From: Macrostomum lignano
Taxonomy: Eukaryota
Length of the DNA: 64,000 bases
Direction: 5' to 3'
NCBI GenBank assembly: GCA_002269645.1
Contig: NIVC01001270.1
Coordinates: 82,040-146,039, forward strand
The position numbers and the translations under genes were made by a program. Position 1 is the stretch's first letter, and every line of letters begins with the position of its first letter. Of this stretch, positions 1 to 64,000 are shown one piece after another. The notes under the pieces are model-generated. The model was given only the letters and a program-made list of their open reading frames with translations. It ran no database searches and was not told the origin of the DNA.

Positions 1-573
1 TTCATAATTGCTATAATAGCGACGCTCTCGTACAGGCTGCTCGTGCGCACGCGGCACTGTGTGAAATACAAATAGCTTTTTCTTGTTGGAATGCTCAGTT
101 TACCTCGGGCTGCTTTGGGCAGCTTCTCATCTGCCTCATCTTGAGGGAAGTGAGAGCAAGGCAGAGCGGCAGTCGCGGGCTAATTGCAGGCTCTAATGAG
201 CACTGGCGCTACACTGAGCTTTCAATGCGTTTTTCTCTACACTCTCGCTGCATTATAGCTGGCGTCACGAAACGGCGCCGTGCTTGTGGGGCCGGGTGAG
301 GATCTGTAAAAACGAAAAGGGGATCTCTCTTGGTGCGCTTGTCAGGCATATAGAGTGACTGATTGTTAAATAAAGCTAGTTGAATGATTAACTAATTAAT
401 TAAGAAACTGGCATAATCAAATGGCAACCGTGTTCAGACATGAGCCCTGTTCTCATTATTGTTTTTGTTTAATCTATCCGCTTCGTTATCTCTAAAGCTG
501 CCTTTCATATACCTCTCCCTTACTCCCGCTGTTGTGTCTCGGTCTCACCTTCTCTCCCTTTCATGTTCCCTTC

Positions 574-1037
574 CACTCCCTCTATCTGCATCTCACCCCT
601 CTCTCCCTCACTCCCTCTATCTGCATCTCACCCTCTCTTCCTCACTCCCTCTATCTGCATCTCACCCTCTCTTCCTCACTCCTCTATCTGCATCTCACCC
701 CTCTCTTCTTCACTCCCTCTATCTGCATCTCACCCCTCTCTTCCTCACTCCCTCTACCTGCATCTCACCCCTCTCTTCCTCACTCCCTCTACCTGCATCT
801 CACCCCTCTCTTCCTCACTCCCTCTATCTGCATCTCACCCCTCTCTTCTTCACTCCCTCTATCTGCATCTCACCCCTCTCTTCTTCACTCCCTCTATCTG
901 CATCTCACCCCTCTCTTCCTCACTCCCTCTATCTGCATCTCACCCCTCTCTTCTTCACTCCCTCTATCTGCATCTCACCCTCTATTCCTCACTCCCTCTA
1001 TCTGCATCTCACCCTCTTTTCCTCACTCCCTCTATCT
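574..1037. repeat. Minisatellite, 34-35 bp pyrimidine-rich unit (CACTCCCTCTATCTGCATCTCACCCCTCTCTTCCT)
   Basis: Unit repeats in tandem; explains the three overlapping repetitive ORFs at 459-1261. Confidence 0.95.
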
Positions 1038-2009
1038 CGGACAATCTAACTAGCCTTGTGTGGCCTACTCCAGTCCATCAGTTCGATTTTTCTCTCCACT
1101 CTCCTAGAGGAAGAATATTGAATTATTCTTCGCTCCATGCCCAACAAAAAGAGCAGGACTGCTCGCGGCCTCTTCTCTGCTTCTCTAGTTGGCATTGCTC
1201 AATTCCGGATCGCGACTCCCCAATTGGCAGGAGGGTCAGCGGGTGGAGTGCTGGCCGTTGAAAGCGGTCGCAGTTTCCAGCCGAAGATTGAAGACGCATG
1301 GGCATACGTCTAGGTAAACCTTGTTGCTGCTATCAGGCAAGGCCTCTCCTAGGAGACAGCTGGCTGGGTTGGCAAAAGAAGAGAGCGAGACAGAGAGAAG
1401 GAAATTGCATACTCCTCCTAAATTATGATCCTGAGTTTGTGGCGGACTATAGGGGCTGACTGGAGCTTCTCTGCTTTAATCTTCTCTTCTTAATCTTCCC
1501 TGCTTTAGACTAGTCCAGGCCTTTCTACTGTAACTATACAGCATCACCTTTGTAAGGCATTGGATGCTCGTTTTGCAACACACATACAAAACTAACCAAT
1601 CTCTTTTCAGCACTTGAAGAAGTGTCAATAAGTACAACGGAACTGATATGTATCCAAAGTCAACTTCCAGTTCAAGAATTTTATTGCATAGTAAAGGGAA
1701 ACCAGCATTTTTATTGGTTTCAAGCTTTCTGTCTATGGCCAAAACTGAATGGAGAAGTGAGGCAACCCCTGGTTCGATTCCGCAGCTGATCGAGTGGAAA
1801 TCGTTAATCAATCTCACAAGCTGCTCAAATTTCGGCCATACTTTCAACCATAGACAATCGAGTAAACATGGAATGAAGCAATATAAAAACTGCAATTTAG
1901 TTTGCTAATCTCTTGTCAGCCGGTTCGCTAAAATTCGTTTGCACTCAATTTAATAAGTAGGTCCCATTCCCAGAGCAGGAAATTTCGCTTGGACAGAACA
2001 CCGCCTGCG

Positions 2010-2522
2010 ATGCAGTCCAGCGAGCTGGTTGAGGCGACTAGCAAAGCGGCTACAGAACTGCCGGATCTGCCCAAAGGTGTCGTCAGCAGCGACTGTCCAG
2101 CCGCGGATCCGGCGGCCGCTGAATTCCCGGGCGTGCGAAATTTGATCAGAAAGTTTGACAGCTTGGGCGGCGGCAGCAGCGGGGCGTCGTCGGCCAGCGT
2201 TCGCGCCAAGTCGCCGTCGCAGCCACACTTCAAACGGTCAACGACGACGGTTTTAACAGCGGCCGCCAGAGCTCAGGAGGAGGCCGCGGTGTCGTCGCCA
2301 TTAACGGAGGTCACTGCCGAGAGCTCAAAGCCACCGCTTGGAGAAGAAGACGCAAATTTGAACACCAGCGACACCACAGCAGCCGAAGCCAAGAACGAGG
2401 AGGCTGACAATACAGCGACGGTGGCCGCCGCCGTGGACGAACCCGATGCCGAACAGTCGCCAAGTTGCGGCGGCGTCGGTGACATCGGTGGCGCGAATTT
2501 GCTCGAAGATGGCGGCAGCGGT

Positions 2523-2554
<32 letters not shown>

Positions 2555-3147
2555 AGAGATGCAGTCCGCCGTTTGCGACGTGGTAGAATTCGACGATGGT
2601 TCAGTCGACGTTGAGCAGTCGGCAGCCGCTGCTCAGGCTACGAAGGATCCAGCTTCCACTCAGAATGATGAGGCGAATTCGAGCGTCACTGATACGGCCT
2701 CAGCCTCCGCGTCCGGTGCTGCCGGAGATGCGGAGCAACCTGCAGAAGAGGCTGTGGAAGCTCCGGAGTCTGGGGATGGAGAAGAGACTGGCGAGTCAGT
2801 TGAGAAAGCGGAGGAAGCAGAGGAAGAAGCAGATTTGGTGGACGTTGCTCAGGGAGCGGAGGGAGGGCCGGAGGCGGTGACCATGGACCAGTCTGAGACA
2901 TCTGCCGAGATCATACAGGACGCTGCGGACACACCAGAGCCGCCGTCAAAAGCCGTTGCCAAGGTGGTGACGGGATCGCGCAAGCAGCGGCGACAGCAGA
3001 AACTCAAGCAGAAGCAGCAGCAGCGCCAGAGCGGCAAAAGCGCAGACGAGGAGGGCGTCAGCCGGGCCGACTCGATGAACGCGCTCGGGTCTAAGAAGCG
3101 CCGGCCAGCTCTGCTTAGCAACTGCGCCAGGACTCTTAAAAACAAAG
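2010..3147 (+). CDS. Exon of an unidentified acidic, Ala/Ser/Glu-rich low-complexity protein
   Basis: 389-codon GC-rich open frame (1989-3158), first ATG at 2010, candidate phase-1 donor AAAG|GTGACA at 3148. No recognisable domain. The true start may lie in an upstream exon. Confidence 0.6.
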
Positions 3148-3292
3148 GTGACAGTTAGCTGTATTTTTAAATTTTCTTTCTGTTGAATCAGTGCTGCGCC
3201 CTCCTTTGCTGAATCTATTTTGCTAGCAAAGCCGCTTTCCAACTATCTGGCTCTCAGAAATAGTTACTCACCCATCCTGGTCTCTTCTCTTT

Positions 3293-4001
3293 CAATCACT
3301 CCTGCCCCTGCAATCACTCCTGCCCCTGCAATCACTCCTGCCCCTGCAATCACTCCTGCCCTGCAATCACTCCTGCCCTGCAATCACTCCTGCCCCTGCA
3401 ATCACTCCTGCCCCTGCAATCACTCCTGCCCCTGCAATCACTCCTGCCCTGCAATCACTCCTGCCCTGCAATCACTCCTGCCCCTGCAATCACTCCTGCC
3501 CCTGCAATCACTCCTGCCCCTGCAATCACTCCTGCCCCTGCAATCACTCCTGCCCTGCAATCACTCCTGCCCTGCAATCACTCCTGCCCCTGCAATCACT
3601 CCTGCCCCTGCAATCACTCCTGCCCCTGCAATCACTCCTGCCCCAGCAATCACTCCTGCCCCTGCAATCACTCCTGCCTGCAATCACTCCTGCCCCAGCA
3701 ATCACTCCTGCCCTGCAATCACTCCTGCCCCTGCAATCACTCCTGCCCCAGCAATCACTCCTGCCCTGCAATCACTCCTGCCCCTGCAATCACTCCTGCC
3801 CCAGCAATCACTCCTGCCCTGCAATCACTCCTGCCCCTGCAATCACTCCTGCCCTGCAATCACTCCTGCCCTGCAATCACTCCTGCCCCTGCAATCACTC
3901 CTGCCCCTGCAATCACTCCTGCCCCTGCAATCACTCCTGCCCCTGCAATCACTCCTGCCCCTGCAATCACTCCTGCCCCTGCAATCACTCCTGCCCTGCA
4001 A
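3293..4001. repeat. Minisatellite, 17-18 bp unit (CAATCACTCCTGCCCCTG), probably intronic
   Basis: Tandem unit lying between the two putative exons of the first gene. Confidence 0.95.
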
Positions 4002-4041
4002 TGCTAATTCACTGTAGCTTATAAAATCATTTTTTTAAAAG

Positions 4042-4345
4042 TCCGCGACGCCTCGCGCTCGATGCTGTCCCTGGTGGCTCGGACGGACGAGACAATGTCG
4101 GCCACGGGAGCAAAGCAGCGACTTCTGCCAGCGTCGCCGGCCTCCTCTTCAGCCGCTGCCGCCGCTGCCGAGGAGGTGTCGCTTAACGACGATGAAATCG
4201 TTGATGTCGTCGACAACGAGGAGCTGTCGCCGCCGATGCTGTTGCCGCCGCCACCGCCGCCACCGCCGTCGCCTCCGGTGCCTGAAGATTCGGGTCAACA
4301 GCAAGCCAACAACAGCTGCGTCTTGTTGGCAGACCAGCAGCCAAT
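4042..4345 (+). CDS. Probable next exon of the same unidentified gene (Ala/Pro-rich)
   Basis: Candidate acceptor TTTTTTAAAAG| at 4041 is phase-compatible with the 3148 donor; open frame runs to donor CCAAT|GTGAGT at 4346. Downstream exons not identified. Confidence 0.45.
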
Positions 4346-4717
4346 GTGAGTTAACGAATTAACTTGGCGTTCTTTATTGAGAAAATTGCCGTCTAGATGT
4401 TCCATTTTGATTAGATAATGAAAATTTTGACTGACTTTTCATGAGGACGCAACAATCTTGACTGATCCCTGCATGCGTTCCGACTGTTGGTGAATGAGTT
4501 TCTTACGAATAAACCAAAGAAATTCTACAGCTCGGAGTGCCAACTCTTCCCAAACCTCTCATTTATTCATACAAGTCTAGGCTGACCACAGTTCCTCAGT
4601 TTACACAAAAAAGGCGCGTTCTTTTATTTTACTAAATTGATCATAACTTCCGGGTTTGGTTGCATCTCGATTTCTGCAAGTTTAGTCTCGTTTTAAAACA
4701 TGATGGTTAAATCCTTT

Positions 4718-4950
4718 TGTTATGTCTTCTTTTACACCGAAGAAAGACGGAAGATAGTGTTTGAGCGTTTGCGAGCTTATGCCACTCGAGAGCATAGCCG
4801 TTTCAGAAACTTAATATATTTCTTTGGCTCGCGAGCCGTCTCAAGCATTTAATACTGTACCGAGTATCTAGAGTTTCAACCCTAGACACTTTAGAAGCAG
4901 AAAGCAAACGAGGCCGAAGTCTATAAGAAGTCAGAAGTCACGTCACAACA
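4718..4950 (-). repeat. 3' LTR of the Mag-like element (233 bp)
   Basis: TGTTATG...CACAACA on the plus strand; matches 8689-8789 plus 10212-10343. Confidence 0.97.
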
Positions 4951-4962
4951 TCCCTCTTCCTT
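4951..4962 (-). other. Polypurine tract AAGGAAGAGGGA
   Basis: Purine run between the ORF stop codon and the 3' LTR. Confidence 0.9.
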
Positions 4963-7900
4963 TCAATCTTGAGCCTGATACCTCTCCGGCGGTCTTCGCG
5001 TTCGCTGAGGGTATCTGCGATCCGCCATCGGTTGATCCTCAGCACTTGGAGGTTCTCTCACTGGCTCATTCGTTGCCTCGGCTCTGTCCCTGACATGGTC
5101 ACGGTGCACGACCAGATCTCGTCCTTGCTCGTCCCGCACTCGTCTCAACTGTTCGCCGACAGCTTCGCGCAGCACTCCTTCCCTCCACTCCTTGTTAAAC
5201 GGATCCTGGACCCAGACTGGGCTGTAGGCTTGGTCAATCTGCTTGTCTTGAAAGGACCGACGGTGCAGCAGTGAGAGTCTCGTGTTGAACTCGCGCCCAA
5301 ACATTTCTCGGCACGGCGCGACTCCGTTGGCTCTTGGACAGACTCGCACCGCGTACAAAGCCTGTTGCATCCGAACCTCCGGATCTGGGTCATTCAGCTG
5401 CTTCAGCTTGGTCTTCAGCTTTTTCACTGCAGCCTCTGCTACGCCATTTGATGCGGGGTGGTAGCGGGGAGACTTCAGGTGTAACACTCCCATCCGCTTC
5501 AGCCAGGCCTCCGTCTCATGCGCCACAAACTGTCGTCCGTTGTCAGTGACTAGTACATCTGGGATACCAAAGTTGCAAAATGTTCTGCGGAGTACTCTGA
5601 TGACCGACGTTGCATCGATTTCGCGCACCCATTCGGCAGCGATGAATCCCGTCTTGGCGTCTGAAACCACCAGAAAGTTGCTTCCATCCAGTTGTCCCAG
5701 GTCAGCGTGCACTCGGCACCAAGCCTCCTTTGGTACTGGCCATGGTTTGAGCACCGATTTCTGGGATGGTCTCATGCGCTGGCACGTGTGGCATTCCGAA
5801 ACGCACTTTTCTATCTCTGTCTCCATTAGCGGCCACCAGACATCCTGGCGGGCCCACGCCTTCATGGCTTGCATTCCGGGATGGGAACAGTGGAGAAATT
5901 GGATGACTTGCGCTCGGAACTTCACCGGGATGACGATCCGATGGTCCAGTAGCAGTAGATGGTCGCTGCAATTCAGTCTGCACTGTACTCTTCTGTATGA
6001 GTCCGGCACGTCCTCACCAGATCGCAACCTCTGTAGAACGTCTTGGATCTCCTTGTCCTCCTTGGACGCCTGCTCCATCTGATCCTTCGTGACTGGTCCA
6101 TCTTCTGACAGGGCGATGTCCACCGCAGCAACTTCGTTAACCGCTTCAGTCGCCGTTTTGTCGCTCCAGTTATTTCCGTCAGTTGGTAGTCTCGACAACG
6201 CGTCGGCATGAGGAATTTCGTGCGTTCTTTTGCCTCTGACTAGGTACTGGTACGTAGCCAGCAACTCAGCCCAGCGCTGAACTCTCTTACTTGCTCTCTC
6301 GGGCAGGTCTTTGTGTGATGCGAATAAGAATTCTAGAGGCTTGTGATCGGTCACAATCACAAAACTCCGATAAGCTAGGAATCGATTTAGCTTCTTGACG
6401 CACCAGACCACTCCGAGGGCTTCTCGTTCTAGCTGGCTGTATCGCGACTCCGCAGGTGTGAATATCTTGGACACAAACGCTACAGGCCTTCCATTCTGCT
6501 CCAGCACTCCTCCAATGCCGTAGGGCGATGCATCTGTAGTCAGAGTTAGCTCCTTACTTGGATCGTACGGCGCTAGCACCTGCCTTGGTGTAATGTCCTG
6601 CTTCAATTGCATCACGGCCTTCGTGTGTTCTTGTTGCCATGTCCAGTTGACATCTTTCTTCAGCAAGTTATACAGAATGGCAGTCTTCGTGGCCACTTGC
6701 GGGATGAACGGCGCATAGAAATTTATCAGTCCCAGAAATGTTCTCAGCTCTTCCTGGTTTCTTGGATCTTCCATGCTTTGTATTGCCGTCACCTTATCCT
6801 CGTTCATGCAGCATCCCTCCTTTGAGATCTTAAGGGCTAGAAATTCGACCTCTTCCTTGTCGAACTGGCACTTCTTAGCATTCAGTGTGATGTCATTTTC
6901 TTGCAGCCTTTTAAGTATTATTTCCGTCTTCTCAGCTAAATTTTCCCGGTTTTTTCCACAGACTAGAATGTCGTCAATGAACACCACCACTCCGAGGACA
7001 TCCCGAAGCAACTCGCATAGTGTGTTCTGAAACAATCCAGGAGCAGATGACAGTCCGTATGGTAATACCCTGTACCGAAAGTGACCAAAAGGTGTTGCGA
7101 TAGTAGTGATATCCCGTGAGTCCTCGCACAGCTCCAGGTTATGGTATGCATCCTTCAAATCTAGCACAGTGAAACGGCTGCATCCTGAGATGGCTCGTTG
7201 CACATCCGCCTTTGTTGGCATATCGATTGGCGGTAGCCGTAAAAACTGGTTGACCCGTCTATAGTCTCCACACAGCCTGATGTCTCCCGAGCTTTTGGGA
7301 ACGACCACAATCGGACTAGCGAACACCGGCTGTTCTACTTTTTCAATTATCTTCCGCTTTTCCAGATCTTCTAATCTTTCCTTAACGGCTGGTACCAGCG
7401 AAAATGGGAGTGGTCGGGCCCTCGATACCACCGGTCTCGTGTTTTCTCGTACTTCCAACTTCACTTGAATTCGCTTATAAGCCACTGAAGCTTGACAACG
7501 GCGTTTGGTAACTTCGATACCCAAACTACTAAACCAATTTCGGCCAATAACCGGCTTTGCGTTCATGTCCATGACTACCACTGGTAATGAGCACTTACTT
7601 TCATCTTCGGTCTGAACTCGAACATCTGCGGTACCACATACTGGTAGGTCTTGTCCTCCGTATGATGTTAGTCGACAATTTGGGTCTGTCCAATGCAGTC
7701 CTAGTTGTTCAGCCAAAATCTTAGAAATGCAGGTCACTGATGCACCAGAGTCCACCATCATAGCAACGTCCTTATCGTTCAGTTTTACATTGATCCAGAC
7801 GCTTGATCTGTCCCGGTCATCGCATAGGCTAAAAAGCTCATTGTCCTTGGCTGGTTCATCCTCCTCCTCGATTCCTGCACACTCTCGCATTGACAACTTT

Positions 7901-8688
7901 CCTTTAATGGAGCCAGATGCCATCCTTCCATGTGAGCTAGCTTGCTTGTTAAGCTTACATGCAGCTTCAAAATGGTTTATTTTCCCACATTTTCGACATT
8001 TTGCTCCAAACGCAGGGCATGCCTTTGGCGGGTGCCTCTTCATACAGAAATTGCAAGCCTTGCTGAATGTGCGTCCTTGAGCTTGGGCCCTGTTTTGTTG
8101 TCGTACTCTGCCCTTAGTCGCACTGACTGTTTCCACCTTTCCATTAGCGCTTAAGGCACTCTTGCTTACTTGCTCTTGCGCCGTGGCGGTCTCCACTGCC
8201 AGCTCCAGGGTCAGCGGGTCTTTGATAAGCAGCTCTTTCACCACCGACTCACTGCGCAGTCCTGCCACGAATCTGTCTCGCAAAGCTTCCTGTAGGAAAT
8301 CTCCGAATTGACATCGGTCTGCTTGAGCACGTAACCTGTTCTCAAAATCTGCCGCTGATTCGTATTCATCTTGCTTCAGTAAGTTAAACTTGTAGCGCTC
8401 AGCTACAACCAGTTTCTTCTGCGGCACGACATGCTTCTCAATTTCATCCTTCAATTCCTTGAAGGTCTTGTTCTCTGGCTTCGCCGGAGCGACCAGGTTC
8501 CGCAGCTTGTCGTAGGCAGTTTCCCCCATGAGGCTTATGAAGAAGTCGGTCTTGGGCGAAAACCCTTCCTCCTTCTCATCCTTCACGCCGGATCTCCTGC
8601 AGACGGCTTCAAACCGCTCGATCCAGGCCTCGAATTTGTCCTCTGTCCAGGGAAGCTCCCGCAGGTTCTCTCGAGACAGCGACGCCAT
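4963..8688 (-). CDS. gag-pol: Gag-Pol polyprotein (1241 aa from ATG 8688)
   Basis: CCHC knuckle (CRKCGKINHFEAAC), protease VDSGAS, RT (LCGDYRRVN, LDLKDAY, FIDD), RNase H (TDASPYG, EREAL, TDHKPL, ADALSR), integrase HHCC and DDE (HADLG, TDNG, SNGVAE). No stops or frameshifts. Confidence 0.97.
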   Translation of the reverse strand: MASLSRENLRELPWTEDKFEAWIERFEAVCRRSGVKDEKEEGFSPKTDFFISLMGETAYDKLRNLVAPAKPENKTFKELKDEIEKHVVPQKKLVVAERYKFNLLKQDEYESAADFENRLRAQADRCQFGDFLQEALRDRFVAGLRSESVVKELLIKDPLTLELAVETATAQEQVSKSALSANGKVETVSATKGRVRQQNRAQAQGRTFSKACNFCMKRHPPKACPAFGAKCRKCGKINHFEAACKLNKQASSHGRMASGSIKGKLSMRECAGIEEEDEPAKDNELFSLCDDRDRSSVWINVKLNDKDVAMMVDSGASVTCISKILAEQLGLHWTDPNCRLTSYGGQDLPVCGTADVRVQTEDESKCSLPVVVMDMNAKPVIGRNWFSSLGIEVTKRRCQASVAYKRIQVKLEVRENTRPVVSRARPLPFSLVPAVKERLEDLEKRKIIEKVEQPVFASPIVVVPKSSGDIRLCGDYRRVNQFLRLPPIDMPTKADVQRAISGCSRFTVLDLKDAYHNLELCEDSRDITTIATPFGHFRYRVLPYGLSSAPGLFQNTLCELLRDVLGVVVFIDDILVCGKNRENLAEKTEIILKRLQENDITLNAKKCQFDKEEVEFLALKISKEGCCMNEDKVTAIQSMEDPRNQEELRTFLGLINFYAPFIPQVATKTAILYNLLKKDVNWTWQQEHTKAVMQLKQDITPRQVLAPYDPSKELTLTTDASPYGIGGVLEQNGRPVAFVSKIFTPAESRYSQLEREALGVVWCVKKLNRFLAYRSFVIVTDHKPLEFLFASHKDLPERASKRVQRWAELLATYQYLVRGKRTHEIPHADALSRLPTDGNNWSDKTATEAVNEVAAVDIALSEDGPVTKDQMEQASKEDKEIQDVLQRLRSGEDVPDSYRRVQCRLNCSDHLLLLDHRIVIPVKFRAQVIQFLHCSHPGMQAMKAWARQDVWWPLMETEIEKCVSECHTCQRMRPSQKSVLKPWPVPKEAWCRVHADLGQLDGSNFLVVSDAKTGFIAAEWVREIDATSVIRVLRRTFCNFGIPDVLVTDNGRQFVAHETEAWLKRMGVLHLKSPRYHPASNGVAEAAVKKLKTKLKQLNDPDPEVRMQQALYAVRVCPRANGVAPCREMFGREFNTRLSLLHRRSFQDKQIDQAYSPVWVQDPFNKEWREGVLREAVGEQLRRVRDEQGRDLVVHRDHVRDRAEATNEPVREPPSAEDQPMADRRYPQRTRRPPERYQAQD
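8677..8687 (-). other. Primer-binding site TGGCGTCGCTG (tRNA ending CAGCGACG-CCA, Ser-like discriminator G)
   Basis: TGG begins 1 nt inside the 5' LTR boundary. The tRNA identity is inferred. Confidence 0.7.
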
Positions 8689-8789
8689 TGTTATGTCTTC
8701 TTTTACACCGAAGAAAGACGGAAGATAGTGTTTGAGCGTTTGCGAGCTTATGCCACTCGAGAGCATAGCCGTTTCAGAAACTTAATATA

Positions 8790-10205
8790 CCTTTTTACGT
8801 TCTATTTGATAAAAACTGCAACCAATTTGGCCACGGCTCAGCCTGACCATAGACATAGAATTTTCCATAGACAGCCACCGCTAGCGGCAACCAATTTGGT
8901 AAAAACTGCGAGCTATTTTGCCAGCTTGAAGATAGCAGCTGCTCTGATGGCGAATCGTTGGCCGTACCAAAAAATAAGTCAGCTGGATCGAGAGCGAATC
9001 GTGAGAGCGTACAGGAGTGGCGACGACTGGGGAGAGCTTGGCAGAATGATGGGGATGAAGAAACCGACAGTGAGGAACATCGTGACCACGTATGAACGAA
9101 CTGGTAGAGTTGGCACTCTGCCAAAAGGAGGAGTGAAGAGGATGGCGCTGACGGAGGCTATGGTGGACACCATTGTTCAATTCGTCGAAGGTCAACCTAC
9201 TGCGACGCTGCAACAAATGAGAGAGCACCTGCTGCACCAACACAATGACGTTGCCAACGTGAGTCTGACCACTATCAGTCGTGCTCTGGATGGTCGCCTC
9301 ATCACCCTGAAGTTACTGCGCCAGGTACCTGTGAACTGGAACATGCCTGTTACAAAGGAGGCGCGAAGGATGCACGTTGAATGGATGCTGGACGAGGGAA
9401 GCCAGGTGAACACCATCTTCATGGACGAGTTTGGGGTGAACATCTGGACGGCGAGGACTCAAGGCCGCTCAGCGAAGGGGCTCCCAGCTGTGACTGTCGT
9501 CAGCGGACAGCGTGGGCAGAATCTCACCATCTGCCTGGCCATCTCGCAACTCGGCCTGATTCACAGCACTCTCGTCGAAGGAGGCTTTAAGAACGAGCAC
9601 TTCATGGAATTCCTCTCTGAGATCGATGTTCTGATGGAAGAGGAGTTTGTGCTACTGTCCGATGGGGCTCGCACTCACCTAGGTGTCCCTGGGATGTCTG
9701 AAGGTCATGCTCACCGATTCCTGCCTCCATACTCGCCGTTCATCAACCCGGCGGAGTACGCAGGCTCAGCGCTGAAGGCCAAGCTGAAAACGCAATTGCA
9801 ATCACCTGCCATTCAGCTCGAGGTGGCAGATACTGGACTGGCTGCTGCAGCAGGTGCGACATTGCATCAGCACAGGATGCGCATTCTGAAGAGAGAAGTG
9901 CAGCAAGCACTGAACTGCATCACGCCTCTCAAGTGCCTGCGCTGGATCAACCATTCCCAGACGTACTTCAATCGGTGCTTGAATGCTGAGGACATAATGT
10001 TCTGACTTCGTGCATGTATTGTTAACATTCTTTATCGTTATTGTTATGCTATTGAGCTGCTATCTTCAAGCTGGCAAAATAGCTCGCAGTTTTTACCAAA
10101 TTGGTTGCCGCTAGCGGTGGCTGTCTATGGAAAATTCTATGTCTATGGTCAGGCTGAGCCGTGGCCAAATTGGTTGCAGTTTTTATCAAATAGAACGTAA
10201 AAAGG
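8790..10205 (+). mobile_element. IS630/Tc1/mariner-superfamily DNA transposon, 1416 bp, 151-bp TIRs
   Basis: TIRs at 8790-8940 and 10055-10205 (CCTTTTTACG...CGTAAAAAGG) appear perfect; AATATA on both sides; single transposase ORF between them. Confidence 0.95.
8947..10005 (+). CDS. DDE transposase, IS630-like (352 aa), DD30E
   Basis: N-terminal HTH-like region, then IFMDE, LLSDGARTH and LPPYSPFINPAE motifs. ATG lies 7 nt after the left TIR. Confidence 0.93.
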   Translation: MANRWPYQKISQLDRERIVRAYRSGDDWGELGRMMGMKKPTVRNIVTTYERTGRVGTLPKGGVKRMALTEAMVDTIVQFVEGQPTATLQQMREHLLHQHNDVANVSLTTISRALDGRLITLKLLRQVPVNWNMPVTKEARRMHVEWMLDEGSQVNTIFMDEFGVNIWTARTQGRSAKGLPAVTVVSGQRGQNLTICLAISQLGLIHSTLVEGGFKNEHFMEFLSEIDVLMEEEFVLLSDGARTHLGVPGMSEGHAHRFLPPYSPFINPAEYAGSALKAKLKTQLQSPAIQLEVADTGLAAAAGATLHQHRMRILKREVQQALNCITPLKCLRWINHSQTYFNRCLNAEDIMF

Positions 10206-10594
10206 AATATATTTCTTTGGCTCGCGAGCCGTCTCAAGCATTTAATACTGTACCGAGTATCTAGAGTTTCAACCCTAGACACTTTAGAAGCAGAAAGCAA
10301 ACGAGGCCGAAGTCCAAAAGAAGTCAGAAGTCACGTCACAACACCTTTGTTATTGAGTAAGAATTATAAAAAATAGGCCAGGAAGCTGGCGCTGACAAAA
10401 GTTTAAAAACAATTTTTCAGTTTTTCAAACATTTACTAATTTTAGCCGAAATAGTTTACGAAAGTAGTACGAGCCGTATTGTAAATCTGATCAACCAAAC
10501 CTTTTTTATAAACTTCAAAACTCATCGTAAAAACCAAACCAAACCAACCACCCCACCTCACTTCATCTCATATGTTCAATCCAATAAATTCCTT

Positions 10595-11050
10595 CCCCGC
10601 GCGTGAATGTACACTCTCCAAGCCAAACCCCAGCCCCGCGCGCGTGAATGTACACACTCTCCAAGCCAAACCCCAGCCCTGCGCGCGTGAATGTACACAC
10701 TCTCCAAGCAAAACCCCAGCCCCGCGCGCGTGAATGTACACACTCTCCAAGCCAAACCCCAGCCCCGCGCGCGTGAATGTACATACTCTCCAAGCCAAAC
10801 CCCAGCCCCGCGCATTTTAATGTACATACTCTCCAAACCAACCCCCAGCCCCGCGTATTTTAATGTACACACTCTCCAAACCAACGCCCAGTCCATTTGA
10901 ATGTACACACTCTCCAAACAAACCCCCAGCCCCGCGTATTTTAATGTACACACTCTCCAAACCAACCCCCAGCCCCGCGTATTTTAATGTACACACTCTC
11001 CAAGCCAAACCCCGGCCCCCGCGCGCGAGAATGTACGCACATACTCTCCA
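10595..11050. repeat. Minisatellite, about 43 bp unit (CCCGCGCGCGTGAATGTACACACTCTCCAAGCCAAACCCCAGC)
   Basis: Tandem unit with two sub-variants. Confidence 0.93.
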
Positions 11051-11820
11051 GTCTGATATGCAACTTATTAATTATCCTGCTTGTTTGCTTATTGACATTG
11101 GCGATGCTTTCTGTCATCATCATTTCCTTGTCTGCAGACACACGACACCACCCCTAAGTACATGTAGTAGACTGCAGGTCTAATTTTAGAAAGTTTAAGA
11201 ATTATAGGATGCCTATATTTTCATCCCTCCGTTATTTTCCTTCCCTTAAGTTTGGCTTCACAATAACCTGCCAAATTGTTCTATCGAATGGCGAAGCCCC
11301 ACTGAATGCTGCGATCGCTGTGAACGCTATCAAAGTCGAAGCCAGCCAGTTCTAGAGCTGACAGCGCGGTTCGTTCAGTTGACAGCCTGGTTTGAGCGCT
11401 GTTGGTGTCCTATAAGGTCAGTGCATGTTTAGAATTAACTATAACTAACTATATACAGGACAATTGCTTGTCTAAGTTTTTAAAATACTCATATTTAACT
11501 AGCCTGTCTTCGTTTTTAAGATCTCGCCAGAATTTTTTGTACGGCCTCGCGCTGATTGCTTTAACTTTGCTTTTCACTCATAAATACTTTTCACATTAAC
11601 TCAGCTCAACTCGACCAGTATATTTCAAACTCTGCGTTGTTTGGAATTTCAATTCGGTTTTGTAAGCCACATTAAATACATATGTAACCCGCGTAAGTGC
11701 GAGTATCTTAGTGAAACTTATTAATATTCTCTTAATTTTGTGAGAACTGAGAAGTAGTATCTGCTACAGGTTTGTATACATGTAGGTTTGGGTACAGGTA
11801 TTTGTTACATGTAAGTATAG

Positions 11821-12145
11821 GGGCCGGGTCGCAGTCCAGCGCAGGCTCTGGTGTGCCAGCGGCCCAGGCTCGATTCCAAGTGCAGTCACATTAATTTGGG
11901 GCTGAATTGGAATCTCGGCTTGGCTCTGCTCGTGCAATTATCGGCCTTGATCGAGGGCCAGCCCCCAAGCTGGCACAGTGAAGTGTACATGCCTAACGAT
12001 AAATAAAGTTAGGGCAGCTTGTACAACTCCTGTCTGTGTGAGGTGTGCCTGCTCAGGGGAGTCGGCGGAATGGGCAGTAATGCCTCTAGCCGGTTGTGAC
12101 AATGTCGCTTAATTAAAGTGTACTTAACACAGCCCCTGACACTAA
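11821..12145 (+). mobile_element. tRNA-related SINE-like element, copy A
   Basis: B-box-like GGCTCGATTCC at 11867-11877; shares the core GTGTACATGCCTAACGATAAATAAAGTTAG with 28005-28296. Confidence 0.65.
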
Positions 12146-12670
12146 CTTAATGTCGTGTACAGTGTATTACAGAACACTACACTGATGCACATTAAGCAAG
12201 GGACTGCAAAATACGGTAAGTTAAGACGCTAAGAAAATATATTAACATTTTTAACAGTTGCATGTACCGCTGAGTAATGAATTTTTATGGCTAATATGGG
12301 AAAATATTTAAGCCTTAATCCCAATGCTGATTTCTCATAAATATAAATAGCATATGTACATGCATATGTATAAAAAGGTGAACATATAAACCCCCCTGAT
12401 CATTTTTTTGCACTAGCGATGCATTAGAATTTACAAAATTTTGCAAAAACTTTTCCAAAAACACACTTTATGAACTTATCGAGCTAAAAGTACACAGTAG
12501 ATCCATGCAGTAGTACGCGTACTACTACGGCTGGACAAAATGCAAAATGAACTGCAATTTGCGCCTCTCCCCTGTCAAATCAAAGTTTAATAAGCTGTCT
12601 AATCACTTCGCTAAAATGTCTATTTTCAGTACAGAGCCCAGAGCATGCAGCAGTGAAAAAATATTTACAA

Positions 12671-13134
12671 GTGATGAGGACGCACTTTTTCCCAAATCCC
12701 GCGCTAGCACATGGGCTCTTAACTTACTTGCCTACTAACAGTGGGCAGTGGGCATTTTTATCCTTTTTCTGCGAATTTTCATAAAATTTATACTAGATAT
12801 AATGTCTGGTCATACTAGTAGTCATAATAACATAGGCGCAGCTTTTTGGGTCATAAATCATCGCTTTCGAAGCTGGTCTGACAGCCACCTGCGCCTCACT
12901 CAGTGTTGAGGCGGGCGCCAGATGGTCTGAGAGGATGCGGGCGGTAGCTTTTTTTCTCATCATTTTGACAGGCCATCAAGATTTATGGTCAGAGCCTATT
13001 GTTTGTGTTCACTCAAGCATGTGACAGCTTTGACAGCTATGCGTTTTACCCCTAAAAGTACTTTGGGATTAGCGATTAGCGATTTCTCTTCATTATCTTC
13101 ACTTTCTATTTAATAAGAGCTTTCTAATGTATAT
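12671..13134 (+). repeat. Dispersed 464-bp repeat, copy 1 (copy 2 at 38996-39459)
   Basis: Near-identical block from GTGATGAGGACGCAC to CTAATGTATAT at both loci; probably a transposon fragment. Confidence 0.9.
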
Positions 13135-13259
13135 TTTTTCATTAATTTCTGTCAATCCTACGCGAAAAGTCATAAATCATTTTGTTGCGATTTTGAGTGA
13201 TTTATGGCCGCACCTGTCATCTTTTTACGACCCTGTGGGAACTGATAGGATCTCTCGGT

Positions 13260-13390
13260 CACGTGATTCTGGGTAGCAACGAGCTTAGCCAATCAGAAAA
13301 TTCGGCGCTCATTTTAACAAAACGGCTCAGCCAATCAGAATCGACGTGTTCCATTATAACAAACTGCGGTCCAGTTGGCGGCTATTTAAA
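13260..13390 (+). promoter_or_regulatory. Promoter-like cluster: E-box, two AGCCAATCAGAA boxes 42 bp apart, CTATTTAAA TATA-like motif
   Basis: CACGTG at 13260, CCAAT at 13289 and 13331, TATA-like at 13382. No downstream gene identified, so possibly a solo LTR. Confidence 0.4.
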
Positions 13391-14964
13391 CCGGTGTTTT
13401 TGGCCCGCTCGGACCTCAACCGGTACCTGTTCCGACTCTGGCCTGGTTCCTACTCCACCGGCCCGGAACTGACCGTCGTTTCTTGATCCCCGGATTGCGA
13501 TTCCCCCCCCCCATCATCATCAAGGACGAGTCCCCCGGTCATCAGCAGCGAACATCAAGTGAAGAGCATCACCTGCTAGCTAACAGCGAAGATTGTGACA
13601 GCATCATCCCGAGTCTACAGCTGCAGAGCATCAAGCCGATACGGTCACTGTGGATTACCTGGTCTCCGGCTGTTGAGTTTCTGATTGGTTGGGTGAGAGG
13701 CTACCTAGACTTGCTTGATTGGGTGATCCCTTATTTGTCCCCTGTTGCAGTAGCTGAATTAGGCGCACACTTTTGCTCATTTTGTTCAGTAGTGCTGTTG
13801 CTGAGGCAGAAATCATTCAATAATACTGCTAGTAGTCTCCAATCAATCTGAAGTGTGAAGTGAACTAAGGAGAAGGTTAAATCTAACAGTTATTTTTATC
13901 GGTTTTATTTCTTTGTTCGCCGATGGCTCAGATGAGTAGCTAAGCTAGTAGGCGCCGGTCACAGTGGACCAATGGCAAGGCAGTTCTCAGTCGACCAATC
14001 TATCAAATCAGTGAGCAAAACTGCCAGAAGTACAGAATCGACGCCAGAGATGTACTTTGTGCACTCTAGGGTAGCCAAGCGGCTCGGGTAAACGAATCAT
14101 GCGGTCTCTGAAGTTCGAGTTAGTCTATCATCAGCGCTATGAGAGGCTAGTTGGCGCGTTGAAGGCCAAAAGTACATATCTTCGTATTTAGCAATGTAAT
14201 AGTACCCTGTAATAGCTACCCCATAGACTCGCCACCGCAAGAATCCCCTGCACAAGTCCCCTCTGTACCTGCATGGCCAATGCGATCTAGTCCCAGCAGT
14301 GTCCCTTATCATCGGCTATGACTTCGAGATTGACAGCAAAAAGACACTAGTTGGCAGGTAAGTGCAATTAAGCCCCTTCTAGTCGGAAGCCCGATTTCGA
14401 GAGTCCCGGTGTAGTGAGCCAGGGCGCACGGGCTGGTGGCAGCAAGTTAGCTGATCTGCGGATTAGCTAATTTCTACTTTCAAAATTCTCCCTGCTCGTC
14501 TCTCGCTGTCCCTCTCTTAGCTATAGGACCTAGACTGCTCGCCACACGATCAAGCTACCATGGGGGGGGCTGACCATCTGACAGGAGTGGGGGCCAGGAC
14601 TCAAATTGATTTATTTCTGAGCCTGAGGCCCGAAGGCTTCCCTAACAAGGAGCCCGAAGGTCGAAACCCATCACAAGCCAAAGTGACAACTCCAATTAGG
14701 CTTTATAATTTGATGGCGTTGTTGTGGATTGACGAGCCATAATAGCTCGAACGTAGCCACCAGTTTTACATGTACCACCATGAACACAGTACTTTGAACC
14801 CATATGAACTACTGATTTGTTGCACTGCTTGTGCCGCACTTGCACTCTCAAAACTGTCCATGCACTCTCGCGCATGTGCATTGTGTACAGTAAGAAATTA
14901 ACTAAATTATTTGGTAGCTCTGAAATTTCTTCATATTACATGTACATGTACCTTTTTGCAATCT

Positions 14965-15150
14965 ATAGTTGGCCAAAACTGCGATCAATTTAGAAAATAG
15001 AAAATCTTTCGCTTTCGCGAGTAGGCTCACCCAGCTGAGCTGAGAGGAGAGGCCATAGACAGTGTAAAACTAAAACTGCAACCGATTTGGCCGAAAACTG
15101 CGGTCAATTTGGCCCAGATCGACATGCAACAAATTTAATTGGCCAGCTCA
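14965..15150. repeat. Relic with motifs resembling the TIR of the DD30E transposon
   Basis: AAAACTGCAACCGATTTGGCC versus TIR AAAACTGCAACCAATTTGGCC; further AAAACTGCG..CAATTT and CCATAGAC motifs nearby. Confidence 0.45.
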
Positions 15151-15450
15151 GCTGTGTTTGAGTAGTCCTAGCTGGAGCCTATATCGATGGAAATAGAGTC
15201 AACGGTTGGCGAGCGTAGCGTCTTACTTCAGTTTTCCATAATACAAGCACTCCTATTAATCTGATCATTGTACATTGTTTATTTCTTTATCTAAATTTAT
15301 CTGAATAAATCCGATACTTCCAAGATACTAGCTAAAAATTTATACTTAAGCTATATAGCAGGAGGTATACAAATTTGTTTCTTCCTTTTGGTACTACATC
15401 AAAAATGTTTGTTTAATTGAACATCTTGCAGAAACTTTTTTAACTTACTA

Positions 15451-15828
15451 GGGTCTCCCTAAAACACGCACCGCCCCGCCCCACAGCGCTACACGTTAAA
15501 ACAAATTGGACTATAACTGAAGACATTTCAAAATGCGTTTTATGTTAAGCTTCAAGCTTTTATTTAACTTAGTTTTTTTACTTTAAAATATCAAATTCCG
15601 TGTATAATAAGTGATTTTAATAATAATATTAGTGAAATAATAATAATTTAATTGAATAATGCAAACGAGAATATGAAAAATAATAATAATATTTAAGGTA
15701 ATAATTAAAGTTAATTATTATGTTACTCTTACAACCAATAGTTTTCTTTGCAATCGAAATACTGCATTGACAAAAATGTTATAATGTGTAGCGGTCGGGG
15801 CGGTGCGGTGCGTGTTTTAGGGAGACCC
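15451..15828. mobile_element. MITE with 9-bp TSD (MULE- or Merlin-like), 378 bp
   Basis: 24-bp perfect TIR GGGTCTCCCTAAAACACGCACCGC; TSD AACTTACTA at 15442-15450 and 15829-15837. Confidence 0.92.
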
Positions 15829-15883
15829 AACTTACTATTTTAGCTGAATTTCGTTTGCATCGCGCGACTGAGGATTTTTCTAT

Positions 15884-16508
15884 GGTCTGCGGTCATTTCG
15901 TCTGCCGCCTTTTCGTCTGCCAAAGAATTTTAGCAGACGAAACGACTTTTTTATTTATGTTTATTTTGGTTCACTTATTTAGTATTTTTTATGTAGGGAA
16001 TTAAAATAAATTAGTATAAGCAAGTTTTAAGTATGTTTTCTTATTTATATTGATACATTTTCTTTTTCTTCATTTTCTACGAAACCTAACTAACCTATAT
16101 AATACTTTCGACGCATCAATGCGAAGTTATTTTCTGAGTTATTGATAATTTTTCACCATGGAAGCAAGCGTAATTTGTAAACAGACTGTACGACCCAGAC
16201 AACATGCGCTACTGTGCGACTTTGTGCAACAAATGGCAGCATCGGACATGCAATTCTCCAAACGGTTGGAGATATTTGCTTCTGGCTTTGTGTATTCATA
16301 TGCAACATATTAGCCTAGCTCCGGAACTTTCAGAAAAATCCTAGCATTATAATAAATTATAATTAATAAGACATTTACATTACACTTCCATGCGAAGCTT
16401 GATGACATAATTAGTTATTCCGATTTATATATTATATATATTGGCAGACAAAATGACTATATCGTATATTGGCAGACGAAAAGGCGGCAGACGAAATGAC
16501 CGTCAACC
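15884..16508. mobile_element. MITE with 8-bp TSD and GG termini (Merlin/MULE-like), 625 bp
   Basis: TIR core GGTCATTTCGTCTGCCGCCTTTTCGTCTGCCAA inverted at both ends; TSD TTTTCTAT at 15876-15883 and 16509-16516. Confidence 0.85.
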
Positions 16509-17598
16509 TTTTCTATTGGTTTTTATATTCAGTAAGTAGTCCATCTGATGTCTACTGTATTGTGGGTGTTTTAACTCTGACGAATCTGTACTTAAATTGA
16601 GATTAAACTCCTTTATTCAGGGAGGTGCTTTTCTTTTCATACCTGGCTTGGCTGTTGGCTTGGACTTGGTTTAGGTCTAGCTTTAGCCTTTAGCCATAGA
16701 AAAGAAAAAGCAAGAGCCATTGTTTCAGAGGTTTTGCAAGTTTTCAAAACTTGCACACATATCCTTCCATTTTTTTTCAGGAGGAACAACTAAAAATAAC
16801 TCTACTATATAGGCCTACTTCTAATTTCTCACCTCTACAGAGAAGGCTCTCATCCCAACATAGGTGTAGGCCTAGCCTAGTGTAGTGTCCTGCTAATGTG
16901 TTGTCCCATGACATGAATATCATTGCAAAATTATTAAAACATAAACACTAGGTGCTGCCACAGCTGTGCAAAATTCGAATTTTCTGCACAAATGTGCAAA
17001 TAATGTACAGTAGGCCTACCCTAAATTTCTGCGTAAATCAGACTTTTTGGATTGTTGACAATCTGGCAATAGAAAAATGTTCGATTCCACTTCAAATGTT
17101 GATACATTGATACTTCACTTATTAGGCCTAGTTATGGCTACTCTTTGTTTGTACAATTGCAATCAAAATTAAACACAATTTTCATACTATTTTGTTCATT
17201 TTCAAGCATTAAGCACTTGATTTATCATTTGATTCAGTTAAATAACAAATGCAGTCAGAGTCAAGCATACTTAGACTTTGGGTTAAGTTAGAAGTTACTA
17301 AACTTAGACTATGAACTTAGACTTAGAAAATTAGAGAAACTGATTAATGAGAGGCTAAAAACTCCTAGTTCCAGCCAAAGTCATCATATTCGAGATCGTC
17401 ATCTGTGGCTTATGAGAAAAACAACTAAATTATCTAAATTGTCATCATCTTAGTATTGGACCATGCTGCATTCACTAAATTGTCATATTGTGTTGCATTG
17501 GCTGTGCAAGGATCTTAGCTCATATGGCAGCATGTTCTTGTTTGCCAACAAATTAAAACAATTTTCAGTGGTATAACTTAAGGCTTTTTTATTCAAAC

Positions 17599-17857
17599 CA
17601 TGCATGCGCAACCCCCCTGATTTACACTGGCCATGCAACTTACTTTTTGACCAAAAATGCGACTTACCTATAAAAAAAACCCTAATGCAATTTTGGGTAA
17701 ACAGCAGGAATAACTATAACTGTCTTATAAGGGATAAATGCCTCGTCATCTAATATGGCTGAATTCTTTAAGTTGGGCATTTTTGCAACTTACCCCTGGT
17801 CCACCACAATTTATGGTGGCCAGATTGGCCAAGTTGGCCAGTAGTTGCGCATGTATA
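17599..17857. mobile_element. Degraded MITE with 8-bp TSD, 259 bp
   Basis: Imperfect TIR CATGCATGCGCAAC / GTTGCGCATGTATA; ATTCAAAC on both flanks. Confidence 0.5.
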
Positions 17858-20800
17858 ATTCAAACTACTATCAAATGAGCCATCAAAATCATACAGTCAA
17901 ATATAAAGGAATCAAGTTAAATAAGCCTTTATAGACCAAATTTTTATCTATTGAAATTGAAATATGAAATTTGCTTTTAACTTAACTTTGAACTAATTTT
18001 ATTGTATCATTGTGCCTAAGGCTAGCCTTATAAAATGTCAGCTATACAGTGTAGTTCATTTTTATCTTTGTGTTTTTACTTAATTGGCCAATAATTGATA
18101 GGGCCTACTTACATGTATATCAACAAATGAAATGTAACTTTAAACATGCATTGAAGAATAAATAGAAAGCTTAATATCAACATTTGAATATGATTGCAAT
18201 TTCTAACAACTTCAAGGCGTTTTGCACGCCATGGTATATCGTCAGGATTTTATTAGAACAATTTGAGAAATTGAGATTGAATGCAATTAATTAAATATTG
18301 GTTTTTGCAATGTACACAGGTAAGGAGGGTAAGATTGAAAACAATTGATTACAACTTAGCTTTAACAACATACATAGGTATAGTAGGTAGGAGAGAGAAT
18401 TATAGATTGAGATTGAAAGTTAAACCAAATGTACACAATTCTTGTCCAGTGGTCAAAAGGTAGAATCAGGGGTGGTAGCTTAAGAAATTGAATGTCAAAC
18501 TAAGTGTACACAGCGTGCACAACTGTGTCACTCACTGTTCAGAAAACATGCATTCTTTGCTACTACAGGCAGTTCTCTTTGCATAAATTAATTTTGATAT
18601 TTCTCATCTCTCTACTGTTTATTATATATTAGTCTCAGTAGTCATGTAGTAATCAGCATTAATTGACACAGTTAATATAAAAATTATGGGTGCATGCAAG
18701 GGATTTTTGCCTGAAAGTAGGAAAATCCTAAATTAATACACCCTTGCTTTTGGTCAAAGTTGTCATATTTAAATGTTTAAGTCTTCCAGATTTGTTCAAG
18801 TCGTCATCATCATATGACAATTTTGGCTGCATCCAAACTCCTTGACTGAACAAAAGCAAGAGGGGGCTTGCATATATAAGGTGGAAATTGCACTATTGTA
18901 AACAAGACCCCCATTGCACACAGTTGATAATTCTATTGCTATTTTTAGCAACTGCCGCATAGTTTGCATCAGAGGAGCTATAGGTCTTGGTACACATTAT
19001 TTCCACTATATATACAGGCCAAGTATACAGTAATAAAATCATTGTACTTTGGACTAACAAGACAAAAGGGCCTTGTCGTGTGACTGGCTCCCATGACAAG
19101 GGAAAAATGCCTACTAGTAAAGCCACTAGCCTACTAGTGACCTTAAGACTAGAAAATAGAGTCTACTAGCAAAGCACTAGTGACTGCCATCTGGATTTTT
19201 TCTAAGGCTAGTCCTTGGGGCCAGCTAGTCCTTGCCAGCTAGTCCTTGGGGCTCAAAATCTAGTTGCCAATGGCTATTTTTGGTTGCCCATTGGCATCTA
19301 GCCAAATTCTTGAGGATAGATATTTCCAAGGCTACATTTGAAAGCAGAAATTTGTTCTCTTAACTCTAAGAGTGCTATCTATGCTGCAAATAATAACAAG
19401 CTATTAATTCTATCATATGATCATATTAATTCATATGGCACTTTTATTACACTTGAAAATTTTTTTTTAAATTGGCAACTGGCACAAGGAAAATAAAGTT
19501 GCCAGATTGGCCTCTAATGCCAAAAATCCAGTTGCCAATGAGATTTTCAAGGGGCCAAAAAACCCTGTATGGCCCAAAAAAACCTAGACTACCAGAGAAT
19601 AAGCCAAGAGCAGGCTAAACCAAGCTGTCTAGACATTACAAACAGGAGCATAAGACATAGAGGGCAAACAAGGACAAAAAGAGGCAGATAGGAGCAAGAG
19701 AAAGACACTGGCTATTATCTAGTAGCAGACAGCAATCTAGGGCAAGGGTAAGGGACTGCTAACTAGTATAATGCCTAAACTAAACTAGTAACTCACTACA
19801 CAGTCTATCTAATTGCTTTTGAAACAATTTCTCAATGGTATCATCTTGAATGTTATCAAATTTTCAAAAGGAAATTAATTTTTCATGATACAAATATTGT
19901 GCAATATATATGCAATAGCAATAATATAGCAAATATCATCAGTATGATGTTGATAGAAATAGCATAGCCTATACAACCTTGAGTTAAGCTGACCAAAAGT
20001 ATGTTATACAAATTGTTCTAGTTGATGCTAGTTATTTATTATAGATTTTTGCATGTTAGTTAAATTACCATTATTAATAAATAGAGTCATTGGACTATTG
20101 AGTAGTGGATGCACTATTTCTAAGTAGGTGTAGTCTATATATTTGTTTTTAAATTGTTTTTCTTCTATAATCTGGGCTGATAGTGGACTATACTGAAAAA
20201 CATAAGCATCATGCATTTAGCCAGAGCATCCTCTAAATATAAGGTTTGGTTATGCTATAACTTGCAATTGTAAAGCCTATTGATATTATTTTATTGCATA
20301 GTCAATAAATGTAGTAACTATTTAGTATATTTATATTGGGCACCATTAATGCAAATCTTAATTTCCATTAATGGCAAGTGGTGCTATTAAAACAAAAAGT
20401 CTTAATTTATGAACTCTTAATTTTATTAAGTTAATAGAAAGCTAACTGCTAATCATTAGTAAGCATTAATCCATTAAAGTTAATATAGAAAATACAGAAA
20501 TCTTGCACTTTTTTCCAAAATAGACTTTATAATGCACTTCATAATGCTCAAAGAACATTTGGAAACCCATATCATTCTGTTAGGGTTAGGGTAAGAAGCT
20601 CTCTTGCATTAGCAGTTGCTTCAATAACTATTGGCCACTTAATATAAATTGATGATAAAGCCAGAACAATTTTTCTTGACATGCTATACACAATTTAATT
20701 GACTTTTCCAATGCCAAGGTTATATAATACTTTGAATTCTAATTGTTTTTATTCCCATATAGTCCAGGTATATAAATAGTAGCCTTTATTAAAGTTTTTT

Positions 20801-21878
20801 GCATAACCTTCAAAGAGCTTTTTAATAGCAAAAAAATATATTGACTCAAATTTGAAACGTACTGGGATCTTATTTGAATGCTCTTGATTTTTAAACTAGC
20901 CATAATTATATATTTCTTGTATTAGAAATTCAAAGCATCTTGGTGTCAGTTGAAACTGGCTTCTAAACTCATTCACACTGAACAATGGAATAACATCAGT
21001 AGAAAAGCAGGCACTTTAGTTTTTCTTTGACTTGCAAATGTTCCTAAGCTAATGCTAATAGCTAAATTTGATTGAAATATATGCAATGACCTCTGTACTT
21101 TTTCTGTGTAGCTCAAGTATATATTTTAGGATAAAATATTTTATTATGTCTTAACCTTTATTTTAAAAACTAGACAAGCCAGAAAAATGTGTTTTTAGAA
21201 TTTTATATAAAAAGGTATACAGAAGTATCATTAACATTTAAGCCTTATTTAGATTCATGCCATTTATACCAAGAAAATAAATATAAATCCAAAAAATTGT
21301 ATTAGGGCCTGTGTACACCGTAGTACACTTTAAGCAACATTGTCACATTCCATTGACTTTCTTGAGCCAGTACAAAATTTAGTGTATAGATATAAAAATT
21401 CACACAGGAGTGTATAGCAACCCTCACTATTTATTATCAGTCTTTTACCTTAATTTTTTAATGACAGTACCTTGAATCAAGCCCTGGTTGTTAGCATCTA
21501 AGAGTGCCATGCTAGACACTGGTCTTTGCCCCCTTTCAGTGAAACAATTTTATATATATAATAAAAACCAGTTAGGCATAGTAATATCATAGCTGAAAAA
21601 GGACTTATCATATATTTAAAAATGTTGTTTCTTGAAAATTTGATCGGCTTGTATTTTTGCATTAAAGTTAGGCTAATTATAGGGTTCTATACTTTCTAGC
21701 TAGTAGCACAAGTTATTTCAACATTGTCCTTTATTATTTCTTTACCTCATTTTCCTACTGCAAATTAAAACTGTTTAACCATTGCAGTAGCCAAAAAGCA
21801 AGTTGCATAGACTGAAAAAACTTTGCACTGTCACTAGCCCTGTGTCTCTCTTTACTCTTGCCTATCTGGACTGCAAAA

Positions 21879-24800
21879 ATGTTCGATAACGGCAACCAGG
21901 ACGTGTCTGCTGGAGGCAACTCGACTGATGCCGCCGCCGCTTCTGCTGCTGCTGCTGCTTCTAGCGACAGCAATGGCGCGATTGAGCGGAAGCGGGCCCG
22001 GAAACGGCGCTGGGGTGGCGATGATCAAGAGAAGATCCAAATTCCTGGTGAGGGTATTGACTGTTTGTCATTGAAGCCACCATCTGTAATACCAAATTAG
22101 ACATCTCAGATCCCATATTAGTCATCTCAGATCCCACATTAGACATCTCAGATCCCCATATTAGGCATCTCAGATCCCATATTAGTCATCTCAGATCCCA
22201 TATTAGACATCTCAAATCCTATATTAGACATCTCAGATCCCATATTAGTCATCTCAGATCCCCATATTAGACATCTCAGATCCCATATTAGTCATCTCAG
22301 ATCCCATATTAGTCATCTCAGATCCCATATTAGTCATCTCAGATCCCATATTAGACATCTCAAATCCCCATATTAGACATCTCAGATCCCATATTAGTCA
22401 TCTCTGATCCCCATATTAGACATCTCAGATCCCATATTAGTCATCTCAGATCCCATATTAGTCATCTCAGATCCAATATTAGACATCTCAGATCCCATAT
22501 TAGACATCTCAGATAGATCCCCATATTAGACATCTCAGATCCCCATATTAGTCATCTCAGATCCTATATTAGTCATCTCAGATCCCATATTAGTCATCTC
22601 AGATCCAATATTAGACATCTCAGATAGATCCCCATATTAGGCATATCAGATCCCCGGATTAGGGATCTCAGATCCCATATTAGGCATCTGCTGGTTAGGC
22701 AGCTGCGGCTGAGCTGTGGGTTACATATCTGCCCATTAGGTCAGGTGTAATATGAATTATAGTTATTAATTCTATTATTATTATTATTATCATTATTGTT
22801 ATTAATATTATTACTATTATATTATGCTATTTTTCGCCCGCCCAGGCATGCCCACCATAGTCCCGTCGAACATGGACCCGGACAAGGAGAAGCAGTACAT
22901 CAACCAGATCCAAATTGAGGACATCACTAGGAAGCTGCGGTCTGGCGATCTGGGCATACCGACCGACCCGTCTAGGCGGAGCCCCAGCCCGGAGCCCATC
23001 TACGGCTCCGATGGCAAGCGGTTGAACACGCGCGAGTACAGGACCAAGCGTAAGATGGAGGAACTGCGCCACAAGCTCATACAGGAGGTGCTGGAGCTCA
23101 ATCCGGATTATAAGCCGCCCAGCGACTACAAGCCGCCGACTGTGAAGGTCACGGAAAAGGTTCGGCACAGCTGTGATGTTCCTTTTTCCTACCTTGTGCT
23201 TCTTGTCTGCTGGATATGCCGATCCTTATGTCTCCTTACCCTCTCTCCTGTCTGTCCTCATGTCTCATCTCACCCTCTCTCCTGTCTGTTCTCATGTCTC
23301 ATCTCACCCTCTCTCCTGTCTGTTCTCATGTCTCATCTCCCCCTCTCTCCTTTCTTTTTTGATGTCTCATCTCACCCTCTCTCCTGTCTGTCCTCATGTC
23401 TCCTCTCACCCTCTCTCCTGTCTGTCCTCATGTCTCATCTCCCCCTCTCTCCTTTCTGTTTTGATGTCTCATCTCACCCTCTCTCCTGTCTGTCCTCATG
23501 TCTCCTCTCACCCTCTCTCCTGTCTGTCCTCATGTCTCCTCTCCCCCTCTCTCCTGTCTGTCCTCATGTCTCATCTCACCCTCTCTCCTGTCTGTCCTCA
23601 TGTCTCCTCTCCCCCTCTCTCCTGTCTGTCCTCATGTCTCATCTCACCATCTCTCCTGTCTGTCCTCATGTCTCCTCTCACCCTCTCTCCAAGTTTCTCT
23701 TCTCTTCATCATTCTACCAACCCTAGCACTGTCCGATGCCAATTAGCAGTTGCTTAGAGTAAACATAATGTTATAACCGCTGCAATTTGTCTTTAACCTC
23801 CACCTTCTGCCCAGATCTACATACCTCAGGAGGAGCACCCGGACGTGAATTTTGTGGGCCTAATCATTGGACCGCGCGGCAACACGCTGAAGAATCTCGA
23901 GCGCGAGACCAACTGCCGGATAATTATTCGGGGCAAAGGCAGCGTGAAAGAAGGTGAGGCCGCGCGTTTGGATTGTTCCTTGTCTTTATTAGATTTTAAT
24001 TAATGGTTTTTGCCCTGTTAACTCATATGCTAACGATACTACTTTTTTCTCTCGTACAAGTAGCATTATAAACATTTTTGTTCGTCCAAAATTTAGGAAA
24101 AATTCGCGACGGCACAAAAATGCCCGGCGAAGACGACGATCTGCACGCGTACGTCACCTCGATGTCTTCCGACAGTGTGCGCAATGCCATCGAAAAGATC
24201 CGGGCCATTATTAAGCAGGGTGAGTTGAGCTATCGCATTTTATAGACTTAGCACTTAAAATAGGGCCTGATTTGACAGGCTAAGTTTAGAAGCTAGGGTG
24301 GATTTGATGGACTGAACACCTGAGATAGGGGTGGATTTGATAGAATGAACACCTGAAATAGTGGCGGATTTGATAGACTCAACATCTGAGGTAGGGGCGG
24401 ATTTGATAGATTGAACGTCTGAGATAGGGGTGGATTTGATGGACTGAACACCTGAGATAGGGGTGGATTTGATAGAATGAACACCTGAGATAGGGGCGGA
24501 TTTGATAGAATGAACACCTGAGATAGGGGCGGATTTGATAGATTGAACACCTGAGATAGTGGCGGATTTGATAGACTGAACACCTGAAATAGGGGCGGAT
24601 TTGATAGATTGAACGTCTGAAATAGGGGCGGATTTGATAGACTGAACACCTGATATGGGGCGGATTTGATAGACTGAACACCTGATATGGGGCGGATTTG
24701 ATAGACTGAACACCTGAAATAGGGGCGGATTTGATAGACTGAACACCTGATATGGGGCGGATTTGATAGACTGAACACCTGAAATAGGGGCGGATTTGAT

Positions 24801-26357
24801 AGATTGAACACCTGATGTGGGGCGGATTTGATAGACTGAACACCTGAGATAGGGGCGGATTTGATAGATTGAACACCTGATATGGGGCGGATTTGATAGA
24901 CTGAACACCTGAGATAGGGGCGGATTTGATAGACTGAACAGCTGAGATAGGGGCGGATTTGATAGACTGAACACCTGAGATAGGGGCGGATTTGATAGAC
25001 TGAACACCTGAGATAGGGGCGGATTTGATAGACTGAACGTCTGAGATAAGGGCGGATTTGATAGATTGAACGTCTGAGATAAGGGCGGATTTGATAGATT
25101 GAACGTCTGAGATAGGGGCGGATTTGATAGATTGAACGTCTGAGATAAGGGCGGATTTGATAGATTGAACGTCTGAGATAAGGGCGGATTTGATAGATTG
25201 AACGTCTGAGATAAGGGCGGATTTGATAGACTGAACACCTGAGATAGGGGCGGATTTGATAGACTGAACGTCTGAGATAAGGGCGGATTTGATAGATTGA
25301 ACGTCTGAAATAGGGGCGGATTTGATAGATTGAACGTCTGAAATAGGGGCGGATTTGATAGATTGAACGTCTGAAATAGGGGCGGATTTGATAGATTAAA
25401 CGTCTGAAATAGGGGCGGATTTGATGCACCAAGCAAGCAGTCATCCCCGGGGCGCCGCTCCGCTCATCCCCGCCCTCAGGCATCGAGCAGCCGGAGGAGA
25501 ACAACGAACTGAGGCGGAAGCAGCTCCGCGAGCTGGCCCTGTTCAACGGCACCCTGCGCGAAGACGAAGGCCTGGCTAAACTGCGCCAGCTGGCCGAAGC
25601 CTCCGACATCATCACCAACCAGATTGTCTGCACCAACTGCGGCGGCGCCGGCCATCTCGCCAAGGATTGTCGGGCACCACGCGGCGGCGGCGGCAGCGAT
25701 AACGCAGGCGGGCCTGGCAGCGGCGGCGGAGGCCCTGGCGCCCAACATCAGCAGAAGGAGATGGACAGCGAGTACTCGGCTCTCATGCAGGAGCTCGGCG
25801 TCAGTACAGCCTCGTCCTCCACTGCTGCGTCAGCCAATTCAACGTACACCGCCGCGTCGGTAGCAACCAGCAGCTTCGGTGCTGGCGGCAGCGGCCCGGG
25901 GCCTCGGCGCTTTCCGGCGCCGACGCCGTCTGGCGGATTCTCCGCTTCTGGCGGGGGAGGGCCGCCGCCGCGCAACTTCGGCCCGCCGCAGGGCGGATAC
26001 GGCAGGCCGTCCTACTATGGCGGACAGCCCCGGCCGCCTCTGGCCATTGCCGGGCCGCAGCATCATCAGCAGCAGCATCATCAGCAGCAGCACCATCCAG
26101 GCTACGGAGCCGGTCCTGGTGGGCCGCGCAACTGGCACGGCCCGCCGTTTCAGCCCGGGAACCGGCATCCGCCGCCTCCACCGCCGCCGCCGGGCTCGTC
26201 GGCCGGTCCGGCGTGGCGAGCGGCGCCGTCCCGGCCGCGCTTCCCGCCGCCGCGGCCTCCGTCGCAGTCCTGGCTGCCGCCTCCGCCAGGTGTCGGCGGC
26301 TACGGCGGCCACGGAATGCGACTGCCGCCGCCGCCGCCGCCGCCGCCCGGTTACTAA
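21879..26357 (+). CDS. SF1: Splicing factor 1 / branchpoint-bridging protein; exons 21879-22047, 22846-23159, 23815-23953, 24097-24219, 25480-26357
   Basis: ULM ([10 protein letters not shown]), RSPSPEPIY motif, KH domain ([15 protein letters not shown]), QUA2 ([14 protein letters not shown]), zinc knuckle [27 protein letters not shown] and a Pro-rich tail. All GT-AG junctions are phase-consistent. Confidence 0.96.
22097..22689. repeat. Minisatellite, 21-22 bp unit (TTAGACATCTCAGATCCCATA), SF1 intron 1
   Basis: Tandem array starting about 50 nt after the donor. Confidence 0.95.
23228..23690. repeat. Minisatellite, 34 bp unit (CTCACCCTCTCTCCTGTCTGTCCTCATGTCTCAT), SF1 intron 2
   Basis: Tandem array. 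Confidence 0.93.
24294..25426. repeat. Minisatellite, 32-33 bp unit (ATAGGGGCGGATTTGATAGACTGAACACCTGAG), SF1 intron 4
   Basis: Tandem array; source of the spurious minus-strand ORFs at 24255-25663. Confidence 0.96.
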
Positions 26358-27172
26358 GAAGAACACAACACATCCCTGATGTTGCTGTTGTTTCCTTTTC
26401 CTGGCTCTCGCTTTTTATGTCGTTAATTTTCATTGATGAGCTACAAGTACTACTACTGCACTGAGTAGAGTATGCTGCAAAATATTTAAATGCATAGGCA
26501 GTTTTTTATTGTACGCGTGCCCCGTTTTGCTTGCATTATTTGATAATAATATTATGTAGCTTAAATGTAAAATATGTCTATTGTAATTGAGTAAATTTTG
26601 TGTTTAGATGTGCGCGTGTTTTTTTAACTGGCGATTCGGGTTTAGTCTCTGTGCTGCTCCTCCGGGTGTCACCGTTGCAATATGCAGCCAAGTTAATTAC
26701 TCATTACTAGCAGTTCCAGTTGGACATGTGAAAGCAAGTTATTGATAATGTGAACTTTTTGTCTGCATATGAAATCATAATATATCTTAAAAGCGTCGTC
26801 ACGATATAAAAATCTGTAAGTCTTGCGAATATGCCTTTGGTAGTTACGTCACTCCGCTGACCCAAATCAAAGAAGAATTTACAATGCGCATTAAACAACT
26901 TGATGATGCAAATTGAAATTCGCCAAGCGAACTTCGCTTCTCTCGACTGCTATCTACATGATCCAAAGTAGCATCTTGGATAAGGTTACGAGTAATTGCT
27001 AATACAGTACAGGTCTTAAGTGTGACTTCCTGTTGCCAGTTGCCATGCGGGCACACCTTGCGGTAATTGCTGGCCCTATATTTAAACAGGCAAGTATTGC
27101 AGCTTGGCTCTGCATTGCGCTGAGAGTTAAACAGCTTTCTTGCAGTGCGAATTCTTGACACAGACAGCTCAG

Positions 27173-29382
27173 ATGGAGCCCAACACCAATCCCGAGCAGC
27201 TGTACGACAATGCCGAGGAGATCAGCAAGTGCCGCTGTCGCCTGCTAGTGCTGCCGCTGCTGCAGTGTTTCGTCACTTGCCTGTTTGTTGTCGGGCTGGA
27301 GTGCAGCGTAGGTTGGACTTGGCTGAGACCCTCGGCTGCGAGCCGGCAGGCGAGTCATTCAAGTGTTGCCTTAGCTCAATGGGGAGTTGCTGAGGCTCAA
27401 TGGGGAGTTGCTGAGGCTCAATGGGGAGTTGCTGAGGCTCAATAGGGAGTTGCTGTGGTTCAATGGGGAGTTGCTGTGGTTCAATAGGGAGTTGCTGTGG
27501 TTCAATAGGGAGTTGCTGTGGTTCAATAAGGAGTTGCTGAGGTTCAATAGGGAGTTGCTGAGGTTCAATGGGGAATTGCTGAGGTTTAATAGGGAGTTGC
27601 TGAGGCTCAATGGGGAGTTGCTGAGGTTTAATAGGGAGTTGCTGAGGCTCAATGGGGAGTTGCTGAGGTTCAATGGCTCAATGGGGAGTTGCTGTGGTTC
27701 AATGGCTCAATGGGGAGTTGCTGAGATTTAATAGGGAGTTGCTGAGGTTCAATGGGGAGTTGCTGAGATTTAATAGGGAGTTGCTGAGGTTCAATGGGGA
27801 GTTGCTGTGGTTTAATGGGGAGTTGCTGAGGTTCAGTGGGGAGTTGCTGTGGTTCAGTGGGGAGTTGCTGTGGTTCAATGACTCAATGGGGAGTTGCTGT
27901 GGTTTAATGGGGAGTTGCTGAGGTTCAGTGGGGAGTTGCTGTGGTTCAGTGGGGAGTTGCTGTGGTTCAATGACTCAATGGGGAGTTGCTGAGGTTCAAT
28001 TGCAGTGGATAGTGGAATCTCGGCTTGGGTCTGTTCGTGCAATTACGAGCTTTGAGGGCCTTGTGGGCCAACCCCTAATTGGCATAGTAAAGTGTACATG
28101 CCTAACGATAAATAAAGTTAGAGCCGCTGTACACTCCTGTGTGAGTGTGCCTGTCCTATGAATGTGTACACATGTACGTTTCCGCGCGCTTCTGCTCAGG
28201 TGAGCTGACAGAAGGGTAATGCCTCTCGCCGGTTGTGCGACAAATGTCGCTAAAAGTGCAAAAAGGCACGGTGCACACAGCCCGTGGCTGTAACTAAAAA
28301 CTAAATGGCTCAATGGGGAGTTGCTGCTGAGACGGCAAGGCTTAAGCGGAAGTTTTGAAATGTCATGGCTGAAGATGGGCTTCTGAGTTGTCGTGGCAAG
28401 AAGGACCAGCGTATTCGATCAGTAGTTTGAGAATTTTCAGAGTAAATTTAAAATGGAGTGTAAGAGCATGCGTGTAAATTAATATTTACACGCTATCTAC
28501 ACTATAAGTGCGCTAAACACCCTCATTGCTCGCAGGACCTAATCAGTCTTGTCGTGCTGCCCTGCCCTAACAGCGCGAGCGGCCAGCTGTACTCCTGCCC
28601 GGACGGTTCCGACTGCCGTCTGCCGCTGGGCGAGCGACTCGACTCGAGCTTGGGTCCCTCGTATCGACTGGAGCAAAACAGTTCTGTACGAGTTCTGCTG
28701 AGCGGGAGCTTCCGCATCACCGCTCAAGTGAATGCCAATGTTCTGTGTATATGGACTAGATTAGCAATCCATTGTATTGCTTCCTGTTTGTAGGATATAG
28801 ATTAGCAATCCATTGTATTGCCTCCTGTTTGTAGGCTATAGATTAGCAATCCATTGTATTGCCTCCTGTTTGTAGGATATAGATTAGCAATCCATTGTAT
28901 TGCTTCCTGTTTGTAGGATATAGATTAGCAATCCATTGTATTGCCTCCTGTTTGTAGGCTATAGATTAGCTTAGCAATCCATTGTATTGCTTCCTGTTTG
29001 TAGGATATAGATTAGCAAATTCCCAGAGAGATTAGATATCCCTTTACCGTCGAAATCGATTGACCATTCGTTCAAATTTCTTTTTCTACGATACCGATTA
29101 GCAGTAAGCGCAGTGCAAAAATATTCCCAATCTTCACCATCTCACTCGCAGATAGCGTGTCACACCACATGTAATAATACAGCTTGTGGCAACATGAGCG
29201 CTTCCATTGAGCTGCATAACAACAGGAATCTCCGGTGCTTCAAGAACAACAGCAAGTACCAGTTCTGCAACTTCTACGAGCTGCTTGATCTGTCAGCCAA
29301 TGACAAGGTCAGCTTTCGCAGCAACTGCCAAGTGGCCTGCGCCAAGCACATGACCAGCATGTCGATTGAACGAATCAGCTGA
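27173..29382 (+). CDS. Type II membrane protein with a TNF/C1q-like beta-sandwich ectodomain (199 aa); exons 27173-27349, 28536-28727, 29152-29382
   Basis: Three exons join in phase 0 (first intron GC-AG). Short N-terminal tail, hydrophobic segment, then VRVLLSGSFRITAQI and LDLSANDKVSF, which resemble TNF-homology strands. The family call is motif-based inference. Confidence 0.6.
27374..28000. repeat. Minisatellite, 21 bp unit (CTCAATGGGGAGTTGCTGAGG), intron 1 of the TNF-like gene
   Basis: Tandem array; one further unit at about 28306-28330, beyond the SINE. Confidence 0.95.
28005..28296 (+). mobile_element. SINE-like element, copy B, embedded at the end of the minisatellite
   Basis: Colinear similarity to 11821-12145 (GGAATCTCGGCTTGG, 30-nt identical core, TAATGCCTCT.GCCGGTTGTG). 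Confidence 0.7.
28757..29017. repeat. Minisatellite, 41 bp unit, intron 2 of the TNF-like gene
   Basis: TAGATTAGCAATCCATTGTATTGCTTCCTGTTTGTAGGATA, about 6 copies. Confidence 0.95.
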
Positions 29383-30315
29383 GGAAGAGTCTTAGATAAC
29401 GAGCTATGCGACGGACTGGATCTCAGATCTTAACTAAAGTACTGGATGAGCCACTCGATAAATGTATCTGATTTTTTAACCTATTTTCGATCGCAGATAC
29501 TAGAATAACTAGTTATGTATGTCGAAAAAATGCGCTTGTCTACTCTTTTTCAGTAGTAAAATTAGCGTTTTTTAAAAGCGGACTTCTAGGAATGCCTCAG
29601 ACTCGAAATTATTTACAAAGAAATGAATTATGAATTTAAGATTGAAGATTTCAGGAAAACTTGAAAAACCCAAATCCAGTTTGTGTGTATAGAGAAACGG
29701 GGTTGGTGCCCCAGCCAGGCCGATAAAAATTTTGGCTTTCCTCTTGCCAACTTTGCTTGACTTTGACTTCTGACTCTGACTTCTCTCTTTACAGCTCTCT
29801 CATTGGCTGAGCGAGATTGGGCCTGTCTTTCCCTAGTCTCAGTTTCGTCCATCTAACTCTGATCTCTCTACTTACTGCTCTCTCATTGGCTGAGCTGGAT
29901 TGGGTGCTTACTTGTGTACATCGAGTTAAATGCCTATTGTTGATTCCTAACCCCCATATTCTTTGAGGTCATAAACTAGGAAGGAAAGGAGATTTTAGCT
30001 GCCACATTAAATTTAAGTGGCGCTGCGCAGACAAACTACTGAAAAATAGTAGACGCTGTACTTTTTCACAACTTTACTTGCGAGTGACATATCCATTAGT
30101 TATTGCATCTGTGCTTTCTATTGAACACCATATGATTTTTTTGCGGTAACTCGTCAGATCTGTGGGCTTTGACCATAGACAAAATGCTCGGAGCCAATAA
30201 AAACTGGGAGAGGGTGGCCCAAATATAGTGCTTTAGTATTCGTAGTTCATCAAATTTACAATACTAATTTAACCCAAATTCGACTTGTATTCACGAACTA
30301 GCGTGCTCGACTTTT

Positions 30316-31556
30316 AATCCCAGACAGTGGTGGGAGTGAGGAGTGCCCATTTTTTTCGCGCCTACGATTTTTTTTCGCGCCGCAAGTTTTTTTGTGTCAA
30401 TCTTTTTTGCCATACATTGACTAAATAATGTTCAAAAGAGTAACTCTGATCGAAAAAAACGATTGTTGTGTTGTTGCAACAGCTTGACTATAATTTAACA
30501 TCGTAGTCGTAGACAATAGTGCGCCACTCGCACTCGTGGGTCTCGTGTATTGCATTTTATTAGGTCTTACTTAGGTCTTACTTAGGAATTATTTAAATGA
30601 AAGTTATTGAATTGCTAAAGATTAAATTCGAAATAATCGTAACTTGCATTTGTTATAATTCAAGCTAGACTAAATCTAATATATGAAATCGAAAGCTATA
30701 TACGAGAGCGTATCTAACTTTGGAAGATGTAATTTTAAGCAAGTAAAAGGCAACTAACATAGCATTAGCCTAAAAAAACATTACGACTAATTGTTCAATA
30801 TTGTCATTGTCACGCTGTTGTTATCCAGAGCGGAACTTTTTCTGTTGAACGCTTTCTGGCAGAGGGTTCGACAATGACTGCTCAATAGCTCGACGCTTGA
30901 GCACCGTCTCAGTGATTTTGTCGGCCTGTTTCAGCTTCTTCTTCTGCAGCTTGTCTTGTCTGTGTCGCAGGTCGTCCAGCTCACGATCTCGGTCCTCCTT
31001 CGCCTTAGTCATTTCCAGCAACAGCTTCTGAGCGTCATCCCTCTGCTTCTGCTTCTTCTTTATATGCTCGTTAGTCTCCAGAACAGAATTTTCTAAGTCT
31101 GTGAATGTCTTGCTTGCGCTTTTCTCGTTTCGAATTTCGGAGAGGACACTCTTCTCGAGCTCTTCCCTCTTCTTGCGCTCCTCTTCTTGCTTCTCTTCTT
31201 CCAGCCGTCGGCGGTACGCAGCATAGGCGCTGTTGCACAGGTTCCGCAACCTAAGCGAGACTGGTAGCGTAGCAGCTGTCCAACATTTAGCAGCAAGGCA
31301 AGAGCGCGCGACGAGTTTCAGCATAACACAAGTTTATTTAAACAACAATAAGTTTACAAGTGAAAGTACAGCTGTAGGAGACACTGGGGGTGTGGCAGTC
31401 ACTGGCAAAGTAAAGCAAAATCAGCTCACTTTTTTCGCGCATTGAGCATAAAAAAAAATCGCGCCTCGCCTCACAAATCGCGCATTCGCGCCATTAATCC
31501 CGAAATTCGCGCCAGGCGCGAATTCGCGCCTCACTCCCACCACTTGGTCTGGGATT
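30316..31556 (-). mobile_element. Internally deleted DNA transposon, probably hAT-like
   Basis: Inverted ends AGTGGTGGGAGTGAGG / CCTCACTCCCACCACT, subterminal TTCGCGCC repeats at both ends. No clean TSD found. Confidence 0.6.
30821..31324 (-). pseudogene. C-terminal coiled-coil fragment of a putative transposase
   Basis: LPVSLRLRNLCNSAYAAYRRRLEEEK resembles the C-terminal helix I recall from hAT-like transposases; no catalytic domain present. Confidence 0.4.
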
Positions 31557-31875
31557 CCCAGACTAATTATTTACACCTTTTTCAGTTCAATTTCAACAAA
31601 ACTCGCATTCAATTTCGGCAAGCTGACATTCAATTTCGGCAATTGGATATTATATTTCATACTATAGTAAGGGCGCTAATTTGTCTATGGACAAAACTTG
31701 CTCCTGCATGCCGATTTCTCATTCAATTTCGGGATTCTGCATTCAATTTCAACATGAAGGTCCGAGAGCAGAGGCAGAAGCGGCTTTATGAGTTGCGCCA
31801 GACATGGACACAATCCTGTCCTTTCTCATGCGCGTCAAGAAGGTGGGTTCTGTCACGTTATTGGCGTAGAGGCTA

Positions 31876-32580
31876 TGACCCTTAGAAGGGCCGTTTTACG
31901 AGAGTTGTCGTAAGTCGTAGTCCCAAAATGAATTGAAGTCAATTCTTGCAAAGCGGATTGTGTAGCGGAGCACTTAGCGTATAAGGGCAGGAAACTGCCG
32001 TAGTTAATTTATTGTTGAGATCAGTATTCAAACTGGTTAATGTCAATACAGAACTTATTGCGCTTTGGGACACTGGCGGCTGCAACAATGGTTTTGAAGG
32101 TAGTTAGAATATGAAGTCGAGTGGCAGGCGAAGGATACAATGGCGACGCAACGTAGTGAGTGATGTCGATGAGCACAGTGAAGGCAGTGAGCAGTAAGTA
32201 AACAGGCAGATAAGTAACGGTGAGAGTGGCGTTAGCCGTGGCAGTACACAGTGGAGTACAGAGTGTGAACAGGCTGGCCCAGACAGAGGAGCCGTGGCGA
32301 GAGATAAGGAGGCTCGAGGCAGCCAAGAGAGAGAAGGAAAACGAGAGCCAGACGCCCGAAGCCAGAAGTGAGGAGGCGAGGGTAGGGAGGCGCCCAGCCC
32401 GCCGCCAGACGGGGGGTTAATAAAGAGCGCAGAGGGCTAGCAATATACACGCGGAGAGTTTTCATTGGCTGGCGAGAGAACTTGAAATTATCGATCGTGG
32501 TAAAATTTACAGACGAACGCGAGTCCTACCAAATACACAGTGAATTAGCAATTGATACAGATTATTTGCACGCTACTACA
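31876..32580 (+). mobile_element. Possible relic (3' internal piece plus LTR) of a family related to the 46385-52323 element
   Basis: 23-nt identity with 48155-48177, then GAGAGT|TGTCGTA at 31906, AATAAA near 32419 and TACTACA at 32574-32580. Confidence 0.35.
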
Positions 32581-33509
32581 AGTAAACGTTAAAATAAACT
32601 ATTAGAGAAATTAAAATGAGAAATTACAAGGGAAACTATAGTCCAACGGCCCTTTTGCGGGACCACTTAAACTAGCAACGTCACAGTTCTGTCTCCGTCA
32701 GACATCTGTCCGTAATGGACCCCAGGGTTCAACCCCATCATCTTCGTCACCGATTTTTTCTTCATCTCCCGCTTCTTCAAACATCACCTCGTCGCTCATT
32801 CTTCTGATTTGTACGGTAATATCTTAAATGAATTGAGTGTATGCTCCCGTACATGAAACAAAATTGTCTTCTGGAAGCGAATTTGAAGGAGAGCACTAAG
32901 TTTAAAGAGGGATGCAATAGAGAGCCTCAAACAGTTACAGCCTTAAATGCAGCATGCCGAAATTGAATGACGGTTGAAATAGGTAAATACATGTATAGAA
33001 TAATGAAATAGAATGTGAGTTTTGTTGAAGTTGAACGGAAAAGGTGTCATTGAGTGTCGTTTGACACCTCAGCTAATACGGATTGTCTTTGGAAAAATGA
33101 ATGGACTAATTCAATGACCGATTGTATTGCCATTTTGTGCAACATTTTGCGGTGTTTTCTCAATGTATGCGTGTCCCGCGTCCTGGAAGCGTTACACTAC
33201 CGGCCCTCGCAGCATCCTCGCCATTCTAGCATTCATCATTGTGATTTACCTCGACGTCTGCATTACTCAAATTAGCAGCTTGAGGCACAATGCAAGGCAG
33301 GTAGGCAAGCCAAGCACAGCGAGCGCTTCTTGCTTTGACAAATTAAAATGACAGACGAGCCGGTCAACAGCAATGCTAGGCTCTAATCAAAATAAATAGC
33401 CAGTGCTGAGATGGCCGCTGCTGCTGCATTATGCAGGACAACAATAAGTAATTCCCAGCTTTGCTGTTCGGGCCTAGCGGTGAAGAAACTCATCAAGAAA
33501 AAAGCCAAT

Positions 33510-33720
33510 TTTTGCTTTGGCCTTGATTCTTTAAGCGGTTCCTTCTGAGCAGTTCAGAGTGATCAGTTCGATTCACTCCCATGAGGACCATGCAACCGCC
33601 AAGGCACAGACAGTGTACATGCTTGACGATTAGAAAGTCAGGGCTGCTGTACACCCTGAGTGCGTGCCTAAGTGCAGCATTGGAGCGCGGTGCTCAGGAG
33701 TCAGCGGAATGGGTAGAGGG
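33510..33720 (+). mobile_element. SINE-like element, diverged copy C (further fragments near 59040-59110 and 61530-61710)
   Basis: GTGTACATGCTTGACGATTAGAAAGTCAGGGC and GTGCTCAGGAGTCAGCGGAATGGG match family motifs; B-box GGTTCGATTCC at 61571. Confidence 0.5.
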
Positions 33721-33859
33721 TAGAATTGCCTCAGCGCTGGTGTACATGGGATGATGTCGCCGAAGAGCTGTTCCCAATGACAATTGAGCTTTTCATTGAG
33801 GCCTTCGGACATTTTCAAGAAATTTCCATCTATTATGCTGAACTTATCAGATACGTACA

Positions 33860-35545
33860 CAGGGGCGTCGCCAACGTGGGGACAGGGAGGATATATGTCC
33901 CCTCCCAGTGAAAGATCTGGGGGGACATGCGAATGCTTTGTCCCCCTCCCACCCCACCTTGTGACCCCTTCTGGAAATCAATAATTTTTTTGCAGGGCGC
34001 CAAAATAGAGTGCCTGCGGCGCTAAAATGAGTGCCTGCGGCGCTAAAATGAGTGCCTGCGGCGCTAAAATGAGTTGCCTGCGGCGTTAAAATGAGTGCCT
34101 GCGGCGGCAAAATGAGTGCCTGCGGCGCTAAAATGAGTGCGTGTGGCGCTAAAATGAGTGCCTGCGGCGCTAAAATAAGTGCCTGCGGCGCTAAAATGAG
34201 TGCCTGTGGCGCTAAAATGAGTTGCCTGTGGCGTTAAAATGAGTGCCTGTGGCGCTAAAATGAGTGCCTGCGGCGCTAAAATGAGTGCGTGTGGCGCTAA
34301 AATGAGTGCCTGCGGCGCTAAAATAAGTGCCTGCGGCGCTAAAATGAGTTGCCTGCGGCGTTAAAATGAGTGCCTGCGGCGGCAAAATGAGTGCCTGCGG
34401 CGCTAAAATGAGTGCGTGTGGCGCTAAAATGAGTGCCTGCGGCGCTAAAATGAGTGCCTGCGGCGGCAAAATGAGTGCCTGCGGCGCTAAAATGAGTTCC
34501 TGTGGCGCTCAAATGAGTGCCTGTGGCGCTCAAATGCATGAGTACCTGCGGCGCTAAAATGAGTGCCTATGGTGCTCAAATGCATGAGTGCCTGCGGCGC
34601 TAAAATGAGTGCGTGTGGCGCTAAAATGAGTGCCTGCGGCGCTAAAATAAGTGCCTGCGGCGCTAAAATGAGTTGCCTGCGGCGTTAAAATGAGTGCCTG
34701 CGGCGGCAAAATGAGTGCCTGCGGCGCTAAAATGAGTGCGTGTGGCGCTAAAATGAGTGCCTGCGGCGCTAAAATGAGTGCCTGCGGCGCTAAAATGAGT
34801 GCCTGTGGCGCTAAAATGAGTTGCCTGTGGCGTTAAAATGAGTGCCTGTGGCGCTAAAATGAGTGCCTGCGGCGCTAAAATAAGTGCCTGCGGCGCTAAA
34901 ATGAGTGCCTGCGGCGCTAAAATGAGTGCCTGCGGCGGCAAAATGAGTGCCTGTGGCGCTAAAATGAGTGCCTGCGGCGCTAAAATGAGTGCGTGTGGCG
35001 CTAAAATGAGTGCCTGCGGCGCTAAAATGAGTGCCTGCGGCGCTAAAATGAGTGCCTGCGGCGCTAAAATGAGTGCCTGCGGCGCTAAAATGAGTGCCTG
35101 CGGCGCTAAAATGAGTGCCTGCGGCGCTAAAATGAGTTGCCTGCGGCGTTAAAATGAGTGCCTGCGGCGCTAAAATGAGTGCGTGTGGCGCTAAAATGAG
35201 TGCCTGCGGCGCTAAAATGAGTGCCTGCGGCGCTAAAATGAGTGCCTGCGGCGCTAAAATGAGTGCCTGCGGCGCTAAAATGAGTGCGTGTGGCGCTAAA
35301 ATGAGTTGCCTGCGGCGTTAAAATGAGTGCCTGCGGCGCCAAAATGAGTGCGTGTGGCGCTAAAATGAGTGCCTGCGGCGCTAAAATGAGTGCCTGCGGC
35401 GCTAAAATGAGTGCGTGTGGCGCTAAAATGAGCGCTGACAACACCGATTCTGAAATAATGTACATGTAGGAATTTAGTCAAGTACATGTACAAGTATAAT
35501 TGTTGGCTCTGCCCCACCACCATAAAATCTATGGCGACGCCCCTG
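33860..35545. mobile_element. hAT-like non-autonomous element carrying an internal minisatellite
   Basis: Perfect 14-bp TIR CAGGGGCGTCGCCA / TGGCGACGCCCCTG; 8-bp flanks TACGTACA and CATGTATA (5 of 8 identical, differences all transitions). Confidence 0.75.
34010..35432. repeat. Minisatellite, 21 bp unit (GCCTGCGGCGCTAAAATGAGT)
   Basis: About 1.4 kb tandem array inside the TIR-bounded element. Confidence 0.97.
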
Positions 35546-36259
35546 CATGTATATGAAAGTCGATCCAGTCAGTATACGCGACAATGCGGTGGGTATTTAG
35601 AGATAAAGTTCTCAGCTTGAGGCGCAGACTAAATAATTTGGGATTTCGGAGTCACTCGGCGGTGAACTCCGGAAGACGGGCAGGCAGCAGACTCGGTGCG
35701 GTGGAGATAAGAGAGAGAGAGAGAGACCGCTCCCGCACGAGCCTTTTGATTTATTATCGAAGTCACGAACACAGCTGCTGGTCATGCGATGACGCTCTGC
35801 ACCTGTTTAATCCAGTACAGGGGGCTGGCGGTGGTCAGGTTGGGGAAAAGAAATCTTACCTGAGCAGACGGGGATGCCTTTTAGTCAACTATTTTTATAT
35901 CGAGTGACGGACGCGTGGTTGTTAACGCTGATGGACTGACGCTATGGCTGTTATACGAGGCGATTCAAAGTGAATCAGGTGCTCGTGCACTGCATTAGAA
36001 ATGACAATTTCTTTTATTTACGTCGATGCTTAGACGGAGAAATTTCTTTTTGCTTTAAGTCACATGATCCACAACAATATCTGGCATGGGCCTGCTTGCA
36101 ACTAACCAATTAGCGAGGAGTTGCGTGCAGTACCGACTACGAGCGTTATGCGTGCCCTGTAATTGTACTCAATCCGTTCGAGTATATAGTTTCGATGCAA
36201 TTGAGAGTTTGAGTTGAGTTGTTAAGAATGTCAGTGCTCGTGTGCTTCTCAATGCTTCA

Positions 36260-38088
36260 TTAGCTCAGAGACAGTTCCTCCAGCGGTACAGCAGTCGGTG
36301 GCGGCGGTTGCGGCAGCAGCGGCAGAGTCGCGATCAGCCTTCCCTGCCGCTGTCGGTCGCCTCCATCGTCCGGGTGGTCACTGGCGGCCTCATCGCCCTG
36401 ATGTCGCTGCCGGTGCCACCGCATTGTCGACTGGCCCCGACGTTGTCGTCTCAGCAGTCGGCGACCCCGCTGCCGGTGGCCGTCGCCGGGACCAAGTTGG
36501 ACGCAGCCGAGACTCGCGACAGTGTCGTAGATTGCTGAGCGCAGTGCCATGCGGAACTTGGCGGACATTAGGCTGTACAATACCGGATTAGCGATGGAAG
36601 AGGCAAAGTACAGCAGCCCGGAGACCAGGTAAAGCGTCTGATTGACGGCTGTCACCAGGCAGCTCTGGCAGTAGGACTCTCGCTGCACCAGGTCGCCAAG
36701 AATGCGCGATAGATGAAACGGAGCGTAGCAGAAGAAGAATGCGAGCACGAGAGCGGCTGCAAGGCGAGGGTTGGCGTCGAAGTCAAAATTACAAGCTGTT
36801 TTAAAAATTGCAGGACATCGTCCCGCCACTAGCGCTAAGGTAAATTTGCCCGATTCGCTGGCTCCTGTCACTCCTGAGCACAATATAAGACACGGATAAT
36901 GTACGCAGGTACGCACGCACTATTACGAGGTACCCGCTCACACAGGGTGTACATCGGCCCTTTGACTTTCTAATCGTCAGGCATGTACACTCTCTGTGCC
37001 TTGGGGGTTTGGCCCCCAAGCCCCATGAACCGCATGACAAGTGTTAGATTAAAAGAGGTCAAGCACGGAATGCAACCCAGGGATCAAGGCGTGAGGGTCG
37101 GGCGCATTTACTGTTCCCCCGACTCAAATAAAGAGGACTTTCTGGTCCATCTTCAGGGTTCGCTAGGGCTGAGGATTAACGAGTAACCCATGGGATTCCG
37201 TGCAAATACGTCCATTTGCTGACAATGAAATGCAATGAAATGCTCATGAAAGCAGGGAGATCCTTCACCTAGCAGCTTGACAAGCGCGCGGCGACCCTTG
37301 CTAGGGCCGCTAGCGGGTCTCTCCTGGTCGGCGGCGCCGGCAGTCCGGTAGCGTCGGCCCAGCAAGCGCGGGTAGCGTCGCAACGAGCCCTGCACAGCGG
37401 CGCCAATGCGCAGGTACATGTACAGCATCAGCAGCATCGGCAGTCCGAACAGCAGCACGGAGGAGGCCAGGAACGAGTACGGTATTCGTCGAGTTTCTAC
37501 TACGTCGCAGAGTCGAGATTCAACCAGCGGCTTAGCCGAGTAGCCCGTGCTCGAGTCGTTGCGCAGCAGCACCTCCACGCCAAGCTGCGTGGTCATGGCG
37601 GCGGACAGGCAGACCGAGGCAAGCCAGAGCAGGGCGATGGACCGGCCGATGCCGATTCCGGCTGGCGTAGGCCGACAGATCGCCAGGTAGCGCTGAGTTG
37701 TCAAGGCCAGTAGCGTCAGTGCTGAGCAGCTGGTGCAGGCCTCGGCCAGGAAGCCCGAGCTGGCGCACAGCAGGCCGCTACCTGGGAACGGGTAGCGCCT
37801 CCAGTGCGAGTAGATCTCGTAGGGCAGCCGGGCAATGAGCACTAGCAGATCGGAGACGCTCAGGCTCATTAAATAGAAGTTTGTTGCCGTGTGCAAGTAC
37901 CTGGTGCGAGCTATCACGGCGCAGATTGCTAGGTTTCCAACGCCGCCAACTAACAGTATGGTTGCCATGACAACAGTGTAGGCTACCAATTTGCCCGATC
38001 CGTAGGCAGTTGGCGGACCCCACTGCAGTTCTATACATTTGACGTCGCTGATGTTGTAATGACAACTGACGTGCACAAAGGATATCAT
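36260..38088 (-). CDS. Rhodopsin-class neuropeptide GPCR, neuromedin U/pyrokinin/capa receptor-like (438 aa); exons 38088-37269 and 36756-36260
   Basis: GN in TM1, TATNFYLMSLSVSDLL in TM2, YPF and LAE motifs, QRY in place of DRY, CYAPFH in TM6, NPVLY in TM7. Phase-1 GT-AG intron. Confidence 0.9.
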
Positions 38089-38917
38089 TGCTAAATGGTT
38101 GAGAAAATTTGAATTGGAAATTGGAAAAATGTTTGCAGGAATATTTCTAGTGAATAATTCGAAAGCCCTTTAAATATTTTTTTCAGACCAATGCATGCTC
38201 TTGCAGCTTCTTTCATCCAATCAAGACCCTATATCTCCACACCTGGCCAATAAGTCTCGATAGAAGTAATATTCTCTCTCAACCAATGAGGGCCGGCTTT
38301 GCTTCACATATTTTTAGTACTGCGGGTACTTTCTTATTTTTTATGCATTATAAATATGATTTCAATACAAGGGATACAATGTGAGGGATAAAATTGTGTA
38401 TAAATACATGTACTATGAGTATTTTTGCATTTAGCCGGATAAAGTTTATAAAATATGTGTGGGTTTTTGCTATCATCGCGACTGGGATGACTTAAGGGAT
38501 TCTTGATTATAACTTGATCGTGATGGATCGTCAGTATTATTTCACGCTAATGCAAAGATACGGAGGGCTGCATAAATACAGTAAAAACGTGGGAGAGGAG
38601 TCACATGATGAAATTTTACATGGGTTGAATGTACCTTGGAAGTAACTGTGGCATATTGGACAACGCAAATTCACATATTGTGCCTGGGTAAAATTATATG
38701 GTCGACTGTTTCACTTCCTTTGTTACCACCTAATGGCCAGATGTGCCAACCGAAAGCTCAGCCACAGCAATTGCGCGGTTGCGCGGCGCATGATCTGAAG
38801 GCTGCGTACGGCTGTGTCCAGTCCAAGGACTGAGGGGGGGGGGTGCCGGTCACACCAATTAACCTTGGCTGAACTGAAGAAATGCAGAGTTAACTAGCTC
38901 AAGAAACAAATCGTTCC

Positions 38918-38995
38918 AGTAGGATCGGGAATCGAACCCCGGCCCAACCTTAAAATCGTAATTAAGTGCGACGCTCTGACCACTAGAACATGTAG
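38918..38995 (-). pseudogene. tRNA-like sequence (pseudo-tRNA or SINE head)
   Basis: A-box-like TAGTGGTCAGAGC and B-box GGTTCGATTCCC on the minus strand; acceptor stem does not pair. Confidence 0.55.
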
Positions 38996-39459
38996 GTGAT
39001 GAGGACGCACTTTTTCCCAAATCCCACGCTAGCATGGGCTCTAAACTTACTTGCCTACTAACAGTGGGCAATGGGCATTTTTATCCTTTTTCTGCGAATT
39101 TCCATAGAATCTATACTAGATATAATGTCTGGTCATACTAGTAGTCATAATAACATAGGCGCAGCTTTTTGGGTCATAAATCATCGCTTTCAAAGTTTGT
39201 CTGACAGCCACCTGCGCCTCACTCAGTGTTGAAGCGGGCGCCAGATGGTCTGAGAGGATGCGGGCGGTAGCTTTTTTTCTCATCATTTTGACAGGCCATC
39301 AAGATTTATGAGGTCAGAGCCTATTGTTCGTGTTCACTCAAGCGTGTGACAGCTTTGACAGCTATGCGTTTTACCCATAAAAGTACCTTGGGATTAGCGA
39401 TTAGCAATTTCTCTTCATTATCTTCACTTTCTATTTAATAAGAGCTTTCTAATGTATAT
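38996..39459 (+). repeat. Dispersed 464-bp repeat, copy 2
   Basis: Matches 12671-13134. Confidence 0.9.
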
Positions 39460-40962
39460 CATTGCCCAATTCTCATCCTTGTACAGCATGGCTTGTTGCA
39501 GTTTCAAGCTTAAAGCTTTGAGGGAGGAACGAGGATGTAATGTACGCTAAGATTACACTACATGTGTACCCTTTAACAGAGAATCAATTGTTTAATTACT
39601 TTTAAGCAGTCCGTACGCGGTAACAGTCATTTAAAATATTTTTAATGCCATAAAATTATTTAAGTTTACCACCAGACGCAGCCCATTGAAATCTAAATGC
39701 AGTAAGTCAAATTCTTCGCGATAGGGCCTGATTCAAGGCAATCGTATTAACTGCATGGCTCTCTCCACAAACGAAAGGCACTCTACTTGACAGATGTTTT
39801 AAATTTTTAGCATATGGGTGATGAAAAAACTTTAGTATTAGTAATTGGTTTGTTTTTATTTATTTTTGTTACAAGTAAGCAAAGTTACATTAAGGTTTTG
39901 TTTTACTTTTTACACCTGTTATATTCTGATTTGAATTTCAAAAGTGGAGTGGAAGATATGAATTGATTCAAACGACGACGATGACGACGTGTTATTTCAG
40001 CAGTGATGACGATGAACTTGTCTTCACTTTGAGACGTGGATTTTTGGCGTCTTAGCCTCTTAGTTTATTATATCAGTAGCAACCTGCACCAACTGATTTT
40101 TATCAGCAACAGATGTATTATTATAAACTCCATACTTATATGATATAGCTAGCTCCAATAATAAAATTAACTCTGCACAAATTGACAAATAGGCCTACAT
40201 TACTTTTGCTTGCTCGACACTACACAATTTGAGTCATTAAGTCTAAAGATTGGACTTAGAAAAGAGGAATTTGGCTGTGCTCATGTGCTGTTTGCTAGGC
40301 CTACAGCATTGATAGGCCTATGGTCTAGGGACTACACTATTTTAGTATTATTCTAATTATTGTTATTTTTTAGACATTAGGCCACTAGGCCTAGTCCATC
40401 TATTGTTGGCCTATTATATTAGGGCCTTTCTAAATTTGTAGCCTAATTTTCTTGGCTTATATTGCATTTAAAGGGATAATTTTCTAGGCCTTATTTAAAA
40501 ATTATATTAGGCCTATATAGATTAGCCTAGAGCCTATAGCTATATTATAGAATATATGGGGAAATCCAAAAATCGGGGGCAAGTTTTATGAAAATTCGTT
40601 TTTTGGCAATTTGAAAGCAATAAAGCTATAAAATAAATTTATTCATGTTTTTAAAAAGTAAAAAAGTCTATTAAAGCACAAATTATTTTCGTATAGCTTT
40701 ATTTTTAATAAAATGATTTGTTAAAACGGTAAGTTTAATTACGACCTAAAATGAGTCTAATGAAAATGATTAAAAAGCTATAATAATGTATTTTATTAAC
40801 TTTAACTATCTTATAATGTTACACTTTATAATTCTACAACATATTTAACATTATTTTAAGGTTTTATTTGTTTATCACTTTCGTTACTCTTGACAACGTG
40901 TATTTTGTAGAGTTCGTTTGCAATAAATTGTATTCAACGTAAGTTTATTATTTAAACATACA

Positions 40963-41490
40963 AATTCCCGTAAGGATCGGAAAATTGCATTTTACTCAGC
41001 TTCTACTAAAGCGATTTGGAAAATTCTTTTTTTCCTGCATATACGCCGCGATGATACATGTTTTAGTGTAATTTCATTGTTCTTCGTCGCTTAATAAGCA
41101 TACAGTAAGCATCTGATTTGGAAGCCGGGTAACACATTGGAATTCCCATAAGGATTGGAAAATTGCATTTTACTCAGCTTCTACTGAAGCGATTTGGAAA
41201 ATTCTTTTTTTCCTGCATACACGCCGCGATGATACATGTCTTAGTGTAATTTCATTGTTCTTCGTCGCTTAATAAGCATACAGTAAGCATCTGATTTGGA
41301 AGCCGGGTAACACATTGGAATTCCCATAAGGATTGGAAAATTGCATTTTACTCAGCTTCTACTGAAGCGATTTGGAAAATTCTTTTTTTCCTGCATACAC
41401 GCCGCGATGATACATGTTTTAGTGTAATTTCATTGTTCTTCGTCGCTTAATGAGCATACAGTAAGCATCTGATTTGGATGCCGGGTTCAC
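40963..41490. repeat. 178-bp tandem repeat, about 3 copies
   Basis: AATTCCC(G/A)TAAGGAT recurs at 40963, 41141 and 41319. Confidence 0.93.
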
Positions 41491-42679
41491 ATCTTGCCTG
41501 ATTGCAGCGCATGGGCATTTTGGCGGACGGCGTCCGGCGCGGATCTAATACGGCGCGGCGCAGCGCATACGGTGCGCAGCGATTAGTACGGCGCGGCGCG
41601 CTACTAATTAGATGCCGAGGCTTTTAAGCTTGATAAGACAGTCATAGTTACTCCTGCCGTTTACCCAAAACTGCGTTAATTTTGCTTTAGGGTTTCTTTC
41701 ACAGGTAAGTCATTTCACAGCGTGGCGCAGGTTGTGTAGGCGTCTGGCGTACTTAAGCCATGCGCTGCAATAGGGACATCTTGTGGTACCATTTTTTACC
41801 CAAAATTTTTAAGTCTAAATATAGGCATATTACAAATACTATTACAAATAAGTTGATATTTAAATGAAAGAAAACAACTTAAAGATTATTTTGCAACAAG
41901 GAATTAGCGATATATTTACTTTTAGAAAAAGATGTTTGCTGGCAAACTTTGCACTTTATATTAGTATGAATTTTTGCGAGTTTATATGGTTTTAGAAAAA
42001 CTTTGAAATCCTTAGAAATACTTCATCTTTTTGAATTGAATAAAAAGTAAAACACAGATTACTTTCTGTTTTGTAATTAGTAAAAAAATTAGCCTTCTCT
42101 AAGGCCTACAAGTCTTAAAATTAATTGTTTAATAATGAAAAAAAGTGAAACAAAAAATTGCAAATCGGTCAACTCGGACTTTCAAAATGCTTTTTTGTGG
42201 TTTTTTCTTATTTATTCAACAATACAAAGCATGAAAACAATAGTTTTTATCCAGAACTATTTTCTAAAGACATATCTATCTTTCAAAAACCTTTTTTAGA
42301 TACATTACTTTCCATCGAATGTCCGCAGATTTGTTTTACCGTTTTATCCCACGTTTTTGGATTTCGCCATATTCATACAAGCTGTTGAAACCCGCAGATT
42401 TTAAACCCAAGGAATTCCAATCCCTGGAACTACTTTTGCATGTATTCTGAAATCTAAGGCCATATACAAACAAAAATTTGTTAATAGTTAGTAGGATAGA
42501 GGTAGACATAAAATGGAGTACATTTGTGTAAAATTTGGATTTAAGGCAAACATTTGATATTGTTGGCTGGGGTACTGTGCAGAATGTCAGGCAATGTCTG
42601 TTTGACTCTAAAACATGTATTGGCAAACTCTAGCCTCTACCTGACTTTCCCTATATCCCTTGGATCCTTTAAAATTTCT

Positions 42680-43620
<941 letters not shown>

Positions 43621-44613
43621 CTTTTTAGTTTCACTTCAGTCTGCATCAGTCTAACAACCAAGGAAATATGCATTTCTTAGGCCATTTAAAATTTAAAGTA
43701 CTTCTAAAAGAAACTTTAAATTTCTATGGTGTGAATAATTTAGTAGGGTTTTGTTGCATTCCATCGCCTTTTCATAAATCTTTCACTTTTACAAATGCAA
43801 ACCATGCTGGATTGCCTTGATTTGCCAATTGCCATCCACTGTTAAACTGCTACAGAGTTTGCCAATACAGAGGGCAGTGGTTAGAATTTCTCACTTAACT
43901 GTCATGGCTAAATGTAGCCTCTACACGGGGGTGCAGAGAAGGCTATAAATAAAGTTATTCCAAAACACTATACATTTGCTATGTACATTCAGTCCTATTG
44001 CCTGAGCCTTGGTCTGGCTCTGGAGGAATGAGTGAGTGAGTGGCACAAACAACAAAAATAGCAGACAAACTTCACATGCTTACAGTTTCTGTTCTAATTG
44101 AGTTAGAGAGTTTAAAAATTATAGAGAATGAGTCAAAAAGAAATTGTATCAAATTTGAAGTCAATCGCTTTACATGGAGCAAACTTATGGCAGTCAAAAG
44201 TTAGTCAATTTTACAACCCCTTTTACACGTCTAGGCCCAGATCAAGAAAGAGAGGCAGGCGGGCAGAGGTTGGGGTGGCTGTCTTGCTGAAAAAAGTGCA
44301 CAGCGCCATTCAGGATTAATTTTGAGACTTAAAGTTTTACACAATTGTGTCAAAATAGTTGAAGATTGTTCGTGTCAAATTTGAAGAGTATTGGTAAAAC
44401 TGGTACGGCACTATAGAGGATTTAGTGAAAAAAATGTGCATTTTGTTCAGTTTTTTCAACTTTTAGGTAGGAAGACTTGAGTTTAGGAAATTTTAAGGTA
44501 GCCTAAGACATTTTCTGTAGTGAGTTTAGGGTAGGTGGAAAATTTGGTATAATTTGGTTGAGTGGTTTGGGAATCCATATTGATCAAAATTGTCTATAGA
44601 CAGACAGACATAC

Positions 44614-44998
44614 CATAGATAAAGTATACATAGATTCCACCCCTGCCCAGAATGTACACACGCTCGTGTCCAAACTTTGACCACCATAAAACTCACCGTG
44701 CTCTCATTGGCTGGTGCGAAAGCCTTCCTTTCAACCCCTTCGATTTCATTCCCTCACCCCTTCCACACAAGAAAGCTTTATAACTTTAATGCGCGGAACG
44801 AAAGGATGTCTTACCAGTTTCAACAGTTTAGCAAGAATGAAGTCGACACGCAAGTGTTCCGGAGTTGGGGGAATGTACACACGTGGACTCAATGTGCATA
44901 GCGTGGCCCAGCCAATAGGAGCGCAGTGAATAAAGTGATGGTCACAATTTAGACACTCCGCGGGGGCAGGGGTGGAATCTATGTATACTTTATCTATG
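44614..44998. mobile_element. MITE with CATAG termini and 8-bp TSD (P-element-like), 385 bp
   Basis: Perfect 35-bp TIR CATAGATAAAGTATACATAGATTCCACCCCTGCCC; TSD AGACATAC at 44606-44613 and 44999-45006. Confidence 0.92.
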
Positions 44999-46384
44999 AG
45001 ACATACAGAGTTTTGATTTTTATAGTTAGAGATATTGCATACTAGAACTATATAATCAATATTAATAATGAGTAGAACTCCTCCTTTGGAGGAGATAGGG
45101 AAAGAACTCTCATTTCCAGAAGTTAAATTTTAAGCATAAATTTCAAACTTTCAACTAAATTATCTGTTAGTAGGAGTCTATCATGCAATTAAAAGAAGAT
45201 CATTTATTGTCAAAATGTAAAAAAGGTCATTTATTGTCGCAACACTGGCATAGTTTTGACAAATGGCATGCATTTGTAATTATTCAATTTTTGTTCAGGC
45301 GTGCACCTAGCATGATCCAGACTATGGTTTCTACTGTTGTATTTTTCATCTCTTATCTAGCTTTTAGTCTTATGTCTGCACCCTTTGCTCTCATTTTTAC
45401 CCTCTTCTTTTTCCTCACTAATTTCTCTTCTCTACACTTCCATCTTTCTCATTTCTGATCTTTTATCTCTCTTTTTCTCTTTTTTCCCTTGTCTCATTTC
45501 TCTTTCCTCTATTCCTTCTCCTCTCACCTATCTCTCCTCTCTCTCCTCTCCTCTCTCTACTCCCTTATTTATCTCTTCTCCCTCATCCTTCATGTCTACT
45601 CTCTCCTGTCTTCTCTTTCCCTTCTTCTCATATCTAATTTCTACCCTTTTATTGTCTCTTCTCTACTTTCTCTTTCTCTCTTCTTTTTATCTCTCTCTTC
45701 TCTGCTATCAATTTTCATATCTCATATATGTTCTCACCCTCACCTTCATTTAATTCTTTTCATGAAACTGAATTCCATCAAAATTCTCTTCTTTCAACAA
45801 CAATCTATCAATATCATCTCTGTCAAGCTACAATTCATCAAATTTTTATCATAAGTTTGCAGTTTTCCAATATAAGTTTCAACGCTGAGTTCCAAATAGC
45901 CTAGGAAAAGTTACGTTACATACACATATATACAAACAACACGTAAGTTTTAGTATTAGGAGATGACAAGCCAAGCAAATAACAACAATTTTAATTTAAC
46001 CTTTATGAAATTGTATTCAATCAGTGATTACTACACTAGGCCCTAAGCAATACCATAGTCACAAGGTGGAGTAGCCTATCATTTTTTGAAAAAATATAGG
46101 CCTATTCACGATTTTGCTAGGCCATATCTATATATTATAGTATTTATATACTATTTCTATGCTATAGGCCTAGTCCTAAGTATATGCTATGCTATGCAAG
46201 TAAGATTCATTTGCTTTATATATAGGAGGATTAGATCAAATCTATAGGGTATCCACACTTTGGTGCTTGTGCTTTTTGGTGCCTAGCACTTTGGTGCCCC
46301 AGTTTGCTTTTCAATGCTTAAATTATAAATTTGAATTAGAAACAAAATTTTTTTCAATTGCAGTACATTCTTACTTTAAATAAC

Positions 46385-47225
46385 TGAGGTAGGCCTTATT
46401 TTAACATTGTTCGTTTCCTAGAAAATAGTGTATTTGAAACTAGACTATTTTGTTTTAACACGTATAATATTAGTAATATTGTAAATATTTTAAATATTAT
46501 GAAATTTTATTTGTTTAAAAGACCAAATCGAGAGGAGTATAAATACACGAGCTGAATAAGAAGGAGAGCAACTGGTGCAACTTGTGCTTCGTTGGCTTCA
46601 AGCCTAAAACTGTTCTAGTATATTGCTCAATACTCACTGACTTAGTTATTTTAGGAAGCATCAGAAGCCTCAAAATTGAGAGAGTTCAACCCGTTCTTAG
46701 TGAACGAGACAACCAGATCTAGGATCTGAGAAATCGCCTGTAGAAGGCAGAAATCCTACCACAGGGTAGAGAAGTCCAGACTCAGAGTCTGAGAAACCCA
46801 CCTCAGGGCAGAATACCCAGCGAAGTGCGCTGTGACCCTCTGATCCCGGGAACGCCCAGGACTGAATCTTTAGAGTATAGGAATAGAATAGACAGTGCCT
46901 AAGAGACCGCTCAGGCCCGAAAGTACAGTAAAAGTACATACGCTACCAATAGAAGTACAGACGCTACCAATAAAAGTACATACACTACCAATAGAAGTAC
47001 ATGCACTACAAGTAGAGGTCAAGTAATAACCAGCAATATTAACAAAAAGGAATAACCCCTGCAACAACTTAGTGACAGCGGTGAAATCATTTGTAGGGAC
47101 AGAAGTTAACCACCAGCACAACTTTAGTGACAGCGGTGGGATTGTATAGAAAGACGGAGCCCTACGTCAACTTTGGTGACAATAGTGGGAGAATATTAGT
47201 AGAGGCAGAAGTAAGCCCTACGACA
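46385..47225 (+). repeat. 5' LTR (841 bp): TATAAATA at 46538, AATAAA at 46969, 21-bp repeats at about 46940-47005, PBS-like array at 47070-47191
   Basis: Matches 51483-52323. Confidence 0.95.
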
Positions 47226-47229
47226 ACTT

Positions 47230-47240
47230 TGGTGGCAGCG
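47230..47240 (+). other. Primer-binding site TGGTGGCAGCG (tRNA-Leu)
   Basis: 4 nt after the LTR-terminal CA; complementary to the metazoan tRNA-Leu(AAG/TAG) 3' end CGCTGCCA-CCA. Confidence 0.9.
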
Positions 47241-47246
47241 TAAAGG

Positions 47247-47365
47247 ATCAGAGAAACGGCGCGACTTAGATCAGAGAAACGGCGCGACTTAGATCAGAGA
47301 AACGGCGAGATTTAGAAAAACGGCGTGAATTAGATTAAAGAAACGGCGCGAATTAGATCAGAGAA
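47247..47365 (+). repeat. 23-bp tandem repeat (GATCAGAGAAACGGCGCGACTTA) in the 5' leader
   Basis: About 5 progressively degenerate copies between the PBS and the gag ATG. Confidence 0.85.
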
Positions 47366-47387
47366 ACAGTAGAAATTAGAAACAGAA

Positions 47388-47975
47388 ATGGCCAACGCAA
47401 ATGATGCGATTGCAATGCTAGCTGAAGAGCTAAGAAACAAGGTAGAACTAGGATCGCTGAAGCAGGTAGAAGTAGAAAAGTACACGCCTGACAAGAACAT
47501 TAGGCAGTGGCTCAACGCATTCGAGCAGCAATGCAGGATGCAAGGACTTAACGGAGAAGAGCGGAAGGAAGCCCTCTTCGCCAATCTGGATATCCCAGAA
47601 GGACTGAAGCGGAGGATGAGCCATAGGAAAGATCAGCAGCATTATCAGGAGATTAGGAGGCAGATCATTGAGGAGTTTGAGTCAAAACAGCAGAACCAGA
47701 AAGGAGGAACTGAAGCCCTAGTGGAGTGCTTGGTCACCTTGATAACTATCTTCACTAGTATCAACGTGAACTCAAACCCGGAACGGCAGCAGCAGTCTCA
47801 GCCAATGCCAAAACCGCGTCCCCAGTCCAGGCACCGATTTAGTGGCGCCAGACCTGAGCCAAAACCTGGCCATTGCTTTTTCTGTGGACAGTCAGGACCA
47901 ATTAGACCGCAGGCAGGTCACAGATGCAGACTTAACTTGGGAGAAGCCAGACAGCGAGCCCAAGAGAAAGGATGA
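47388..47975 (+). CDS. gag: Gag-like protein (195 aa) with a degenerate zinc knuckle
   Basis: EKY...WLNAFEQQC..G...RKEAL capsid-like pattern; CFFCGQSGPIRPQA where CCHC is expected; position directly after the PBS. Confidence 0.7.
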   Translation: MANANDAIAMLAEELRNKVELGSLKQVEVEKYTPDKNIRQWLNAFEQQCRMQGLNGEERKEALFANLDIPEGLKRRMSHRKDQQHYQEIRRQIIEEFESKQQNQKGGTEALVECLVTLITIFTSINVNSNPERQQQSQPMPKPRPQSRHRFSGARPEPKPGHCFFCGQSGPIRPQAGHRCRLNLGEARQRAQEKG

Positions 47976-49432
47976 GAGTTGAGTATGTAAGCACGATTCA
48001 GTTAAGCTCAGAAAAGTGTACATAGTATCCATAAAAATATAAAAATTTATAAAAGCTTCGAAAAAGAAAATAAAAACGTTTGAATTAGCACCATATAACG
48101 TATAAAATGCACTTAATTGTTTATTGGAACCCTCAAAAGGGCCGTTTTGCAAACTGACCCTTAGAAGGGCCGTTTTAATGAAAAATACCTTATGCAAGCC
48201 GCTAATGCATAAGAATGTTCAATCTAGCACTATACTATGTAAATAGCACATCAAATTGCTTTAAGTGAAAACCTTAGAAGAATCATTACGCTAATAGTTC
48301 TTATAGAAGCCTCAAAAGGGCCGTTTTACTAAAATTTAGATATAGGATAGTAAAGTTGCTCAGAAGATAGGAAGCATAACTAAGTAGTCAAAGTCCTTCC
48401 AGAATATTAATAAAAGGCTCTGCGGAAAGAAATAATTGAGAATAACTCTGACAAACAGGAATAGAAGCGAGATAAGAGTTGCGAAGTTGAGAAGTTTTGA
48501 AGAGAGAATTGAGACAAGAAGTGAAAATCGAAGCAAGTGTACTAGAAGCAGAGGTAGACTAGGGAAAGCCTAGCCGCACCCTCGAAACGCTGATAGACAC
48601 TTAAAAGGAGCGATAGAAGCTGTTGAAGTTGTAGAAGTGAATCCGAGAGAAGAATTCAGGAGATATTGAGACGAGAAGAGAATTTGAAGAAGAGAATTTG
48701 GAGAAGAGTTGAGAATTTGATGAGAAAATTGAGAAAATTCTGATCAGCTATCTTCGTGTGTCCCTCTTTAGATAAAGACTTCATTGCTTTCTAAAAGGAT
48801 GCGATAGTCTGTGAAGAGCAAAAATAGAGCAGAATTTGAGAAGACTGTGTAGATAGAAGCTCGAAAATGTCAAAGGCACTACTGAGTGACCGAACTAAGT
48901 AGAGCATGTTGAAAATCGTTATGAGAAATTGGTGAAAAGACGAGGAGATTCCGCATCGAGAAATTAGCAGCTAGAAAACGTGTGCCACTACTGAGTAGAA
49001 ACGAGAGAAAGTTGAAGTGAGAAATTGTCAGAGATAATTTAAAAGTCCTCTTTTAGAAAGAGAGATAATCCAATTAATTTGAGAAAGCCAAGAATGAAAT
49101 TTCTTGATCCCGCTTAGAAAGGCATGATTTAATCATTTAAAGTCCTCTCTCAAGGATCTTGAAAGCTGAAAGAGAAATTTGATAGATGGAACTACTGAAA
49201 GAGTACTCTGCCTTATGGTGAAAGCAAGGTAGCCCATTGGCAGCCAAATTTCAGCCTGATCCTAAGAGCAGTGTAATTTCGGAAGGTAGATGTTCGAAAA
49301 ATTTATTAAACCAACTTACCAAATAAAGAGACGGAACCTACAAATAGGGGAAGGCAGCGAGAGCAACAGAAAAAGAGAGAGCCGAAAAGTAAGGGAAGGC
49401 AACGACATCAGCCGATTGATAAGAATAACCAT

Positions 49433-49738
49433 TTGGAACCAATAGTATTAGACGATAGCTCAGAAGAAGAGAGAATTCAGTGGAGAGCGCGAGAAATCGA
49501 ACAGAACGAGCCAAATGAGGAAGGAATTGAGCAGAATGAAGGAGAGTTTGAGCATGAATCATTAGACAGTGAGAGAACCGAGCCATTCGAAATAGGTGAC
49601 ACATCAGAGTCAAATCAAGATAGAAGTGAGAACGAGAGGGCCGAACAAAGGCATAACTATAATCTGAGACCCCGGAGAGAGAGCTTAGTCACCACAGGCT
49701 TTGTTCCCCGGAGGCGCTATTCTCACTATCGAAAGTAA
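49433..49738 (+). pseudogene. Acidic remnant resembling the C-terminal tail of Pol
   Basis: Ends HNYNLRPRR, a pattern typical of integrase tails; TTG start; no upstream pol frame. Confidence 0.45.
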
Positions 49739-50127
49739 AGATGACGTAATCAGCGAACCAAAACCCCATTAGAATCAGTGTAAAAATGTTTCCATTTGTA
49801 AATAGACTCTACAAAAAGCTCAATAAAATAAAAACTATAAAAGCTACAAAAAATACAAAAACATCAAATGAATCTGTAAATAATTATCTATAAAATGGCG
49901 TATTGCTCATCATTGTATCTATTATATTAAGAAAGTTATATGCATGTGAAAAATGACTCAAAGTTCTCAGCGGAGCCAAAGTGTCAAGAGTGAAGCCCAG
50001 ACCCCTCCCCGAGAGCGAACACGAAGATGCGGTCCAGTTTTCCGAATATATAAACAAAACCCCTGAGGCTCCTCAGACCCGTCAATCACACCTTGCTAAG
50101 CCAAGAGCCAAACCGCTAGAAATTCTA

Positions 50128-51304
<1,177 letters not shown>

Positions 51305-51470
51305 CTAATTTTGTCTTTTTACTTTTGCCTTAGTGTACTGCTTGACATACTTACTTTTGCCTTGAAAATATCAATTTATCATTTTGTGTGCTGCTTAAAT
51401 ATTTTACTTAGATTTTGACAATTTTACTCACGTCAAATTTTTGTAAATTTTTGTTCATAAATATTGTCTT

Positions 51471-51481
51471 AGGGAAGGCAG
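51471..51481 (+). other. Polypurine tract AGGGAAGGCAG
   Basis: Directly upstream of the 3' LTR. Confidence 0.8.
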
Positions 51482-51482
51482 T

Positions 51483-52323
51483 TGAGGTAGGCCTTATTTT
51501 AACATTGTTCGTTTCCTAGAAAATAGTGTATTTGAAACTAGACTATTTTGTTTTAACACGTATAATATTAGTAATATTGTAAATATTTTAAATATTATGA
51601 AATTTTATTTGTTTAAAAGACCAAATCGAGAGGAGTATAAATACACGAGCTGAATAAGAAGGAGAGCAACTGGTGCAACTTGTGCTTCGTTGGCTTCAAG
51701 CCTAAAACTGTTCTAGTATATTGCTCAATACTCACTGACTTAGTTATTTTAGGAAGCATCAGAAGCCTCAAAATTGAGAGAGTTCAACCCGTTCTTAGTG
51801 AACGAGACAACCAGATCTAGGATCTGAGAAATCGCCTGTAGAAGGCAGAAATCCTACCACAGGGTAGAGAAGTCCAGACTCAGAGTCTGAGAAACCCACC
51901 TCAGGGCAGAATACCCAGCGAAGTGCGCTGTGACCCTCTGATCCCGGGAACGCCCAGGACTGAATCTTTAGAGTATAGGAATAGAATAGACAGTGCCTAA
52001 GAGACCGCTCAGGCCCGAAAGTACAGTAAAAGTACATACGCTACCAATAGAAGTACAGACGCTACCAATAAAAGTACATACACTACCAATAGAAGTACAT
52101 GCACTACAAGTAGAGGTCAAGTAATAACCAGCAATATTAACAAAAAGGAATAACCCCTGCAACAACTTAGTGACAGCGGTGAAATCATTTGTAGGGACAG
52201 AAGTTAACCACCAGCACAACTTTAGTGACAGCGGTGGGATTGTATAGAAAGACGGAGCCCTACGTCAACTTTGGTGACAATAGTGGGAGAATATTAGTAG
52301 AGGCAGAAGTAAGCCCTACGACA
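51483..52323 (+). repeat. 3' LTR (841 bp)
   Basis: Matches 46385-47225; followed by TSD TAAC. Confidence 0.95.
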
Positions 52324-53927
52324 TAACTAAAGTATTATTCATTTTGTTAAGTTGACTCTGCTATTTAAATCTATTGAGAAACCAAAACATGATTGCATGT
52401 TACTCAAAAAATCAAATTGGTACTAAGATATTTGTCACATTTCATAGTTTTGATAAAAACTATATATAAAATCATTGTTACATATCATTGTTACCTAACT
52501 AAGAAGTTTTAGAAAACATTTATTATCTTGTAATAAGATTACTTTATTATTTAGGCATCATAAACCTAGACTTTGAAAAGTTATATATATGCCAGAAAAT
52601 TCCAGCATATTCTGGAATTCCAGTGTCCAAAAAATTCTGGCATACAAACAACCCCTTTTAAAGTTGGCGTACAAATTTTGGTATACAAAAAATTCATACA
52701 ATTTTTTGGCATATAAATTTTGGTGAAAAAATCATGCTGTGCATGAAAATTATATTGTAAATTAACACTTTAATGTAAAACAGAAGAAATTTCGTATAGT
52801 CTATAAAAAGTCAGTGATAAACTTTTTGTTTCTTTAAAATTTACAATAAATACAATTAGTAAAAATTATTGCTAAAAACATAAATTTTGCATTATTATTT
52901 TAGGTAAAATTTAAATTTGTTTAAAATGAAAGATTCATAATATTTTAAAAAGACTTTTTGTACAAAAACCTTTTTTAGAAAGCTTAGCTCATGAAAACCA
53001 AATGACTTTTTAGGAGAAACTTTTGGCATACATTTGTAGGGAAATTTTTGTTTTTGGTATACATTGGCATATATTTAGCTAAGATAGAATTCTTGTTTCA
53101 GTGTATACTACTATATGATCTAGACCCTGGTCATAAACTAAGGCACCAAAAAGCAATCTAGGATACCAAAATGCAAGGCACTTAAAAGCATAGGTACTAA
53201 AAAGCATGGAAACCATATAGTATGTGCACTAATAGACTAGATTAGGTTACAATAGATTGAATGCAGGAGGCTAGGGACTTAAAGTCTTAAGGAAATATAT
53301 TATTTAATAAAATATTTCAAATGCTTAAATAAGCAATAAATAAAGAAAAAAACTATATAGGCCTTCTTGATTATTGTTAATGGTATTAATATTGGTATTA
53401 CTATAGTATAGTATAGTGATATAGTCTATGATCACCAACATTGCAGTGTTAGTTGAAACAAGTCATTTTTGGTGGTTTTTAAAAGCCTCTCATACCAACC
53501 ACTTTGGATTCCTGCTACCCTTCTGTTGCAACCAACAGTGGTCTTCAATGAAAAGAGACAAGGCTTTATAATTTATTGTGGCTCACAGTTGGTCCCAACC
53601 AAACAGCAGGGACAGGAGAAGAAATGGAGAAATGTTTTCCCAGGAATCAATATATTATAGCCCAACCTTCAAACCAGCTAGGATGAAATTGGGTAGGTGG
53701 CACCATGTCTATGTTTTTGGTAATAATCTTTTAGGTCTTTTAAAGGTTGCAAAATTGTAAATTAATTGTAAATTATATTATTTATATTTTTGTTGATCAC
53801 TTTACAATATTATTATTTATCATATTTCTATCCTAATATGAATATAAATATACTATATGGAATGGCCTTTTAAAATATTGCAGCTAATCAACGCAATCAA
53901 AATTGGTGAAAACAATCAATAGCCATC

Positions 53928-63817
<9,890 letters not shown>

Positions 63818-63892
63818 GTGAGGACAGGCCTGCTATTAGTATAGTATCCATTTAGTCACTAGCGTTATGGCTTTAATGACCTTTGCCGCTCT

Positions 63893-64000
63893 TTGACAAA
63901 TCAAGGTGTAGCTCTGACAAATCAAGGTGTAGCTCTGACAAATCAAGGTGTAGCTTTGACAAATCAAGGTGTAGCTCTGACAAATCAAGGTGTAGCTCTG
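63893..64000. repeat. Minisatellite, 21 bp unit (TGACAAATCAAGGTGTAGCTC), SERCA intron 7, runs off the window
   Basis: Tandem copies. Confidence 0.93.

Follow-up and report, generated by a model that had tools for sequence, protein, structure and literature searches.

Repeated primer-binding-site and LTR-end cassettes inside Ty3/Gypsy LTRs of Macrostomum lignano

The element and its three-unit array

The window, that is the whole 64,000-nucleotide stretch of contig NIVC01001270.1 that was analysed, contains a 5.9-kb element bounded by two long terminal repeats (LTRs) and a 4-bp target site duplication (TSD). The parts of the element mapped below lie on the forward strand. The LTRs, at 46385-47225 and 51483-52323, are direct repeats with TG...CA termini and are identical across 841 bp; the left TSD copy (46381-46384) is matched by the four bases just 3' of the 3' LTR (52324-52327). 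The functional primer-binding site (PBS) at 47230-47240, 4 nt past the LTR, is an 11-nt variant complementary to the 3' end of host tRNA-Leu(AAG/TAG), and a polypurine tract (PPT) at 51470-51482 runs up to the 3' LTR. Between them are a leader with 23-nt tandem repeats (47246-47367), a divergent gag-like ORF of 195 aa (47388-47975) and a Pro/Gln-rich third ORF (50147-51094). The gag-like ORF has 35% identity to the first ORF of a coding relative, L110 (E 2e-29), and the third ORF has 99% identity with L110 over 137 aa. A Pfam search of the window ORFs, these two included, gave nothing above cut-off. There is no RT or integrase ORF between the LTRs, so the copy is not autonomous. Taken together, the window element is a young, non-autonomous Ty3/Gypsy copy. 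The Gypsy gene order was read in the coding relatives L110, L114, L115 and L120: in these, protease, RT-RNase H and integrase follow one another, integrase after RT-RNase H. L110 has the same three-unit array as the window element, described below, and the same third ORF. Among named RTs, a hypothetical protein from a flatworm comes closest (95%), and others, outside that genus, reach at most 50%. The third ORF after pol is Pro/Gln/Ala-rich in L110, L114, L115 and the window element; it is retained in coding and non-coding copies and has no Pfam match. Elsewhere in the window, a reading frame holding a P-type Ca-ATPase-like exon was noticed by eye amid tandem repeats (54765-56195).

What is unusual in this LTR? 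Its last 160 bp, in both copies, are filled by an array of PBS-like 18-mers, each preceded by CA and a linker of 3-4 nt. They begin at 47070, 47125 and 47174 (52168, 52223 and 52272 in the 3' LTR), and with the real PBS at 47230 the spacing is 55, 49 and 56 nt. The array starts after an innermost att-like LTR-end motif with a 3-nt linker (47055-47069, CA at 47066). Unit A (47070-47124) and unit B (47125-47173) each consist of a PBS copy, a spacer, an att end (CA at 47120 and 47169, respectively) and a linker, and unit C (47174-47225) consists of a PBS copy, a spacer and the terminal att end. To score the copies, the primer tRNA sequence was taken from the host genome's own tRNA-Leu genes. Those for tRNA-Leu(AAG), at 7 loci, and tRNA-Leu(TAG), at 5 loci, have one common 3' end, and the 18-nt PBS is complementary to it. 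Units A, B and C match it at 14, 16 and 13 of 18 positions, and the functional PBS matches 11 nt consecutively and then breaks. In 3000 dinucleotide shuffles of the LTR, none had three sites of at least 13/18 and none had any site of 16/18, and only 14 had one site of 13/18. Exact pieces of about 100 nt spanning 47081-47190 were found in contigs from three of the four public sequencing runs examined, which rules out an artefact of assembly.

These results bear out what an earlier note had observed in the letters of this DNA. The positions and spacing that it gave for the three 18-mers and the real PBS were reproduced; the relation to tRNA-Leu, for which it had used the human gene, holds for the host AAG and TAG genes and against the shuffles; and the impairment that it saw in two copies where the tRNA CCA end pairs is confirmed as the loss of a pairing G in two of the three copies. 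It had also counted nine G-to-A changes among the eleven mismatches. The count is right, although the excess is modest when the G-rich PBS is allowed for, with 9 of 17 distinct changes falling at G. Unit B is chimeric, the 5' half of its PBS being a type-A variant, and its computed pairing with the tRNA 3' end is stronger than that of the functional PBS (-28.0 vs -25.5 kcal/mol). Of 28 matches to the functional 11-nt variant in the genome, about 21 lie at an LTR-leader junction; the variant was considered as the complement of another tRNA gene, and no tRNA was found in its 28 loci. Nor do the units look like sites for a second isoacceptor: within the incomplete tRNA set used (63 of 61948 candidates scored, plus 28 pattern matches), only type I of the unit types described below is closer to the CAG gene (2 vs 3 mismatches), with 6 vs 7 for type E. 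The global fold of the LTR end is unremarkable (z -1.0).

Motifs suggest in which part of the LTR the array lies. A putative TATA box from a motif scan (46538-46543) suggests a U3/R boundary shortly 3' of it, and a putative polyadenylation signal (46969-46974) would put the array in U5; such a signal is not universal, occurring at most 250 nt before the array in 28 of 51 LTR records, and the U5 position is putative. A 36-nt island with a short palindrome (46829-46864) is the sole part of the LTR body common to several subfamilies, and is a candidate dimerisation or packaging signal.

Just upstream of the polyadenylation signal lies a box whose sequence is the complement of parts of the host tRNA-Leu 5' half (46903-46968). 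It contains a D-arm match (46904-46912) and two matches to the acceptor 5' strand (46940-46947 and 46961-46968) inside 21-nt repeats. The computed duplex with tRNA-Leu nt 1-24 gives z -8.8 against shuffled tRNA, and the minus strand is much weaker. A box of this kind was found in 5 of 11 LTRs tested (z -8.8 in the window, -6.3 in family X, -5.9 in L114, -4.6 in L069 and -3.8 in L115), and was not seen in the LTRs of families Y, Y2 and W (z -1.2 to +0.8). Judged by complementarity, the box probably supplies the second site of a bipartite PBS. Its pairing with the tRNA may explain why an 11-nt PBS is enough. Separately, the first 10 nt of the PBS are present as one copy, with no att end before it, 110-320 nt inside the LTR end in L051, L059, L069, L072, L092, L114, L117, L119 and L122. 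This copy occurs in most tRNA-Leu families sampled, including ones without an array; in several LTRs a short stretch matching the 5' acceptor strand of the tRNA comes next, and unit type D starts alike.

Array variation within the family

To describe the family, 51 distinct LTR records were parsed, and duplicates and LTR pairs were merged by their flanks into 41 insertions. Three arrays in which the parser had overrun into leader or flank (L009, L011, L204) were corrected by hand, and two loci at contig ends (L195, L196) were dropped. The number of units per insertion is 1 in 13, 2 in 9, 3 in 15, 4 in two, 5 in one and 6 in one. Thus the unit number is not invariant, as the earlier note had proposed to check; of the ladder of 0 to 4 units that it predicted, the variation and the TSD-flanked ends are present, but the range is 1 to 6 and none of the 41 insertions has 0 units. 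The insertions hold 14 unit types in 27 distinct arrays. Both orders were seen for 10 of the 23 pairs of types that co-occur twice or more. Among 28 solo LTRs with a located start, 25 have an exact 4-bp TSD, two have one mismatch and one fails; seven more are without a located start. Nine unit types were found as the integrated, TSD-flanked end of an LTR, type A among them (solo LTRs L012 and L013), which agrees with the earlier observation that spacers end in sequence like an LTR terminus.

Does the array follow the LTR to which it is attached? It hardly does: what an array contains is almost unrelated to the LTR body beside it (Mantel r 0.08, p 0.09). Of nine pairs of LTR bodies at least 97% identical, only three have the array in common, and the same unit types occur in subfamilies that have only an island of 36-110 nt in common with the window LTR. 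Within the units, 10 of 19 att variants are common to more than one unit type, the PBS part does not covary with the spacer or tail of its own unit (p 0.67), and recent exact tandem duplications of a unit are seen in L090, L121, L128 and L139. The spacer middles are related to each other (score 12.3 vs 8.2 +/- 0.4 when shuffled). They are not captured leader, since they show no resemblance to the present leader (z at most 1.7). An origin from PPT or mini internal domains was likewise ruled out (mean z 0.76, with one of 14 at 2.6), and spacers match the LTR body only in its last 12 nt. Along the array there is no clear polarity of age; first and last units pair with the tRNA about equally (-19.6 vs -21.1 kcal/mol). 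The array is a set of modular, recombining cassettes. An ordered record of past priming is not supported: pair orders conflict, the array is nearly independent of the body, the spacers are unlike the leader and there is no 0-unit copy among the 41.

The two LTRs of one copy were compared in 36 full-length copies in which both ends could be read, which was not so for 18 more candidates; the sample derives from PBS matches and is not random. The arrays are symmetric in 33 of the 36, so a change of the array in any one cycle is rare. In the other three the two sides differ by one unit. In L127, whose LTRs are 99.9% identical with the TSD intact, an extra unit lies between the 5' LTR and the PBS, on the 5' side only. 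In L121 (LTRs 98.9% identical) and in the C3171 element (98.7%), one additional unit is present in the 3' LTR only, and the 5' LTR of the C3171 element has a chimera joining the body of one unit to the end of the next, which is typical of a deletion. The asymmetry of the latter two could be due to slippage after insertion. Two other irregular structures were noticed. In L007 / L110 the 3' LTR breaks off behind unit A; a short piece in inverted orientation and an incomplete second PPT-LTR junction follow, and then the normal end. On contig C1833, 4.6-kb element copies (L248, L260) stand head-to-tail with LTRs shared, and the junctions shown have the same multi-unit array.

Other tRNA-Leu-primed families and masked inner copies

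For the 15-nt core of the PBS, the host genome gave 775 exact matches and the control 0. At the loci sampled, further families (X, Y/Y2, Z and W) have units of inner PBS, spacer and att end in 0, 1 or 2 exact copies. In a tree of 28 single segments, X, Y and Z have 57-62% identity to the window family in RT-RNase H. The first 22 spacer bases of X, Y and Z agree at 13-19 positions and their LTR bodies are unalignable; going by these comparisons, units have likely been exchanged between families divergent in RT. Part of the spacer agreement is imposed by pairing. Copies with 0 units, a TSD and near-identical LTRs exist in families Y/Y2 (L072, L086).

Folding of spacer against PBS was computed for these units. 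Among perfect inner PBS copies, 9 of 11 are predicted to fold into such an anti-PBS hairpin (z -1.5 to -3.3), compared with 0 of 7 functional PBS regions and none of the 14 degenerate unit types of the window family. Note that the eight hairpin units of X, Y, Z and Y2 are not independent, since all come from one spacer lineage. A perfect inner PBS without a masking hairpin is found in L128 and in a unit from a marine metagenome, and L286 combines a perfect inner PBS with an 11-nt functional PBS. A single distal unit, in which the PBS is perfect, distinguishes L140 from L141/L142; the possibility that unit gain in L141/L142 rewrote both the PBS of the new unit and the functional PBS is contradicted by L286. 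Mutation and a predicted anti-PBS hairpin are the two routes by which inner PBS copies are consistently put out of use.

The marine metagenome sequence (L239, also L238 and L240) is a 359-bp mini element with a palindromic head, five PBS + att units and a 4-bp TSD. It is absent from the host genome and therefore comes from another organism. A scan of viral contigs in IMG/VR for paired PBSs found 0. Two more sequences came up as side observations. L037-L039 are clustered tRNA-like genes of 73-76 nt with Leu(TAA) and Ile(TAT) anticodons and no long variable arm, possibly Lys-derived or SINE-like. On contig C955 (L294-L296) there is a 34-bp satellite whose unit holds the core of the 11-nt PBS variant.

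Origin of the array and known systems

How, then, is such an array made and changed? We think it fairly probable that the array, which consists of interchangeable cassettes, each with a PBS copy, a spacer of about 25 nt and an end usable by integrase, is reshaped by template switching in reverse transcription. In favour of this are the varying number and permuted order of the units, the occurrence of the same types across subfamilies, the nine types that serve as integrated end, the chimeric units and the one-unit differences between the LTRs of young copies. The repeated att-linker-PBS junction of about 30 nt would be the crossover site. A unit would be lost by priming at an inner PBS or by plus-strand transfer to the wrong junction, and would be gained when strong-stop DNA re-anneals to an inner junction, either on the same cDNA or on one packaged together with it. 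Wrong-junction annealing would also permute units and yield chimeras. Since any units lying beyond a live inner PBS would be shed, units would persist mainly with the PBS mutated, as in the window family, or masked by an anti-PBS hairpin, as in the other families. Binding of the tRNA to the short functional PBS would likely be aided by the upstream box for the tRNA 5' half. In Ty3 and Ty1, according to PMC5371799 and PMC7472051, plus-strand transfer relies on homology in R-U5; the PBS is passed on to the new copy, and strong-stop DNA bearing a short tRNA tail builds up as a dead end. The stable 11-nt PBS variant would, by analogy, fit such inheritance. The layout of L127 would result from inner-PBS priming, an idea already raised in the earlier note, and it is present in this one copy. 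Against the simplest form of template switching, L128 and L286 have perfect inner PBS copies that do not fit.

A wider possibility, which we hold to be rather doubtful, is that tRNA-Leu-primed Gypsy elements keep a recombining library of U5 cassettes. Modules would spread across families via the PBS, each could become the integrase end, and a masked PBS would give switchable priming sites, among them one behind the 3' LTR from which no first strand transfer is needed.

Might the array instead be retained for a function, such as alternative or 3'-LTR read-through priming, extra tRNA loading, or decoys for tRNA fragments (tRFs)? The lack of a 0-unit copy in the window family, the occurrence in four RT lineages and in the mini element of another organism, and the strong pairing of unit B would agree with this, as would two reports from other systems: in PMC5542766 an engineered vector primes at a PBS just behind the 3' LTR, and in PMC7472051 PBS mismatches are proposed to lessen tRF silencing. 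Yet the inner copies either have mutations where priming would start or are masked by a hairpin, 0-unit copies flanked by TSDs do exist in Y/Y2, and neither covariation of PBS with spacer nor a second-isoacceptor pattern is seen, so that we consider retention for function unlikely. A decoy role in particular is unlikely; extra sites in the RNA of the element itself would be more plausible as additional targets.

Change after integration, in the manner of a minisatellite, through slippage at replication and gene conversion from one chromosomal LTR to another, appears quite unlikely. The units are indeed short, related repeats, recombination is evidently frequent from the solo LTRs, and the C3171 chimera is of the deletion type. 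However, with the same array in both LTRs of 33 of the 36 copies, changes must have been fixed before or during retrotransposition; moreover, the 5'-side unit of L127 is absent from its nearly identical 3' LTR, and slippage alone does not permute order. Lastly, the proposal of the earlier note that U5 grew stepwise by capturing old units of LTR end and PBS, taken here to include leader, leaving an ordered record of priming, is very improbable: every unit has an att end and a PBS, and L140 and L141/L142 differ by one distal unit, as it would have it, but it is largely refuted by the conflicting orders, along with the near independence from the LTR body, the roughly equal tRNA match of first and last units and spacers unlike leader or PPT region, and could apply only to the way in which a unit first arose.

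The array is real, and is a new structural variant of Ty3/Gypsy LTRs. A literature search, with most subscription journals outside its scope, found no description of such an array; Repbase-type consensus entries could hold such LTRs undescribed. It is not described in the available portions of PMC4580426, PMC4227088, PMC3902901, PMC8220671, PMC13524379, PMC10886601, PMC12789967, PMC5542766, PMC7472051, PMC1635307, PMC5371799, PMC11302176 and bioRxiv 2020.06.11.145755. Why does it matter? The LTR end and the PBS are usually taken, by annotation software as well, as single fixed landmarks; here, across four or more lineages of one genome and also in a second organism, they come as modules that are repeated and reshuffled. 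Such arrays are a natural barcode of template switching, in which differences between the LTRs of a young copy report the primer site and the plus-strand transfer route that were used. They bear on the way in which strong-stop DNA is transferred, and the PBS inherited, in Gypsy elements outside yeast, and show how LTRs can lengthen at U5.

Several known systems come close to this arrangement. In engineered retroviral vectors with two PBSs, the work of Voronin and Pathak in 2004, initiation is reportedly possible at either. The engineered LTR1 vector, as PMC5542766 describes it, initiates behind the 3' LTR, but it is a laboratory construct, whereas the array here is natural, polymorphic and spread over several families. 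Tandem arrays of TRIM elements and Helenus (PMC10886601) resemble ours in repeated LTR-PBS junctions and in tRNA-related sequence within LTRs. Each TRIM repeat, however, holds a complete LTR, a PBS and a PPT, whereas the units here are without U3/R and without a PPT match; a TRIM tandem array was rejected on the spacer comparisons given above (PPT region and LTR body). Helenus/TRIMp3 was rejected as well: there is no tRNA gene in the window, the matches are antisense, and the element, at 5.9 kb, is not very short. In Helenus the tRNA-related sequence is a tRNA-gene promoter, and here it is an antisense PBS. The bipartite PBS of Ty3 and Drosophila gypsy, as described in PMC5371799 and PMC1635307, has a short 5' PBS and a second tRNA-pairing site, as computed here, where the second site also pairs outside the tRNA 3' end; but the second sites in those elements are single, pair with other tRNA regions and are not PBS repeats with an att end. 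Finally, canonical Ty3/Gypsy elements have, like the window element, TG...CA LTRs, a 4-bp TSD, a PBS a few bases past the LTR and a PPT. Their PBS is single and lies outside the LTR, whereas here one to six cassettes of PBS and LTR end lie inside it, in variable order.
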